Part shown: positions 1-64,000 of the stretch, in pieces
How positions within the stretch are numbered: position 1 is the stretch's first letter
Layout: each line of letters opens with the position of its first letter
NCBI GenBank assembly: GCA_903893805.1
Contig: CAITNM010000026.1
Location: forward strand, 2,542 to 66,541
Reading direction: 5' to 3'
DNA length: 64,000 nt
Source: an uncultured Alphaproteobacteria bacterium
Lineage (GTDB): Bacteria; Pseudomonadota; Alphaproteobacteria; Paracaedibacterales; CAITNM01
Made by a program: the position numbers and the translations under genes
The notes under the pieces: model-generated
Told to the model about the DNA's origin: nothing
Seen by the model: only the letters and a program-made list of their open reading frames with translations
Database searches by the model: none

Positions 1-1044
1 CGCAACGGTAGTTTTGCCTGCTCCTCCTACCCCCACAAGAGCAACAGTTTGAATGCCATCTTGTTTTTTAAGTTTCATCTCAATCTGATCTATAATCTCA
101 GAACGATTAAGAAGAAGCGAATGCGCAGGGAGCCTTAAATCAGATCGGAAAGAAGTGCCTTCATTATTTTGATTCCAAGAAAAAATTAAAAAAGCACCAC
201 AAAGCCCCGTAACAGCCAATATAATTGCGGTAAGATAGCTTGCCTTTATTTGGCTCATAAAATTTTTTTCTAATTGTTTTTCAGGTAAAGCAACCTCTTG
301 CTGCGTAGAGCCTAAATGTATTGTTTTATATTTTTCTTTAAATTCTGCAGCGACCTTGTTGATATCAAGATGTGGAAGAAGTTTTTTAAGAATTATAAAA
401 AACGAAAAATAATAATCCTCATGTTTTGTACAATTGATGATTTCAAAATCGACAAACTGTTTAGGAATTTCCTGATGATCTTTTTGCAAAAGAAAAAGGA
501 TTTTATTTGAACTATATTTGTGCAGAAAAGAAGAAGTTTCTGCTTCGGACATGGTTTTGGATAAAACAAATATCACATAAGCTTCTGCTTTTTTTTGTAC
601 AGTACGTGATATCGTAATGCCTGCAAGATTTAAATGTGATTTAAGATGGACAGCAAAAGAGTCTGTATCTTTCTCATGGAGTAAAAAGCAAAGATTGTTT
701 TCTTGATTTAATCTTGAAATATCTTTTAGATTTTTTTCAAAAACAGCTTCAACTCGTAAGAGAGCGTAATATTTTCTTAAAAGAAAAACTTTATCGGGGA
801 ATACTTCAATGAAATCGATAATTCCTTCGCGTGTATTCGCTCCACTCTTAGACATGATGTTACGAATATGTGTTTCGACTGTTCTTGAGTTAATAGATAG
901 AAGATAGGCTATTTTGCTTGTTCTTCTTGCACTCAAAATGCACGCAATCACATCAATTTCGCGAGCTGTAAAATGAATATTGCCGATCATCGATAAATGC
1001 TTCAAGTAGAAGTTTTGAGAGAAGAGAATTTGCATTTCTTGCAT
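1..1044 (-). CDS. LuxR-type HTH / TIR-like / TM / NB-ARC (STAND) protein, 3'-truncated by the window edge
   Basis: Hand-translated open frame of 348 codons from ATG 1044, absent from the ORF track because it has no stop in the window. LuxR HTH: FTAREIDVIACILSARRTSKIAYLLSINSRTVETHIRNIMSK. Hydrophobic segment: YLTAIILAVTGLCGAFLIFSW. Then LLNRSEIIDQIEMKLK...TVALVGVGGAGKTTVA (NB-ARC P-loop). Confidence 0.85.
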   Translation of the reverse strand, partial: MQEMQILFSQNFYLKHLSMIGNIHFTAREIDVIACILSARRTSKIAYLLSINSRTVETHIRNIMSKSGANTREGIIDFIEVFPDKVFLLRKYYALLRVEAVFEKNLKDISRLNQENNLCFLLHEKDTDSFAVHLKSHLNLAGITISRTVQKKAEAYVIFVLSKTMSEAETSSFLHKYSSNKILFLLQKDHQEIPKQFVDFEIINCTKHEDYYFSFFIILKKLLPHLDINKVAAEFKEKYKTIHLGSTQQEVALPEKQLEKNFMSQIKASYLTAIILAVTGLCGAFLIFSWNQNNEGTSFRSDLRLPAHSLLLNRSEIIDQIEMKLKKQDGIQTVALVGVGGAGKTTVA

Positions 1045-1240
1045 AAAATAGGGCCTCAGATTTGTTAATTATTTGTGATTTCCATGGAATATCTTTATAG
1101 GATTTAAAGAAAACAAAGTTCTTCTAACCCATTGATATCTACGTATTTATTACGTAGATGTGTGCAATTTATAAAAGAAAAATACAAGCCAAACAAGCTT
1201 TGTTTCAGCGAACCTATTCCTCATAAAGAACATTCTAAAG

Positions 1241-1267
1241 AAATATCCGTATGTTTCACGGATGTTT
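1241..1267. promoter_or_regulatory. Imperfect inverted repeat (candidate operator) between the regulator and the lasso precursors
   Basis: aaatatccgt-atgtttc-acggatgttt: 10-bp arms with 1 mismatch, in the divergent intergenic region. Confidence 0.3.
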
Positions 1268-1382
1268 TTAGCTCTTCAAAACTGAGAGTATTCCCCCAGA
1301 ACCTTAGTCGCTATCCCTCTCTTTCGGATTGAGGTTCTTAAATTTAACTAAGTAGTTTGAGAGGTACATTAAGGAGAAAGAA

Positions 1383-1535
1383 ATGAACGTCACGGAAATT
1401 GAAATTGAAAAAGAAGATGCAGAAATTTGCTCTGAATTCATTATCTCATTAGAAGACAGTGCTTCTACTTTAACTCAAGGACCTTTTGGTAAATTTTCTG
1501 AAGGGCACGGAAGACTTTATGGTGGTGGTTTTTAA
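1383..1535 (+). CDS. Lasso peptide precursor A1 (50 aa); core GPFGKFSEGHGRLYGGGF
   Basis: MNVTEIEIEKEDAEICSEFIISLEDSASTLTQ|GPFGKFSEGHGRLYGGGF. SD aaggag upstream; Thr at -2, Gly1, Glu8; lies upstream of the B/C/D genes. Below the ORF-track length cutoff. Confidence 0.92.
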   Translation: MNVTEIEIEKEDAEICSEFIISLEDSASTLTQGPFGKFSEGHGRLYGGGF

Positions 1536-1586
1536 CCCAATCAAAATAAGGACTTAATGAATAATTTTAAAATTAGGAGATAGAAA

Positions 1587-1733
1587 ATGGGTCTTATTGC
1601 AATTGAAAAAGATCAATTAGATACAGAAGTTCAGGATGATTTTGTTGTGGAATTGGAAGAAAGCGCCTCTGCCCTGACTCAGGGAGTGGGTCAATTTAAG
1701 GGAGAAGGACATAGCTACCACAGATTATGGTAA
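1587..1733 (+). CDS. Lasso peptide precursor A2 (48 aa); core GVGQFKGEGHSYHRLW
   Basis: MGLIAIEKDQLDTEVQDDFVVELEESASALTQ|GVGQFKGEGHSYHRLW. SD aggag upstream; same 32-aa leader length as A1; Thr-2, Gly1, Glu8. Confidence 0.92.
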   Translation: MGLIAIEKDQLDTEVQDDFVVELEESASALTQGVGQFKGEGHSYHRLW

Positions 1734-1755
1734 ATAATTTGATTAAATAAAGAAA

Positions 1756-1790
1756 AGAGACATCATCCTTAATCAAAAAATGATGTCTCT
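1756..1790 (+). terminator. Stem-loop between the precursor genes and the maturation genes
   Basis: Perfect 11-bp inverted repeat agagacatcat / atgatgtctct with a 13-nt loop; no U-tract. Confidence 0.6.
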
Positions 1791-1815
1791 ACTACTAAAC
1801 CTATGAGGATAGAGT

Positions 1816-2517
1816 ATGTATTACCATCTTAATGATCACATTTATGTTACTCGGTTTCGAGATGAATTTATTGTTTTGGATACAAAAAAAGATAAATATA
1901 CCATTTATCTAAAACAGCTTTCAGAATTACTAAGTACAGTTTTTGAAAAAAAAATTTCTTCTGAAAACAAATCCATTGTTAAAAAACTATTAAATGACAA
2001 TGTTATCGTGGCAAAAGATACTCCTTATCCTTTTCATATAAGCATGAACCTTACATCTACTGGGGTATCAAATGCAGATTGGCGCTTACCCTTAAATACT
2101 AAAAAAATTAAAATCAACCCTACTGTTTTGAATGCTCTTTTTACCCTTATAAAAATTAATTTTTATATAAAAGCTAATGGCTTATATTCGGCAATTCACC
2201 TAATTAAAAGATCTAAAAAAAATCAGTCAAAATATACTGTTCCGCAAGAAGAAGATCTTATAAACCTAGCAAACATAGTTAATAAAGCATGCTTGATATA
2301 CCCAACTAGGACAAAATGCTTAGAGTGGGCCATGACCTTTGTTTTGCTGGCTTTAAAACGAAAATGGAAATGTAACCTTGAGATTGGGGTTCAAAATTAT
2401 CCTTTTTTTGCTCATGCATGGGTTGAGTGTGCTGGAAAAGTCGTTATGGATTCACAAGATTTAAGGCAAGGATTAGCTGTGATTTTGAATGAACCTTTTA
2501 GAAAGCTAAAAATATGA
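1816..2517 (+). CDS. Lasso peptide B protein, fused RRE plus transglutaminase-like leader protease (McjB-like)
   Basis: N-terminal RRE-like FRDEFIVLDTKKDKYTI; C-terminal catalytic motifs KCLEWA...LEIGVQNYPFFAHAWVECAGKVVMD (Cys-His-Asp). Confidence 0.92.
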   Translation: MYYHLNDHIYVTRFRDEFIVLDTKKDKYTIYLKQLSELLSTVFEKKISSENKSIVKKLLNDNVIVAKDTPYPFHISMNLTSTGVSNADWRLPLNTKKIKINPTVLNALFTLIKINFYIKANGLYSAIHLIKRSKKNQSKYTVPQEEDLINLANIVNKACLIYPTRTKCLEWAMTFVLLALKRKWKCNLEIGVQNYPFFAHAWVECAGKVVMDSQDLRQGLAVILNEPFRKLKI

Positions 2518-4309
2518 TATATGCAGGGTACATTCACTTTAATGGTGCACAAGATAAAATTAATAAGCTTATAACCGCTATTAATTCGTTAATTCCCACA
2601 AATGCGAAGGTTATAATAAAAAATTCTCTTGTTCTGTGTTATGGCAAAATTTCAAATGAACAAGATATGGATGATATTTGGGAAAATGATACTTCTCTTT
2701 TACTAGGACGCGTCTTTGACAAGAATCATAACGGCTCATTTAAAAAAGAAGATTTTAAAAATTACGCTGATTTATCAAAAAAAGCTGTCTTGGAAAAAAT
2801 TTGGGGTAAGTATGTCTATATTAATTTAAACAACAGCACGCAATTATTTGAAATTGTTCTTGACTCAACTGGACAGCTTCCTTTTTTTATTATCCTTTCC
2901 CGGATGGAAACATTTTATTTTCGTCCGATATAGAAGTTATTTTTAAAGTCCTTTCGCAGAAGCCAGAATATAACCTGGAATATCTATGTTCTTATATTGT
3001 GCATGGTACCAGTAGCTCAATTCAAACGCCTTTTAAGAATATTTATGAGCTACCTCCGGCATGTAGTCTGCAGTTAACAAAAACCAAAAGAACAACAACT
3101 GCTTTTTGGGATCCGCTCAACTCTTACAAAACTTCGAAAAATCAAAAAAAGGACGCTGTAGATGTATTGCAATCCACTTTAAAACCATGGATTGCTCCCT
3201 ATAAGGATATATGTGTCAGTCTTTCAGGTGGGCTTGATTCTTCTGCTCTTGTTTATTGCTTGAAAGATCTTGTGAGGAAAGATCAGTCGTTAAAAGCTTT
3301 AAATTACTTTCACTCTCAAATTCAATCTTCTAACGAATTAGTGCACGCACGCAAAGTTTGTAAAGAGACAAATATTGAACTTATTGAAATTGACGCCTCT
3401 CATTCTTTACCATTTGATCCTCCACATCGAAACCTTCCCCTTATGCCCAATAAACCTTTTCCCGGATTAGTAAGTTTAAGGTGGCTAGAAACTATATTTG
3501 ATAATATTCCACAGACATCTTCTTATACTTTTTTAAGTGGGCATGGAAGTGATCATATATTTATGCGTCCCCCTTCCAAAAAGTCTGTTACTGATTATTT
3601 TCTCGAAAAGGGATTTAAGGGACTTGAAAAAGAATTAAAAAATATTACCCAATTTTACCGCGATCCCATGTTTGCAATTGCTAAAGAAAACTTATTAAGT
3701 TTAATATCTTATTTTTTTGCATCAGATAAAGGGAAAAAGCCTCTTAATAAGACTAATGATGAAACTCCAAACTGGATTAAACAAGAACTACTTCACAAGG
3801 CTTCTCCTAACTATGTTCATCCCATATATGAAGATTTACCAAGAAAAATTATACCAGGAAAATATGATCAGATTGATAATCTATACGAGGGCATTAACTC
3901 TATTCATGTAGAGTTAATGGATCAAATTAGCCCAACTCACTACCCCTTTCTTTATGAGCCAGTTGTTGAGTTTGCCCTTTCTTTTCCAACCTATGAACTC
4001 TTTGATAATGGATATGATCGCTATCCACTAAGAAAAGCTGTTGGAGATCGTTTTAATACAGAGACGGTTTGGAGACGAGATAAAAGCCAAACCACAGGAT
4101 TATTTCAGTTAGGTATTAAACAAAATTTGGAATACATCTTAGAAATTTGTTTAGAGGGGTACTTTGTAAAACAAGGACTCGTTAATAAAGAAGGTCTGCA
4201 TAGAACAATAACTCTTATTGGAAATGGGGATACAAAGCATCTATGGCCTTTTATGTATCTGGCTTCTGTTGAGATTTTCTTAAAGCTTTGGAATGAGAAA
4301 AACTTATGA
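2514..4309 (+). CDS. Lasso cyclase C (asparagine synthetase-like), split by a 1-nt frameshift at the T7 run 2882-2888
   Basis: ORFs 2514..2933 and 2999..4309 join into about 598 aa if one T is added (GQLPFFYYPFPDGNILFSSDIEVIFK...IVHG). ATP-binding SLSGGLDSS; SGHGSDHIF; RYPLRKAV; RRDK. Confidence 0.88.
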
Positions 4310-6072
4310 ACATGAAAATGAACCAGAGAAAGTACTTTAAGTGTATTGGAGAAATTTTCTTTACTACGTTTAAGGATACCAAACTGCGTCTGAATTTTTT
4401 TTCCTCTCTCTTACTTTTAGGGGTTGGAATATTTGCAAATATACTAATACCTATTTTATTAAAAAAAATTGTGGAGCTTTTCTCTTCTCCTAGCAATGCA
4501 ACACTTTCATTGATTTTACTAAGCTATGGCGTGATCTGGATGATCAGTCATTCATCTACGCATCTGAGAGCATTACTAACTCACAGAATTGAACAGCGTA
4601 TTAATTATATTTTAGGAATAAAAGTTATTTCTCACCTTTACAGTCTTCCTCAGAGTTATTTTCTTAATCAAAAACCCGGTGCATTAACAAACATAATTAG
4701 AAGAGCACAACAACATGTTCCCTCGATTGTAATAGGTATATTTTTTCATGTTTTACCAATAGTCATTGAATTTTTGGTTGCTATCATTCTTATCTCAAGT
4801 CTTTATTCATCTCTCTATAGCTCCTTAATAGCTGTCACTTTAATCATTTTCGTGATCTACACTTTCTACTCTATGCATGTAGTTTTAAAACATCGTGAGC
4901 ATGCAAATGAAATAGATAAAAATGCTGATGGTGTTATAGCTGATTGGATCTCTAATTATGAGGCTATTAAGGTTTTTGGAAACCAAGATTTAGCAATTAA
5001 AACGTGCAAAAAAGAGCTAAAAAAACGAGAAATCGCAGAAATTTCATTTGTAACAAAATTTAATATTGTTCATTTAGGACAAACATTAATTTTAGGAATA
5101 GGCCTTACAGCTCTCACCTATTTTGTTGGACAAGGTGTTTTAAGGGGAGAGTTAACAACCGGAGATTTTGTTTTATTTAACGGGTATGTCCTGCAATTTA
5201 TTATTCCAATGAGTGTTTTAGGTCACGTTACACAAGAAATAAAAAAAGCTCTTGTCGATATGAAAGGAATAATGGAATTGTTATTGACGGAAAGCAATGT
5301 CAAAGAAATATCATGTCCTATTCATTTATCAGGATCTCGCTTTCAAATTCACTTTAAAAACGTATCCTTTAAATACAATGAACACCACATTTTTGATAAT
5401 GTGTCATTTAAAATAAATACAGGTGAAACCGTACTCATTGTAGGCCAAACAGGTATTGGAAAATCTACAATCGCCAAGCTTCTTTTAAGATTATACGACC
5501 CTACAAAAGGTCAAATCTTTATCAATCAAGTAAATATAAAACAGCTTTCTTTTCAATCTCTATATGAAACAGTCGGATTGGTACCCCAAGAAGCTTATTT
5601 ATTGAACGATACAGTTAAGAACAATCTTCTTTTTGCAAAACCAGAAGCTTCCTCTCTTGAGATTGAAAGCGCTTTAGACAACGCAATGCTTTTAGGTTTT
5701 ATAAATAAACTCCCTCAGGGAATTAACACGATTGTTGGCGATCGTGGTTTGAAGTTATCTGGTGGAGAAAAACAACGCCTTTCACTTGCACGTATTTTTC
5801 TTAAAAAACCTAAAATTTGTATTTTTGATGAAAGTACAGCCGCTCTTGATGAAAATACTGGCCTCATTATTCAAAACAATATAGAAGCAAATTTACGTGA
5901 AATGACAAAAATTATCATTACTCACCGGCCATCTCTTATTCATAAGGCTAATGCGGTTATCCATCTTGATAAGATGTTCACTTATTCGAAAATACCTTCA
6001 AATAGTTTGCAAAAGAAGGTACCACATTTCAATTCTAAAAATGGAGAAAATCATGCGTACAACACATTTTAA
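4306..6072 (+). CDS. Lasso peptide exporter D, ABCB half-transporter (TMD plus NBD)
   Basis: Multiple TM helices; Walker A GQTGIGKST, signature LSGGEKQR, Walker B CIFDES; ATGA overlap with C. Confidence 0.88.
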   Translation: MNMKMNQRKYFKCIGEIFFTTFKDTKLRLNFFSSLLLLGVGIFANILIPILLKKIVELFSSPSNATLSLILLSYGVIWMISHSSTHLRALLTHRIEQRINYILGIKVISHLYSLPQSYFLNQKPGALTNIIRRAQQHVPSIVIGIFFHVLPIVIEFLVAIILISSLYSSLYSSLIAVTLIIFVIYTFYSMHVVLKHREHANEIDKNADGVIADWISNYEAIKVFGNQDLAIKTCKKELKKREIAEISFVTKFNIVHLGQTLILGIGLTALTYFVGQGVLRGELTTGDFVLFNGYVLQFIIPMSVLGHVTQEIKKALVDMKGIMELLLTESNVKEISCPIHLSGSRFQIHFKNVSFKYNEHHIFDNVSFKINTGETVLIVGQTGIGKSTIAKLLLRLYDPTKGQIFINQVNIKQLSFQSLYETVGLVPQEAYLLNDTVKNNLLFAKPEASSLEIESALDNAMLLGFINKLPQGINTIVGDRGLKLSGGEKQRLSLARIFLKKPKICIFDESTAALDENTGLIIQNNIEANLREMTKIIITHRPSLIHKANAVIHLDKMFTYSKIPSNSLQKKVPHFNSKNGENHAYNTF

Positions 6073-6162
6073 CAGATGTTCAAACCCAAATATTTACTTA
6101 AAAAACAAATAACATTAAAAATGAGAATTTTGTCTGACTGCAAACCCAAAAGAAAGAAAGCT

Positions 6163-8382
6163 ATGTTGCGAAGAATTTGGCAAATTGTACCGTTGTTATG
6201 TACTGGAGTTTTTATATCAGAAGCTTATTCCTCTGATAGAGACCCAGGCATGTTCAAGCCTCCTTGCTATTATAGGGTATTTATACAAGCTATATACGAT
6301 CAAACTGAGCTTTTGGCTAAGATTGGGCCTAGGTTAGATACTCACACTATAAGTGACACTGAGTTAGATGAATTGCTTGTTGCACATTTGTACGCAAGTA
6401 AAGTAGCACAAATAAAACAAAAAATTATGGGGAAACTTAGGGCTAGAATAGCTTTCCTTGAGAGAGAAGCTGATTCTGAGGATAAGAAAGCTTTATTACA
6501 AAGGATTTTAGGGGTACTAACAGGTGCAGGCGGAGTAGCTGCTGGTGGAGTTGCTATGGCTATGTTGCCACTTGGTGTTGGTGATGTTATAGGACCTGCA
6601 CTCATCTTTGGTGGAGTACTCGGCATCAAAGGAGAGCTAGATAATACTCTCAAAGGTTCTTCTCCAGAGGTAAAAAAATTAAGAACAGAGATAGAACTCT
6701 TAGAAGTAGAAGAACAATGTTATCTAGAAGGATTGAGAACCGAAGAAGTCAGTTCTTTTGAGGAAGCCTATGTTAAGAAGAAAGCAAAAATAGGTCTAAC
6801 AAGGCTGCAACAGGCTATAGAAACAAACTTGCTTGATTTGCGCATGCCAGGAAATCCTTACGCTTTTATTTCTAGAGAGTTTTTAGCGCAAGCTTTGTGC
6901 TTACCTATTACTCCCAAAGTGCTATTATCTTCAGACCATGACGCAAGCCTTTTTGCCCTTGGGAATCGTTTTGATCAAGATCCTTTTTTCAGGGTATTTG
7001 ATGCTCCCGTAAAAGAAGCTCTTCGCTCTATAGTATTAAGGATTGCAGCCGATTCTGTCGTGCCAGATGATACCTCTGTTTCCTTAAGAGGGAGATATTC
7101 TTTTCATGGCAGAATTCCTGGCTGCGGTAAAACTGAAGCAGCCAAGCAAATAGCAAGGTTTCTTAAACTTCCATACCATATTGTTACTTTGAGAGATGTG
7201 ACTGAATTAAATGTACAAAACCTTGAAGGCATTAACTTTTATAACCCAGAACCCAATGTAGGATGGTTATTATCTCCTTTGTTAACCCCTGATGAGTCTG
7301 GAAGAACCCATACTAATGCTATTCTAATTATAGATGAAATCGATAAGATCTTAGAAAATATCGGTGCAGCAGGGCCTGCCTTAAATTTTTTACCGCAATA
7401 TTTAGAATCTGGGACAGTTGCAGTAAATAGTCCTTATTTTAGAGATCTTATAAGAATAAATCGTATGACGATTATCTTGACCGGTAATAAGCCGCTTACT
7501 CACGCCGCTGTGCTTTCAAGACTTACTCGCTCAATAGAATTCCCTGCTTTTACTATTGCCCAGATGATGCCAATTTTAAAAGCACATCTTAAAGCACTAA
7601 AAGAGGCTAGGAGGATTCCAGCAGAGTTTTTACTGTCTATTGAACTGCCAACTCTAGAGCACCCCTTTAGGATAACTGCGGATATGAATTTAGCCTCTCT
7701 ACACGCGGAATATGGTGCCGGAGTCATTTATACACCTGCACAACCTATAGAAATACCAGTAGGACCTCCTGCAGAAGAACTACCTATGGATGACGCTAAT
7801 GGATTCTCTATTAGGACTGCCAAAGCAGCTCTTGAAGGAGTAATGGAAATATTTAAGGCAAGCCTTATTCTAAGATCTCAAGCTAGCTTTACCCGTGGAT
7901 TAGAGGCGATACAAGCAAACAATAGAGATGCAGCGCTTCACGCTTACATAGAGGCTGCTATTGGAGGACATGCAGAAGCTGCTTGTAAGCTAGGAGCATT
8001 ACTCAAGGCAGCACCTGCTACAGAAACGTACGCAAAGAAATGGTACATGCGAGGGTGGGATCGGGGATCTTTAAAAGCAGCTTACGATCTTGCACTAACA
8101 TTAAAGGACACCGAGATTGATAATGCAATAAGTTGGGCCCAAAGAGCAGCGGATGTGCGCTCAGGGGTACCATATTCAACTGAAGAAATTGTAACTCAGA
8201 GAATCTCATCTTACTTATTGGGAGAGCTATTTGAAGGAGACGGACAATCAGAGTCAGCAAAGTTTTGGTTTATTCAAGCGGCACAAAAAGGACATCCCTT
8301 TGCTCAACGTATGGCAGACCGCTTAATGTTGCGTGAGCAAAAAGTAAAGTCTGGCAAACTAATGTTTGCTGATGAAAGTTAA
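6163..8382 (+). CDS. Signal-peptide protein with an AAA+ ATPase domain and C-terminal Sel1-like repeats
   Basis: Likely start MLRRIWQIVPLLCTGVFISEAYS (track starts at 6076). Gly-rich hydrophobic hairpin; Walker A GRIPGCGKT, Walker B ILIIDEIDK, sensor-1 LTGN, Arg finger VLSR; Sel1-like AAIGGHAEAACKLG and QAAQKGHPFAQ. Confidence 0.7.
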   Translation: MLRRIWQIVPLLCTGVFISEAYSSDRDPGMFKPPCYYRVFIQAIYDQTELLAKIGPRLDTHTISDTELDELLVAHLYASKVAQIKQKIMGKLRARIAFLEREADSEDKKALLQRILGVLTGAGGVAAGGVAMAMLPLGVGDVIGPALIFGGVLGIKGELDNTLKGSSPEVKKLRTEIELLEVEEQCYLEGLRTEEVSSFEEAYVKKKAKIGLTRLQQAIETNLLDLRMPGNPYAFISREFLAQALCLPITPKVLLSSDHDASLFALGNRFDQDPFFRVFDAPVKEALRSIVLRIAADSVVPDDTSVSLRGRYSFHGRIPGCGKTEAAKQIARFLKLPYHIVTLRDVTELNVQNLEGINFYNPEPNVGWLLSPLLTPDESGRTHTNAILIIDEIDKILENIGAAGPALNFLPQYLESGTVAVNSPYFRDLIRINRMTIILTGNKPLTHAAVLSRLTRSIEFPAFTIAQMMPILKAHLKALKEARRIPAEFLLSIELPTLEHPFRITADMNLASLHAEYGAGVIYTPAQPIEIPVGPPAEELPMDDANGFSIRTAKAALEGVMEIFKASLILRSQASFTRGLEAIQANNRDAALHAYIEAAIGGHAEAACKLGALLKAAPATETYAKKWYMRGWDRGSLKAAYDLALTLKDTEIDNAISWAQRAADVRSGVPYSTEEIVTQRISSYLLGELFEGDGQSESAKFWFIQAAQKGHPFAQRMADRLMLREQKVKSGKLMFADES

Positions 8383-8405
8383 TAGTAACTGTATAGGAGT
8401 TTAAA

Positions 8406-9257
8406 ATGAGATTATTACATATTGTTTTTTATAGAGGATTATTTTTCTTTACCCTGCCCGTATGTCTCTGGGCAGCAGTGCATAGCGAAGTTAGCTTAGC
8501 TTATCACAGTACGGCAAATAGTGCTTATAATGGATGCAAAGTTACTTTCCAAGTATATGAGGGAACTGAAGAAGCAAAAAAGCGAGTATGGACGGGACAG
8601 TTAGGCTTTTACGGAGAAGGGTTACCCTTGGTAAACACTTCCATATTATCTCGTAAACAAGTTGATCCCGAAATAAAATTAAGATATGTCTCTAATGATG
8701 CACGCTACAAAGCTTCGTTCGAAACAGTCCCTCCCCTCCGTTCAATGTCTCCTGACGGATTTACTTATGAAGAAACTGCGTGCATGGAAGATAGCATTAT
8801 TGCGGGCAATATGATCACATGGAGTCTTAATAATCACGCTATAAGTGTTCAAGATGTTGTTGACACAGTAAATAACTTAAAAGACGGAGGACGTTTTCCG
8901 AAGTACAAACTTTATGGATACGATTGGAATGATAACGTTGCAAACTGTGTGACATTTTCTTGTCGTTTCTTAAGAGCTTTTGGAGTTAATATTGATGCGT
9001 GCACAGAACTCACACCATGGCTAAAACCAACAAGAGGTTCAGGGTTGTCTTGGGCGGGCTATTATATATTCGCTTTTGGTTGGACACATGATCACGTACG
9101 TTTGCGTAACGCAGTATTATCCATCGCTCAGTATCATAATAATGTTAGGTGGAATAGAGGAGATGTACAGAGTGGTGCTCCAAGATTTGCACTTAAGAGT
9201 ATTGAAGATGTGCTGCCAGGAGCAGATATAAGCTCTGTTAGAGCTTATATACAATGA
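8406..9257 (+). CDS. Secreted hypothetical protein with a possible papain-like/NlpC-P60 catalytic Cys
   Basis: Signal-like N-terminus; KYKLYGYDWNDNVANCVTFSCRFL and candidate His residues (AYHS, NNHA, THDHV). Confidence 0.55.
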   Translation: MRLLHIVFYRGLFFFTLPVCLWAAVHSEVSLAYHSTANSAYNGCKVTFQVYEGTEEAKKRVWTGQLGFYGEGLPLVNTSILSRKQVDPEIKLRYVSNDARYKASFETVPPLRSMSPDGFTYEETACMEDSIIAGNMITWSLNNHAISVQDVVDTVNNLKDGGRFPKYKLYGYDWNDNVANCVTFSCRFLRAFGVNIDACTELTPWLKPTRGSGLSWAGYYIFAFGWTHDHVRLRNAVLSIAQYHNNVRWNRGDVQSGAPRFALKSIEDVLPGADISSVRAYIQ

Positions 9258-9272
9258 TGAAGGAGATCTATT

Positions 9273-10223
9273 ATGAATAGTTTTGTCAAAATTTTCATTG
9301 CAGGAGGAGTTTTTTGTTTATTTCTCTTCAACTCCAAAGCAGTATCGTGTGGGGAAGAGTTTGTTTTTCCGTTTGCTGACGATGACCTTGTAAGTCAAAA
9401 TAGTCGCCAAGTTTTAGAGATGCAACCAGTAAGAAATTCTTCTTCATCATCTACTCTTCCTAGTCGTTGTGCTTTTCCAATCGATACTGCAACTGCTTTA
9501 CCAGAAGCATCAGCAATTTTAGCTGAGAGAAATAAGGTACGATTCCCCATACCTCAAGCCGCTCTCGCTGGTTTTCTGCCTTTACTAGAGATGGGGGAAG
9601 ATGTTATTTTTGAAGCCTTTAGGTTTTCTGCATCTTGTAGTTCTGAGTTTAAATTTAAGAGATGTGAGAGAGATGGTAGCGTCTTTTTTATCAATCCTGG
9701 ATGCAATATATCGCTTGAAGATAACTATAACAGCTATCAATATTTTATTGTAGCTGCGAATCGAGAAGAAGCTGCACATGCATTGAACGAAGTAGAAAAA
9801 TTTAAAAGAGAAAAATGTCTTACCTTACTTAACCAAGTAAAGATAGTATTATTTAATCTATACGATAGCAAAATGCCGACAACTCCTTTCAACGATCTAT
9901 ATAGCATAGTGCCCAAGAACAACATCGTTAGTTTTATTTTAGATGAAAATTTTATGGGTAAGTGGGTCCTTCTTAAAGATTTATGCCTTAATTTTCATTG
10001 GAAGAATTGGCCTGGGATAAGAATTACAGTCCCTTTATCAAATCGTAGATTATTTACACAAGAAATACTTAGTGATGTGTATAAAAGAGTATTAAGACAG
10101 TGGCATTCGATAATAGATGCAATAGATCTTGGTATTTTTGAAAATGAAAGTGAAGCTGCAGAGGGTATGTTAGATGTTATTGGAAATCTTCCACCATCTG
10201 CAAGCAGGTGGAATATTTTCTAG
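9273..10223 (+). CDS. Secreted hypothetical protein
   Basis: 316-aa ORF, SD aaggag, hydrophobic signal-like N-terminus; no family recognised. Confidence 0.6.
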   Translation: MNSFVKIFIAGGVFCLFLFNSKAVSCGEEFVFPFADDDLVSQNSRQVLEMQPVRNSSSSSTLPSRCAFPIDTATALPEASAILAERNKVRFPIPQAALAGFLPLLEMGEDVIFEAFRFSASCSSEFKFKRCERDGSVFFINPGCNISLEDNYNSYQYFIVAANREEAAHALNEVEKFKREKCLTLLNQVKIVLFNLYDSKMPTTPFNDLYSIVPKNNIVSFILDENFMGKWVLLKDLCLNFHWKNWPGIRITVPLSNRRLFTQEILSDVYKRVLRQWHSIIDAIDLGIFENESEAAEGMLDVIGNLPPSASRWNIF

Positions 10224-10981
10224 AATCTGTGATCTAACGTAAAACCACGGGGATTATATAGATTGGACAGCAATTTTGCTATAAACAAGAGGGGGGAGGG
10301 TTCTTTGGTTACTGCACGGTCTAGGATGTCTCGAGCATCTAAGCCATCAGGTGCTTTGTCGGCTAAATCCCATTTATGGGGCAAGGTTGTGGGCAAATTG
10401 ACGATTTTAACTTCAACAATTTTACCTTCTTGATTACTCTGATTTTCCAGAATAGTTGTAATCTTAGTGGCTGCATTAAGTCCCGGCTGATCATGATCTG
10501 GCCAAATCGTAACAGACCGATCTTTTAAAGTGCTCCAATCAGACTTTTGAACAGCACCACTTCCACCAGACCATGTCACTACTGCGTGATCTTTGAATAG
10601 CTCTCTCGCTGCTTCGCAGGTTTTTTCGCCCTCAACGATCAGCACAGGTGCATTCGGCTTTGCTTTAAGTTGATCCAATCCATACAAAGGACGATCATTA
10701 CCAAATCCTTGCCATCGCCACTGTTTTTCACCCTTGTCATTTTGACAATAGGTAAGCGTAGGCGTGATTTTATGACCGCTCTTATCCTCTAACCGCACCA
10801 CATACCCTAAGACATTGCTATCTGCCTCTTTGTAGGCATATCGAGCAACCTCAATTTTTCCTTTAAGCATCTAACTGAGGCTTTTTTCTGCTTTTAAATC
10901 AACAGGCGTTGCAAGAGCAGGGAACAGAGGTGTCCAGTCCTATTTAGATTGGTTGATTTTTACGATCCGTAATATGATCAT
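10220..10981 (-). pseudogene. Toprim-domain primase-like gene of mobile elements, with two in-frame TAG stops
   Basis: Toprim motifs PVLIVEGEKT...VTWSGGS...IWPDHDQPG. The frame extends 5' of the called start 10870 through TAG at 10871-73 and 10940-42 (K*DWTPLFP...SLS*M) to an ATG at 10981, 1 nt after the PLD stop. Confidence 0.7.
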
Positions 10982-10982
10982 A

Positions 10983-11609
10983 TCATTTGGGTTTGCCAAG
11001 TGTTTTTTGAGAATGGAAGGATTTGGAAACGTTCCAACGTTCCTCAAAGTACACGGTATATCTCTTGGCGACTTCTTGAGCGTTAATAAACACGAGATTT
11101 TCTGCATTGTTAAACTCTGCTGAGTGTGACCAATTGTATGAGCCTGTTATTGTTTGTAGGTTGTCTATGATCAAGACCTTATTGTGAGCAATTTTGACTG
11201 AATGATCGAACCTCACGTCTAAGCGGTTGTTAAGCAAGATTTGAATGACCTCTTTTGAGTACTTTTGATATTGTTGGCTGTGATCAAGAACAATACGAAC
11301 GTTTACACCTCTTTTTTTAGCCTGGATCAACGCTTGAGTAATAGGCTTGCTTGTAAAAGAATACCCCAACAGCAAAATGCTTGATTTGGAGTTATCGATG
11401 GATTTTATTACCTTAGGCAAACAAGACTGACCGGGAGTGAAGCAAACATCCAATGATACAGGCACTGCTGCTATTGAAACTTTTGGAGTAGAGGAGAATG
11501 GAATGTTTTCGATAAAGAGTGGATAAGACAAGAGCCCAGCGACAAAAATACTAACCGCTACTATGAGTTTGTTAGGTTTAAATCTATATCCTTGTTTTTT
11601 GTGCTTCAT
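10983..11609 (-). CDS. Phospholipase D-family nuclease (single HKD motif; Nuc/rickettsial Pld-like)
   Basis: AHNKVLIIDN...TGSYNWSHSAEFNNAEN; CFTP and YSFTS motifs; N-terminal anchor. Start probably 11609 (track starts at 11651). Confidence 0.9.
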   Translation of the reverse strand: MKHKKQGYRFKPNKLIVAVSIFVAGLLSYPLFIENIPFSSTPKVSIAAVPVSLDVCFTPGQSCLPKVIKSIDNSKSSILLLGYSFTSKPITQALIQAKKRGVNVRIVLDHSQQYQKYSKEVIQILLNNRLDVRFDHSVKIAHNKVLIIDNLQTITGSYNWSHSAEFNNAENLVFINAQEVAKRYTVYFEERWNVSKSFHSQKTLGKPK

Positions 11610-11754
11610 GATCTTTAAGGAGGCGGATGCCGCGTTGTTTAAAATTCCCAAGAGAGTTTGTGACGAGCATTATGGTTGTTACTGAGAGCATTTCATTCTG
11701 TGTTTTGAGAACCTGAGCGAGTTGGCTTGTCTCGATATTTTTTTGCAGTATCAT
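11584..11754 (-). CDS. Small hypothetical ORF (56 aa)
   Basis: MILQKNIETSQLAQVLKTQNEMLSV...; weak SD-like sequence upstream; overlaps the PLD start. Confidence 0.3.
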   Translation of the reverse strand: MILQKNIETSQLAQVLKTQNEMLSVTTIMLVTNSLGNFKQRGIRLLKDHEAQKTRI

Positions 11755-11914
11755 TCGTTACTCGCCCCTAGAGAACACACAAACATAAAAACTAAAAAAC
11801 AACCCATAAGATAAAAGAAAGAGAGTCTAAATCTCGTTCCCTAACGTGTACTTGCTCAACTGGATTGGATCATATTGCGATAGTGTTATCAAGTGTCATT
11901 TTGCCAATTTTGCT

Positions 11915-11952
11915 AAATGCGCACTTATGCGGTGTGACAAAGTGCGTTACAC
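11915..11952 (-). other. MOBQ-family oriT-like site
   Basis: Minus strand: GTGTAAC-gcacttt-GTCACAC (inverted repeat), then CGCA, then TAAGTGCG|CATT. This matches the IR plus TAAGTGCG|CCCT architecture of RSF1010/pSC101/pSK41-type oriTs. Confidence 0.65.
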
Positions 11953-11988
11953 TTTTTACACCACTTATGTTACCTACGGCGTTTATTT

Positions 11989-12282
11989 ATGACATCAAGA
12001 ATGCAAGAGTATCGTGACAAAAAAAGACAAGAAGGATTTGTACAAGTAAGAGTTTGAGTGCCAGAAGAACACGAATATTTTATCAAGAATATCGCTAAAG
12101 AGTGCAGACCAAGTGTCCCACTCAAAATCCCCGAGCGTTATGGCAGACCAGCTAAGCCATCACAAATCCGTCTTGCTCAAGCTCTTGCGGCCTCCAGGGG
12201 TAAAGAGCCACCTGAACACCTCTATGATTACCACATTAGTTTGTCAGCTTGGATGTGGGGGCTCGGTGGCAGACCGAAATGA
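11989..12282 (+). pseudogene. Small RHH/MobC- or DUF3018-like gene with an in-frame TGA
   Basis: MTSRMQEYRDKKRQEGFVQVRV*VPEEHEYFIK; TGA at 12055-57 falls where Trp of a V-x-V-W-V-P motif is expected. Confidence 0.6.
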
Positions 12283-12357
12283 TTGTTAAGCTGAGAAGCT
12301 TTCTTCATTAAATTCCTTTATTTCATATTTATTTTTTTCTCAATGCGCCTCCATATT

Positions 12358-12531
12358 TGCCGTATTTACCGTCCAACCGTCCACAACCGCAGTTTTGCTA
12401 ATGTTTTTTGGACGAGTGGACGAATCATTGTCTGAGGTGGACGGTATCGCAGATGTATTGATGGACGAATACTGAAGGCTTGAATGTCCTTATTTACCTA
12501 ACCAATGGACGGCTGGACGGTAAATACGGCA
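12358..12531. repeat. 26-bp inverted repeat enclosing TGGACG iteron-like hexamers
   Basis: Arms 12358-12383 and 12506-12531 with 1 mismatch. TGGACG at 12409, 12417, 12438, 12462, 12506, 12514; CGTCCA at 12370, 12378. Confidence 0.85.
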
Positions 12532-12854
12532 TTTTCAAGGAGGCTAGAAGAAACATTTATATTATATCGTTTCCACGATTCTTCAAATATGTGTTTATCA
12601 AACCCTTTTCTTTGTATGCCGCCAATTTCCATGTTCTTCGTATGGATTTGATAGGGAGAAAGAAGCCTACTTAACTGACGCGGGGTAATTCTTTTATCGA
12701 TCCCCCGAAAATTATACACGGACCAGGGACTTTCTTCGTCCTCACAAAGATAGCTAATTAGGTCAACGGATTCACGCACAGGATCTAAATCCAATCGTAC
12801 GCACGTACATAACTCAAGAATTTTTAAATATAGGAAACTCGTTAGGCTAGTCAA
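12498..12854 (-). pseudogene. DUF3631-like C-terminal fragment of a phage-satellite/ICE replication protein
   Basis: DLISYLCEDEESPWSVYN...ITPRQLSRLLSPYQIHTKNMEIGGIQRKGF...FEESWKRY; N-terminal part missing. Confidence 0.65.
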
Positions 12855-12969
12855 AACTAGGTGCTTGTAAAAACGGTTGTTTTATTCGTAAATGATTTTT
12901 TTTTGTCTATGAAAAAAGGAATTTCAGTTGAAATGGCACTTCAGAAATTTTTTGTGTCTTCTTCCATAA

Positions 12970-12988
12970 GTATACCCAGGGTATACCC
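12970..12988. repeat. GTATACCC direct repeat with 11-bp period; integrase arm-site-like
   Basis: gtataccc-agg-gtataccc, about 50 bp from the tRNA-fMet 3' end. Confidence 0.5.
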
Positions 12989-13036
12989 GACAGAATTATA
13001 GCAGAAGAAGGTGATGGCTGAAAGCCTTACGTGAAT

Positions 13037-13113
<77 letters not shown>

Positions 13114-13220
13114 ACAATGTAAATAATATATAGCTGTAACCTTAGAAAAATGCAAGATATTTTCCTGGACAATTTTCCATCTATAAACTAAAACAAGAAT
13201 GGTTACCGAAAGGTGATTTT

Positions 13221-13297
13221 AGGAGTGTAGCTCAATTGGCTAGAGCGTCGGTCTCCAAAACCGAAGGTTGTGGGTTCGAGCCCCTCCACTCCTGCCA
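13221..13297 (+). tRNA. tRNA-Trp (CCA)
   Basis: Cloverleaf with TCGGT CT CCA AA ACCGA, GTTCGAG T-loop and encoded CCA; upstream of secE. Confidence 0.97.
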
Positions 13298-13403
13298 TGT
13301 TAGTTTTCTATAGACATTTTCCTAACAATCTTATACAAATTGCGGATGAGTCTGTGTTAGACAGACAAAATGCATTTTGTTGTTCTTTTCAAGGAAATAC
13401 TTT

Positions 13404-13613
13404 ATGGCCGATCATACAAAGACACCTCTTACAAAAAAGATTCCTGAGTTTTTTGCTCAGGTTCGTCAAGAAATGCGTAAGGTCACCTGGCCAAGTGGCA
13501 AGGAAACGCGCGTTACAACGGTGGTTGTGTTTATATTTGCAATTATTGCAGCAGCCTATTTTATGGTTGTGGATCAAATTATTTATCGTCTACTACATTT
13601 AATTATTGGATAA
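13404..13613 (+). CDS. secE: Preprotein translocase SecE
   Basis: EFFAQVRQEMRKVTWPS plus a TM helix; start moved to ATG 13404. Confidence 0.93.
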   Translation: MADHTKTPLTKKIPEFFAQVRQEMRKVTWPSGKETRVTTVVVFIFAIIAAAYFMVVDQIIYRLLHLIIG

Positions 13614-13619
13614 AACGTT

Positions 13620-14156
13620 ATGTCAGCTGCTAAGTGGTATGTGGTAAACGTATACTCTGGGTTTGAAAAAAAAGTGGCCCAGCTTATTACAGAACACGCC
13701 GAAAAACATTCCTTAAGTGAAATGTTTGAGCAAGTTCTTGTGCCTTCAGAAGAAGTTGTTGAAATCCGCAAGGGCAATAAAAAAGTCAATGCTGAGAAAA
13801 ATTTTTTCCCAGGTTACGTTCTTGTTAAGATGGTTCTCAATGATAGTACGTGGCATTTGGTGCGTGATATTCCCAGAGTTTCTAGTTTTCTAGGGGCTAA
13901 GGGTAAGCCAAGTCCGATTAGTGAATCGGAAGTCAAACGAATCATGCAGCAAGTACAAGATTCTATTGAAAAACCAAAACATAATGTGGTATACGAAATA
14001 GGGGAGCAGGTTCGAGTTTGCGACGGTCCCTTTACGTCCTTCAGCGGTTTCGTTCAGGAAGTTGATGAAGACAAGGGTCGCTTAAAGGTTTCTGTTATGA
14101 TCTTTGGTCGACCAACACCTGTAGAGCTTGAATTTGGTCAAGTTGAAAAACAGTAA
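13620..14156 (+). CDS. nusG: Transcription factor NusG
   Basis: [31 protein letters not shown]-like, [10 protein letters not shown]. Confidence 0.97.
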
Positions 14157-14213
14157 GTAAATCTGTGGAAGGCTGCCAAGCCGCACCACAGCTCAATTTA
14201 TTAGTGAGGAATT

Positions 14214-14644
14214 ATGGCAAAAAAATTACGGGCTATATTAAGCTCCAGGTGCCCGCTGGAAAAGCTAACCCATCTCCGCCAATTGGTCCAGCATTGGGTC
14301 AGCGCGGTTTGAATATCATGGAATTTTGTAAGGCTTTCAATGCGCAAACCCAAGGGGTTGAGCCAGGGACGCCTTTGCCTGTTGTGATTACAGTATACGC
14401 AGATCGTACTTTTTCGTTTGTCACAAAGACACCGCCAAATACTTTCTTTTTGAAAAAAGCTGCTGGCATTCAGAAAGGCACGAAAACTCCCGGACGAGAA
14501 ATTGTTGGAAAAGTGACGATGGCGCAAATTCGTGAGATTGCAGAAATAAAAATGAAAGACCTGAACGCTCATGATTTAGATGCGGCATGCCAAATGCTTG
14601 TCGGTTCTGCTCGTTCAATGGGCTTAGAAGTTGTGGAGGCATAA
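14214..14644 (+). CDS. rplK: 50S ribosomal protein L11 with an apparent 1-nt deletion in the A run 14219-14225
   Basis: SD gagga then ATG GCA AAA AAA TTA CGG: A7 where A8 gives [29 protein letters not shown]. The track's GTG start at 14165 is an artefact. Confidence 0.95.
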
Positions 14645-14646
14645 TT

Positions 14647-15324
14647 ATGGCTGGTAAGCGTATTAAAAATGCACTCAAAAGCATAGACGATAAAAAAGTA
14701 TATTCTTTGAGCGAAGCTGTTAAGTTAGTAAAAACTAACGCAACAGCGAAGTTTGATGAAACAGTGGAAATCGCTATAAATCTCAACGTAGATGCCAAAA
14801 AAGCGGAACAAAATATCCGCGGTGTTTTAAGTTTGCCTCACGGTACAGGTAAGGTTTATAAGGTTGCTGTTTTTGCTCGTGGTCCTAAGGCAGAGGAAGC
14901 TAAAAAAGCTGGCGCTGACCTTGTTGGTGCAGAAGAAATTATAGATCAAATTTTAAAGGGTGAAATTCCTTTTGATAAGTGTATTGCTACTCCAGATATG
15001 ATGGGTGTAGTGGGTAAGGTTGCTAAAATATTAGGTCCACGTGGTTTAATGCCAAATCCAAAGCTGGGAACTGTTACAACGGACGTGGTTGCCGCTTTGT
15101 CTGCAATTAAAGGCGGTCAGATTGAGTACCGTACTGAAAAAGCAGGCGTTGTTCACTCACGTGTCGGTAAGGCCAGTTTTACAGAGAGTGCATTACAGGA
15201 AAACATTAAAGCATTGCTTGATGTGATTTCAAAAGCACGTCCAGCCGGCGTAAAAGGCACATACATTAAAAAATTGAGTTTAAGTTCAACCATGGGTCCA
15301 GGCCTACAATTTTCGGTTGAATAA
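14647..15324 (+). CDS. rplA: 50S ribosomal protein L1
   Basis: KFDETVEIAINL, LPHGTGK, GPRGLMPNPK; start at ATG 14647. Confidence 0.97.
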   Translation: MAGKRIKNALKSIDDKKVYSLSEAVKLVKTNATAKFDETVEIAINLNVDAKKAEQNIRGVLSLPHGTGKVYKVAVFARGPKAEEAKKAGADLVGAEEIIDQILKGEIPFDKCIATPDMMGVVGKVAKILGPRGLMPNPKLGTVTTDVVAALSAIKGGQIEYRTEKAGVVHSRVGKASFTESALQENIKALLDVISKARPAGVKGTYIKKLSLSSTMGPGLQFSVE

Positions 15325-15370
15325 TGGCATTCCCATAGAGAAACCTATGGGAAAGGAACAGGAGCCTATC

Positions 15371-15429
15371 CTGTCCAAGACTGTGGGTTCGGGTAACCGT
15401 TTAACAGTGAAAACTGCCTACATAGACAG
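15371..15429 (+). ncRNA. L10 leader (rplJL autoregulatory RNA)
   Basis: CTGTCCAAGACTGTGGG...CCTACATAGACAG upstream of rplJ. Confidence 0.7.
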
Positions 15430-15492
15430 AATGGGTTGCGCATCTGCTCTTCCCTTTCTGTTTCAAAAAGTAACGAGTGAAGGAGTATAAAA

Positions 15493-15996
15493 ATGGACCG
15501 TATGCAAAAGGAAGCATTGGTTGCAGATATGCGCCAGCGACTAGAGGCATCAACTCTAGTGGTAGTTGCTCGTCAATCGGGTTTAACGGTTGATGAAGTA
15601 ACTAAGCTGCGTCGTGATATGCGTGCTGCTAATGCAGAATTTAAGGTTTTAAAAAATACCCTCGCTCAGATTGCCGTTAAAGGAACTAAACTAGAAGGCT
15701 TAACTGAAATGCTGGTCGGTCCAACTACGTTGGCTTATTCAGTAGATTCTGTTGCTGCAGCTAAAGCTCTTGTCGAGTTTGCAAACAAAAACGACAAGAT
15801 TCAAGTTGTGGGAGCGTGCCTTGATGGAAAAGTTCTGAAATTAGCCGAAGTAAAAGCATTAGCTACCTTACCATCACATGATGTGTTGCGAAGTAAGATT
15901 ATTGCTGTTATTAGCGCACCAGCTACGAAGCTGGCTATCTTGCTTAAAGAGCCTGCGGCTCGTGTTGCAAGAGTGATTTCAGCAAAAAATGGTTAA
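15493..15996 (+). CDS. rplJ: 50S ribosomal protein L10
   Basis: GLTVDEVTKLRR, KVLKNTLAQIA, LATLPS. Confidence 0.96.
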   Translation: MDRMQKEALVADMRQRLEASTLVVVARQSGLTVDEVTKLRRDMRAANAEFKVLKNTLAQIAVKGTKLEGLTEMLVGPTTLAYSVDSVAAAKALVEFANKNDKIQVVGACLDGKVLKLAEVKALATLPSHDVLRSKIIAVISAPATKLAILLKEPAARVARVISAKNG

Positions 15997-16026
15997 TCAA
16001 AAGCGAGACAACTGAGGAGAATAATT

Positions 16027-16398
16027 ATGTCTAATTTAAAGAAAATCGTTGATGAATTATCAGCATTAACAGTATTAGAAGCTGCAGAGCTTTCAAAATT
16101 GTTAGAAGAAACTTGGGGCGTAAGCGCTGCAGCTGCTGTTGCAGTTGCTGCTCCGTCTGCTGCAAATGCAGAAGCTGCAGAAGTACAAACTGAATTTGAT
16201 GTCATTCTTGAAGAAGGTGGCGCGAACAAAATTAATGCAATTAAAGAAGTTCGTGCAATCACTGGTCTTGGCTTGAAAGAAGCTAAGGACCTTGTTGAGG
16301 GTGCGCCAAAGCCAGTTAAGCAAGGTGTATCTAAAGATGAAGCAGAAAAACTTAAGAAGCAGCTAGAAGACGCTGGTGCTAAAGTTTCTGTAAAATAA
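16027..16398 (+). CDS. rplL: 50S ribosomal protein L7/L12
   Basis: [34 protein letters not shown]. Confidence 0.98.
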
Positions 16399-16403
16399 TC
16401 TTG

Positions 16404-16448
16404 ACGCTCGGCAATTTCCATGAAGGAGCTTGCTGAGCGTATTTTTTT
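16404..16448 (+). terminator. Intrinsic terminator after rplL
   Basis: acgctcggcaa / ttgctgagcgt stem followed by a T7 run. Confidence 0.7.
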
Positions 16449-16601
16449 ACGCTAGTGTTACAAACTGGCGGTCAGATCAATTTTATTAAAAAAATTTATT
16501 TTTGTTAGGTATGCGCTTTATATTACTTTCTATGAATTTATACAAAAAGTATTTGCGTATCTTTTTTTTAGCACCTTTTTCATCGTGTAGGAGTTTCGTG
16601 C

Positions 16602-19600
16602 ATGGTTCGCTCATTTACAGGTCGTAAGCGATTTCGTAAAAATTTTGGTCGCATCCAAGAGGTTGCGCCACTACCAAATTTAATTGCTTTGCAAAAAAAT
16701 TCTTATGAAGCATTCTTGCAGCTTAACGTAAAACACGAAAAGCGCTACAATACTGGTCTTTTGGAAGTTTTTAGTTCCATTTTTCCAATTAAGGATTATT
16801 CTGGAAAGGCTCATTTAGAATTTTTTCATTATGACTTTGAAAAACCAAAATTTGATGAAGAAGAATGCCGTACACGTGGGTTAACCTACGCGGCTCCACT
16901 TAAAGTCACATTCCGTCTTGTTGTATGGGATGTTGATAGTGACTCAGGATCACGTTCAATACGTGACATCAAAGAGCAAGATGTCTACATTAGTGACACG
17001 CCATTAATGACTGATCGCGGAACGTTTATTGTAAACGGTATTGAGCGCGTTATTGTTTCTCAAATGCACAGAAGTCCTGGCGTGTTTTTCGATCACGATA
17101 AAGGGAAAACTCACTCATCAGGCAAAATATTATATGCAGGGCGAATTGTACCATATCGTGGATCTTGGTTAGATTTTGAGTTTGACCCGAAAGATCAGAT
17201 ATGCGTTCGTGTAGATCGTCGTCGCAAACTTCCAGTTACGACACTGTTAATGGCTCTTGATAGCGATTATACTGAAAAAGCGAGAGAAAAAGCTAAATCA
17301 TCCAAGAAAACTCTTGATCCAAAAGACCTTATGGGTATGTCCCGTGAAGAAATTTTGCACACCTTCTACGAAAAAGTTACATACACAAGAAATAAAAAAC
17401 TGTGGGTAACTGATTACATTTCAGACCGTTGGAAGGGTGTTAAATTAACTCATGATTTGATTAATGCTGAGACAGGCGAAGTTGCCGTTGAATTGGGCAC
17501 AAAGATTACTCCGCGTCTTGCTAAAAAGTATGAGTCCGAAGGGCTTAAGCAAATTGCTTTTTCAGAAGAGCACTTGCAAGGCAGTTATTTAGCTGATGAC
17601 CGCATTAACATAGAAACAGGCGAAATCTATATAGAGTCTGGTGATTTGCTTTCAGCTGAGACAATGGAAATTCTGAACGACCAAAAAGTTAAGTCGTTTG
17701 ATCTTTTGAACATCGATCATGTGAATATTGGCGCCTATTTGCTTAATACATTGCAAGCAGACAAAAACCAAAATCGGGACGAAGCGTTGATGGATATTTA
17801 TCGTGCGTTACGTCCAGGTGAGCCACCAACAGTTGAAGGTGGCGAAGCCCTATTTAGAGCTTTGTTCTTTGACCCTGAGCGTTATGACTTATCAGCTGTA
17901 GGGCGCGTTAAAATGAATGCACGTTTGGGATTGAATACACCGGACGATGTTAGGGTTTTGAAAAAAGATGACATTCTTTCCATGGTTCGAATTCTCCTTG
18001 AATTGCGTGACGGAAAAGGTGAAATTGATGACATTGATAACCTTGCAAACCGTCGTGTACGTTCAGTTGGTGAGCTCTTAGAAAATCAATTCCGTGTTGG
18101 CTTGGTTCGTATGGAACGTTCTATTCGTGAGCGCATGGGCTCTGTTGATATTGATACAGTCATGCCAAATGATTTGGTAAATGCCAAACCAGTTGCTGCG
18201 GCTATTCGCGAATTTTTCGGTTCTTCCCAGCTATCTCAATTTATGGACCAGACTAACCCTCTTTCTGAAATTACGCATAAGCGTCGTTTGTCAGCACTGG
18301 GACCTGGTGGTTTATCACGTGATCGTGCGAGCTTTGAAGTGCGTGACGTTCACCCAACCCATTATGGTCGTATTTGTCCAATTGAAACACCCGAAGGTCA
18401 GAACATTGGGTTGATTAACTCATTGGCAACTTATGCACGTGTAAACAAGTATGGCTTTATTGAAAGCCCTTACCGTAAAATTCGTGAAGGTAACGTGACT
18501 GATGAAGTCGTGTACATGAATGCGTTGGAAGAGAGTCGCTACATTATTGGCCAAGCAAGTGTTGAGCTTGATGAAGTGGGTCGTATCGTAGAAGAATTTG
18601 TAACTTGTCGTAAATCAGGCGAATTTGGTATTTTTCCACGTTCTAGTGTTGATTATATTGACGTTTCTCCAAAACAGCTGGTTTCTGTTGCTGCCTCACT
18701 GATTCCTTTCTTGGAAAACGATGATGCGAACCGTGCACTTATGGGGTCAAACATGCAACGTCAGGCTGTTCCTCTTTTGAGGGCCGAAGCTCCGCTTGTT
18801 GGAACTGGCATGGAAGCTATTGTTGCAAAAGATTCAGGTGCTGTAATTACGGCAAAACGCGATGGTGTGGTTGATCAAGTTGATGGTAAGCGAATTGTTA
18901 TTCGTGTTACCGAAAAAGATAGTGATAATAAATCAGGCGTTGATATTTTTAACCTACTAAAGTTCCAGCGCTCAAACATGAGCACATGTATTAACCAGCG
19001 TCCGTTAGTTAAAAAAGGCGATGTAGTTAAGTGTGGCGATATTATTGCTGATGGTCCTGCAACTGAACTTGGTGAATTGGCATTGGGGCGTAACGTTTTG
19101 GTTTCGTTTATGTCATGGCAAGGTTACAATTTCGAGGACTCAATTGTTATCTCAGAACGTATAGTTCAAGACGATGTATTTACTTCAATTCATATTGAAG
19201 AATTTGAGTTGATGGCTCGCGATACAAAACTTGGTAATGAAGACATTACTCGTGATATTCCAAACGTAGGCGAAGAAGGTCTGCGTAACTTGGACGAGGC
19301 TGGCATCGTTTACGTAGGTGCGGAAGTTAACCCGAGTGATATTTTGGTCGGTAAAGTTACGCCAAAGGGTGAGGCACCTTCTACTCCAGAAGAAAAGCTT
19401 TTACGAGCGATTTTTGGTGAGAAAGCATCTGATGTGCGCGATAGTTCACTTCGAGTTCCTCCAGGGGTTTCTGGTACTGTTGTTGAGGTACGTATTTTTT
19501 CACGTCGCGGTATTGAGCGCGATGAGCGTTCTATAGCGTTAGAGCGCCAAGAAATTGACCGCCTTGCAAAAGATCGTGAAGCTGAAAGAGCAATTTTAGA

Positions 19601-20771
19601 GCGTAGTTTTTCTCAGCGACTGAAGGATCTTCTTGTTGGTAAGAATTTTTCATCTGGCTCAAAGAGCTTAACCAAAGGCAAAGAAATTACTGCTGAAATG
19701 TTAGCTGAGCTTCATCCCGCTGAATGGAAAAAAATTATTGTTTCTGATGCAGGAGTAATGGAAGAAATAGAGGACATGAAGACTGAGTTTGACGGTTCAT
19801 GTGCTCGCCTTCAGGCCACATTTAAGGACAGAGTTGAAAAACTACGTCGTGGTGATGAATTGCCACCAGGTGTTTTGAAATCTGTTAAAGTCTTTATTGC
19901 TGTGAAACGTAAGCTTCAGCCAGGTGATAAGATGGCGGGTCGCCATGGTAACAAAGGTGTTGTGTCAAAAGTTGTTCCAATGGAAGACATGCCACACCTT
20001 GAAGATGGTACTCCTGTTGATATTATCTTGAATCCACTTGGTTTGCCTTCTCGTATGAACGTTGGGCAAATTTTAGAAACCCACTTGGGTGCAGCAGTTG
20101 CTGGCATGGGGCGCCAAATCAATGAAATGATAGAAAAATATCGTGACAACGAGCTTGGTATTAAAGACATTCGCAATAAGTTATTGGATATCTACACTGA
20201 TAAAAAAGATCAAAAGGATCTTAAATCACTTGATGATGATCAGCTTATGGAAATGGCAAATAACCTCCGTAAAGGTGTTCCTATAGCATCACCAGTTTTT
20301 GATGGTGCAAGTCACGAAGAAATAAACAATGCGTTGACTTATGCTGGACAGCCAACTTTTGGTCAAGTTGACCTATATGATGGACGTACAGGTGAACCTT
20401 TTGATCGTAAGGTTACTGTAGGGTACATTTACATGCTGAAACTCCACCATTTGGTTGATGATAAAATTCACGCACGTTCCATTGGGCCGTACAGTCTTGT
20501 GACTCAACAGCCGCTGGGTGGTAAAGCTCAGTTTGGTGGTCAGCGTTTCGGAGAAATGGAAGTCTGGGCTCTTGAAGCTTATGGAGCTGCCTACACTCTT
20601 CAGGAAATGTTGACAGTTAAGTCGGATGACGTTATTGGCCGTATGAAGGTATACAAAGCGATAGTTAGAGGAGATGATAATATGGAAACAGGCATTCCAG
20701 AATCCTTTAACGTATTGGTAAAGGAGCTTCGTTCACTTGGCCTGAATGTGGCATTTGAGCAGTTTGAATAA
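16602..20771 (+). CDS. rpoB: RNA polymerase beta subunit
   Basis: [44 protein letters not shown]. Confidence 0.99.
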
Positions 20772-20842
20772 TTTCTGTGGGGAACCTGGGTTCCCCATAT
20801 TTACTAAATCTAATTTTTTTACATTTTGTTCGGGAGTAAGGC

Positions 20843-23800
20843 ATGAACCGAGAGATTAAACGAAGCTTCAACGCAATGGATGTTCTTCCAGATTTTGATG
20901 CTATTCGAATTACTATTGCAACGGCAGAACGTATTCGTTCTTGGTCATATGGGGAAGTAAAAAAGCCTGAAACTATTAACTATCGTACCTTCAAACCTGA
21001 ACGAGACGGTTTGTTTTGTGCGCGTATTTTTGGTCCGGTAAAAGACTACGAATGTTTGTGCGGAAAATACAAACGCATGAAGTATCGCGGTGTGATATGC
21101 GAAAAATGTGGAGTTGAAGTTACGCTAAGTAAGGTCCGTCGTGACCGTATGGGGCACATCGAATTGGCGGCTCCTGTTGCTCACATTTGGTTTACAAAAT
21201 CTTTGCCTAGTCGCGCAGGAATGCTGCTTGATATTGCCCTAAAAGACCTTGAAAAAATTCTGTATTTTGAAAGTTACGTTGTTCTTGATCCAGGTATGAC
21301 AGCAATGTCTTATGGGCAGTTATTGGCTGAAGAAGAATTCATGCAAGCGCAAGATGAATATGGCGAAGAAGCTTTTAATGCAGGCATTGGTGCTGAAGCA
21401 TTACGTGAAATGCTGCGCAAGATTGAGCCTAAGAGCGAAAGTGAAAAGCTTCGTCAAGATCTTATAGAATGTTCGTCTGAAATACGTCGCAAAAAGATAA
21501 TGAAGCGCTTGAAGCTTCTAGAGGCATTTTTAGAATCGAATACGCCTCCTGAGTGTTTGGTAATGGAAGTTATTCCGGTAATTCCACCTGAGCTACGTCC
21601 ATTGGTTCCGCTTGATGGTGGTCGATTTGCTACATCAGATTTAAATGACTTATATCGCCGCGTTATTAACAGAAATAATCGTTTGAAGCGTCTTATTGAA
21701 CTTCGTGCACCAGAAATAATTATTCGCAATGAAAAGCGTATGCTTCAAGAATCAGTCGATGCGTTGTTTGACAACGGTCGTCGTGGTCGTGCGATTACTG
21801 GTACAAATAAGCGTCCTCTAAAATCGCTAGCAGATATGCTTAAGGGTAAACAGGGTCGTTTCCGCCAAAACCTACTAGGTAAGCGTGTTGACTATTCTGG
21901 TCGTTCTGTGATTGTGGTTGGTCCTGAGTTGAAATTGCACCAATGTGGTCTTCCTAAGAAGATGGCTTTGGAGTTATTCCGTCCATTTATTTACGCAAGA
22001 TTAGAACGCTATGGACTTGCTAGCACGCTAAAGGCTGCTAAGAGAATGGTTGAAAAAGAACGTCCTGAGGTTTGGGATGTCCTTGAAGATGTAATTCGCG
22101 AGCACCCAGTGCTGCTGAACCGCGCACCAACTCTTCACCGATTAGGTATTCAGGCTTTTGAGCCTGTGCTTATCGAAGGTAAGGCAATTCAATTGCATCC
22201 GCTTGTTTGTACAGCATTTAACGCTGACTTCGACGGAGACCAAATGGCGGTGCATATACCACTTTCTTTAGAGGCACAGCTTGAAGCGCGTGTGTTGATG
22301 ATGTCGACAAACAACATCCTCAGCCCATCTAGCGGACGTCCAATTATCGTTCCTTCTAAAGATATTGTTCTTGGAATATATTACTTGAGCTTAATTGCTG
22401 ATGGGATGCCTGGTGAGGGGAGTCTTATTTCAGATATTTCTGAAGTTGAACACGCTCTATCACAAGGTCATTTACACATTCACTCAAAAGTAAAAGCTCG
22501 AGTTCCTGTTTATCACGAAGATGGAAGTGTTACCTATCAGCGTGTAGACACAACACCTGGTCGTTTGTTCCTTGGTAACTATTTACCAAAGCATTACAAA
22601 ATGCCTTATGAACTTGTAAACCAAGTAATGACTTCAAATGAAATCAGCTCTCTAGTTGATGATGTTTACCGTCACTGCGGACAAAAAGAAACAGTTATCT
22701 TTGTTGATCGCATTATGACTCTAGGCTTCACTTACATGACTAAGAGCGGAGTTTCCTTTGGTAAAGACGATTTGATTGTTCCAAAAGAAAAAGAAGTATT
22801 GATTGGCCAAACAAAATCTGCTGTTGCGGAATATGAGCAGCAATATCTCGATGGTTTAATTACTCAAGGTGAAAAATACAACAAAGTTGTTGATGCTTGG
22901 GGACGATGCACTGATAAAGTTGGTGACGCCATGTTACAAGCAATGTCAAAGAATCTTCCAGGTGAGCCGTTTAATGCGGTTTACATGATGATTCATTCAA
23001 AGGCTCGTGGTTCAGTCACACAGATGCGTCAGATGGCGGGTATGCGTGGTTTGATGACAAGACCGTCTGGTGACATCATGGAAACGCCAATTATTTCAAA
23101 CTTCAAAGAAGGTTTGCACGTTCTTGAATATTTCATTTCAACCCATGGTGCACGTAAAGGTCTTTCAGATACAGCTTTGAAAACAGCTAACTCAGGGTAC
23201 TTAACGCGTCGTTTAGTTGACGTTGCTCAAGATTGCATCATTGTTGCTGATGATTGTGGAACCACACAAGGTATACACATGAGATCAGTTGTTGAGGGTG
23301 CTAACACAGTGGTTCCATTGACTGATCGTATTTTGGGACGTACTGCATCAGAAGATATTGTCCATCCATTAACGAATGCAGTTATTGTTGCTGCAGGTGA
23401 AATGATTTTAGAAGATACCGCTGAACTTATTAGTGAGGCTAGTATTCATGAAGTCAGAATTCGTTCTGTTTTGACCTGTGAAATGGAAACGGCTATTTGC
23501 GCTAAGTGCTATGGACGTGACTTAGCTCGTGGAACCACTGTAAACGTAGGCGAAGCAGTTGGTGTTATAGCTGCTCAGTCAATTGGAGAGCCTGGTACAC
23601 AGTTAACCATGCGTACTTTCCATATGGGTGGTGCTGCTCAACGAAGTGCTGAGCAATCGAGCATAGAAAGCTCAATGCCTGGTAAAGTTAGGTATAAAAA
23701 TATTAATGCGATTGACAACGCATCTGGTCAAAGTGTTGTGCTTTCACGTAATGGTGAAGTCATTGTTCTTGATGATCAGAATCGTGAGCGTGTGCATTAT

Positions 23801-25000
23801 CGAATTCAATACGGAGCAAAACTTTTGATAAAAGAAGGTGCTGCTATTAAACAGGGGCAAAAAATTGCTGAATGGGACGCATATACAATTCCTGTAATAA
23901 CAGAAAAAGAAGGTATAGCTCACTTCGTTGACTTGATTGATAGCGTAACTATGCGAGAGGTGATTGATGAATCTACTGGTATTTCCAGTCGTGCAGTTAT
24001 TGATGCTAAATCATCTCGTACAAGCGCTGAGCTTCGCCCAATGATTAGCATGCGCGATGCAAAAGGCAATCCAATCAAATTATCAAACGGCCTTGAAGCA
24101 CGTTACTTCTTGCCAATTGATGCAATTATTTCTGTTGAAAATGGTGTTAATATTCCTGCTGGTGAAGTGATTGCGCGCATCCCTCGTGAAACTTCAAAAA
24201 CACGCGACATTACTGGTGGTTTGCCACGAGTTTCTGAGTTGTTTGAAGCACGTCAACCTAAAGATGCAGCAATCATTGCCGAGTTTGATGGAAAAATTGA
24301 ATTTGGTAAGGACTATAAAGCGAAACGCCGTATCATTGTCACACCTGAAAATGATGCTTTGCAACCAGTAGAATATTTGGTGCCTCGCGGTAGACATATC
24401 GTTATTCAAGAAGGTGATTATGTGAGAAAAGGTGACCTTGTAGTTGAAGGTAATCCTGTTCCTCATGACATTTTGCGCGTTATGGGCGTTGAAGCCTTGG
24501 CTGTGTATTTAGTCAGCGAAATTCAACAAGTATATCGTTTGCAAGGTATTGCTATTAACGATAAGCATATCGAAGTTATTGTGCGTCAAATGTTACAAAA
24601 AACTGAGGTGTATGATGCTGGAGACACCAACTTTATTGTTGGAGATCACGTAGATCGAGTTATTTATGATCATACAAATAATGCTCTTATTAAAGAAGGT
24701 AAGCGTCCTGCTTCAGGTCAGCCTATTCTTCAAGGCATTACAAAAGCGTCGCTGCACACGAAATCATTTATTTCAGCGGCATCCTTCCAAGAAACTACAC
24801 GTGTTCTAACAGAAGCCGCTGTTTCTGGTAAACTTGATGTTTTGGCTGGACTGAAAGAAAACGTGATTGTGGGTCGTTTGATCCCTGCAGGTACAGGTAG
24901 TGCTATGCGTCGCATGAAAGCAACAGCCCAAGATCGTGATAAAGCTTTACTGATTCAAGCTGCTCCTAAAGACAAGGATACTAAGCAGTCTGTTGCTTAG
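20843..25000 (+). CDS. rpoC: RNA polymerase beta' subunit
   Basis: [12 protein letters not shown], zinc finger [28 protein letters not shown]. Confidence 0.99.
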
Positions 25001-25020
25001 GTGCTAGAATCTAAATAAAT

Positions 25021-25050
25021 AAAAAAGCAAGCTTTATGCTTGTTTTTTTA
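25021..25050. terminator. Terminator after rpoC
   Basis: aaaaaagcaagc-tttat-gcttgttttttt. Confidence 0.75.
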
Positions 25051-25094
25051 TTTTCTAATTGGTATTTTAATCTTTCATTTTCCAGTTTGGTTTT

Positions 25095-26306
25095 ATGAAT
25101 ATTGCTAAATCTAAAATTCCTTTATCTATCTGGGCTATTGGCTTTGCCAGTATGTTGCTTAACATCTCCACGGTTATGGTATTTGGTGTTGTTGCGCTTT
25201 ACTTAAAGCAAATTCTGGGCGCAGGCACTGGCTTTATCGTAATGCTTGAAGGGTTTTTTGAAGCCATGGCCTTTGTCATGAAGCTTCTTTCCGGCTTAAT
25301 CAGTGATTACTTGCGTCGCCCGAAAAAAGTTATGGTCATTGGCTTTGCTATGGTCACCATCGCAAAACCAATATTTGCCCTTTTTGCAACGGTTCCTATG
25401 GTGATTATTGCCAGACTCCTTGATCGCTTGGGTAACGGTATGCAATCTACTCCACGCGACGCTTTGGTTGGTGATTTAGCGCCTGATGGAACGAAGGGGG
25501 CATGCTTTGGCTTGCGTCAAAGCATGGCTACTGCAGGTTCATTCGTTGGTGGTGTGCTTGGAATTGTTGCTATGACCATGACTGATCAAAATATTCAGCA
25601 GGTTTTTATGTGGGCAAGTATTCCAGCTGCTGTGGGATTTTTCTTGTTACTCTTTTTTGTTAAAGACCCCCATGAAAAAGAAGTAACCGCAGATAAAAAA
25701 CCCATACGTCACCCGTTGCACCTTAAAGATTTAGCAAGATTGGGCAAGCCTTACTGGCTGCTAATGATTGTTGCTATGGTGTTTATGAGCTCACGCATTG
25801 GAGAGTCCATGCTAGTTTTGCATGCTATTCAAAGTTTTGGTATGGACCCTAGTTTTGCTCATGGGATTTTAATTTTATATAACTGCACAAATTCGCTATT
25901 TTCCTATCCCGTTGGCATGCTTTCTGATCGTCTAGGTCGCTATGGGTTTTTAGCATTAAGCTTTGTGATACTGATCGTGGCCGATGCATTTCTAGCCTTT
26001 TCTAGTAGCCTTCCTTTAATGCTTATTGGAGTGGCGCTTTGGGGTATTCAAATCGGCATGAGTCAAGACATGTTTTTGTGCATCATCGCAGATCAAATTC
26101 CAGAGGACTTACGAGGAACAGGCATAGGTTTTTATTACCTTATCAACGCAAGTGGCATATTGCTTGCTGGCTTCATTGGTGGTTCTCTTGCCGATAAGTA
26201 CGATCAATTTGTAACGTTCATGGGTAGCGGAGCGATTGCTTTGCTCGCTTTGATCTTGTTAATGATATTACGTCCTGCGATTGATTCTAAGAATCAAGAA
26301 ATTTAG
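25095..26306 (+). CDS. MFS transporter
   Basis: About 12 TM helices; motif A SGLISDYLRRPK and GMLSDRLGR. Confidence 0.9.
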   Translation: MNIAKSKIPLSIWAIGFASMLLNISTVMVFGVVALYLKQILGAGTGFIVMLEGFFEAMAFVMKLLSGLISDYLRRPKKVMVIGFAMVTIAKPIFALFATVPMVIIARLLDRLGNGMQSTPRDALVGDLAPDGTKGACFGLRQSMATAGSFVGGVLGIVAMTMTDQNIQQVFMWASIPAAVGFFLLLFFVKDPHEKEVTADKKPIRHPLHLKDLARLGKPYWLLMIVAMVFMSSRIGESMLVLHAIQSFGMDPSFAHGILILYNCTNSLFSYPVGMLSDRLGRYGFLALSFVILIVADAFLAFSSSLPLMLIGVALWGIQIGMSQDMFLCIIADQIPEDLRGTGIGFYYLINASGILLAGFIGGSLADKYDQFVTFMGSGAIALLALILLMILRPAIDSKNQEI

Positions 26307-26308
26307 TT

Positions 26309-27301
26309 CTACTTTTTAGAAAGACGCTGTATTGCTATAGTTTGCTTATGCCAATCACGAATTGGAATAGCAGGCGAACCTGAAATAGTTTCACCGGCAG
26401 GCACATCTCTCATCAAGCCACTTTGTGCTGCAATTTTTACGCCATCACCAATTGTTAGGTGTCCTGCAATTCCTACTTGCCCTCCTGCAATCACAAATTT
26501 ACCTAATTTGGCGCTTCCAGCAATTCCTACCTGCGATACAATGACGCAGCCATCGCCCAGCTCAACGTTGTGGGCAATTTGAACTAGGTTATCAATACGA
26601 CAAAAATTTCCGATAACAGTATCATGCTGACTGCCGCGATCAATTGTTGTATTTGCTCCAATTTGCACATCGTTACCAATGCGTACGCATCCAATCTGCG
26701 GAATATCAAAATGTCCTCTTTCGTCCATATGAAAGCCAAATCCTGGTTGTCCTATACAAGCACCAGGCTTAACATATAGTCGGTCTCCAGCAAGCGTATT
26801 AGTCATAATAACGCCATGCTCAAGTAAGCTATCACTACCGATACTTACGTGATCACCAATCACACAACTGCTACGAATAATTGTATTATCGCCAATTTGA
26901 GCAAAAGATTTGACTACAGCAAAGGCTTCTATCTGACAATTTTTTCCAATTCTAGCAGATGGGTGAATGTCGGCTAATTTAGAAATTTCTCCAGTGGATT
27001 GCGGTTTTGCGTAGAAATACAAAGCTGCTTTTCCAAATGCTCGGTAAGGTGTTGGCGTAAATAAACCTATTACATCGTTTTTTAGCAAATGTTTATCTTC
27101 TTCTTTTAAAATACAAAACCCGCTTTTTGCTTCTGTTAAAGACGCTTTATATTTTGTGTTGTGATAACACCCAATAATGCCCTCTTGAAGGTTATCTAGC
27201 GGTCCCACGTTTTTAACGAGCAGGCCAGAAGCATCAACTTTTGCATCAATAATTTGTGCCAACTCCTCAATAAAAATAGGGAGAGATTTTTGAAAAAACA
27301 T
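26309..27301 (-). CDS. lpxD: UDP-3-O-acylglucosamine N-acyltransferase
   Basis: Hexapeptide repeats; IGANTTIDRG, KIDNLVQIAHN-like, GGQVGIAGH. Confidence 0.95.
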   Translation of the reverse strand: MFFQKSLPIFIEELAQIIDAKVDASGLLVKNVGPLDNLQEGIIGCYHNTKYKASLTEAKSGFCILKEEDKHLLKNDVIGLFTPTPYRAFGKAALYFYAKPQSTGEISKLADIHPSARIGKNCQIEAFAVVKSFAQIGDNTIIRSSCVIGDHVSIGSDSLLEHGVIMTNTLAGDRLYVKPGACIGQPGFGFHMDERGHFDIPQIGCVRIGNDVQIGANTTIDRGSQHDTVIGNFCRIDNLVQIAHNVELGDGCVIVSQVGIAGSAKLGKFVIAGGQVGIAGHLTIGDGVKIAAQSGLMRDVPAGETISGSPAIPIRDWHKQTIAIQRLSKK

Positions 27302-27303
27302 TG

Positions 27304-27888
27304 CTATTCCTTTATCTCTTGAATATTAGGAATCCTTTTGTTCAAAAGCTTAATAATGGCGTCAGTATGATTTAAACTATCATCAGCCACTAGGGCAATT
27401 CGTTGGTCATTGGTTGCTGTATTTAAAAAAAGGTCAATTTTATACTTTTTACTGAAATTTCGAATAATGCTCTCTAACTCAGATTCTATGGCCAGAGCAG
27501 TTCGTTCAAATTTTTGTTTTATTGACTCACGTTCATGATGAAAATGTTGATCTAACTCAGCAACTTTTATATCAAGCGCTGATTTGCGTTTTGCTAATTC
27601 TTCTGCTTTTGCATGTTTTTTTTGTTGCAGCGATTGTAGTTCGTCGTATTCTTTGCGCATGCTTTTTTCAAGAACTTCAAGATGTTCTTTTGCTTTTGCA
27701 AGCGCATCAAAATCTTGTTTATGCAATTGTTGAAATGGCTCTGCCTGAGAGCGAACGCGTTCCATGTTGACTAAACCAATGGTAAGACCGGTAGTTTTGT
27801 AGTTTGGCTTTAATACAAAATAAGCGGCTGTTACGGTAATTACCGCTAAGACAACGTGGAATACATATGGTGTAAAGCGCTTAAACAT
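27304..27888 (-). CDS. skp: OmpH/Skp periplasmic chaperone
   Basis: IGLVNMERV, coiled coil; position between bamA and lpxD. Confidence 0.8.
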   Translation of the reverse strand: MFKRFTPYVFHVVLAVITVTAAYFVLKPNYKTTGLTIGLVNMERVRSQAEPFQQLHKQDFDALAKAKEHLEVLEKSMRKEYDELQSLQQKKHAKAEELAKRKSALDIKVAELDQHFHHERESIKQKFERTALAIESELESIIRNFSKKYKIDLFLNTATNDQRIALVADDSLNHTDAIIKLLNKRIPNIQEIKE

Positions 27889-27890
27889 TG

Positions 27891-30137
27891 CTAAAAAATG
27901 TTACTAAACTGTAGTTGAAAATGACGTTGCTCGTCATACTTATGACGACGGTAAGGTATTGAATAAGACATACCAATAGGTCCAAAAGGTGATGTCCACA
28001 GTATACCTGCACCAACTGAAGCTCGCATTTTTTTGCTATCAATGGTATCGCTGTTTTTCTGGCCTGGTTGCCATAAACAACCTAACTCATTAAAGATGCT
28101 CGCACTAATTTTCCAGTCATCAGGTAATCCAGATGGGAACTTTATTTCGGTTACCTGACGCCACATTTTTGTACCATTCAAAGGGTCTTTAGTTTTTTTA
28201 TCACGAGGCCCTACACCTTGAAAATCAAAACCACGGAAATTTGTGTATCCCATGTTGAAGCTATCAACTACGCGAATGGTTTTACCCATTTTTTGCATTA
28301 TTCCTGTTTCACCCATCACCTTCAAAACAACATCTTCAGCAAATAAAGGATGATAGAATGTAGCATTCCAAACGTGTTGTAAGTACTTTATAGTACCGCC
28401 TAATCCTGCAAAACTAGTTGCATAGCTTAGGTCAAACCCCTTTGTGGGAATTGTTCTACTATCTAGTTTTCCAAAGTGAATTGTTTGACCAATTTCTGAA
28501 AGTAAGGCGTTATGACTTTGATTTCGAATGATTGAAGATGCTTTGTCATTAAATCCTGTTTCTTTCTCTGATCGTATTGTGTATTCCAAGTTCTGCCACC
28601 ACATCTCACTAAGGTTGTATCCCAAACCAAAATTGGTACCAATAGTGTTATGTTTGTGTGAACGAGAATATTTTGACTGATTAGCCGAAATAGTTGCTGA
28701 TCCTACGAGTTCTCGATCTAAGAACGCTGGCTCAATAATTCCAGCATCTATACCCATGCTTCTTTTAGAAATCATTGCATTTGAATGAAGTGTCTGGCCA
28801 GTACCTCTGAAATTCCGCTCACGAACTCCTAATGAGGTAAAGGGACCATCCAAAGTAGAATACCCAATACCAACGTTTAGTTCTCCAGTGCGCTGCTCTT
28901 CCAATTCCACGTTGAGTTTTGCTTTATCTATTGCCGAGCCTTCTTCTGGCTGAACATGCGTTTCTTTAAAATATTGCAGGTCTTTTAATGCTTGTTCTGC
29001 GTCTTTTATTTTTTTGCTATTGTATGCATCACCTTCTTGAATTTTAATTTCACGGCGAATTACATAGTCTCTGGTGCGATCATTGCCTTTTATTTCAATT
29101 GTCTCAATGTAGACTCGAGGGCCTTCTTTTATGTCAAAAACAATATCAGCAATGCCTGTTTCTGCATTTTTTTGAATGTCAGGCTCAATATTGATAAAGG
29201 CATATCCCATTGTTCCTAATGCCTCGGTGAGTGCTTTAATTGATTTATCAATAATGGCTCCGCTAAATTCTTCACCTTTTTCAATGACAATGCATTCTTT
29301 GAGTTTTTCAACATTCACTGATTTGATTTCAGAATTAATTTTTACGTCGCCAAACTGATATTTTTTACCTTCATCAATCGTAAAGGTTAAGAAATATGCC
29401 GTCTTATCAGGACTTAATTCGGCAATAGATGAAACCAACCGCATATCAGGATGACCGTGGTCATTGTAGAATTTCTTGATTTCCTGTTGATCGTTGAGGA
29501 AACGATCTGGATCATAAAGGTCATCGTTCACAAAGAAGCGATACCAATGCCAGACTTTGCTCTGTAAAACCTTTTCAAGTCGAGTTCCTTTGAAAGTCTT
29601 ATTTCCAATAAAGTTGATTTTACGAATAAATGTAGTTGGCCCTTCTTCAATTTCAAAAACTAAATCAACGCGATTCTCAGACAAGCGGATAATTTTGGGG
29701 TCTACTTTTGCACTAAAGCGACCAAGTCGACGGTATATTTCTAAAATTCGTTGTTGAGCAGCTTGAATTTTTGCATATGAAAGCACTTCACGAGGGCGCA
29801 GCTGAATTTCCTTCTTAAAATCAGCATCTTTAATCTTGTCATTACCTTCATAAGCAATTTTATTTATGATTGGGTTTTCTTCAACCTGAATAACAACCGT
29901 GGCCCCTTCTCGGTGGACCTTTACATCATGAAAATACCCAGTGTCAAACAGTGTCTTTAAACACTGATCGTTAGTATCAAGGTCCGCTGCATCACCAACT
30001 TTTACTGGTAAATAAGAGAGAATCGTTTGGTTTTCAATGCGGTTATTACCTTGAATATTGATTTGAGAAATTTTTTGTCCTTCACCATAAACCAGACCTA
30101 AGGATAGCAAGGAAACAAAAAGAAAATATTTTATCAT
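27891..30137 (-). CDS. bamA: Outer membrane protein assembly factor BamA
   Basis: POTRA repeats (IQGNNRIE, IKGNDRTRDYVIRRE), FRGF in loop 6, WTSPFGP, terminal Phe; ATGA overlap with rseP. Confidence 0.96.
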   Translation of the reverse strand: MIKYFLFVSLLSLGLVYGEGQKISQINIQGNNRIENQTILSYLPVKVGDAADLDTNDQCLKTLFDTGYFHDVKVHREGATVVIQVEENPIINKIAYEGNDKIKDADFKKEIQLRPREVLSYAKIQAAQQRILEIYRRLGRFSAKVDPKIIRLSENRVDLVFEIEEGPTTFIRKINFIGNKTFKGTRLEKVLQSKVWHWYRFFVNDDLYDPDRFLNDQQEIKKFYNDHGHPDMRLVSSIAELSPDKTAYFLTFTIDEGKKYQFGDVKINSEIKSVNVEKLKECIVIEKGEEFSGAIIDKSIKALTEALGTMGYAFINIEPDIQKNAETGIADIVFDIKEGPRVYIETIEIKGNDRTRDYVIRREIKIQEGDAYNSKKIKDAEQALKDLQYFKETHVQPEEGSAIDKAKLNVELEEQRTGELNVGIGYSTLDGPFTSLGVRERNFRGTGQTLHSNAMISKRSMGIDAGIIEPAFLDRELVGSATISANQSKYSRSHKHNTIGTNFGLGYNLSEMWWQNLEYTIRSEKETGFNDKASSIIRNQSHNALLSEIGQTIHFGKLDSRTIPTKGFDLSYATSFAGLGGTIKYLQHVWNATFYHPLFAEDVVLKVMGETGIMQKMGKTIRVVDSFNMGYTNFRGFDFQGVGPRDKKTKDPLNGTKMWRQVTEIKFPSGLPDDWKISASIFNELGCLWQPGQKNSDTIDSKKMRASVGAGILWTSPFGPIGMSYSIPYRRHKYDEQRHFQLQFSNIF

Positions 30138-31276
30138 AGGGGTAGCCATCCTCTGATTATTTGGAATATTGAGCAGATTTTTTGGATCACATTGAAGCGT
30201 ATTATATCGTTCCAGGTAGAATAGAGCATTAAACTGATCACGATTACAAAACCAGATCCAAAAACATATTTTTGAACTTTTTCAGAAATAGGTTTACCAA
30301 TCACCCATTCAATAGCGCTCATTAACATTTGTCCGCCATCTAGAACTGGAATTGGAAATAGGTTAATTAATCCAAGATTTATGGACATAATAATCATAAA
30401 CCATAACATACCAGCGATACCTGATTCTGCACTTTGTTTCGCCATGTCGCCGATGGAAAGAATTCCACCTAGTTCATCACCTTTGCGCTGCCCTGTTACT
30501 AATTCAGCTAATCCAACTACAATTGTTTTGCACATTTTCCAAAAAGTTGAAAAAGCAGTTTGTATTGCAGTGCTAATTGGTAGTTTTTCATATTCTTGAG
30601 ATGCGTGTGGTTTAATTCCCAGAACTTTTACTTTTTGAGTCTCACCTTTGATGGTAAGTGGGATGTCTAAATGAACCTGTTTATTGTTACGTTCCACTTT
30701 GATTGAAAGTGCATCATGTTTTCCACTGCGAATAAAAGGCAGTAAGTCTTCAAAATAACGTATCTGTTCGTTGTTTATTTCAATTATACGGTCATTCTCT
30801 TGTAATCCGTGTTTCGCACCTACTCCTGCTGGATCAACAAATCCAATAACTGGTGGGGTAATAGGTTTGCCAAAAACTGCAAATAAGGCAATCATTGCAA
30901 CAATTGCGAAAACAAAGTTTGCTAGTGGTCCGCCCGCTGCGACTTGAATGCGTTGCCATGGGGTTTTTGCATGTAGTGTTTGCTGTCTTTCTTCTTCAGT
31001 AAGTTTTGTAATAATTGCATCATCAGCTGTAGCGCTGCTTGCATCAGCATCTCCAAGCATTTTTACATAACCGCCTAATGGCACCAAATGAAATGCCCAC
31101 CGAGTGCCTTGACGATCTGAAAAGCCAAACAATTCAGGGCCGAATCCAATAGCAAAGTGTTCAACTTTTACCTTGTTTCGTCGCGCAACCCAAAAATGGC
31201 CCCACTCATGAACAAAGACAATAACTGAAATTAATATGATGAAAGGTATAAAATACTCTAAAATCCAAGTGAACAA
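30134..31276 (-). CDS. rseP: RIP metalloprotease RseP
   Basis: FVHEWGHF, AAGGPLANF, PDZ domain, NLFPIPVLDGG. Confidence 0.96.
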   Translation of the reverse strand: MFTWILEYFIPFIILISVIVFVHEWGHFWVARRNKVKVEHFAIGFGPELFGFSDRQGTRWAFHLVPLGGYVKMLGDADASSATADDAIITKLTEEERQQTLHAKTPWQRIQVAAGGPLANFVFAIVAMIALFAVFGKPITPPVIGFVDPAGVGAKHGLQENDRIIEINNEQIRYFEDLLPFIRSGKHDALSIKVERNNKQVHLDIPLTIKGETQKVKVLGIKPHASQEYEKLPISTAIQTAFSTFWKMCKTIVVGLAELVTGQRKGDELGGILSIGDMAKQSAESGIAGMLWFMIIMSINLGLINLFPIPVLDGGQMLMSAIEWVIGKPISEKVQKYVFGSGFVIVISLMLYSTWNDIIRFNVIQKICSIFQIIRGWLPL

Positions 31277-31437
31277 GAAAGGCTCCTGCCAAAATACAAC
31301 TAGTGATGTTTATTGATACGGTATCTGGCGTTGAAACGAAAGAGGGTTTTTCAAATAATCTTTAAAAGCTTATATATTTTCTTGGTTAGTGTTGCTAAAT
31401 ATCCTTGATTTTTTTGTAATAGTTTCATTTCGTAAGA

Positions 31438-31468
31438 AGGGCTCTGCAGCAATATGCTGTAGAGCCCT
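31438..31468 (-). terminator. Hairpin downstream of the DEAD-box helicase gene
   Basis: agggctctgcagc-aatat-gctgtagagccct. Confidence 0.6.
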
Positions 31469-31493
31469 GTGTCAGTAATAAAAAATGTTAGAT

Positions 31494-33332
31494 TTAGCTA
31501 AAAGTACGCTTATTTGGTGTTCCGCTTTTTGGTCCACGTGAGTCAGGTTTTGAAAAGTTGCTTCTTCCTTCTCCGCTAGCGCCACCGCTTCTTGCTCCGC
31601 CTCTAGAAGCACCGCCACCGGCACCACCGAAACCACCGCTTCTTGCTCCGCCGAAGCCACCACCTCTGGAAGCGCCTCCACCGAAGCCGCCTCTTGAATT
31701 GCCTCTTGATTCGCCGCTGCCAGCTTCACCAGCTGGTGCGTCACCAAAGCTACTGCTTCGTGAGCCGCCTCTGCTTGCGCCGCCGAAGCCGCCGCCTCTA
31801 GAAGCACCGCCACCGGCACCACCGAAACCACCGCTTCTTGCTCCGCCGAAGCCACCACCTCTGGAAGCGCCTCCACCGAAGCCGCCGCCTCTTGAATTGC
31901 CTCTTGATTCGCCGCTGCCAGCTTCACCAGCTGGTGCGTCACCAAAGCTACTGCTTCGTGAGCCGCCTCTGCTTGCGCCGCCGAAGCCGCTGCCTCTAGA
32001 AGCACCGCCACCGGCACCACCGAAACCACCGCTTCGTGAACCGCCTTTGCTTGCGCCATCGGAACTTCCGAAACCACCACTTCTTGCTCCGCCTCTGGAT
32101 TCACCAGAACTTTTACCGGCGAATGGTTTCCTTCTGTCATTATTTGCGAAAGGGTGTTGCCCTCCAAAATCACCAGACCCAGATCGTGATGATCGACCAA
32201 AGCCGCTTCCTGAACCTGAACCAGAATTACGGTTTGATCCCTCATGAGCTTTAGGATTCATGTATCGCTCAATAGCATTCCACTTTTTTGCATCTTGTGA
32301 TGTAACAAAGCATAAAGCAAACCCTTCAGCGCCTGCCCGGCCTGTTCTACCTATACGGTGAATATAATCTTCAGGGCATGGAGGCACATCATAATTGATA
32401 ACGTGCATCAAGTGAGGAATATCTAACCCACGAGCAGCAATATCGGTAGCAACCATAACCCGGCACTTACCTAGACGAAATGAACGAATTACTTTCTCAC
32501 GTTGATGCTGACGCAAGTCACCATGAATAGCTGATGCTGAATGATCTTCTTTACGAAGCGCTTCAGCCAAACGGTCAGCATTCATTTTTGTTTTTACAAA
32601 CACAAGAATTGTACCATCGCGTTGCTCAAGCTCTTGCAAAAGGCGCTTGTACTTATCTTTTTCACTAATATTAACAATTTCTTGTTTGATCTTAGGAATT
32701 GGCAAAGTTGCTGAGCCTACTGCTACACGCTTTGGTTGGTTCAGGTATTTTCCTGCCAACTTTTCAATAGCTGGTGGAATTGTCGCTGAAAACATCATTG
32801 TTTGACGCTTAGTCGGTAACTTGGAGATAATATGATCTAACTGAATGCCAAATCCCATATCAAACATACGGTCAGTTTCATCAAGCACTAAACATTCTAG
32901 GTTATCAACACGTAAAGTGCCGCGCTCTAAGTGATCAATTATACGGCCTGGTGTTCCTATAACAACCCTTGGGCGAGATTTTAACTGCATAAGCTGCTTA
33001 GGGTAAGGTTCACCACCAATAATAAGAGCTGTGTTGAAATCTCTTGAATCACCCACTAGACTTTTTAAAGCATTCATGACCTGCTGAGCAATTTCACGAA
33101 TAGGCGCTAATACAAGTGCTGTAGCATTTGGATTATTAAGTAAGTGATTTACCAATGGCAACGTAAATGCCATTGTTTTTCCGGTACCTGTTTGGGCTGA
33201 TCCTAAAATATCATTGCCTTCAAGCGCTAAGGGTATTGTTTGTGCTTGAATTTCTGTAGGCTTTACTAAGCCCATGCGTGTAAGTGACTGTGTAATTGAA
33301 TCTGGCAATCCCAGTTCATTAAATGTATTCAT
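31494..33332 (-). CDS. DEAD-box RNA helicase (DETD variant) with a long Gly/Arg/Ser-rich tail
   Basis: Q motif, AQTGTGKT, PIRE (PTRE variant), TPGR, LDETDRM, SAT, VATDIAARGLD, HRIGRTGRAG. Confidence 0.95.
   Translation of the reverse strand: MNTFNELGLPDSITQSLTRMGLVKPTEIQAQTIPLALEGNDILGSAQTGTGKTMAFTLPLVNHLLNNPNATALVLAPIREIAQQVMNALKSLVGDSRDFNTALIIGGEPYPKQLMQLKSRPRVVIGTPGRIIDHLERGTLRVDNLECLVLDETDRMFDMGFGIQLDHIISKLPTKRQTMMFSATIPPAIEKLAGKYLNQPKRVAVGSATLPIPKIKQEIVNISEKDKYKRLLQELEQRDGTILVFVKTKMNADRLAEALRKEDHSASAIHGDLRQHQREKVIRSFRLGKCRVMVATDIAARGLDIPHLMHVINYDVPPCPEDYIHRIGRTGRAGAEGFALCFVTSQDAKKWNAIERYMNPKAHEGSNRNSGSGSGSGFGRSSRSGSGDFGGQHPFANNDRRKPFAGKSSGESRGGARSGGFGSSDGASKGGSRSGGFGGAGGGASRGSGFGGASRGGSRSSSFGDAPAGEAGSGESRGNSRGGGFGGGASRGGGFGGARSGGFGGAGGGASRGGGFGGASRGGSRSSSFGDAPAGEAGSGESRGNSRGGFGGGASRGGGFGGARSGGFGGAGGGASRGGARSGGASGEGRSNFSKPDSRGPKSGTPNKRTFS
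31599..32033. repeat. Near-perfect tandem repeat, 195/198-bp unit, about 2.2 copies
   Basis: gcctctagaagcaccgccaccggcaccaccgaaaccaccgctt starts at 31599, 31794 and 31992. Confidence 0.9.
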
Positions 33333-33595
33333 TTAAAAACTCCATAAAAAACGTTTATCTATAATCCACAATAAATGGACAGAAATTTATCCACAGGCAA
33401 GCTCTTAAGCTGCAATATGGTGAACAGATAACGCTTTAAAAAGTTTTTGGAATTCGCCAAATAACCCTACCACACATCGGTAGGCGCGGAATCGGAACCT
33501 AAAATTTCAACTGCAATCTAGCCTATATTAAAAGATAATGCAATAAAAAAGAATATTAAGATTTAACATGTTAATTATATATCAAAATATAAAAA

Positions 33596-34078
33596 TCACC
33601 CCTTCTTAATTGGAGTTACTTTAAGATCGCTTTTATCAAGATCAACTTGAATTTCATAATCAGCACTTACATTTGTGCGATGGTCTCCAGGGCTTGTGTA
33701 TCTAGCAAACATCAGTGCAACAACACCTGCACTGTGAGATGGAGCAATATCTAGACTGACCGATGAATCAGGAACGACATCGATACTAAATACATCTAAA
33801 TCATCACCAGCATCTGCTTTAAGTTTTTTTGCCTTTTGAAAATAGGCATTTGCATCTAATTTCCCAATTTCTGTAGCAAGATTTTCTGTGTAAGCAACAA
33901 CAACATGGATTTTTATTGGTGACGAATCATTTGCATTCGCAGTAGCTTTGAAATTAATTTTTTCAATCCATACTTTTGATTGCTTTATACCGACTGCAGA
34001 TTTAACAGATTCACAACCGGTCAAAAAAAGACTAGTAACGGCAGAAAACAAAATAAATTTAAAATTTTTGGATAACAT
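33596..34078 (-). CDS. TssJ/VasD-like T6SS lipoprotein
   Basis: Lipobox LFLTGC; ANANDSSPIKIHVVV; DVVPD; MFARYTSPGDHR. Confidence 0.65.
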   Translation of the reverse strand: MLSKNFKFILFSAVTSLFLTGCESVKSAVGIKQSKVWIEKINFKATANANDSSPIKIHVVVAYTENLATEIGKLDANAYFQKAKKLKADAGDDLDVFSIDVVPDSSVSLDIAPSHSAGVVALMFARYTSPGDHRTNVSADYEIQVDLDKSDLKVTPIKKG

Positions 34079-34132
34079 TTTTACCCTTCGTTATTTGTTA
34101 ACTTTTATAGGTTACAACTTAACTATTAAACC

Positions 34133-34585
34133 ATGGCTTCCATAGAATTAAAAAGGGTTTACATGGAAAAAAATGAAATTTGTGTTCTGCGTATGCCAGC
34201 TGTTGCTGAGATCTATGATTTCGCTTATGAAAGTTTACAGCGATTGCCGAAATCATTTCGCACTCACCTTAAAAACTTTGTTATTGAGGTTAAAAATTTT
34301 GCAGAGAGCAATGTTTTGGAAGAACTATCAATGACCGATCGATATGACTTATTAGGCCTGTACCAAGGTGTACCTCTGCCACTGAAGAAAAAAACACGCT
34401 ATAAAAAGCCCGATATTATTTATTTGTACCGCTGTCCTTTAATACGTCATGCGGTTGAAAATTAAGAAGACGTAAAAGCACTAATACATCACGTATTAAT
34501 CAATGAAATAGGACATCACTTTGGATGTACAGCGCACGAAATGGCTTTGATGCATCAGCATTCAAAGTTTACAAAGCTAGAGTAG
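34133..34585 (+). pseudogene. Minimal zincin (DUF1025-like) gene with a premature TAA
   Basis: LLGLYQGVPL...PDIIYLYRCPL; in-frame TAA at 34463-65; continues EDVKALIHHVLINEIGHHFG to TAG at 34583-85. Confidence 0.8.
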
Positions 34586-34607
34586 GGCACTCAAGAAATC
34601 TCTTTAG

Positions 34608-35834
34608 CTAATGAACAAGTTTTGTTTGCTTCAACTCTAGGGCTTCAATTCCAGGCAATGTCTTTCCCTCAAGCCATTCTAAAAAAGCACCGCCAGCTGT
34701 TGATACATACGTAAAATCAACACCGATTTGACCAACAACAGCGATTGTATCACCGCCTCCAGCAATACTAGTGATTTTTCCCATTTGTGTCTGTTGCGCA
34801 ATAGCCTTGGCTATAATGACAGAGCTTTGAGCAAAAGGTGGAACTTCATAAACTCCGACGGGACCATTCCATAAGACTGTTTTGCATAACCTTAAAATAT
34901 TTTGTAGTCGCTCTAATGTTTTGGGGCCAATATCATACATGGCCTGGTCAGCACCTATCATATCAATATCTACAATTTGTGTGGATATATTGGGCGCTAG
35001 TTTTCTGGCTACTACAGCATCAATTGGCAGTAAAAGCTCACATTTGCTGATTTTTGCTTTTTGTAAAACTGCTTCAGCAATACCTAAACGATCATTCTCA
35101 ACAAGAGACCCCCCCATTTTGTATCCTTGAGCGCATAGAAGTGTATTGGCCATTCCTCCTCCTACAAACAAATAATCAAGCTTATTTAGAAGGTTAAGTA
35201 GCAAATCAATTTTTGTTGAAACTTTACTGCCAGCAACAATACCAATAACTGGTCGTTCTGGACTTACCAAAGCATTTTCTAGAATACTTAATTCTTTATC
35301 GAGGCAAAGTCCAGCGTAGGATGGTAGATAATTTGTTATACCAACTATGGATGAGTGAATACGATGACAGCACGAAAAAGCATCATTCACAAAGACATCG
35401 CCAAGCTGGCTTAGCTGCTGAGAAAATTCACTTGAGCTTGTCTCTTCCCCGCTGTAAAAACGGATATTTTCTGTCATTATAACCGAGTTGTTTGGTATTG
35501 TGCTGAGCTCCTGACAAAGTTCAGGTCCAATTTGTTTGTTTGAAAAAATAACGGGAAGCCCAAGCAAATTTTGCAAAGTATTCGCTATTGGCGCAAGACT
35601 TTCATTTTTATTCCACTGAGCATAAGGCTTAGGTTTTGGTCGCCCTAAATGGGAAAGAATAACAATATATTTTGGATTAGTAGCAAGAATCAGTTTTAAA
35701 GTCGGAATGATTCGTTCAATACGTGTAACATCTTGGGCTTCGCCGTCTTTCAACGGTACGTTTAGATCTAGTCTAATAACAACTTTTTTTCCTAAGAAAT
35801 TTACATTTTCAATTGATATACGCGCCACTAACAC
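34608..35834 (-). CDS. pgk: Phosphoglycerate kinase
   Basis: RLDLNVP, SHLGRP, VNDAFS, GSKVSTK, STAGGAFLEWLEGK. Confidence 0.97.
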   Translation of the reverse strand: MLVARISIENVNFLGKKVVIRLDLNVPLKDGEAQDVTRIERIIPTLKLILATNPKYIVILSHLGRPKPKPYAQWNKNESLAPIANTLQNLLGLPVIFSNKQIGPELCQELSTIPNNSVIMTENIRFYSGEETSSSEFSQQLSQLGDVFVNDAFSCCHRIHSSIVGITNYLPSYAGLCLDKELSILENALVSPERPVIGIVAGSKVSTKIDLLLNLLNKLDYLFVGGGMANTLLCAQGYKMGGSLVENDRLGIAEAVLQKAKISKCELLLPIDAVVARKLAPNISTQIVDIDMIGADQAMYDIGPKTLERLQNILRLCKTVLWNGPVGVYEVPPFAQSSVIIAKAIAQQTQMGKITSIAGGGDTIAVVGQIGVDFTYVSTAGGAFLEWLEGKTLPGIEALELKQTKLVH

Positions 35835-35959
35835 TTCCCAATAAAGTACTAATACATAGTATTGAATAAAAAAACAGCTTTGACCAGAGGGAAATCAGGA
35901 AGCAATCCGTGAAAACATCAAGCTTGTTCGATTAAAGAGAATTATTCCTTTCAGTGCTA

Positions 35960-37093
35960 TCATCTATTGCAGCGATCCATCATTTTAGCAAATGCTCCAT
36001 TACCCAAAACGTTAGCGCAGGTAATTACCGGGTCGAATAGTACATAAAGAGCCGTAATAAGTGACATCATCTCTGCATTGAAACTCAAATAGGCTTCGAG
36101 TATAGGTAGCATAACCAAGATACCCCCACCAGGGATGGCCGCTACAGAAAATTTTGCTATTACAAAATAAAGTGAAAAAGTAAGGTAATTTAGTAGAGAA
36201 GGTTCAGCCATGCCAAAACTTTTTAATACTGCATATGCAAGAATAGGGATGGCAAAGCAATCACCAAGAAGGTGAATATTTACCGTGGCCGGTATAACGG
36301 AACGTGCTAAATCTTTATTTTTAGCATTATTTTCGGCTCCTATGATGGTAAGTGGCATGCTTGCAGCACTAGACATTGTGCTAAAGCCACTAATAGCAGC
36401 TGGGAGCATATTCTTTATGCTATTCACAAAAGCTTTTATTTCACAGTTATTAAGTAAAAAATAAGCCAGCATGATGTAACTAAATTGGGCAAATGCGATA
36501 AGCGCAAAGATTGCCGAGTAGTCTTTTATAATAGTCCCTACAACGCCATCAAATTGAAGCTTTACTACAAAACCTATAACAAAAAAAGGAATCAAATAAA
36601 CAAAACCTTTAAGGACACAGCCAATCCATTGATCTACTTTTGTTGCAATTTTACGAGCGGGTACCGGACAAATTTTTGAAGCGACAATTCCTAATATAAT
36701 GCCAGCAAACATAGCTTTATCGTTTGCAATTAGTTTTGGCAAAATCAAAGACCATAGTGGGTCTAATCCGGAAGTTTCTTTTGGCGATATCATCGATAAA
36801 TCAAAATGATAGATCCAAATTCCTACATAATGACTGAGGAATGTAGAAATAAAATTAGAGCAGCATGCCAACATTAAAATCATCCCGATGATTTTTGTAG
36901 CTCCACTAGAAAGCGTTACAGCTGCTTTGAACAATAGACCAAAAATAATTAAAGGAAGCAGCAGCACAATTGCTGCTTTAATACTTAAACTAATTGCATA
37001 CAAGCCTTGCTTGAGCGGCAGTGATATAAAAGGGTCTAAAAATATAACGGCAGTTATTATAGCCATTAAAATAAACGGCATTTTACGAAACAT
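35960..37093 (-). CDS. Dicarboxylate/amino acid:cation symporter (DAACS)
   Basis: GFSTMSSAASMP, PATVNIHLLG, AAIPGGG, DPVITCANVLGN; SD aaggag before ATG 37093. Confidence 0.88.
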   Translation of the reverse strand: MFRKMPFILMAIITAVIFLDPFISLPLKQGLYAISLSIKAAIVLLLPLIIFGLLFKAAVTLSSGATKIIGMILMLACCSNFISTFLSHYVGIWIYHFDLSMISPKETSGLDPLWSLILPKLIANDKAMFAGIILGIVASKICPVPARKIATKVDQWIGCVLKGFVYLIPFFVIGFVVKLQFDGVVGTIIKDYSAIFALIAFAQFSYIMLAYFLLNNCEIKAFVNSIKNMLPAAISGFSTMSSAASMPLTIIGAENNAKNKDLARSVIPATVNIHLLGDCFAIPILAYAVLKSFGMAEPSLLNYLTFSLYFVIAKFSVAAIPGGGILVMLPILEAYLSFNAEMMSLITALYVLFDPVITCANVLGNGAFAKMMDRCNR

Positions 37094-37159
37094 ATGGCTC
37101 TCCTTGAGAATCATTAAACCTAAAAAATATACAAATAAAAATTAAAAGATGATGAATGA

Positions 37160-37222
37160 TTACCGGCCCCAACCGGTGGTTGTCGTCGCGAGGAAGGAGA
37201 TGGCGTAACTAAGATTTAGCAC
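37160..37222 (-). promoter_or_regulatory. Possible Thr-rich attenuator leader peptide (MLNLSYAISFLATTTTGWGR)
   Basis: GTG-start 20-codon ORF with four consecutive Thr codons overlapping a GC-rich hairpin, upstream of the symporter. Confidence 0.35.
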
Positions 37223-37276
37223 GATGAGAAAAGCAGACCATAAAATATCGACACCTTGAGTATACGTTGAATTTAA

Positions 37277-38326
37277 CTAATTCACAAGATTTTGCATGGA
37301 TTCAGCAACGGCAAATTCGCAATCTAAAAAAGTAGGTGTAAAGATGCCTCTTACTATATCATCACTAATATTATTGCTTTCGTATGTCCACTTAGGTTTT
37401 TTGTCTTTATCTATGATTTGAGCGCGAATGCCTTCTTGAAAATCAGGATTTTCTAAAAAATTTACTGCTATTACATAGTCAAGTTGAAGCGCTTTTTTTA
37501 AATCAAGGAAAATGGACATTTCAAGCAATTTATGAGTTACGCGCAGGCTCAACGGAGATCTTGCGCTCAATTCCTTAAGTGTTTTTTTAGCTTCTGGATG
37601 TTCGTGAATTTTTAAGGATTCAAAAATACTATTCAAGTTTTTTGAAAAAACATAATCAACCCATTCACTGCCAAATATAAGGTTATCAGGTGCAGGCTGG
37701 CTAAATTGCTTAATAACCTGATCAGTTTTTTTATTCACACACAAAGCACTTAAGAGCTCTGGTAGGGCAATTGATGGAATGAAATAGTCAGCCATATTCC
37801 ACTTTATCGCATGGGCAATTGCGATATTATTACCTGTAAGTCCATAAAAATTCGCCCAAGCTTTTGGAAACTGTGCAAACCGAAAGCTAGCAGCAACATC
37901 CGGGAAAAAACCAATAATTGTTTCGGGCATTCCTAAAACAGCATTTTCAGTTACGATACGGTATTGATTGTGCATGGAAATACCCATGCCGCCGCCAAAA
38001 CATAAGCCATTTACAAGGGAAATAATCGGTTTAGGGTAAGTAGCTAAGTCATATACAAGCTTATATTCTGCATTGAAAAAATTAGGCCCGAGTTTTAAAT
38101 CGTTATTTTTCATGGCTTCATAGGCAGCGCGTATGTCACCGCCGGCACAAAAAGCTTTGGGGTGTTCTGATGTGATAATAATTTTTTCTACTTGGTTATT
38201 TGTGGAACATTCTAATAGAAATTGTGCGATTTTCTGAATAGTTTCTAGATTTGTAGCGTTATACTGTTGAGGACGATCTAGCACAACGACAGCTGCATTA
38301 CCTTGAAAACGGGTTAAAATCGTCAC
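37277..38326 (-). CDS. Enoyl-CoA hydratase family, 3-hydroxyisobutyryl-CoA hydrolase-like
   Basis: LDRPQQYNA, AFCAGGDIR, GGGMGIS, MPETIIGFFPDV, DFQEGIRAQIIDKD. Confidence 0.9.
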   Translation of the reverse strand: MTILTRFQGNAAVVVLDRPQQYNATNLETIQKIAQFLLECSTNNQVEKIIITSEHPKAFCAGGDIRAAYEAMKNNDLKLGPNFFNAEYKLVYDLATYPKPIISLVNGLCFGGGMGISMHNQYRIVTENAVLGMPETIIGFFPDVAASFRFAQFPKAWANFYGLTGNNIAIAHAIKWNMADYFIPSIALPELLSALCVNKKTDQVIKQFSQPAPDNLIFGSEWVDYVFSKNLNSIFESLKIHEHPEAKKTLKELSARSPLSLRVTHKLLEMSIFLDLKKALQLDYVIAVNFLENPDFQEGIRAQIIDKDKKPKWTYESNNISDDIVRGIFTPTFLDCEFAVAESMQNLVN

Positions 38327-38341
38327 TCAAGCTCCTAAAAC

Positions 38342-38498
38342 AAAAGGTGCCGCCAGCGCCGTGGAGGGGATGATCCTCTCGTGGCTAAAATGCCAAGTGG
38401 GCGCCATATAACAAAGCCACGGCTCTGCCAGAGACAGCTCCCAAGGATGTAAATTGAGCCAAGGGATTAAACTCACACGAACGCTGCCGCACCAGGAG
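38342..38498 (-). ncRNA. ssrS: 6S RNA
   Basis: GC-rich closing stem ggtgcggcagcg / cgctggcggcacc; alphaproteobacterial 6S-like segments GGAGCTGTC, GGCGCCCAC, GGATC; about 150-160 nt; ends approximate. Confidence 0.7.
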
Positions 38499-38753
38499 AA
38501 TCTAGCATGAATAGCAGAATTTTCCCATATACTTAATATAAGCCATAACCGATTAAAAAGAGGTTAAAGTAATGTTCTTTCTTGCTCATTTTATTGACCA
38601 GGTATGGCCGTATGGCTATCAAGATAAATCCAACATTTGTAAATAGACATATTTAATTTTGTCAGAGTGTCCGTTAAAGAACCATGAATTTTCACTTTTT
38701 TTTGGTAAAGAATTAATGAATGCATATTTTGGTAGACTGTAAAGTTCTTTAAC

Positions 38754-39137
38754 TTAAAGATTTTTACAAAAAACGACATAAGCCAAAGCATAAGGTGGCT
38801 CATCACTTAAGCTTAAGTGTAGTAAGTAAGTACCTTCTGCTAATTTTTTTGCCATTTCATGAGCGGGCCCATGTAATCTAAATTCGGGGCGACCATGAGG
38901 ATTTTTCACAACTTCAATATCTTGCCATGAGATATCTGTGCTATTGCCAAGAGCTTTGACTAATGCTTCTTTTGCAGCAAATACTTTTGCAAATCCAGCA
39001 GTGGAATTTTTTCTTTTTTGTAAGCGTTCTCGTTCAGAAGCTGTAAAAACTCGTTTTAAAAATTGCTCACCCTGTGTTTCAATGAGCTTTCCTATGCGAC
39101 GAATATCGCAAATATCACAACCTATTCCTAAAATCAT
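38754..39137 (-). CDS. acpS: Holo-ACP synthase
   Basis: GIGCDICDIRRI, FAAKEALVKALG, HLSLSD. Confidence 0.95.
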   Translation of the reverse strand: MILGIGCDICDIRRIGKLIETQGEQFLKRVFTASERERLQKRKNSTAGFAKVFAAKEALVKALGNSTDISWQDIEVVKNPHGRPEFRLHGPAHEMAKKLAEGTYLLHLSLSDEPPYALAYVVFCKNL

Positions 39138-41296
39138 TGTCTGTCCACCTGACTAACAAGGTTTAAGGTGCGAAGGCTGGCCTGTATATTTTGCAGCTGA
39201 TCTTTATCATGCACCCCTATATCGGTAATAATTTCCCAAAAATCTATACTTCTGTTGATAATTTTTAAGTTATTAATATCCGCTCCACATTTACTAATAG
39301 CGCTTGTAATTGAAGCTAAGGCACCTTGCTTATTAATAAATATAATTTTTAAACGACCTACGAATAGATCTTCGTTATTGGCTTCATTCCAAGTTAGGTC
39401 TAAAAACCCATTTTCTGAGGGAATTAGAGCCAGCTGATGACAGTCGTTTGTATGAATTGTAACGCCTTTGCCAGTATTGACAACACCAATAATGTTATCG
39501 CCAAGTACTGGATGGCAACAGCCCGCATAGTGGATAGCCATACCAGGAATTAGGCCTTTGATAGGAATTTTTGCAAAATTTTCTGCAATTTTCTGAGGTT
39601 TAACTTTTATTACTTCTTCATCAACTGTCGGTATAGTTTGGGGTTTGAAATATTTAACGACCTCTTTGACGCTAAAAGTGCCTTCCCCAATACTAATTAA
39701 AATATCTTCAGCATTGTTATGCTGACCTTCTTTAATGTTTTGAGTTAAAACTTTTTCATCAAACCCATAGCCTTCTTTTTGTAAAGCTTTAACAAGAAGT
39801 GTTCTTCCTAATTCTAAGAACTGATCACGTTGTTTAGTGCGAATAAATTTACGAATCTGAGCTTTTGCTTTTCCTGTAATGACATATTTTTCCCAGCTAG
39901 GAGAGGGCTGTTGCTGTCTTGATGTAGCGATTTCAATTTGATCTCCGTTGTAAATTTCTGTGCGAAGTGGAACCTGTTTTCCATTGACTTTGGCACTTAC
40001 TGCTCTGTTACCGACTTCCCCGTGAATTGCATAGGCAAAGTCAAGTACACTGGCGCTTTTTGGCAGTGCAATAACCTCTCCTTTTGGAGTAAAGCAAAAT
40101 ACCTGATCTTGAAACATTTCAAGTTTGGTATGTTCTAGAAATTCATCTGGATTATCAGCATGTTCTAAAATTTCTAAAAGGTTTCTGACCCAGCTATACT
40201 GAGTTCCTTCATGAAAATTCACTGCTTCTCTATCTTTAATTTTTTGTTTGTAGTGCCAATGGGCTGCGACACCAAACTCACAAACTTCATGCATTTCTTG
40301 TGTGCGAATTTGGATTTCAATTTTTTGATTGTATGGGCCAATTAATGTTGTGTGTAATGATTGGTAACCATTAGCTTTTGGTGTGCTTATGTAATCTTTA
40401 AATCGCCCAGGTACCATAATATAAGAACTGTGAATAAGCCCAAGTGCCTGATAGCATTCTTGTAAATTAGTAACAATGATTCGAAAAGCCATTAGATCAG
40501 ATAATTGTTCAAATGTGATGTTACGCTTTTGAATTTTTTTCCAAATAGAGTAGGGAGTTTTTTCTCGTCCAAAAACCTGAACTTTTAGCGCGCCATTTTC
40601 TAAAACTTTTGTAATATCAGTATTGATATTTTCAATCAATTGTTGAGTTTGAGGCATGTTTGCTAGTTGTTCCATGACATTAGTGTGGTCATCGGGGTGC
40701 AAATGCTCAAAAGCATAATTTTGTAGTTCATCTTTAAATTTTGTAATGCCTATACGACTGGCTAGAGGAGCGTAAATTTCAAGAGTTTCTTGGGCAATTC
40801 GTTTGCGTCTTTCTGGGTCTTTAATAAAATAAAGGGTTCGCATGTTGTGAACGCGATCAGCGAGCTTAACTAAAAGCACGCGAAGGTCATTAGACATTGC
40901 TAGGAATAATTTTCGAAAATTTTCAGCCTGAGGTGTTGATGATGACTGTAGCTCAAGCTGTGAAAGCTTGGTGACTCCGTCAACTAGCTTCGCAATTTCA
41001 GAACCAAATAAGCTTTCGAGTTCTGCATAAGTTGTGAGTGTATCTTCAATAGTGTCATGAAGTAATGCGGTAATGATGTAATAATGATCTAACCGCATAT
41101 CTGCTAGTATGTTAGCTACTTCTAGGGGGTGGTAGAAATATGGATCGCCAGATTCGCGTAACTGTTGCCCATGCACTTTCATGCAAAAAACATAAGCTTT
41201 GTTAACTAAATCTTCGTCGGTATTGGGGTTGTATCGCTTAAGCTTTTCAACAAGCTCAAATTGACGAACTACCGGCTTGCGGGTAATTGCTTTCAC
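39134..41296 (-). CDS. spoT: Bifunctional (p)ppGpp synthetase/hydrolase
   Basis: HD domain ALLHDTIED, KLADRVHN, KANGYQSLHT, TGS and ACT domains. Confidence 0.96.
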   Translation of the reverse strand: MKAITRKPVVRQFELVEKLKRYNPNTDEDLVNKAYVFCMKVHGQQLRESGDPYFYHPLEVANILADMRLDHYYIITALLHDTIEDTLTTYAELESLFGSEIAKLVDGVTKLSQLELQSSSTPQAENFRKLFLAMSNDLRVLLVKLADRVHNMRTLYFIKDPERRKRIAQETLEIYAPLASRIGITKFKDELQNYAFEHLHPDDHTNVMEQLANMPQTQQLIENINTDITKVLENGALKVQVFGREKTPYSIWKKIQKRNITFEQLSDLMAFRIIVTNLQECYQALGLIHSSYIMVPGRFKDYISTPKANGYQSLHTTLIGPYNQKIEIQIRTQEMHEVCEFGVAAHWHYKQKIKDREAVNFHEGTQYSWVRNLLEILEHADNPDEFLEHTKLEMFQDQVFCFTPKGEVIALPKSASVLDFAYAIHGEVGNRAVSAKVNGKQVPLRTEIYNGDQIEIATSRQQQPSPSWEKYVITGKAKAQIRKFIRTKQRDQFLELGRTLLVKALQKEGYGFDEKVLTQNIKEGQHNNAEDILISIGEGTFSVKEVVKYFKPQTIPTVDEEVIKVKPQKIAENFAKIPIKGLIPGMAIHYAGCCHPVLGDNIIGVVNTGKGVTIHTNDCHQLALIPSENGFLDLTWNEANNEDLFVGRLKIIFINKQGALASITSAISKCGADINNLKIINRSIDFWEIITDIGVHDKDQLQNIQASLRTLNLVSQVDRQ

Positions 41297-41342
41297 ACCA
41301 ATACTCTCAGAATGTTATTCTTACATTCTAACCAGTTTTTGA

Positions 41343-41705
41343 TTAATCTTCGAGAGCTTCGTCGTCGCTATCTTCAACGTCTTTAATTTTTGGAGTAGGT
41401 TCGTCTTTATGCCATTGGCTAGCATCTTGCATGACTTCAAGCAAATCGCCATCAATTTCCACGTCTAACTCATCAGTAAGCACCGCTCGTTGCAAGGCTT
41501 TGATGATACCTTCTTCAATATTTTTAAGGTTTAGATTGTTCTCTGCGATCTCACGAAGAGCAATGACAGGATTTTTATCATTATCACGCGCAACAGTTAT
41601 ACTTGCTCCTGCTGAAATTTCTCGTGCTCTCTTCGCTGCGTAAGCAACTAGTTCGAACCTATTAGGAACCTTTTCGATACAATCTTCAACGGTAACTCGA
41701 GCCAT
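41343..41705 (-). CDS. rpoZ: RNA polymerase omega subunit
   Basis: [20 protein letters not shown]...[11 protein letters not shown]. Confidence 0.96.
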
Positions 41706-41792
41706 AAAACCTCCTGATAACTGATCCACATGATAAGTGAAATTCGAAGGTTATGCAAGGATTAGTAATTGTGCAATCGTTTAAGAGGAACC

Positions 41793-42875
41793 CTAATTCA
41801 GCAGATCCTGATGATCATATTCATCATCTAGGTCATCTAATTGTTCATTAATAATTTTTTGAAGCTTCTTGGAAATAATTGTTGTTTCGTTTGCATCTTC
41901 ATCCGGGTTAGTTTTATATAGGAGGTCGTCCATATCCTCCTCAATTTCTTCGTTGTCGTAAGGTGAAGTTTTTTGCTTCTTGGATTGTCGTGCATCGACT
42001 TTGTTGTGTTTACGTTTTTTTGGATTTTCTGCTATAGGCTCATCTTCATCAGCGTCCTGAATATCATCATCTATATCAATATGGTGGGCTTTTGTGGCAA
42101 CTTTTTTTTGGGGAATTACACGAGCAATCTGACGTGGCACAAATGGACCTGCTGTTTTTAACATATCTTCCGCAACACTGGGGGTTAGAATCCCATTGTT
42201 TAATTTGTCATTAGGTATTAATTGACCAGATATGTTTGTAAAGGCCGGTGAAAAATTTATGGCAGCGCCATCTTTTCTTGGTAAATCCTTAACTAGAGAC
42301 AAGCTTAGCTCGCTAATTAAATCTACATCGCCTCTTGGCAAATAATGCTCTAAATGCTCTACGCTAAAAATATTTAGAGCAAACATCTTTACGTATAAAA
42401 AGGGGTCGTTTGCTACAAGGTAGTTTTTAATTTTCTGAACATTTTTCGATGAATCTGCTTCGATATCTTTTAAAAATTTCTCAAGATCTTCTTCTCGATC
42501 CTTTATTTTTTCGCGAGAAGCAGATATTTCAAGCCATTTGTTCTGATTTTTAAAAAAGAAGTCAGCATTTCTGAGCACATTATCTGGACCTTGACTCAAG
42601 ATTAAGATTGAGACCGGCTTGTCCAACAAATAAAGGTGAGGGAAAAAATGTAAATCCAAACAAAAACCAGGCATTGCCATAATTTTGGGGATGTCGTGAG
42701 CAAAATATTCAGCGCAATGAGTGCAGCTTGGTGAAATCCATGCTGCAACATGAACCGAGCACCCTTGTTGAGCATTTAAGGTAATATACGTCCTCGGTAG
42801 CTGTTGCATTTTATTGACAGCCATACCGCCCCAAAGAACCGGGGATAAAATCATAATTAAGACAATAAATCGCAT
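41793..42875 (-). CDS. DsbA/thioredoxin-like exported protein with an acidic/basic C-terminal tail
   Basis: Signal-like N-terminus; ISPSCTHCAEY (CxxC); FSPAF cis-Pro-like loop. Confidence 0.6.
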   Translation of the reverse strand: MRFIVLIMILSPVLWGGMAVNKMQQLPRTYITLNAQQGCSVHVAAWISPSCTHCAEYFAHDIPKIMAMPGFCLDLHFFPHLYLLDKPVSILILSQGPDNVLRNADFFFKNQNKWLEISASREKIKDREEDLEKFLKDIEADSSKNVQKIKNYLVANDPFLYVKMFALNIFSVEHLEHYLPRGDVDLISELSLSLVKDLPRKDGAAINFSPAFTNISGQLIPNDKLNNGILTPSVAEDMLKTAGPFVPRQIARVIPQKKVATKAHHIDIDDDIQDADEDEPIAENPKKRKHNKVDARQSKKQKTSPYDNEEIEEDMDDLLYKTNPDEDANETTIISKKLQKIINEQLDDLDDEYDHQDLLN

Positions 42876-42939
42876 TTAAATAAAAATTACGTTAAAAACT
42901 TTTATATTTTGAGGTTATCATATAAAAATTAACGAAGAA

Positions 42940-44061
42940 TTGATACTCGAAAATCTTATGAATGCAATACTTCAGGTCTTGCCAGCCTTTCATGCGGGAG
43001 GTGTTGAGCAAACAACCTTGCTCGTGGCTAATGCTCTAGCTGAGCAAGGTCTTGGAAGCTTTATTGCAAGTGCAGGAGGAATACTGACAAAAAAGCTACA
43101 TCCAGATGTTGTGCATATTTGTTTGCCCTTGAATACTAAAAATCCTTATTTAATATTTTCTAATGTAAAAAAAATAAAAAAAATTATTGCAGATCATCAT
43201 ATCAATATTGTTCATGCAAGATCACGTGCTCCTGCTTGGAGTGCATACTTTGCGGCAAAATCCATGAATGTTTCTTTTTTAACAACCTACCACGGAGCTT
43301 ATAGTCAAAATTTTCTAAAGTGGTGTTATAACAGGGTTATGGCCCTGGGATCTGCTGTTATCGTGACATCTCGGTATATGAAAAATCATGTTAAAAAGTA
43401 TTACCCAAATTCCAACTGCATTCAAATTCCATCCGGTATTAATACAAAATTCTTTTCCTCTGAATTGGACATGCCACAAATAAAGGCGCTTCAGTCTCAA
43501 TGGAACGTTAACGATGATGTTAAAATCGTTCTTCTAGTTGGACGATTTACTCATATCAAAGGGCATCATATTTTACTTGAAGCAACAAATCGAAGCACTT
43601 TTAAAAACCAGATGATTGTTGTCTTTGTTGGTGATAGCAAAAATCCTCAGCTTGTTAACAAGCTTAAAAGCCAAGCTGCAGCGCTTTCACTTAAATTGCA
43701 TGTTCATTTAGATGAAAAAGATCTTCGTCCATTTTTAAATCTGGCAAATGTAGTTGTAGTGCCAACAATAAAGCCCGAAGCTTTTGGTAGGGTTACAGTT
43801 GAAGCTATGAGCATGGGGAAAACCGTTATTGTGAATGATCTTGGGGCATCAAGTGAGGTTCTAAATAATCCTGACTGGGTGTTTAGTTATAATAATCTGG
43901 AAAGCCTGACTCAAAAAATTGACAATGCGTTAAGCTTGAATCCGAAGCAAGCACAAGAAATAGGCGCAGCAAACAGGCTACGTGCTTCTTCATTGTATGA
44001 TATTGAAACACTGATAGAAGGACACATCCAAGTTTACAAGAGCTTTCTTAAAGCTGGATAG
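42940..44061 (+). CDS. Glycosyltransferase family 4
   Basis: GGVEQ, VHARSRAPAW, TYHG, EAFGRVTVEAMSMG. Confidence 0.9.
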   Translation: MILENLMNAILQVLPAFHAGGVEQTTLLVANALAEQGLGSFIASAGGILTKKLHPDVVHICLPLNTKNPYLIFSNVKKIKKIIADHHINIVHARSRAPAWSAYFAAKSMNVSFLTTYHGAYSQNFLKWCYNRVMALGSAVIVTSRYMKNHVKKYYPNSNCIQIPSGINTKFFSSELDMPQIKALQSQWNVNDDVKIVLLVGRFTHIKGHHILLEATNRSTFKNQMIVVFVGDSKNPQLVNKLKSQAAALSLKLHVHLDEKDLRPFLNLANVVVVPTIKPEAFGRVTVEAMSMGKTVIVNDLGASSEVLNNPDWVFSYNNLESLTQKIDNALSLNPKQAQEIGAANRLRASSLYDIETLIEGHIQVYKSFLKAG

Positions 44062-44539
44062 CTTTTGGCTTTTGCCGGGCATCTCCGTCAATAATACGAT
44101 GCCCGACTGTCAAAAGACTTTGGTTTGCCCTAAGCTTTATGGGTTTTCTCGTCATATCTTTATGCTGAAATTCAATATGGTCACTGGTAACTTTTGTAAA
44201 CTTTAATGCGTCATCTTCTAAGTCATCGGCTGTATAAGTTTTATCATTAATCCAAACAGTCCAGTGAGTAGGGGTAAAGTACAAGATAGCGCTTAGAAAT
44301 AGAACATCTTCCATTGCTGATGTGTTAAAATTTGGAATCTCTGGGACGTCAAGAAGGAGACCAATTTCGTCAACTGGGGCAATGCTATCTAGAATACTTA
44401 CCTCATCGGATGACATCATTAAAGAAGCGCTAAGTGAAGATATTACCCAATAAAACACAGTCAGCCCAAGCCTTTTTGAGTATCTAGAACGCTGAGCTTG
44501 GTTCAGTATGGCGGCATTGTTAGGGAGAAAATCTGACAA
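44048..44539 (-). CDS. PilP/GspC-like membrane-anchored protein
   Basis: N-terminal TM helix; LSAILYFTPTHWTVWIND beta-rich domain; last gene of the cluster. Confidence 0.45.
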   Translation of the reverse strand: MSDFLPNNAAILNQAQRSRYSKRLGLTVFYWVISSLSASLMMSSDEVSILDSIAPVDEIGLLLDVPEIPNFNTSAMEDVLFLSAILYFTPTHWTVWINDKTYTADDLEDDALKFTKVTSDHIEFQHKDMTRKPIKLRANQSLLTVGHRIIDGDARQKPKAIQL

Positions 44540-44545
44540 GTTGCA

Positions 44546-45217
44546 CTACTTACTTATTGCGGCGAGTTTTTCGCAAAACTGGACATATTCTACCTCGAGT
44601 TCAATAGTCCCTTCGAAAAGACTAACTTTTTCTCCTTCACTAACTTTTTGGGCAAGCTGAGGATTTAATTCACGTGCTCGTTTTAGCTCAAATTTTTTGA
44701 TTTTTACTATGCCTGGAAGCTCAGTTTCAAGTTTTTGCAAAAAGCTGAAAAAACTTTGGTCACGCAGAACTTGTACATTTAAAGAAATGTCTGCCTTATT
44801 AATATTTTTAGAGTCTGGCAATGGCTTAGGGTGGATAAATAAAAACTCTACATTGGCCTGTTTTTGTAATGTGTAAAGTGCTTGATTAAATCGATCTTGT
44901 GTTAATGGCAATATCCATTTTTTTCTTTTAAATGTTCCAAACTTTTGAGCTTCTTGTTGACTAAGTTTTTCATAAGCTTCAACCGCTTCAATTTGAGTCA
45001 CTAATGAAGTCATTTTTGAGGTGGTTAATGCAATTTCTTCTTGTGTTGAGTTGTAATGAGACACAGTTGTTACAAGAATAAAAAAACAAAACCCCACCAA
45101 AAATATCAGAGATCCAATAATTCCACCAGTTTCGGGCTTATTCCATAATTGCCAATTAATTATCATGCTGACCTGCCTGCTGTTGAATAAGAAGAATTGT
45201 CTCATTGCCATGCTCAT
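44546..45217 (-). CDS. PilO/GspM-like protein
   Basis: TM helix, coiled coil, ferredoxin-like C-terminus (FLQKLETELPGIVKIKKFEL). Confidence 0.5.
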   Translation of the reverse strand: MSMAMRQFFLFNSRQVSMIINWQLWNKPETGGIIGSLIFLVGFCFFILVTTVSHYNSTQEEIALTTSKMTSLVTQIEAVEAYEKLSQQEAQKFGTFKRKKWILPLTQDRFNQALYTLQKQANVEFLFIHPKPLPDSKNINKADISLNVQVLRDQSFFSFLQKLETELPGIVKIKKFELKRARELNPQLAQKVSEGEKVSLFEGTIELEVEYVQFCEKLAAISK

Positions 45218-46607
45218 CCCAAGAAAGGGTTACATCTCCCAAAATCCGTTCATAGTTAAGGTTGATATATTTTTTAAGATCATGATTTTTCTTTGCAGCC
45301 GAAGAGATTTTCAATCGTAGCTCTGTGCCACGTTCCGTCTGGTTCCATGTCATATCTAACACTTGCATTCTGCCTTTAAGTAGTCTATTCACGCCATTAA
45401 TAGTGACCGAGGGATTCTTATTATTGCTGCTTATGTAATTCATAAAGAGATTGCTAAGGTGTATCTGTTCAGCGAAATTTCCCGAAGTCCTTTTGTGAAT
45501 TTTCTCATATTTTATTCTCAACCATTTATTCTCATAATCTTGAAAAAATGATTTTATTTGAACAGTAGCCCAAAGAATTAACAGCAGCATACTAATAGGG
45601 ATTAAAAATTTGATAGCTAACCGTGGTATATCGTGCGCTAATTTTGCCTGACTTAACATTTTTGGGACAAAATTTAAAAATGGCTTTACTGGTCTATATG
45701 CTTCCTTTTCCAAAAGCTTTTTAGAAACTGGAATAAGTTCAAGTTCTGCATTGGAAAATTCGATAGTAGCAGCACTGCTTTCTGGCATCAAAATTGATAC
45801 GGCTTGACCATCTTTATAGCCTTGTCTTTGCAAAAATCTCAAAGTAGAACGTAATTCTTTTTCTAAATCACTGGTGCTTTTGGTAAAGATAACTCGTTGC
45901 AATAAGATTTTATCTTGGTGTATTACTAAAATTGTAGATGCATTACTATCAATGGGTATTAAGGTTGCTACCCACGCTCGCAAAGGACGAATAATACTAG
46001 CCTGTTTTTTCATGGCTAAACTTTGCTCAATATCCCATGAAAGCACCCCACCAATAGGGCTTCTAATCGACGCTAGAGCTTTGAATATTTGTTTTAGCTG
46101 ATCATTGCTTCTTATTGATACCAAGATATCAACCTTTTCCGGATGCTGTTTGGGTTGATAATGGTTAACTAAGTCCTCGGTGCTAAATTCATTTGTCTTT
46201 ATTTGGTTAAAAAGAAAATATCGGTCCCATATTCGTATTTGATTTGTAGGCAGGCTGCGAAATTCACAATCTTGACCCTGTACAATAAGGTAAATTGGCA
46301 AATTTCCATGCTGAGAAACATATTCTCTCCAATCATAGTGAGCAACAGAAATATTTTGAGTGTGAACCAATAAACTATTTTTAAAATGAAAAAGGGTAAA
46401 TGCGCCTTGAGATTCGTATATATTTATGTAATCTCTGGGATAACTTTTCCAATTAACAATACGATTCCAAATGGATTTAAAGTAAAACCGTACTTCATCC
46501 AAAGTATTTTTTTTGTTATAGATATCAACCTGAATTTTAGGTGATGTTTCGATATTTTTAATCCATTCTGGCAATTTGATAATAGAGCGGTACGACAATG
46601 GCAACAA
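45156..46607 (-). CDS. PilM/PilN (GspL)-like protein
   Basis: Cytoplasmic domain, single TM near the C-terminus, periplasmic tail; start uncertain. Confidence 0.5.
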   Translation of the reverse strand: MLPLSYRSIIKLPEWIKNIETSPKIQVDIYNKKNTLDEVRFYFKSIWNRIVNWKSYPRDYINIYESQGAFTLFHFKNSLLVHTQNISVAHYDWREYVSQHGNLPIYLIVQGQDCEFRSLPTNQIRIWDRYFLFNQIKTNEFSTEDLVNHYQPKQHPEKVDILVSIRSNDQLKQIFKALASIRSPIGGVLSWDIEQSLAMKKQASIIRPLRAWVATLIPIDSNASTILVIHQDKILLQRVIFTKSTSDLEKELRSTLRFLQRQGYKDGQAVSILMPESSAATIEFSNAELELIPVSKKLLEKEAYRPVKPFLNFVPKMLSQAKLAHDIPRLAIKFLIPISMLLLILWATVQIKSFFQDYENKWLRIKYEKIHKRTSGNFAEQIHLSNLFMNYISSNNKNPSVTINGVNRLLKGRMQVLDMTWNQTERGTELRLKISSAAKKNHDLKKYINLNYERILGDVTLSWDEHGNETILLIQQQAGQHDN

Positions 46608-47748
46608 CCATCCATATCATTACTATACCCATGATAGATATCAAAATTGGCCCCGTCCAGGCTAATATTTTTTTGAGTTTTTGTTGGCAATGATTTTTTA
46701 AAGTCTGTGCACAAATATCACTGTAAACAGCTATTTGAGCGGTCTTTTCGCCAGTCAATAATAGATCGGCTAAGGGTTTGGAAAGATTTAAAAAACTTGC
46801 CAGAGAGGTGCTGACCTTTCCTTCTTGCTTTATTGTCTGTTCGATTAGGTACGCTTGTTTTTTTAAATACACGTTTTGCAATATGTCTGCGCTATAGTTT
46901 GCTGCTTGAACCACGTGATGTCCTCGTTGCAATAAAGTTGAAAAACTTTTTAAATAAAAACTTTGCAATGTTTCAAGATAAATTGATCCAAATATTGGCC
47001 ACTTAATGGAAAGCCAAGAGAAAGCGTACTTTAGCTTTGTAGTCTTTGAGGCTAAGTAAAAACTTACAAATAATGCAAGCACTAGCGGCACATTAGTAAA
47101 TGTTTTGAGAATGCTTTTTAAAATTTCAGCAAAATGAATAAATAGTGTTGTTGCTAAATGTTGTTCAAAATTATTACTTTTAAAAAACTCCAAAGCCACT
47201 GGAAAAAGAAATTCACTAAAACCTATAACCATTCCAAAAATAATAATGGCCAAAACAAGAGGGTATTGCAGGCTTGTGCGCAATTGTCTGAAAAACTCAG
47301 TCTCTTCTTGTCTAAGCAAAGCGTAGTCTTCAAAGGCTTGTGCATATTGTCCAGTGGCTTCAGAAACATTTAAAAGGCCAATAAATAGCTTAGGAAAAAT
47401 TTGATGTTCTGATAAAATTTGCGAAAGTGTTGATCCTGCATATAGTTCTTCAAGTAAAACATCAATAAACTGTTTTTGTGTTTGATTTAGTCGAAGCTTG
47501 CTGGCTTGCAAACTTTCTAATAATGACAATCCTTGCTTTAGAAAAAACCCCACATCTTTTGCCCATTCAATGGTCCAAGTATTTGAACGGTTATTACGTA
47601 GCCAAGAAAAACGTTGAGGTTGTAAATAAATAGGCTGAAGACGTTTTAGCTGCAAACTGTGTAAAGCATGATCTCGGCTACTAGCAGGGATAGTCCCTCG
47701 AATTTTTTGCTCATGCGTATTCAGGGCTTGAAATTGATAAGTGCGCAT
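46558..47748 (-). CDS. T2SS GspF / T4P PilC inner-membrane platform protein
   Basis: YQFQALN...RGTIPA, GLSLLESL, SEATG, LQYP, GEKT, two T2SSF repeats. Confidence 0.85.
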   Translation of the reverse strand: MRTYQFQALNTHEQKIRGTIPASSRDHALHSLQLKRLQPIYLQPQRFSWLRNNRSNTWTIEWAKDVGFFLKQGLSLLESLQASKLRLNQTQKQFIDVLLEELYAGSTLSQILSEHQIFPKLFIGLLNVSEATGQYAQAFEDYALLRQEETEFFRQLRTSLQYPLVLAIIIFGMVIGFSEFLFPVALEFFKSNNFEQHLATTLFIHFAEILKSILKTFTNVPLVLALFVSFYLASKTTKLKYAFSWLSIKWPIFGSIYLETLQSFYLKSFSTLLQRGHHVVQAANYSADILQNVYLKKQAYLIEQTIKQEGKVSTSLASFLNLSKPLADLLLTGEKTAQIAVYSDICAQTLKNHCQQKLKKILAWTGPILISIMGIVMIWMVVAIVVPLYYQIARMD

Positions 47749-47756
47749 AAGCTAGT

Positions 47757-48587
47757 TTAGGCATTTTTTATTTCTAATGCCAAGTCGTAGGCTTGCTTTT
47801 TGGGAATGCTATGGGTTGTACTTACAATGCCGGCAATGTCTTTAATAGAATGAGTTTTTATAAGATCAGTGATTTGTTCATTGATGTTATCTAACGATGC
47901 TTCTTTTTCAGAAGGAGGGCTTAGCAGAACGACAATCTCACCTTTTATCGAACTACGCTTTGAAAACGTTTCAATGACCTCGTCAAATGTTCCAAAAATT
48001 GATTCTTCATAGATTTTTGAAATTTCACGTACAACCGCTACTTGTCTATCATTAAACGTGGTTGCCATAGATGCTAAAGTTTTCAAAAGCCTTCTAGCAG
48101 ATTCATAAAAAATCAACGTGCCCGGAATAGGTTGTAATTTTTTAGCTGCCTTTGATTCAAAAAATCCAGCAAAGAAAAATTGGTTTGTTGGCATGCCCGA
48201 TAAACATAAACCAGAAATAACAGCACAAGCACCAGGCAAAGCTGTGTAGTAAATCCCTCTTGCCTGAATTTCATGAATGAGTTTATATCCTGGATCTGAA
48301 ATAAGTGGCATTCCTGCGTCGCTGACAAGGCAAACCTTACCGTTTTGAGTAAGTTTTTCGATAATCTGCTCACGGGCTTTTTCAGCATTATGCTCATGAT
48401 ACGTTAGCAAAGGTTTTTTAATACCATAAGCTTGCAGCAGTTTGATTGTTACACGAGTGTCTTCGCAGTAAATAACATCGCATGCTTTCAGACATTCAAG
48501 TGCTCTTAAAGTTATATCCTTAAGATTTCCAATTGGGGTAGGGACAATGTATAGCCCAGATTTTAATTCAATATCCATAGCAGGCAA
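47757..48587 (-). CDS. rsmI: 16S rRNA C1402 2'-O-methyltransferase
   Basis: LYIVPTPIGNLKDIT, CEDTR, VSDAGMPLISDPG, REISKIYE. Confidence 0.96.
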   Translation of the reverse strand: MPAMDIELKSGLYIVPTPIGNLKDITLRALECLKACDVIYCEDTRVTIKLLQAYGIKKPLLTYHEHNAEKAREQIIEKLTQNGKVCLVSDAGMPLISDPGYKLIHEIQARGIYYTALPGACAVISGLCLSGMPTNQFFFAGFFESKAAKKLQPIPGTLIFYESARRLLKTLASMATTFNDRQVAVVREISKIYEESIFGTFDEVIETFSKRSSIKGEIVVLLSPPSEKEASLDNINEQITDLIKTHSIKDIAGIVSTTHSIPKKQAYDLALEIKNA

Positions 48588-48799
48588 TCATGGCGCAGTA
48601 ACAGATCTAGGACAATATAAATTACGCATGTTATTTTTGTTATTTTCCAAAATCGTTGCTTAAAGGAAAATGTTTTTGGAGCACCTTTAGGTGTGCCGAT
48701 CATAGGGGTTACATCAACTTCCAGCCCTTTAGAGACAAGCATGAAAAATACCAACCACCAGGTGCATGAAAATACCACAATACCGGCAATAATGCCCAT
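48563..48799 (-). CDS. DUF1467-like small membrane protein
   Basis: WWLVFFMLV...GTPKGAP. Confidence 0.75.
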   Translation of the reverse strand: MGIIAGIVVFSCTWWLVFFMLVSKGLEVDVTPMIGTPKGAPKTFSFKQRFWKITKITCVIYIVLDLLLRHDCLLWILN

Positions 48800-49875
48800 T
48801 AACTTATGTCTCCGCTTGAAAGACCATCAATCATTTTTAAATAGCGCTTATCTACAGCAAAATGTTTTTGTTCACTAGTATTGGCTTTAGGCTGCATATT
48901 TAGACGAAACGGCGTCGTAATAATAGTTTGATATTTGTTGTAAGCATTCTTTGGGTCTTTGGCAAAGTCTTCATTGTTTTTTGATATTAATACCATTTCT
49001 TCGCCTAAAGTTGCATATCCCATTATTAATCCAAAAAAATGAACACGACTTATTCCTAAAATTTTTGTTTCAACAAATACAGGTGCTCCACTTGTACCAG
49101 GAAGTGCTAGTCCATAGGGGCGCTTGTCATTCAGCCAGCTTTTTAAAGCAAAATAACGACGCTGCACACTCTCTGGTTCGTTCACTCCTGGTTTCACTTT
49201 TGGTAATTCGTTAGCAGGATCAAAGAAAATGGAACTTAACATAACTGTTCGATAGTTTGCTAAGGCATCTTCATCAACATTGGGGAAAAAAAGACTCCAT
49301 TCGTATAAATAAAACCCACGTTTTAATTTTTGTGAGGGGACGTCTGCATTGCCCCAAGTCATTACTAGCATCGGCACGTCGGGCTCTAGTGCAAGCTCTT
49401 CTTCAAGATTAACAGGTGTTATGTCCTCTACGGGCTCAGATAATTTTAAAATTGCTATATCAAATTTATGCTGATCGCCTGATTCAAAACGAATATAGCG
49501 GCTATCTAAAAGTACATATTCAACATTATATGTAGTTTCATGATCAGGACTGATACTAAAGGTTACAGTAAGTTGCTTAGGAGTGATCAGCAGATAAGCT
49601 CCCAAATCTTTCATTGGGTATTTTGCGTTTAGTAAGAGCTGCATGCCATGAGCTGCGGTAATGACAATATTTCTGCGTACTAAAACACCTGATTGCGTAA
49701 AACCTAAATTCCTATCTGTAATAAGTGCTGCGGTTTCATGCTGTGGGGAATTATAGGCTAGTGATACATGTTCTCTAATAGTGCCAGAAGCTACCATTGC
49801 AGTTACGGGCATGCTTATTAAAAAGAACCATAATACTTTAAAAAAATTATTGATTTTGTAATTCACGGCTTGCAT
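48799..49875 (-). CDS. Secreted trypsin-like (S1) serine protease
   Basis: SGVLV...VITAAHG, FDIAILKL, PGTSGAP; signal-like N-terminus. Confidence 0.75.
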   Translation of the reverse strand: MQAVNYKINNFFKVLWFFLISMPVTAMVASGTIREHVSLAYNSPQHETAALITDRNLGFTQSGVLVRRNIVITAAHGMQLLLNAKYPMKDLGAYLLITPKQLTVTFSISPDHETTYNVEYVLLDSRYIRFESGDQHKFDIAILKLSEPVEDITPVNLEEELALEPDVPMLVMTWGNADVPSQKLKRGFYLYEWSLFFPNVDEDALANYRTVMLSSIFFDPANELPKVKPGVNEPESVQRRYFALKSWLNDKRPYGLALPGTSGAPVFVETKILGISRVHFFGLIMGYATLGEEMVLISKNNEDFAKDPKNAYNKYQTIITTPFRLNMQPKANTSEQKHFAVDKRYLKMIDGLSSGDIS

Positions 49876-50950
49876 TTAAATCAATTCTTCGATCAACAAT
49901 CATGTACATTATGTCACCAATAAGGTGCAAAAACATACCCAATAATGTGAACATATAAAGGCATCCAAACATAACCGGATAATCACGACTTAGCGCTGCT
50001 TCAAAACCAAGCAAGCCTAGTCCGTCTAAGGAAAATAGTACCTCAATCAAAAGGCTAGAGGTAAATAAAATATGCACGAAAGCAGCAGGAAAACCGGCAA
50101 TTACTATCAGCATTGCATTGCGAAAAATATGACCATATAAAATTTTATTTTCTTCTAAACCTTTTGCGCGTGCCGTTGTTACGTATTGTTTATTTATTTC
50201 CTCAAGAAATGAATTTTTAGTAAGTAGGGTTAGTTTTGCAAATCCCGATATTACCATGGCCAATAGGGGTAAAAATAAATGCCAAAAATAATCAGTGATT
50301 TTTCCTATAAAACTCAAATCAGACCAATGATCTGAAAACAACCCTCGCAAGGGGAAAAATTGGAAAAAGCTACCGCCAGCAAAAAGCACAATCAAAAATA
50401 AAGCAAACAAAAAACTAGGAACAGCGTAAGCCACTACAACAATTCCACTGGTTATAATATCAAATCTGCTGCCATCATGAACTGCTTTTCGAATTCCAAG
50501 CGGGATGGAAATAAGATATACAAGCAGCGTCGTCCAAAGTCCTAATGATATTGAAACAGGCAGTTTTGCCTTTATAACCTCAATCACTGACTTGTCACGA
50601 AAATAACTTTTTCCAAAATCAAAACATGCATAATTTTTTAACATTAAGAAAAAGCGTTCGTGGGCAGGCTTATCAAAACCAAACTGTATTTCAAGCTGTT
50701 TAATGAAAGCAGGGTCAATACCTTGCGCGCCTCGGTAGCTCTGGTCAGTGCCAAATGTTTGTTCTCGTTGCATTTGATCGCCGCTGCTGCCAAGCCGTGA
50801 ATCAACATCGCTTGCATCGCCACGCATTTGACTGATCACTTGCTGAATAGGCCCACCAGGAGCAGCCTGAACAATAATAAAATTAAGCAGCATAATCCCC
50901 AACATGGTGGGAATAACAAGTAGTAATCGACGCGCAATATATCCTATCAT
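49847..50950 (-). CDS. yejB: Peptide ABC permease YejB
   Basis: YIARRLLLVIPT, APGGP, FDFGKSYF, EEINKQYVTTARAKG. Confidence 0.9.
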   Translation of the reverse strand: MIGYIARRLLLVIPTMLGIMLLNFIIVQAAPGGPIQQVISQMRGDASDVDSRLGSSGDQMQREQTFGTDQSYRGAQGIDPAFIKQLEIQFGFDKPAHERFFLMLKNYACFDFGKSYFRDKSVIEVIKAKLPVSISLGLWTTLLVYLISIPLGIRKAVHDGSRFDIITSGIVVVAYAVPSFLFALFLIVLFAGGSFFQFFPLRGLFSDHWSDLSFIGKITDYFWHLFLPLLAMVISGFAKLTLLTKNSFLEEINKQYVTTARAKGLEENKILYGHIFRNAMLIVIAGFPAAFVHILFTSSLLIEVLFSLDGLGLLGFEAALSRDYPVMFGCLYMFTLLGMFLHLIGDIMYMIVDRRIDLNASRELQNQ

Positions 50951-52834
50951 CTAAGAAATCCAACCTCTTATAGTACACATGATTTTGTTAATTATTCCTT
51001 GGTCTTGCTGTACTTCTTCTTGTTGTTGAATATCTGGTTTTTCCCACCAGGTTAGCACTGGGAAGGGCGAATACTTTGGTGATTTTTCAGGCATTGCAAA
51101 CTTATTCCAATACGCGGCGCGTAATCCTGCAAAATCCCAGTTCATAATCATGTAATAATTCCAGCATAATACGCGGTCTATAGCATGGACACAATTCAAC
51201 ATTTCTTGGTAATTTTTAGCCACAATCAATTTTTCAATTAATTCATCTACTACAGTATTTTCAATGCCCGCCAGGTTTTTAGAACCTTTTATGCGTGCGG
51301 ACTTACTACCAAAATATTCTCGCTGTTCATTGCCTAATGAATGGCTTTGCGCAATGCCTACCATAGCCATATCAAAATCAAATTGATCGACCATTTCTGT
51401 GTATGTGCTTGCATCTACTTGCCGTGGCTTTAAATCTATGCCTGCAACAGATAAATTGCGCTGCAGGTGTAAAATAACTTTTTCAAGAGAGGTGTTTGTA
51501 TAAGGAAAAATAATTTCAAAAATTTCGCCTCTAGAATTGGTAAGTTTCTGGTCTTTTAATTCCCATCCAGCTTCTTTTAGTAATTCCAGGGCTTGCTGTA
51601 AAATTTCCCTGGGTAAAATATCTTCTTTGTATGCAAGGTTTTTAAAAGAAGGCCCAAATACTTCGGCTGGTAGCTTATCTTTATAAGGTTGCAAAAGATT
51701 AAGCTCTTCTCCTGCCGGTTCACCGCTATGAGCTAGCTCAGCATTGCCATAATAGCTATTTAAACGATAGTACTCGTTATAGAACATTGATTTGTTTAAG
51801 CTTTCAAAGTTGAAAAGCATGGAAATAGCTTTTCTAACTCGAATATCTTGAAATTTTTTGTTTCTTAAATTAAAAACGAAACCCTTGGTAGCTTGAATGC
51901 TGCTCCCGGGGATGATTTTCTTTATAATTTTTCTATCCTTTACAGCAGAAATATCGTAGTCTGTGTGCCATTTATTGGCAGAGGCTTCGATCCATAAATT
52001 TGAACCACCTGCTAAAAAGCTTTGAAATGCAGCATTTTGATCTCGAAAGTATTGAAGTTCAATTTTGTCAAAATTATACTGCCCAACGTTTGATGGAATT
52101 TCTTCTCCCCACCAATTTTTCACTCGTTCAAAAACAAGGGTACGCCCAAAGTCAGCCACGCTTATTTTGTACGGTCCGCTTGACGGAAATGGTTTTGTTA
52201 TAACGCCACTCTCGTTCATGTTTTCTTTGAAAAACTTACTGGGGTAGATATATATTTGTCCTAATATGCTTGGGAGCTCTTTATTTTTGGGGTTTTTGCT
52301 GTAAAATTTAACAGTATGTTGGTCGCTTGCTTCAACTTTTGAAATATCCTTATAATACTGCTTCATCATAGGGTTAATTTTTATTAAAAAATTAAAACTC
52401 CAAATAACGTCTTCAGCAGTTATTGGAGTGCCATCAGAAAATGCTGCTTCTTCTCGAAGGTGGTAAGTAATTGTTTTTTTGTCATCACTTATTTCTAGAT
52501 TTTTCGCTACATATGGATAGCTGATTCCGACTTCATCCTGCGATTCGTCAAGCAATTTTGCAAAACAGAATATTGCAATATGAATAGGTGAAGTGCCCAT
52601 TATAGCAAAGGGATTTAACCCATCATACGTTCCAACTACTGCAAATTTTAAAGCGCCTCCCTTAGGTGCATTAGAGTTTACGTAGTCAAAGCATTGAGCG
52701 TTTGCATCATACTTTGGTGCAACATTATATACGCTGAAATAAGGAGCGGATTCAGCACTAAGATTCGCAAATAAGAAACTGAAAAGAACTACGACAATTT
52801 TTTGTTGTGTTTTGCGCGAAAGCTTAAAGCCCAT
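50951..52834 (-). CDS. yejA: Peptide ABC substrate-binding protein YejA
   Basis: FDYVNSNAPKGG, YDGLNPF, SGPYKI, WGEEIPSNVGQYNFD, DRVLCWNYYMI. Confidence 0.88.
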   Translation of the reverse strand: MGFKLSRKTQQKIVVVLFSFLFANLSAESAPYFSVYNVAPKYDANAQCFDYVNSNAPKGGALKFAVVGTYDGLNPFAIMGTSPIHIAIFCFAKLLDESQDEVGISYPYVAKNLEISDDKKTITYHLREEAAFSDGTPITAEDVIWSFNFLIKINPMMKQYYKDISKVEASDQHTVKFYSKNPKNKELPSILGQIYIYPSKFFKENMNESGVITKPFPSSGPYKISVADFGRTLVFERVKNWWGEEIPSNVGQYNFDKIELQYFRDQNAAFQSFLAGGSNLWIEASANKWHTDYDISAVKDRKIIKKIIPGSSIQATKGFVFNLRNKKFQDIRVRKAISMLFNFESLNKSMFYNEYYRLNSYYGNAELAHSGEPAGEELNLLQPYKDKLPAEVFGPSFKNLAYKEDILPREILQQALELLKEAGWELKDQKLTNSRGEIFEIIFPYTNTSLEKVILHLQRNLSVAGIDLKPRQVDASTYTEMVDQFDFDMAMVGIAQSHSLGNEQREYFGSKSARIKGSKNLAGIENTVVDELIEKLIVAKNYQEMLNCVHAIDRVLCWNYYMIMNWDFAGLRAAYWNKFAMPEKSPKYSPFPVLTWWEKPDIQQQEEVQQDQGIINKIMCTIRGWIS

Positions 52835-54102
52835 GCATTTTTCTCCTGTTGATGTGTTCTTGATATAGCTAAGCTGTCGGGTCCGACATCTTCTGTAATT
52901 ACACTGCCTGCTGCAATGTATGCTCCATCACTAATCGAAATGGGTGCTATAAGAGTGCTATTAGCTCCCACCATAACATTTTTTCCAATTTGAGTTTTGA
53001 ATTTTTCAAAGCCATTATAATTGCATGTGATTGTTCCAGCTCCAATATTAGCACCTTCTCCAACAGTTGCGTCGCCGATATAACTTAGGTGTTTCGCTTT
53101 TGCATTTTTGCTTATAGTCGAGCCCTTTACTTCAACAAAATTTCCTATGGAAGCGTGCTCTTCAACTACGACATTGCCGCGTAAATGTGCAAATGGCCCA
53201 ATGCTTACTGCGCTTTCTATTGTGCAATTTGAAAGGTATGAAAACCCTAATATTTTTGTATTTTGTGCAATGTGAACATTTTCACCAATGTAGACAGACT
53301 GCTCAATAATTGAACCAGCGCCTATTTCGGCGTCATGATTAACATAACTAGTATCGGGTAATAAAAATTGCACTCCATTTAGCATATGCTGAGTTTTAAT
53401 GCGACGTTGCAGTATTTTTTCTGCTTGTGAAAGCTCCACAAGAGTGTTCACTCCTAAGAAATTTTCTTCGTCAGCAAGCACTAGAGCTGTTGTATATTTT
53501 TTAGCGTTAGCTAGCTCAACAAGATCAGTGGCATAAATTTCTCCAGATTCTGGAGTAATTTTTAAATCAGGTAAAAGCTTTTTGAGCATTCCTAGGTTAA
53601 AAGCGTAAACACCTGCGTTTCCAATTGAAACATTTTTCACGCTTTCATTATATTTTGTTTCTTTGATTGTAATCGGATAACCTTCGTTATTGAGCTCAAT
53701 ACGACCGTATGATTTGCTTAAGTCATCAAGCTGCATTCCCACAACTGTTAGGTCGGCTTTTGAATGTTCTAAATTTTTAAGATCTTGGGGGTTTAAAAGT
53801 GGTGTGTCAGCACAAAGCAAGAAAACCTTATCAGTATTACTTTTAAGTTTTTTCACTCCAAGCCTAAGTGCGTCACCCGTACCTAAGGGGACGTCCTGCA
53901 CAATAACCTCAGCGCCTTTTAATATTTCATGATGTACAAGTTCAGGTGATGTGACAACAATAACCTGATCTGCCTTTAAAATTTTTACCGCATCTAATAC
54001 CCACTGCAACATAGGTTTTCCGGCAACTTTATGAAGCACCTTAGGTAAAGAGCTTTTCATACGCTTGCCGTGTCCAGCGCTCAAAATGATTACAGCTTTC
54101 AT
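52789..54102 (-). CDS. glmU: Bifunctional GlmU
   Basis: ILSAGHGKRMKSSLPKVLH, LGTGDA, IGPFAHLR, GNFVEVK, HLSYIGDA. Confidence 0.96.
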   Translation of the reverse strand: MKAVIILSAGHGKRMKSSLPKVLHKVAGKPMLQWVLDAVKILKADQVIVVTSPELVHHEILKGAEVIVQDVPLGTGDALRLGVKKLKSNTDKVFLLCADTPLLNPQDLKNLEHSKADLTVVGMQLDDLSKSYGRIELNNEGYPITIKETKYNESVKNVSIGNAGVYAFNLGMLKKLLPDLKITPESGEIYATDLVELANAKKYTTALVLADEENFLGVNTLVELSQAEKILQRRIKTQHMLNGVQFLLPDTSYVNHDAEIGAGSIIEQSVYIGENVHIAQNTKILGFSYLSNCTIESAVSIGPFAHLRGNVVVEEHASIGNFVEVKGSTISKNAKAKHLSYIGDATVGEGANIGAGTITCNYNGFEKFKTQIGKNVMVGANSTLIAPISISDGAYIAAGSVITEDVGPDSLAISRTHQQEKNAWALSFRAKHNKKLS

Positions 54103-54152
54103 CGTTGTTTGTGCTAAAGTTTGCCCCAATACCATACCATGTGTTCATCTTA

Positions 54153-54716
54153 ATGGCTATTCTAGGCTTTTCACTGTCTACCGGCGTTTGTCAATTAGCG
54201 TGGCATCATGACGGCGTATTTAAAGAACAAGTTACTGTATTAGAGTCTGGGCAAACGCATGCGGGAATTTTAACATGCCTGATTAAAGACTTCTTGCCTA
54301 TGCCTCCAAAGGTTGTTGCTACAACAACAGGACCCGGTTCTTTTACTAGTATTCGCATTCAGCTAGCAACAGCAATTGGTCTTAAAATAGGGTATGGGGC
54401 AACGCTTTTTTGTCCGAATACCCTTGATCTTTTGCAATGGGCTTTTGATGGAGCAATTCCAGTTATCGATAGTTTTCGAGGTGATTATTTTGCAAAAATC
54501 GATGACACAGTTGGCTGCATAACAGAACAAGAACTAAACGTTTTAAAGACTCAAGGAAAATCCATTTGTGGTGATATGGGGCAGGCGCCTAAAAATTTAG
54601 CTCTCCATTTGCTACAATACTATTTAGTTCATCCAAACCCTGAAAGCTTAGGCACACCAGAACCTTATTATGTTAGAACACCAGAATATAAAACCAGAGC
54701 CAATTACCAAGGATGA
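54153..54716 (+). CDS. tsaB: t6A biosynthesis protein TsaB
   Basis: TTGPGSFTSIRI, PEPYYVR; start moved to ATG 54153. Confidence 0.85.
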   Translation: MAILGFSLSTGVCQLAWHHDGVFKEQVTVLESGQTHAGILTCLIKDFLPMPPKVVATTTGPGSFTSIRIQLATAIGLKIGYGATLFCPNTLDLLQWAFDGAIPVIDSFRGDYFAKIDDTVGCITEQELNVLKTQGKSICGDMGQAPKNLALHLLQYYLVHPNPESLGTPEPYYVRTPEYKTRANYQG

Positions 54717-55122
54717 TGCCTCCTGGTTTCAGCCTTTGTTTAAAGTGTGCTTTGATCGAGAGGAGCTTTGGTCGCAGCATTTGGGTGACAACAAATATGA
54801 AGCTTTTCATATTGATAAGCAGGCGTTTATTTTTATTTATACCGTTGAAGATTGCACTGATTTGTTAACGCTCGGTGTGCATCCAGCACAACGGAAAAAA
54901 GGATTTGCCACAGCTTTACTGAAATGGGTAATTACTAAAGCTCCGAAAGCTCAAAGATTTTTCCTGGATGTTGAATGTCAAAATATTGCAGCTATTCAAT
55001 TATATAAAAAAATTGGCTTTGAATTCGTGTCCATCCGTAAGAGGTATTACCCACAATTTTCTGGTCCTGCACTTGATGCATTTGTCATGACTTATCAAAA
55101 GCCGTTGAAGACGCTATCATGA
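54670..55122 (+). CDS. rimI: RimI-like acetyltransferase
   Basis: LTLGVHPAQRKKGFA, FLDVECQNIAAIQLYKKIGF...RKRYY; follows tsaB. Confidence 0.8.
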   Translation: MLEHQNIKPEPITKDDASWFQPLFKVCFDREELWSQHLGDNKYEAFHIDKQAFIFIYTVEDCTDLLTLGVHPAQRKKGFATALLKWVITKAPKAQRFFLDVECQNIAAIQLYKKIGFEFVSIRKRYYPQFSGPALDAFVMTYQKPLKTLS

Positions 55123-55144
55123 GGCACTTTACGAAAGGTAGTTT

Positions 55145-56167
55145 ATGAACCCAATTACACAACGGCGCCTGTATCAGTTCAAGGCAAACAAGCGCGGGTA
55201 TTACTCATTTCTAATTTTTGTAGGCATTTTTTTAGTAACCTTGTGTGCTGAATTCATTGCAAATGACAAGCCACTTTTGGTTAGCTACAAGGGAAATTAC
55301 TATTTTCCTGTGCTAAAGAGTTATCCCGAAACAACTTTTGGTGGCACATTTGAAACCTCCACAAACTACCGTGATCCATTTGTGCAAAACCTTATAAAGC
55401 CCGATGGTTTTATTATTTGGGCACCAATTCCTTTTGGCATTAATACAGTTAATTATGCCCTTAGTTCACCGGCTCCATCGCCTCCTACCTTTGACAATCT
55501 TCTGGGAACCGATGATCAAGGGCGTGATGTTCTAACCCGTTCTCTTTATGGTTTTCGTATTTCTATTTTATTTGGTTTAGCGCTTACTTTAGGGGCTTCA
55601 ATTGTTGGAATTTTCACCGGCTCTCTTCAAGGGTATTTTGGAGGACGGTTTGATCTGCTGATGCAGCGATTCATTGAAATCTGGAGTAACTTACCAGTTT
55701 TATACCTATTGATTATTCTTTCTAGCATGATTGAGCCGAATTTCTGGTGGCTATTAGCAATTATGCTGACGTTTTCATGGATGACCCTTGTTGGCGTTGT
55801 CAGAGCTGAATTTTTCCGCACGCGTACGCTTGATTATGTTCGTGCAGCCGAAGCGTTAGGGGTTCCAAGCAGTCGCATTATATGGCGGCACATGCTACCT
55901 AATGCAATGGTGGCGGTCATTACCTATTTACCGTTTATACTGAACGGTTCTATTGCTACGTTAACATCTCTTGATTTTTTGGGGTTTGGATTGCCGCCAG
56001 GATCTGCTTCATTAGGCGAACTGATAACTCAGGCCAAAAATAATATCCAAGCACCATGGCTGGGGTTAACAGCATTCTTTTCAATATCTGTGCTTTTAAG
56101 TTTGCTGATTTTTACAGGTGAAGCGGTACGCGATGCATTTGATTCCAGAAAAATCAAAATTGGGTAA
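55145..56167 (+). CDS. yejE: Peptide ABC permease YejE
   Basis: FKANKRGYYS, AEFIANDKP, LGTDDQGRDV, LDFLGFGLPPG, GEAVRDAFD. Confidence 0.9.
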   Translation: MNPITQRRLYQFKANKRGYYSFLIFVGIFLVTLCAEFIANDKPLLVSYKGNYYFPVLKSYPETTFGGTFETSTNYRDPFVQNLIKPDGFIIWAPIPFGINTVNYALSSPAPSPPTFDNLLGTDDQGRDVLTRSLYGFRISILFGLALTLGASIVGIFTGSLQGYFGGRFDLLMQRFIEIWSNLPVLYLLIILSSMIEPNFWWLLAIMLTFSWMTLVGVVRAEFFRTRTLDYVRAAEALGVPSSRIIWRHMLPNAMVAVITYLPFILNGSIATLTSLDFLGFGLPPGSASLGELITQAKNNIQAPWLGLTAFFSISVLLSLLIFTGEAVRDAFDSRKIKIG

Positions 56168-56244
56168 GCCATTTCAGCTTATTAATCTATTTTTAATATC
56201 CCTATTGCACACTGAAATTCAGAGCAGTTGCCTTAGGGGTTTTT

Positions 56245-56733
56245 GTGAAATTAGTCTTATTTTTAATAGGTTTTTTTGGGACATTCAGCCCAATTAATGC
56301 AGTAGCAGATGATATTCGAGATTTAAGCGATCCGTGTGCTTATCTCAACACTCTTGACGGTAAACCGCTAACTTACAAGCAAGCTTTAGCAACAGTGTTA
56401 GAAAATTTAAGTGACTTTTCTGATGAAGATAAAGATGTTATTCAAAATGGAATGGGTCTGTTTTCTTGCCCAGTTGTAGGAGAAGTAAGTTTTTATCATG
56501 TTCATTATCTTGAACTTGAAGAAAGCATAAAAAACCTTACCAAGGTACTTGAACAAAGAAATGTTGCTTTTGAACTTTTTAGTTTTAAGCCTTCTACCCA
56601 AGCAACTGAGGGCCTGAAATCTTATTCCGTAGAATATCTCATGAATTATAGTGTGTGGTATGGATTGGGCACTATTAGTTCAAATGCATGGAAATACAAA
56701 CAAAAACAGAAAAATATTGGAGAATGGTATTAA
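56245..56733 (+). CDS. Secreted hypothetical protein
   Basis: Signal-like N-terminus; no family recognised. Confidence 0.55.
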   Translation: MKLVLFLIGFFGTFSPINAVADDIRDLSDPCAYLNTLDGKPLTYKQALATVLENLSDFSDEDKDVIQNGMGLFSCPVVGEVSFYHVHYLELEESIKNLTKVLEQRNVAFELFSFKPSTQATEGLKSYSVEYLMNYSVWYGLGTISSNAWKYKQKQKNIGEWY

Positions 56734-56740
56734 TCTTTAC

Positions 56741-57370
56741 TTACCCGCATTGACGCAGTTGATTCACAAATTCTGCAAGGCCTATCTGACGTTTACGTCT
56801 GGTTCTTTCTGCGGTTAGTATTGCAGCAATTTGTGCCAGACTTTTTTCAAAAGCTTGATTGACTATTACATAATGGTATTCCGGCCAGTGACTTATTTCT
56901 GATGCTGCTTCGTTCATTCTTATGCTGATTATTTCGTCATTATCCTGAGCTCTGCTTTTTAGTCGTTCGTATAATGTAGGCAAATCAGGTGGCAAAATAA
57001 AAACAGTTACCAAATCATTCGGCGCTAATTGAGCGATTTGTTGTGTGCCCTGCCAGTCAATGTCAAAAACAACATCAAACCCCATTTCCAATTGTTCGAA
57101 TACAAACTTTTTCGGAGTTCCGTAAAAATGCCCGAATACTTCTGCATGTTCTAAAAGTTCGTCATTGTCTAGCATTTCTTTAAACTGATCTTCAGTGATG
57201 AAAAAATAATCTTTTCCATGAGTTTCTAATGGGCGCTTGGAGCGCGTTGTTACTGAAATTGAATTTTTTAAATGACTATCTTGTTTAAGCAATGCATGAG
57301 CGATTGAGGTTTTTCCAGCTCCTGAAGGTGATGACAATATCAACATCAATCCCCGTCTTTTAATATTCAT
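56741..57370 (-). CDS. gmk: Guanylate kinase
   Basis: SSPSGAGKT, SVTTR, EVFGHFYGT, DIDWQG. Confidence 0.97.
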   Translation of the reverse strand: MNIKRRGLMLILSSPSGAGKTSIAHALLKQDSHLKNSISVTTRSKRPLETHGKDYFFITEDQFKEMLDNDELLEHAEVFGHFYGTPKKFVFEQLEMGFDVVFDIDWQGTQQIAQLAPNDLVTVFILPPDLPTLYERLKSRAQDNDEIISIRMNEAASEISHWPEYHYVIVNQAFEKSLAQIAAILTAERTRRKRQIGLAEFVNQLRQCG

Positions 57371-58344
57371 GGTTGCATCTTTCTTTGTTTCTCAATTTGT
57401 CGCAGATTCTTAACATTTTGGTTGTGAGTGCCCAAATTAGAACTGAATTCATGACCTCCGGCACCGCTTGCCACAAAATATAAATAGGTTGTTTGAGCAG
57501 GTTTTAGAACTGCCATAATGCTAGCTTTACCAGGACAGGCGATTGGCGTGGGTGGCAGGCCTTTGTTTAAGTACGTATTGTACGGTGAATCCGTGGCAAG
57601 GTCGCTTTTGAAAATAGGTCTGTAAAAAGACGTTTGTCCTTTAGTGACGGCATAAATGACGGTAGGGTCAGCTTGTAAGGGCATGTTAATTTGCAACCGA
57701 TTTAAATATACTGACGCTACCAGATCTCGTTCTTCTTCCAATCCTGTTTCTTTTTCTACAATTGAAGCAAGGGTCAGAACTTCATCCCAATTTTTAAAAA
57801 AGCATTGTTTTTGATATATTGCCCATACTATGCTTTTAAGAATTTCCATGGCTTTTACCATGCGCTGCAATATTTGTTGTCGCGACTCTCCCCAATAATA
57901 ATCATAGGTTTCAGGTAGCAACGTGCCTTCTAAAGGCAGTATTTCAATAGTGCCTGTTAGAATCGAAATGTCTTCAAGTTTTTTTGAAATTTCATAAACA
58001 GTAAGGCCTTCGGGGATTGTTAGGTGGTGAATAACAACCTCTCCTTTTGCTATTTTTTGCATCAATTTCCACAAGGTAATTTTTGGATCAATTAAGTATT
58101 CCCCATGTTTCAACGATTCTTTTCTAATCTTGAAAAATGCTACTCCACATAAAAAGCTTACCGTATGTGGAATTATTTTTTGTTCTTTTAAAGAACTTGT
58201 AATTGATAAGGTGGAATCGCCTTTTTTAATAATGAATGTAGTGTTTTCGCTTACGTTTAAAGGTACTAAAAGTCCACCAGGAGCATAAAATACGATTCCC
58301 CCGATAATTGAAAACGATAGAATGAGAAATATAAAACGACGCAT
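57367..58344 (-). CDS. mltG: Endolytic transglycosylase MltG
   Basis: TIPEG, EGTLLPETY, LASIVEKET, NRLQINMPLQADPTVIY, SPYNTY. Confidence 0.95.
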   Translation of the reverse strand: MRRFIFLILSFSIIGGIVFYAPGGLLVPLNVSENTTFIIKKGDSTLSITSSLKEQKIIPHTVSFLCGVAFFKIRKESLKHGEYLIDPKITLWKLMQKIAKGEVVIHHLTIPEGLTVYEISKKLEDISILTGTIEILPLEGTLLPETYDYYWGESRQQILQRMVKAMEILKSIVWAIYQKQCFFKNWDEVLTLASIVEKETGLEEERDLVASVYLNRLQINMPLQADPTVIYAVTKGQTSFYRPIFKSDLATDSPYNTYLNKGLPPTPIACPGKASIMAVLKPAQTTYLYFVASGAGGHEFSSNLGTHNQNVKNLRQIEKQRKMQP

Positions 58345-58358
58345 AAGACACAACGAAA

Positions 58359-58433
58359 TGGTGGTCGCAACAGGGATTGAACCTGTGACCCCTACAATGT
58401 CAATGTAGTGCTCTACCGCTGAGCTATGCGACC
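58359..58433 (-). tRNA. tRNA-Val (GAC)
   Basis: GGTCGCATAGCTCAG...CTACA TT GAC AT TGTAG...GGTTCAATC...ACCA. Confidence 0.96.
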
Positions 58434-58480
58434 ATTCTACTGGTTATACCATCGCATAATTTTTGCTGCAATGGCAGTGT

Positions 58481-60502
58481 TTACAAAAACTTAATCTCTA
58501 ATGCTTCAATTGCACGCAATTCATCACGCAGACTAGCTGCTTTTTCAAACTCTAAATTACCGGCTGCTGTTTTCATATCTTTCAACAGCTGATTCTTTTT
58601 CTTTTCGATATCTTTTACTGAAAGATCTTTAAGAGGAGAGTCTGAATTTTGTTGTTTTTTACGCAGATCCAAAGACGATGATATTGTTTTTTTGATTGTC
58701 TCAGGGGTTATGCCATGTAGCTTATTATGGGCTATTTGCTTATTTCTACGTCGTTCTGTTTCTTCTAAGGCACCAGTTAAGGACTTAGTTTGTTTATCTG
58801 CATAAAGAATAACTCGGCCTTCAACGTTTCGTGCTGCTCGACCAATGGTTTGAATAAGGGAAGTTTTTGAGCGCAAGAATCCTTCCTTATCGGCATCTAA
58901 AATGGCAACAAGCCCGCACTCAGGAATGTCTAATCCTTCTCGCAAAAGGTTAATGCCTATCAAAATGTCAAAATCTCCAAAACGAAGTCCACGAATAATT
59001 TCAATACGTTCAAGAGTTTCAATATCTGAGTGTAAATAACGAACGCGCATGTTCGCATCATTCAAATACTCAGTCAGGGCTTCTGCCATTTTTTTAGTAA
59101 GCGTTGTTACTAAAACTCTGAATCCATTGGCAACCGTTTGACGACATTCTTCCATCAGGTCATCAACCTGGTGATCACAAGGTTTAATGGTGCAAATAGG
59201 GTCAACAAGACCGGTTGGTCTAATCAGCTGTTCAACAAATACACCTTCAGTTTGGGCTAATTCCCACGGTCCTGGCGTTGCTGAAATAAATAAAGTTTGC
59301 GGACGAAAGTTATTCCATTCTTCAAACATTAATGGACGGTTATCTTTGCAAGATGGCAACCTAAATCCGTGCTCAGACAATACTTCTTTACGCGCACGGT
59401 CACCTTTATACATTCCACCAATTTGTGGGACGCTTACGTGGCTTTCATCGACAAACAACATTGCATCTTTGGGTAAATACTCAAACAGAGTAGGAGGTGG
59501 TTCACCAGGAGCACGTCCTGTTAAATATCTAGAATAGTTTTCAATGCTTGCGCAGGTGCCGGTTGCTTGCATCATTTCTACGTCAAATTTTGTGCGTTGT
59601 GAAAGCCGTTGCGCTTCTAATAATTTACCCAATTCTTCTAGTTCGTTAACGCGCACAACAAGTTCGGCTTGAATTTTTTTAATGGCTTGCTGAATGGTAG
59701 GGCCCGGTGTTACATAATGGCTGTTAGCAAACACGCGAATCTCTTCAAGCTTTGCAAATTTTTCACCGGTTAGAACATCCATTTCTGAAATGCTTTCAAT
59801 TTCATCGCCAAAGAAACTTAGGCGCCATGCACGATCGGCAAAATGGCTTGGAAAAATATCAAGCACATCACCGCGACTTCGAAATGTTCCACGTGCAAAA
59901 GCTAAATCATTTCGTTTGTACTGTAATAAAATAAGGTTTTGCATAAGCTGTTGCTTATCAAGCATTTGTCCAACCTTAAGTGGCACGGTCATTTCGCTAT
60001 ACGTGTTTGCGCCACCAATGCCGTAAATACACGAAACACTGGCAACAACTATAACATCACGCCGTTCTAGCATTGACCGAGTGGCTGAATGTCGCATTCG
60101 ATCTATTTGTTCGTTGATTGATGCAGTTTTTTCAATAAATGTATCTGTTCTTGCGACGTAAGCTTCAGGTTGGTAGTAATCATAATAGGAAACAAAGTAT
60201 TCAACCGCATTGTTTGGAAAAAATTCCTTCATCTCAGAATATAATTGAGCAGCCAGAATTTTATTTGGCGCCATTACTAATGATGGACGTTGTAGTTGTT
60301 GAATGACCTGCGCTACGGTGAATGTTTTTCCAGAGCCTGTAACACCCAGTAAAACTTGATCGCGTTCACCTGCCTGAAAGCCTTTAATAATTTCTTTTAT
60401 AGCAGCAGGTTGGTCTCCCGCTGGCTGAAATGGTGATTCTAGTGCAAAAGCAGGACTGTTTTCGCTGCGTTCGTTATATAGCAAGGGAACAATGACGGTC
60501 AT
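58481..60502 (-). CDS. uvrB: Excinuclease ABC subunit B
   Basis: [40 protein letters not shown]-terminal UVR domain. Confidence 0.98.
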
Positions 60503-60510
60503 GATTTTGT

Positions 60511-60525
60511 GTTCTAAATGGGTTC
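60511..60525. promoter_or_regulatory. Alphaproteobacterial LexA (SOS) box
   Basis: GTTC-taaatgg-GTTC, between the -10 element and the uvrB start. Confidence 0.8.
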
Positions 60526-60528
60526 TGC

Positions 60529-60571
60529 ATTATTGATGGACTAGCGTGATGTCGCAAGAGTAAAATTGCTG
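60529..60571 (-). repeat. 43-bp direct repeat copy 1, containing the uvrB sigma70-like promoter
   Basis: 40/43 identical to 61186-61228; minus strand TTGCGA-N17-AATAAT. Confidence 0.85.
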
Positions 60572-60604
60572 GTTTGTAATGTTTGTTGTGCTGGGGATTT
60601 TATT

Positions 60605-61180
60605 TCATGATTTATTGAGTTGGAGCTTAGTAATTGAAAAACAACCGAACTCAATTTTTTCAGTTCTTTTATATCCTGATTTTTTTAAATTTTTTTCGAT
60701 AAAGTAATTAAGCAGACCATGAGAAACCAACGCAATTGATTTTCTTTGGACTCTTTTTATTAAGAGATGAGCGCAATTTTTTGCGCGCAAACGTTCTTGT
60801 AAAAAAGATTTATCCGTTTTTAATAAGCCTAATACCCACATTATTCGTGAAATGAGTATCCATGTATTGAGCTTGGCTTTTAAAGCTGGAACGGGAAGAA
60901 TTCTTAAATCAAATTCCACAAAATCATCACTAACGATAATTTGTTCTGCTTTTTTGTGAAAAAGGAATTGAGCAGTTTTGAGGGCACGTGGTGATGAAGA
61001 AGCAAAAATATCTAAGTTATCATCACTCATAAGCATATCAACCTGAGGACTTAAAGAGGTTATTTCATTCAAAAAAATATCTTGAGTAAAATTATAGGCC
61101 TTGATTCTTTCGGAGGCCTCTGAAAATTCACAGCGTCCATAATTAATGTTTGGTGTGCAATGTCTAATTAGCAAGATCAT
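60605..61180 (-). CDS. Histidine phosphatase superfamily protein
   Basis: LLIRHCTP, ASSSPRALKTA, EFDL, LVSHG. Confidence 0.8.
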   Translation of the reverse strand: MILLIRHCTPNINYGRCEFSEASERIKAYNFTQDIFLNEITSLSPQVDMLMSDDNLDIFASSSPRALKTAQFLFHKKAEQIIVSDDFVEFDLRILPVPALKAKLNTWILISRIMWVLGLLKTDKSFLQERLRAKNCAHLLIKRVQRKSIALVSHGLLNYFIEKNLKKSGYKRTEKIEFGCFSITKLQLNKS

Positions 61181-61185
61181 GACGT

Positions 61186-61228
61186 ATTATTGATGGACTA
61201 GAGCGATGTCGCAAGAGTAAAATCGCTG
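61186..61228 (-). repeat. 43-bp direct repeat copy 2 (promoter copy) 5 nt before the phosphatase ATG
   Basis: TTGCGA-N17-AATAAT-acgtc-ATG. Confidence 0.85.
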
Positions 61229-61257
61229 ATGATCAAAATATGCATTAGGAAAGAGAT

Positions 61258-61719
61258 ATGACTTCACAAAATAATCCACAATCTTTTTTTGTTTGTCCCA
61301 ATCTTATCCTAATGAAAAATTCTAAAGTCTTGCTATTAAGAATAATGGACTGGGCGCCTTTGTGGCCGAGTTACTGGCACTGTGTTACTGGAAAAATGGA
61401 ACAGGATGAAACACCAAAACAAACTATTGTTCGTGAAGCATTTGAAGAAGTTGGTCTTGATATAGATCCTGACCTCGGCACTGTTGTTTCGGTAACTACA
61501 AAAAATTTTCAAAATCCTTAATTAATTTACAAAGACGTTAGTTTATTTTTTGTTGTGAAAGATTTTGAGTCTGAGCCTGTAAATAAAGAGCCGCGGCTTC
61601 ATGATAAAATGGAATGGTTCGATGTTAATTCTTTGCCATCACCTATAATTCCAGTTGTGGAATATGGAATTAAACAATATGTGCAGGGAAAAACGTACGG
61701 AGATTTTTATGACTTATAA
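61258..61719 (+). pseudogene. NUDIX hydrolase with a premature TAA
   Basis: Nudix box GKMEQDETPKQTIVREAFEEVGL; in-frame TAA at 61519-21; continues LIYKDVSLFF...EPRLHDKMEWFDVNSLP to TAA at 61717-19. Confidence 0.82.
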
Positions 61720-62659
61720 ATCCATCGAAGTTGTGTCTTATAATCCTGATTGGCCAAATCTATTTGAAAGAGAAGCTGCTACTATTAAAGAAAGGTTAGA
61801 TGGCAATTGTGTTGAAGTGCACCATGTTGGCTCTACTTCTGTACCAGAGTTAAACGCGAAACCTATCATTGATATTATTTTGGTTGTGAGAAATTCAGCT
61901 GAATCTATAGATCCTTTAGAATCCATTGGCTTTAAGTTCAAGGGTGAAATGAATATTCCTTTTCGCTCTTATTTTAGTAAAAAAATTGAAACGCCAGTGC
62001 ATCTTCACGTGTATGAACCCGGAAGTGCCGAAATTGAATTGAATCTATTGTTTAGAAATTTTCTGCGGTCTAATCAAGAAGCGCATTGTGAATATGCAAA
62101 ATTAAAAGAGAGCCTTCTGACGCAAGAAAATATTCATGAAAAGGCCCACTCATCGTTCTCTAGATATAATCTGGGAAAAGATGCCTTCATTCGAAAAGTT
62201 CTACAGCAAGCGGGGTTTGATAAATTACGCTTGATGCATTGCACCCATTATGCAGAATGGGAAACGACTAAAGCTTATCGCCAGAAATATTTCTTCGATA
62301 AAGTGCCCATGGATGATTCTTACACTTGGACATTTAACTACGCAGAACATACACATTTTGTGCTGTACAAAGGCACTCAAATTATTGGGTATGTACATTT
62401 GCAGCATTGGCCAAATCAGCGTGCTGTCATGCGTATTATTGTGATTGATGAAGCATTTAGAAATCAAAAATATGGTAGCTATTTATTAGAGCTTTGTGAA
62501 AAGTGGTTGAAGTTACAGGGATTTAAAAGTTTGCATGTGCAGTCCTCACCACAAGCTTATAATTTTTATTATAAGTATGGCTACACGAAAATGCCTTTTG
62601 ATGGTCTTGATACTCACGAAAGAGATCCTCAAGATATTGAAGTAGGAAAAATATTATGA
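61709..62659 (+). CDS. GrpB (UPF0157) nucleotidyltransferase-like domain fused to a GNAT domain
   Basis: VVSYNPDWP, HHVGSTSVP...AKPIIDI, HLHV, FRNFLR, YAKLKESL; C-terminal GNAT; start ATG 61709. Confidence 0.85.
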   Translation: MTYKSIEVVSYNPDWPNLFEREAATIKERLDGNCVEVHHVGSTSVPELNAKPIIDIILVVRNSAESIDPLESIGFKFKGEMNIPFRSYFSKKIETPVHLHVYEPGSAEIELNLLFRNFLRSNQEAHCEYAKLKESLLTQENIHEKAHSSFSRYNLGKDAFIRKVLQQAGFDKLRLMHCTHYAEWETTKAYRQKYFFDKVPMDDSYTWTFNYAEHTHFVLYKGTQIIGYVHLQHWPNQRAVMRIIVIDEAFRNQKYGSYLLELCEKWLKLQGFKSLHVQSSPQAYNFYYKYGYTKMPFDGLDTHERDPQDIEVGKIL

Positions 62660-63069
62660 AAATTCACCAATCCACTTTAACCGCTGAACTTAAAAATAAA
62701 ATATGCGAAGAATTTAGTAATGCCGCTATCAAAGCAACAGGTATTAATGGTTTAAGCGAAGAGCCCATTTCCTTTGAACGAAGAGATGGCCCCAATGTTA
62801 TAGCGTGTGTTGTTGTGCAAATGTTTTGGGGACAGCTGCACATCAAATATCTTTTTGTAGAAGAAAACTATCGTTGTTTAGGTATTGCCACAGAATTAAT
62901 GCAACATGCTTTTAATTATGGGAAATCACGTAACTGTACGTTTGCATTTGTTGAAACCATGAATTTTCAGGCTGTAGGATTTTATCAAAAACTTGGATTC
63001 AACATTGAACTATCTCGTGGTGGATACGATAAAAATTCCAGATTCAATTACCTGAAGAAAGATTTATAA
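62656..63069 (+). CDS. GNAT acetyltransferase
   Basis: LHIKYLFVEENYRCLGIA, ETMNFQAVGFYQKLGF. Confidence 0.88.
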   Translation: MKIHQSTLTAELKNKICEEFSNAAIKATGINGLSEEPISFERRDGPNVIACVVVQMFWGQLHIKYLFVEENYRCLGIATELMQHAFNYGKSRNCTFAFVETMNFQAVGFYQKLGFNIELSRGGYDKNSRFNYLKKDL

Positions 63070-63078
63070 AGAGCTTTT

Positions 63079-64000
63079 TTAACTAAACAAATTTGTTTTC
63101 TCAAGAACTGGTTTTTCATTTCTGTTTTGATTTCGACTCGCGCGTTCTTTTAATTCATACAATGTTTGCAGGGCTTGTTTTGGCGATAAATCATCAGGTT
63201 TAATGCCGCGCAAAAACTTTAACATGTTTGATTCTTCAACAGATGATTGAGCAGTTGCCTCGGGGATATTTACAGAAACCATTCTGGTGCCTGTTTCTTT
63301 TAAAATTTCCTGTGCTCGCGCAATAACAGTTTGTGGCAGGCCAGCCAATTCGGCCACATGAATTCCGTATGACTTATCGGCTGAGCCTTCGATAATTTCA
63401 TGAAGAAACACAACATTTCCACCGTGTTCAATTATTTTCATGGTTAAAAGCTTAACAGGCTGGTGCGCTGCCAAATCAACCAATTCGTGGTAGTGGGTTG
63501 CGAAAATGCATCGTGCTTTTATGTTATTAATAATGTGTTCGCTAACTGCACTTGCAATGGCTAGGCCATCTTGGGTAGAAGTGCCGCGTCCAATTTCGTC
63601 TAATATAATGAAAGATCGCTCAGTTGCTTGATGTAAAATGCTTGCGGTTTCAACCATCTCTACCATAAATGTTGAACGCCCAGCGGCTAAGTCATCTGCT
63701 GCGCCAATTCGTGAAAATATTTGATCAACTATTCCAATTTCGGCATGTGTTGCTGGCACGTATAACCCACAATGTACCATCCAAATAATTAATGCATTCT
63801 GTCTAAGGTAAGTGCTTTTTCCTGCCATATTGGGGCCGGTTAAAAGGGCAAATGGTTGTTGTGATAGGCTACAATCATTAGGAGTAAATGTGTTAGAGGT
63901 ATACGTTTCCACAATTGGGTGGCGACCACTTTTAATATTAAGAACTGGTGCTTCGCCTAATATTGGACGGACAAAATTTTTCACAACAGCTAGCTCTGCC
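63079..64000 (-). CDS. mutS: DNA mismatch repair MutS, C-terminal part (5' end beyond the window)
   Basis: GRHPIVE, TGPNMAGKSTYLRQ, STFMVEM, LDEIGRGTST, FATHYHEL, SYGIHVA. Confidence 0.97.
   Translation of the reverse strand, partial: AELAVVKNFVRPILGEAPVLNIKSGRHPIVETYTSNTFTPNDCSLSQQPFALLTGPNMAGKSTYLRQNALIIWMVHCGLYVPATHAEIGIVDQIFSRIGAADDLAAGRSTFMVEMVETASILHQATERSFIILDEIGRGTSTQDGLAIASAVSEHIINNIKARCIFATHYHELVDLAAHQPVKLLTMKIIEHGGNVVFLHEIIEGSADKSYGIHVAELAGLPQTVIARAQEILKETGTRMVSVNIPEATAQSSVEESNMLKFLRGIKPDDLSPKQALQTLYELKERASRNQNRNEKPVLEKTNLFS

Follow-up and report, generated by a model that had tools for sequence, protein, structure and literature searches.

An amoeba-symbiont-type lasso-peptide gene cluster with an interrupted cyclase gene on a tRNA-Met island of a probable alphaproteobacterial endosymbiont

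Relation to described lasso-peptide clusters

Among free-living Alphaproteobacteria, the astexins and caulosegnins are class II lasso systems that often have several precursors, a similarity to the locus described here, and their clusters typically include genes for an isopeptidase and for TonB-dependent receptors but none for a dedicated exporter. A putative lasso cluster of amoeba symbionts, Aasi_0899-0902 of Amoebophilus asiaticus, was reportedly noted by Schmitz-Esser in 2010. The amoeba-symbiont cluster was described in 2010 and 2022 (PMC8831229, PMC3423634), and in Amoebophilus the homologous cluster is transcribed, with upregulation at a late stage of infection (PMC8831229).

Here we analysed a window of 64,000 nucleotides, meaning the whole stretch of DNA under study. 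Judged by its sequence, the region 1383-6072 is a genuine lasso-peptide gene cluster, a complete-looking module whose cyclase gene is broken in this strain. Our explanation as a whole, which we hold with a probability of about 0.75, is that an amoeba-symbiont-type lasso module sits on a tRNA-Met island of an intracellular alphaproteobacterium of the Paracaedibacter/Odyssella order, and that its cyclase gene C is frameshifted at a run of seven T (T7), one T shorter than in intact relatives. The five lasso genes, all on the + strand, encode two precursors (A1, A2), a fused protease (B), a cyclase resembling Asn synthetase (C) and an ABC exporter (D) (Table 1). ATGA overlaps join B to C (2514-2517) and C to D (4306-4309), as read directly in the sequence, and Shine-Dalgarno-like AGGAG or GAGGA motifs lie 5' of A1, A2 and B. 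The original prediction of a co-oriented A1-A2-B-C-D lasso cluster with exporter and ATGA overlaps thus held for every gene and its coordinates. It had also stated that no isopeptidase or TonB receptor gene lies nearby, and a domain search of the flanking ORFs and the remaining island likewise returned no S9 isopeptidase or TonB-receptor match, so that the cluster, which has an exporter, differs on both counts from the astexin and caulosegnin clusters.

Table 1. Features of the lasso-peptide locus and its island in the window.
Feature	Position	Strand	Remarks
In-window part of the island	1-13031		GC 36.5%; remainder of window 38.9%, genome 39.0%
Divergent regulator, N-terminal 348 aa of ~1106 aa	1-1044	-	GerE 36.9 bits, NB-ARC P-loop; continues beyond the window start
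Precursor A1, 50 aa	1383-1535	+	ORF with Shine-Dalgarno site; leader motif common to relatives
Precursor A2, 48 aa	1587-1733	+	ORF with Shine-Dalgarno site; leader motif common to relatives
Stem-loop between A2 and B, 11-bp stem	1756-1790		Folding energy -16.5 kcal/mol, z -2.4
B, 233 aa, fused RRE-like N-terminal part and B2 transglutaminase-like Cys protease	1816-2517	+	NF033537, PF13471
C, N-terminal fragment, 139 aa	2514-2933	+	Out of frame past the T run, stop at 2931-2933
T7 homopolymer, frameshift site	2882-2888	+	T8 in intact relatives (alignments)
C, C-terminal part, 436-aa ORF, -1 frame	2999-4309	+	PP-loop SGGLDS, Asn-synthetase-like ATP-binding domain
D, 588 aa, half-size ABC exporter (transmembrane and nucleotide-binding domains)	4306-6072	+	ABC_membrane 70.6 bits, ABC_tran 103.5 bits
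tRNA-Met, integration site	13037-13113	-	3' half repeated (52 bp) at G000:C34:47626-47677

By sequence comparison, the cluster belongs to the amoeba-symbiont family typified by Aasi_0899-0902, a kind already known. B is 64% and 60% identical to the homologs of Candidatus Paracaedibacter symbiosus and Candidatus Odyssella thessalonicensis, the corresponding values for C are 63% and 59%, and an intact ortholog of C (P0121) is 60% identical to Aasi_0901 (P0200) over 100% coverage. In the B tree, the clade that contains the window sequence is sister to the P. symbiosus group (support 95/85). The layout is likewise that of P. symbiosus and Odyssella, in which a regulator on the - strand is followed by A, A, B, C and D on the + strand, the leaders end in SASTLTQ↓G or SASSLTQ↓G (arrow, cleavage site), B is fused and C measures about 597 aa. 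The same divergent LuxR-STAND regulator is a neighbour of the P. symbiosus cluster and of the two clusters in Odyssella; its domain order is LuxR-type HTH, NB-ARC/STAND NTPase and TPR, and contigs identical to ours contain the full-length gene with NB-ARC and TPR_12 domains. A mobile context is also shared, in that the Amoebophilus cluster is IS-flanked (PMC3423634) and the present one lies in a tRNA-Met island without IS flanks. Amoebophilus, Paracaedibacter and Odyssella live intracellularly in protists, and the organism studied here is a probable endosymbiont. What distinguishes the present locus from the amoeba-symbiont clusters is a new host family, different core peptides and the frameshifted cyclase. 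The same cluster family occurs in 8 of the 62 species genomes of the order and has more than 200 metagenomic homologs, which, together with a literature that goes back to 2010, runs counter to the original description of a lineage with few known RiPPs.

The label "microcin J25-type", which the locus had been given originally, is apt with respect to gene content only. Like mcjABCD of E. coli plasmids, the cluster combines precursor genes with those for a fused B, an Asn-synthetase-like cyclase (C) and an exporter of the ABC type (D) and has no isopeptidase, and a Gly1-Glu8 ring is predicted as in microcin J25. The proposed likeness of the leaders is confirmed too, since plasmid McjA ends in QASQLTK↓G and the precursors here in SAS(T/A)LTQ↓G, with AS-x-LT-x↓G in common. 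However, the proteins are distant, with identities of 24% to McjB, 25% to McjC and 25% to McjD that fall short of close homology to the microcin J25 family, and D scores far better against Atm1/ABCB exporters, its best solved relatives (E 1e-88), than against McjD (E 7e-44). Moreover, mcjA and mcjBCD are transcribed divergently, in contrast to the co-oriented genes of the present cluster, which has two precursors and a C that is about 85 aa longer.

Host organism and genomic island

All records of the source organism come from metagenomes of fresh water and wastewater. Its genome of 1.57 Mb encodes an ATP/ADP translocase (TLC, 577 bits), and its RpoB is 72% identical to those of Paracaedibacter and Odyssella, which belong to the same order. 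These features are in line with the earlier suggestion of a probable endosymbiont, and we consider an intracellular lifestyle probable from the gene content.

Within the window, the island contains the lasso module together with orphan genes, a gene of AAA+/Sel1-like type and remnants of mobile elements; Toprim/DUF6371, a PLD nuclease and a fragment of DUF3631 were identified there. Altogether it spans at least 18 kb and is inserted at the tRNA-Met gene, with the 52-bp tRNA repeat as its boundary. On contig C34 this repeat adjoins Sua5, and a congener (G005) presents the empty site, with Sua5 directly beside tRNA-Met; in most congeners, homology begins exactly at the tRNA-Met 3' end. No integrase was found on the island, which includes an assembly gap between contigs C34 and C26. 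The lasso cluster has a GC content of 32.8% against 39.0% for the genome, placing it in the lowest 0.4% of genome windows, and neither B nor the AAA+ gene occurs in the family's 14 other genomes, so that the cluster is present in one of 15 species genomes. The low GC content, the absence from the 14 family genomes, the tRNA-Met island and the empty site in a congener support horizontal acquisition of the cluster, as had been proposed originally for an AT-rich, horizontally acquired locus.

Precursors, enzymes and proposed maturation

Lasso precursors are recognised by a penultimate Thr in the leader, Gly (or Ala, Ser, Cys) as the first core residue, and an acidic residue (Asp or Glu) among core positions 7-9, and both A1 and A2 have Thr at -2, Gly1 and Glu8. 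A1 combines an acidic 32-aa leader ending in SASTLTQ with an 18-aa core, GPFGKFSEGHGRLYGGGF, and A2 a 32-aa leader ending in SASALTQ with a 16-aa core, GVGQFKGEGHSYHRLW; the cleavage contexts are SASTLTQ↓GPFGKFSE8 and SASALTQ↓GVGQFKGE8, respectively. As Glu8 is the sole acidic residue of either core, a Gly1-Glu8 ring is predicted for both, with product masses of 1850.885 Da (A1) and 1838.896 Da (A2). In at least 10 relatives the leader end SA(S/T)xLTQ↓G is conserved and the cores are very variable, with Glu8 or Glu9; for every member of the amoeba-symbiont lasso family, ring position and threading are predictions. Variation extends to close relatives, in that the A2 core of strain L005 is wholly different and strain L004 has lost A1 and kept A2 as its only precursor. 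A metatranscriptome contig spans 1368-1507 in the A1 region, and A1 and B sequences from a related strain are present in the metatranscriptome. The stem-loop between A2 and B is kept in strains L004 and L005 and is not followed by a U-tract on the + strand; it is possibly an attenuator or a transcript-stabilising hairpin.

B matches the lasso B2 model NF033537 with 94.4 bits (cut-off 33) and PF13471 with 90.1 bits over residues 108-224, and its Cys-His-Asp triad (C168, H200, D212) is invariant across 30 homologs including McjB. C matches PF00733 (Asn_synthase) with 67.7 bits (cut-off 21) and, partially, the lasso cyclase models NF033535 (80.9 bits) and NF033561 (70.8 bits). A failure of B and C to hit such models had been named as grounds for abandoning the lasso assignment, and the scores are in its favour. 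The N-terminal part of B yields no Pfam PqqD match, and its alignment with McjB, which begins at residue 11, is weak. It is predicted to fold as beta-beta-beta-alpha-alpha, at a pLDDT of about 55 (60.6 for the model), and its highest-probability fold match, the TbiB1 RRE, is not significant (E 0.8); we describe this part as RRE-like and as a putative leader-binding region.

By analogy with the known lasso mechanism, the N-terminal part of B would bind the leader through its conserved SA(S/T)xLTQ end with Thr at -2, and the B2 Cys-His-Asp protease would cleave ahead of Gly1. An intact C would then, with ATP, adenylate the Glu8 side chain and link Glu8 to the Gly1 amine, giving an 8-residue ring threaded by the tail. 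D would export the peptide and shield the producer, in keeping with its presumed role in export and self-immunity, and expression would be under the divergent LuxR-STAND regulator.

The interrupted cyclase gene and the role of the family

In this strain, the T run within C is one base shorter than in intact relatives (T7 instead of T8), which splits the gene into the 139-aa and 436-aa ORFs and leaves no intact cyclase frame. In each of the five related strains with sequence across the site (L004, L005 and those from three other studies), the run is T8 and C is intact at 598 aa. The T7 allele is real and strain-specific: at least four ENA assemblies share it, as do three Logan runs (14-35x depth) that were assembled independently, with no variant among them, and an index of the assembly collection lists the truncated 139-aa product in 57 blocks. 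We consider it highly improbable that the cyclase is truly intact and that the frameshift arose as an error in sequencing or assembly. Homopolymers are error-prone on some platforms, and most of the T7 evidence may derive from one study, given that the T7 assemblies may share one study or one lake and that contigs from other studies matching at 99% or more stop short of the site. Against this stand the invariance of T7 across those separate assemblies, the indexed truncated product, and the recovery of T8 in related strains assembled by the same route.

The frameshift probably inactivates the cyclase. Because C is frameshifted at T7, this strain most likely produces mature lasso peptide in small amounts at best, which renders doubtful the original notion of a cluster making new peptides, at least for this strain. 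Frameshifted genes in some endosymbionts are rescued by homopolymer slippage, and some cyclase could even so be made here through slippage on the T run. That the T7 allele is still functional, either by polymerase or ribosome slippage on T TTT TTT or as a phase-variable T7/T8 switch with low or switchable lasso output, nevertheless seems unlikely to us. The run forms a perfect X XXY YYZ heptamer, in which a -1 shift yields the protein of the intact relatives, the remaining genes are intact, the dN/dS of C is low, and the T7 allele is abundant within its population. However, seven T are short for efficient transcriptional slippage, the hairpin 12 nt 3' of the run is no better than in shuffled sequence (z -0.69), and the run is not conserved in the family, with TTTTTT in only 5 of 11 loci encoding PFFYYP. 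Contigs of the T7 samples contain no T8 variant, although contigs hide rare variants.

We also consider it doubtful that the whole cluster is being lost through reductive genome evolution, with the frameshift as a first step of decay, not a polymorphism that arose by chance, and with peptides that no longer matter to the lineage. The mobile-element gene fragments on the island, the loss of A1 from strain L004 and an internal stop in a Parachlamydiales B homolog would fit such a course. By contrast, all five further members of the species complex have an intact C, most comparisons give dN/dS values of 0.13-0.24 for B and C (0.15-0.21 for the long C-terminal part of C), and the metatranscriptome holds A1 and B of a related strain. 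The lesion in C is recent, since all other genes are intact and C is under purifying selection in comparison with its intact relatives.

The hypervariable cores on a conserved leader suggest that the peptides may have an antagonistic function, either in competition among co-resident bacteria or in action on the protist host. A wider and, in our estimation, rather improbable reading is that the lasso family is a horizontally traded weapon or host effector of an "intracellular arena", passed among unrelated protist endosymbionts (Paracaedibacterales, Amoebophilus, Parachlamydiaceae, Rhabdochlamydiaceae, and Verrucomicrobia and Gammaproteobacteria MAGs), with rapidly swapped cores tuned to competitors or host and with a T-run switch in the present strain. 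If this were true, the cyclase homopolymer would serve this strain as an on/off switch and not as a dead end.

Gene content and precursors

The ORF calls and domain matches agree with the predicted anatomy of a lasso peptide cluster: two precursor genes (A1 and A2), a protease gene (B), an asparagine-synthetase-like cyclase gene (C), found here as two ORFs, and an ABC exporter gene (D) are co-oriented on the plus strand, with ATGA overlaps at the B/C and C/D junctions and AGGAG-like sites upstream of A1, A2 and B. B scores 94.4 bits against the curated lasso B2 model NF033537 (cut-off 33) and 90.1 bits against PF13471, and D carries ABC_membrane and ABC_tran domains. The long C ORF reaches 67.7 bits against Asn_synthase and matches the lasso/macrolactam cyclase models NF033535 and NF033561 partially. 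In line with the original observation, the domain search matched no S9 isopeptidase or TonB-dependent receptor among the neighbouring ORFs. A promoter scan returned fewer sites than expected by chance.

Coordinates of the cluster, the island and other features (window positions unless a contig is named)
Feature	Position	Strand	Remarks
A1	1383-1535	+	ORF, 50 aa
A2	1587-1733	+	ORF, 48 aa
A2/B stem-loop	1756-1790		11-bp stem
B	1816-2517	+	ORF, 233 aa
C, first ORF	2514-2933	+	139 aa
C, second ORF	2999-4309	+	436 aa
D	4306-6072	+	ORF, 588 aa
AAA+ gene	6076-8382	+	768 aa; weak AAA ATPase match, 31 bits
Orphan ORF	8406-9257	+	283 aa
Orphan ORF	9273-10223	+	316 aa
Toprim/DUF6371 protein	10220-10870	-	mobile-element remnant
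PLD-family nuclease	10983-11651	-	mobile-element remnant
DUF3631 fragment	12498-12854	-	mobile-element remnant
Island	C34:47678 to C34 end, assembly gap, C26:1-15576 (= window 1-13031)		
6S RNA gene	38343-38495	-	54.9 bits, gathering score 46.4
TLC-family ATP/ADP translocase gene	G000:C26:129053-130522		577 bits
TLC-family ATP/ADP translocase gene	G000:C13:1220-2527		

Each precursor has an acidic leader of 32 aa, ending in SASTLTQ in A1 and SASALTQ in A2 with Thr at -2, and a core that begins with glycine (GPFGKFSEGHGRLYGGGF in A1 and GVGQFKGEGHSYHRLW in A2). Because Glu8 is the sole acidic residue in either core, Gly1-Glu8 is the only possible ring, and the predicted masses of the dehydrated peptides are 1850.885 Da for A1 and 1838.896 Da for A2. 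The stem-loop between A2 and B (-16.5 kcal/mol, z -2.4) is kept in two related strains and is followed by no U-tract on the plus strand; it may attenuate or stabilise the precursor transcript.

Using a genuine plasmid-borne mcjABCD locus as yardstick, we found that the likeness to the McjA leader is real, as the leader on that plasmid ends in ...KKQASQLTK↓G and has AS-x-LT-x↓G in common with the window; a literature search for the McjA leader string gave no match. The alignment of B to McjB, which spans residues 11-223 (24% identity, E 3e-13), supports a fused B, and C and D are each 25% identical to McjC and McjD, respectively. D scores much higher against Atm1/ABCB exporters than against McjD, and Atm1/ABCB exporters dominate its matches in the PDB, with McjD outside the best 60, so D is not specifically McjD-like. 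Moreover, mcjA is divergent from mcjBCD, whereas the genes of the window cluster all point the same way. The label "microcin J25-type" is thus apt for gene content and not for close family membership, given that B, C and D are only 24-25% identical. The E. coli plasmid pRHB14-C23_3 was rejected as a microcin J25 yardstick, since it carries a different, A-C-B-D lasso cluster. This enterobacterial cluster (L037; CP057792.1, 35152-39263) has a 62-aa precursor and is not microcin J25.

An AlphaFold model of B (15 sequences, pLDDT 60.6) places three strands followed by helices at residues 9-60, the topology expected of a leader-recognition element (RRE). Foldseek found no significant PDB match to this model, the lasso RRE TbiB1 having the highest probability among the weak ones. 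Given the low pLDDT and the Foldseek result the assignment stays weak, and the model makes an RRE at the B N-terminus plausible.

The cyclase frameshift

The two C ORFs differ in frame, and the switch falls at a run of seven T (T7) at window positions 2882-2888. Two contigs of related strains, L004 and L005, whose B proteins are 95% and 91% identical to that of the window, have eight T (T8) and an unbroken C of 598 aa. Logan contigs of three runs are identical to the window across the T run at a depth of 14-35x, several ENA assemblies show the same split of C, and 57 blocks of the assembly collection contain the truncated 139-aa product; these T7 assemblies may share a single study as source. 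T7 is confirmed only within the study holding the best matches, because the contigs X5 and X7, which match at >=99% and come from other studies, stop short of the T run, and a further contig, L001, is of the same strain as the window and differs from it only in scaffold gaps. The extra T is found in all covering strains from three further studies (wastewater, watershed and an unlabelled metagenome), which are 92-98% identical to the window. All five of the other strains covering the T run have an intact C, and T7 is a real, strain-specific lesion. The dN/dS values of the window against its intact relatives, 0.15-0.21 over the longer, C-terminal portion of C and 0.13-0.20 over B, are low and indicate that the lesion is recent.

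Slippage or phase variation might restore the C frame, given that the site reads T TTT TTT and that a -1 shift there yields the relatives' protein. However, the sole downstream hairpin begins 12 nt past the T run and does not stand out from shuffled sequence (z -0.69), so that we found no convincing candidate for a frameshift-stimulating structure near the run. Nor is the run conserved in the family, where TTTTTT occurs in 5 of 11 loci encoding the same PFFYYP, and a stretch of seven T is short for efficient transcriptional slippage. We therefore consider such a rescue unlikely. The C-terminal part of C has no start codon or Shine-Dalgarno site that would allow its separate production, and the one metatranscriptome with the cluster covers A1 (1368-1507) and part of B of a related strain and ends before the T run. 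The reading we favour is that a recent cyclase frameshift most likely turns production off in the window strain.

Acquisition on a tRNA-Met island

The original prediction of a horizontally acquired, AT-rich cluster is upheld by its genomic setting. Of 62 species genomes of the order, 8 carry B; within the family, it occurs in the window's own genome alone (1/15). The cluster GC of 32.8% ranks among the lowest 0.4% of genome windows of 4.7 kb. In most congeners, homology across tRNA-Met, tRNA-Trp and secE starts exactly at the tRNA-Met 3' end. On C34, another contig of the same genome, the 3' half of tRNA-Met recurs over 52 bp (47626-47677); this copy, an incomplete tRNA, directly follows Sua5, with low-GC DNA from there through to the contig end, and in the congener genome G005 Sua5 immediately adjoins tRNA-Met, leaving an empty site. 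The tRNA boundary, the 52-bp repeat and the empty site together show that the lasso module lies on an island that is 18.3 kb or longer. The ends of C34 and C26 share no overlap, and the search turned up no integrase. Mobile-element remnants (10220-12854) separate the cargo genes from tRNA-Met. The AAA+ gene directly after D is likewise confined to this genome within the family (1/15); it adjoins the cluster in L004 and L005 and is missing after D in P. symbiosus. Two orphan ORFs with hydrophobic N-termini have no Pfam/NCBIfam match and accompany the island in related strains. The congener genome G007 carries a separate insertion of ~9 kb at this tRNA-Met (G007:C1:98741-108968), where the 52-bp 3' half occurs a second time, and in this genus the tRNA-Met gene appears to be a hotspot of integration.

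The proposed endosymbiont host is supported: the genome (G000; 1.57 Mb, 47 contigs, completeness rated 100%, GC 39.0%) encodes a TLC ATP/ADP translocase that is found in none of 14 control genomes, and it shares its order with Paracaedibacter and Odyssella. Two TLC-family genes are present. The organism is found in lake, freshwater, biofilm, wastewater, groundwater and cave metagenomes.

Relatives and spread of the cluster family

To our knowledge, no lasso peptide has so far been characterised from obligate intracellular bacteria. Judged by sequence comparison, the window cluster belongs to an already noted family, and the kind of system is not new. Aasi_0899-0902 of Candidatus Amoebophilus asiaticus was named a putative lasso cluster in 2010 (PMC8831229, PMC3423634); it has IS elements on its flanks (PMC3423634), its expression is up late in the infection cycle, and Paracaedibacter and Odyssella carry homologs with 50-61% identity (PMC8831229). 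Aligned over 100% of its length, the intact C ortholog has 60% identity to Aasi_0901; its identity to the counterparts in Candidatus Paracaedibacter symbiosus and Candidatus Odyssella thessalonicensis is 63% and 59%, with B at 64% and 60%, and B has more than 200 metagenomic homologs at 55-68% identity, mostly labelled Alphaproteobacteria. P. symbiosus and both Odyssella loci have the whole layout of the window cluster (divergent LuxR-HTH/NB-ARC/TPR regulator of ~1100 aa, tandem precursor pair, B, ~597-aa C, D). The view that this lineage has few known RiPPs did not hold for this RiPP, given the order-wide occurrence of B, its metagenomic homologs and the published family. Leaders end in SA(S/T)xLT(Q/R)↓G in ten or more relatives and in SASTITA↓G in one Odyssella copy; the relatives' cores are dissimilar except for Gly1 and Glu8 or Glu9, and close strains vary too, with a different A2 core in L005 and a single precursor in L004.

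Among species-representative genomes, homologs turned up in MAGs labelled Parachlamydiaceae, Rhabdochlamydiaceae, Parachlamydiales, Verrucomicrobia and Gammaproteobacteria, for which binning errors are possible; by RpoB these genomes are non-alphaproteobacterial (52-57% identity vs 64-72%). In a tree of B, the copies from the window, L004 and L005 form a clade whose sister is the P. symbiosus group (support 95/85), the gammaproteobacterial MAG copy is nested with an Odyssella copy (100/100), and the Parachlamydiaceae copy falls with weak support among alphaproteobacterial copies. We found no paper in the open literature linking lasso peptides to these chlamydial families, although such a link may already have been reported. 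Four chlamydial and verrucomicrobial loci (L025, L026, L033 and L021) have one precursor with a basic leader, MKNIFKK..., in contrast to the acidic alphaproteobacterial ones, retain the cleavage motif SA(T/S)xLTQ↓G and have almost identical cores ending in PTRPRPNAC. The B homolog of the Parachlamydiales MAG (L033:6001-6861) contains an internal stop codon and may be another decaying cluster copy.

With very variable cores on a conserved leader, the family could reasonably be mined for new lasso scaffolds, for which the window strain itself is a poor pick. What the window adds is a natural pair of broken and intact cyclase alleles and, with its tRNA-Met island and the empty site in a congener, a clean case of recent acquisition, in a cluster family that marks gene exchange among bacteria with common protist hosts.

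Follow-up and report, generated by a model that had tools for sequence, protein, structure and literature searches.

A probable orphan MOBQ (Ti-type) origin of transfer in the chromosome of an uncultured alphaproteobacterium

A short motif in the chromosome of an uncultured alphaproteobacterium resembles the origins of transfer (oriTs) of MOBQ plasmids, and it raises the questions of whether it is such a site, from which element it came and which DNA it could move. We analysed a 64,000-nt stretch of DNA around it, henceforth the window. The minus strand at 11952-11916 reads GTGTAAC (11952-11946), GCACTTT, GTCACAC (11938-11932), C, GCA, TAAGTGCG (11927-11920) and CATT (11919-11916), letter for letter as given in a preliminary description of this DNA, which had called it a MOBQ-type oriT without a relaxase. 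The site also lies, as described there, between divergent mobile-element genes, namely a PLD nuclease gene (10983-11651, minus strand) and an RHH gene (11989-12282, plus strand). From sequence comparison, we consider 11982-11890 (minus strand) very probably to be an orphan MOBQ (Ti-type) oriT of a family of TraA-relaxase-mobilised elements circulating in this Holosporales-like genus. Its parts are as follows.

11890-11982, minus strand: whole putative oriT unit, conserved, about 95 nt, comprising promoter-side box, inverted repeat, nick region and post-nick block
11971-11982, minus strand: ACGCCGTAGGTA box, common to all copies
11929-11964, minus strand: conserved inverted repeat, 16 bp (left arm 11964-11950, loop 11949-11945, right arm 11944-11929)
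11919-11931, minus strand: nick region CGCATAAGTGCG^C (the caret marks the predicted nick), a 13-mer identical in the pSK41 oriT
11890-11919, minus strand: conserved post-nick block CATTTAGCAAAATTGGCAAAATGACACTTG, near-invariant in relaxase-linked and relaxase-less copies

The predicted nick, placed by comparison with R1162 and pSK41, falls between G11920 and C11919 of the minus strand. We compared this region with the published MOBQ nick consensus, NWACCNNTAAGTGCGCCCTYNN (PMC3832669): TAAGTGCGC is exact and 9 of the 12 core bases fit. The site thus follows the (T/A)AAGTGCG^CCCT-like pattern of MOBQ-type nick regions up to the nick and deviates after it, where CAT differs from the CCC of substrates with documented cleavage. 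The preliminary description had given a 13-nt identity to pSK41, and the plasmid sequence, read directly, bears this out: CGCATAAGTGCGC matches the pSK41 nick region at 13 of 13 positions. The pSK41 oriT itself reads GCGAACG-GA-ACGTTCGC ATAAGTGCG CCCT and lies directly upstream of, and divergent from, the MobA/MobL gene nes. Within the window, the 9-mer TAAGTGCGC occurs twice against 0.43 expected, a count that 7 of 100 shuffles reach and that is not significant alone, and the 13-mer occurs once (allowing at most one mismatch) against 0.04 expected. A blastn search of 72,556 plasmids with the 151 bp spanning the site returned no match, nor did a literature search for the exact 12-mer, and an Rfam scan of 11400-13400 gave nothing beyond two tRNAs.

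We searched a 451-bp query around the site against 14 genomes of the genus, fetched 20 loci and aligned 17 related copies. The core proved to be near-invariant and present in 13 of the 14 genomes, in 24 copies, often several per genome. The mean column identity of the 17-copy alignment is 88%, with 41 invariant columns, and its near-invariant block is CGCAT(A/C)AGTGCGCATTTAGCAAAAT..GACACTTG (also written CGCAT(A/C)AGTGCGCATTTAGCAAAAT..TGCAAAATGACACTTG). Copies are 83-93% identical to each other in the core versus 71-81% in the adjoining RHH coding sequence.

The core copies occur in two contexts. Class A consists of six loci, where intact MobA/MobL relaxase-helicase-primase ORFs of 1360-1700 aa are preceded, at a distance of 50-100 nt, by the core in antisense orientation. 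The ORFs start with MAIYHLSHG.VSRSTGRSSVQSAAY (MAIYHLSHG..SRSTGRS..AAY) and combine a PF03389 MobA_MobL domain (1.7e-38), an AAA_30/UvrD-type helicase and a C-terminal DUF6371/Toprim primase domain. They match the solved structures of NES (4HT4, 2e-14) and R1162 MobA (2NS6, 5e-7), and their nearest plasmid relatives, at 33-35% identity, are annotated as "Ti-type conjugative transfer relaxase TraA". On the far side of the core are a TraC-like ORF, a TraD-like ORF (PF06412) and a homolog of the PLD gene of the window, so that the layout is traA <- oriT -> traC traD. Class B comprises all other copies together with the left half of the window copy. Here the core is longer by ~30 nt, which include a long inverted repeat, and is located at the end of small integrative elements, which consist of a P4-type integrase, an AlpA-like HTH protein, a 113-aa protein, a 740-aa Toprim-DUF3631 primase, iterons and an RHH gene. 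Intact relatives of this class carry these genes and the oriT only, without a relaxase, and deletion derivatives retain only the integrase, the primase tail, iterons and oriT. The RHH gene in these relatives holds the position taken by the relaxase gene in class A loci.

Outside the genus, we used a profile search to retrieve relaxase homologs from other genera and families of the order, relatives whose public records are metagenome-assembled genomes. Upstream of these genes there is a short inverted repeat (4-5 bp) with a 4-nt loop, followed by the nick motif (A/G)T(A/C/T)(A/T)GTGCG CA(C/A/T)T, also given as ATAAGTGCG^CA(C/A/T)T. The assignment to the MOBQ type is supported by this shared core, which adjoins intact MobA_MobL (Ti-type TraA-like) relaxase genes both within the genus and elsewhere in the order. 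The comparison also changes the reading of the bases after the nick. The preliminary description had suggested that the two post-nick mismatches reflect decay; this is contradicted by the copies next to intact relaxases, in which CATT is invariant, and by its resemblance to the CACT of Ti-type plasmids. CATT is the native sequence of this family.

Two further ways of accounting for the motif, a chance resemblance or the end of a transposon or MITE-like repeat, might be entertained from the insignificance of the 9-mer alone and from the recurrence of a ~118-bp unit several times per genome. They are next to negligible in our estimate and are effectively refuted by the comparison, since conservation extends to other families, always beside relaxases. 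The MITE or IS-end reading of the multi-copy unit was rejected because of its surroundings: every stand-alone copy lies among remnants of primase, iterons and integrase, and there are no transposases or target duplications.

We assessed which inverted repeat belongs to the predicted oriT. The preliminary description had proposed GTGTAAC/GTCACAC. These arms pair at 6 of 7 positions in the window; pairing across the 17 copies (67.9% of cells) does not exceed that of shuffles, and the shuffle comparison rules out this candidate as a conserved repeat. It is the longer repeat, 11964-11950/11944-11929, that covaries instead: 85.3% of cells are paired in the 17-copy alignment and six pairs show compensatory changes, giving a covariation score that none of 500 shuffles reaches and that is also above all slid controls. 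Variants in other subfamilies are GATGTGTAAAAATG/CATTTTTACACATC and GCTATAGAAAA/TTTTCTATAGC. The window copy of the long repeat has one bulge and one mismatch, and it is the minimum free energy hairpin of the DNA strand by a modest margin (-9.1 kcal/mol, z = -1.71, 12 of 200 shuffles). A third repeat, CGCACTT/AAGTGCG, is perfect in the window (11946-11940/11926-11920) and highly paired among copies, with a single compensatory case; because it is nearly invariant, it cannot be distinguished from plain sequence conservation and is uninformative.

The arm of the long repeat ends at 11929, 9 nt before the predicted nick, which is the spacing found in pSK41 and in Ti-type plasmids and places an inverted repeat directly 5' of the nick region (~8-9 nt), as in MOBQ-type oriTs. 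The short repeats of relaxase-linked copies stand at the same distance from the nick, and those found across the order have compensatory variants (GCGC/GCGC, GCAC/GTGC and GCGGT/ACCGC). The upstream, antisense linkage to a MobA/MobL gene that also characterises MOBQ-type oriTs was found in the copies of relatives; the window keeps only a C-terminal fragment of such a gene.

A ACGCCGTAGGCA box 5' of the core is present in all copies and abuts the TATAAT-like -10 hexamer of the relaxase gene in relaxase-linked copies, and the post-nick block (11890-11919) contains GCAAAAT twice. Together with the position of the core between divergent genes in every copy, these features would suit an alternative in which the conserved block is only a divergent promoter or operator, bound for example by RHH or TraC/TraD-like proteins, and its likeness to a nick site is incidental. 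We regard this as very improbable. Over 10-13 conserved nt, the site agrees with a nick consensus that is particular to MOBQ, the family of the neighbouring relaxase; the covarying inverted repeat stands at the canonical 9-nt distance from the nick, and a sigma-70 promoter scan scored no consensus promoter in the oriT core. The conservation of the block could nevertheless be owed to divergent promoters or operators; promoter and oriT roles are not exclusive. The post-nick block is probably an accessory-protein or relaxase site, a promoter for the traC-side operon, or both.

The putative oriT is part of accessory DNA beside an initiator tRNA-Met, just upstream of tRNA-Trp, secE, nusG, rplKAJL and rpoBC. 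Leftward from the tRNA, the order is an integrase-primase fusion, iterons, an RHH pseudogene, the motif, a traC/traD fusion, the PLD gene and a Toprim/DUF6371 fragment (10220-10870); further left are two orphan ORFs, an AAA ATPase and then a lasso-peptide cluster that reaches the contig start. The two orphan ORFs (8406-10223; 283 and 316 aa) have hydrophobic N-termini and no Pfam or NCBIfam match.

13037-13113, minus strand: initiator tRNA-Met, 3' end facing the element
12498-12854, minus strand: integrase-primase fusion (PF12307), the last ~12 integrase codons (RLDLDPVRES) joined to the last ~75 primase codons
12368-12470, unstranded: CCGTCCA/TGGACG iteron array, the same iterons being conserved in relatives
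11989-12282, plus strand: RHH (MazE-like/DUF3018-like) gene of the relaxase-less element (PF11455, E = 4e-4; read-through translation)
11584-11754, minus strand: deletion fusion of a TraC-like 5' end and a TraD-like 3' end, 56 codons, a remnant of accessory genes
10983-11651, minus strand: PLD/Nuc-like nuclease (PF13091, E = 6e-28; NucT models)
10220-10951, minus strand: C-terminal DUF6371/Toprim remnant of a TraA-type relaxase-helicase-primase (Pfam matches and tblastn)

On the tRNA side, the 12498-12854 fusion matches residues 663-737 of the Toprim-DUF3631 primase by tblastn and is a deletion remnant; the same kind of integrase-primase deletion is seen in relatives. The iteron array is probably the replication origin of a small integrative element, because relatives have the same iterons at the corresponding place, between the oriT and the 3' end of the primase gene. 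The RHH gene is a pseudogene in the window, with TGG changed to TGA at Trp-23 (12055-12057), and its homologs in relatives are intact 98-aa proteins that have TGG at this codon (MQNYR.KK...G.VQVRVWV). The RHH protein may act in the relaxosome as an accessory factor, or it may be a repressor. The initiator tRNA-Met is the likely integration site, and the same initiator tRNA adjoins an intact-looking element in another genome (G005:C15). No direct repeat of the tRNA-fMet 3' end of at least 14 nt was found on the contig that could serve as an att site; the only other occurrence is the second tRNA copy on contig C34 (at about 47631). Relatives have intact integrases, whereas the integrase in the window is reduced to about 12 codons. 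With neither an integrase nor an att repeat, excision from the window is therefore not possible. Elsewhere in the genome, contig C1 encodes a distant second Toprim-primase homolog (63.8-64.8 kb, 28% identity) and a distant P4-type integrase homolog (28.8-29.9 kb); these may belong to another integrative element, without the oriT core.

The proximity of the hairpin and its conserved tail to the iterons (~400 nt) bears on a further alternative, namely that the block is a single-strand initiation (priming) site or part of a replication origin, recognised by the shared DUF6371/Toprim primase domain. The model for such a site is provided by ssiA and ssiB, which are recognised by the RepB' primase of RSF1010, and relaxase-linked copies and relaxase-less elements do both encode homologous primase domains. 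We consider this reading very improbable: what the mini-elements and the relaxase loci have in common is the core and not the iterons, and a priming site would account neither for the agreement with the nick consensus nor for the constant position and strand of the core with respect to the start of the relaxase.

On the far side of the predicted oriT, the remnants are of another kind. The N-terminus of the 11584-11754 fusion resembles the TraC-like ORF and its C-terminus, FKQRGIRLLKDHE, matches the TraD-like protein of relatives. The PLD protein is 68% identical in amino acid sequence to the PLD encoded beside traD in G001:C24, and this gene follows traC-traD in relaxase-bearing elements. The relaxase remnant (10283-10951 by tblastn) spans 223 aa with 90.6% identity to residues 1146-1368 of the 1579-aa relaxase of G001:C24; it is ~1 kb from the oriT and its orientation is wrong for the ancestral layout.

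Window positions 11850-11888, the traC/traD remnant and the PLD gene match class A loci only, and positions 11932-12282 (long repeat and RHH) match class B loci only, which places a crossover inside the shared core. By these matches, the window copy is a chimera: the 5' half derives from an integrase-primase-iteron-oriT element without a relaxase, the 3' half from an element with one. The source of the 5' half, a small element of integrase, primase, iterons, RHH gene and oriT, never had a relaxase. The crossover could have arisen by homologous recombination or by relaxase-mediated recombination between oriTs, for which the pWBG749 system is a precedent (PMC4652767). The integrase, primase, RHH, traC/traD and relaxase genes are all deleted or broken in the window.

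We searched the genome of the window (1.57 Mb, 47 contigs) for the proteins that would act on the predicted oriT, of which it has a single core copy. We found no PF03389 or PF03432 domain, no match to a relaxase profile and no tblastn match to the relaxase domain. The preliminary statement that there is no relaxase therefore stands for the relaxase domain and needs a qualifier, because the 223-aa C-terminal relaxase fragment remains nearby. The genome also has no TraG/TraD coupling protein (T4CP), VirB4 or F-type TraC, so that none of the four marker families of helper relaxase, coupling protein and mating channel was detected in this genome. As the assembly is fragmented, a relaxase plasmid could have been missed, and the absence of a helper is provisional. 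Across the genus, relaxases are present in 6 or 7 genomes, TraD/TraG-type coupling proteins in 7 of 14 and F-type TraC in 3 of 14; VirB4-type type IV secretion systems (T4SS) are absent from all genus genomes searched. Six of the 13 core-bearing genomes, including that of the window, have oriT copies and no relaxase.

If the site is an oriT, its use would resemble that of R1162 and pSK41. By this analogy, a relaxase would bind the inverted repeat (11964-11929) and cut the minus strand at the predicted nick (G11920/C11919), 9 nt further on; it would stay on the 5' end and leave the cell by way of a TraD/TraG coupling protein and a type IV system, F-type or other. We derived the polarity from the nick placed by analogy with pSK41 and R1162 and from an assumed 5'-to-3' transfer of the nicked strand. 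DNA of lower coordinate would then enter the recipient first, beginning with the PLD gene and the relaxase fragment and followed by the lasso cluster, and the rpoBC side would enter last. Intact elements have their relaxase gene on the 5' side of the predicted nick, so that it would enter last, as in pSK41. Because the element genes in the window are deleted or broken, the site could act only with a cognate relaxase, coupling protein and mating channel supplied in trans, and transfer from this chromosomal origin would be Hfr-like only. With all surrounding element genes decayed, the site may be a relic that has not yet diverged.

The preliminary description had suggested that the island, including the lasso cluster, was or is mobilisable. 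The predicted polarity would indeed send the lasso cluster early, but the oriT belongs to a decayed small integrative element and cannot be assigned with confidence to a lasso island. None of the other 13 genomes of the genus contains a DNA homolog of the lasso region (window 1-10200), which is therefore strain-specific accessory DNA; it is tied to the oriT-bearing element by adjacency only. This puts a lasso-peptide region in the leading direction of a potential Hfr-like origin that no gene in the genome of the window can fire. The lasso cluster has two precursor ORFs (L001, 3924-4076 and 4128-4274), a cyclase apparently in two pieces (2514-2933 and 2999-4309) and a LuxR-NB-ARC-TPR regulator of 1106 aa that extends past the window start.

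We compared the site and its relatives with known systems. The oriT of pSK41, pGO1 and pLW1043 (NES, MOBQ, Staphylococcus aureus) has the same 13-mer and a repeat that likewise ends 9 nt before the nick, and it is directly upstream of, and antisense to, a MobA/MobL gene whose product, NES, is matched by the relaxases of the relatives here. It differs in its post-nick CCCT (CATT here) and in the repeat sequence; furthermore, the host here is an alphaproteobacterium, the relaxase of relatives is a 1360-1700-aa relaxase-helicase-primase fusion, and the window is without a relaxase. The Ti-type arrangement traA-oriT-traC/traD (pTiC58 class), which we read in Aquicella lusitana plasmid 5 and Gluconobacter oxydans pGOX4, has the same gene order, with a 7-bp repeat and then ATAAGCGCG CACT at the same position and on the same strand, where ATAAGTGCG CATT is found here. 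The relaxase identity to this class is only 33-35%, the repeats differ, and the elements here add a PLD nuclease and a C-terminal primase domain. The RSF1010/R1162 oriT (MobA) shares the nick core TAAGTGCG and a repeat ~8 nt upstream, and its MobA is a detectable homolog (2NS6, 5e-7). RSF1010 MobA is likewise fused to a primase. This system differs in its post-nick CCCT and in its gene organisation (mobA/mobB/mobC).

The closest parallel in lifestyle is provided by oriT mimics, such as the staphylococcal plasmids that depend on pWBG749, which are oriT-only elements resembling the oriT of a co-circulating conjugative element; in the genus studied here, the core is common to relaxase-bearing and relaxase-less elements. 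Plasmids and chromosomal sites with an oriT only are documented in E. coli and S. aureus, with a precedent for recombination between oriT copies (PMC4652767; PMC10123127, PMC8136818). Unlike the mimics, the carriers here are chromosomal tRNA-integrating elements (P4-type integrase, AlpA, Toprim-DUF3631 primase and iterons) in uncultured endosymbiont-like bacteria, known here from sequence alone. To our knowledge, relaxase-less oriT-only elements have so far been documented mainly in staphylococci and enterobacteria. RAGE (Rickettsiales amplified genetic elements) combine an F-type T4SS with TraA_Ti and TraD_Ti. The genus resembles them in having F-type TraC, TraD/TraG-type coupling proteins and TraA_Ti-like relaxases; the relaxase, coupling protein and F-T4SS were here scored genome by genome, and not as one element. 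Searches of a literature library pairing RAGE with oriT, and Finniella (Holosporales, Paracaedibacteraceae) with conjugative, found nothing.

We tentatively propose a model, in which our confidence falls slightly short of even, whereby tiny replicative integrative elements of protist-endosymbiont-like Paracaedibacteraceae (P4-type integrase, Toprim-DUF3631 primase, iterons and RHH) carry only the oriT of resident TraA_Ti/F-T4SS (RAGE-like) elements. They would hitch-hike on these, shrink to integrase-iteron-oriT forms and shuffle with their helpers at oriT. If so, the window keeps one oriT-by-oriT junction, and the site would be the first sequence-level definition of an oriT for this class of Rickettsiales/Holosporales elements. 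The comparison provides a concrete candidate oriT (inverted repeat, ATAAGTGCG^CATT and a 30-nt conserved tail) for TraA_Ti relaxases of uncultured Holosporales/Paracaedibacteraceae, intracellular lineages in which gene flow has so far mostly been inferred from gene content. It suggests that an oriT can outlive all its partner genes in a chromosome. The more interesting by-product is the abundance of oriT-only integrative elements in an endosymbiont-like genus, with up to 3-6 copies of such relaxase-less elements per 1.5-Mb genome.

Some loci of relatives are reduced or rearranged. Minimal forms, consisting of an integrase, the last 49 primase codons, iterons and an oriT, occur at L020 (G003:C18, 1528-3168) and L010 (G002:C4, ~97.2 kb). 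They suggest nested parasitism, in which replication and transfer are both supplied in trans. Tandem oriT pairs 360-420 bp apart are present at L010 (G002:C4, 85.5-86.3 kb) and L011 (G005:C15, 27.3-28.1 kb), and G002:C4 has a third oriT copy, inverted, 11 kb from the tandem pair. These tandem and inverted copies may reflect accretion or inversion through recombination between oriT copies. Past the second oriT of L011 there are large repeated ORFs (331 and 388 aa, HQMGQWYSGPDKINYF...) and a small 140-aa partner, resembling polymorphic toxin/immunity cargo adjoining the element.
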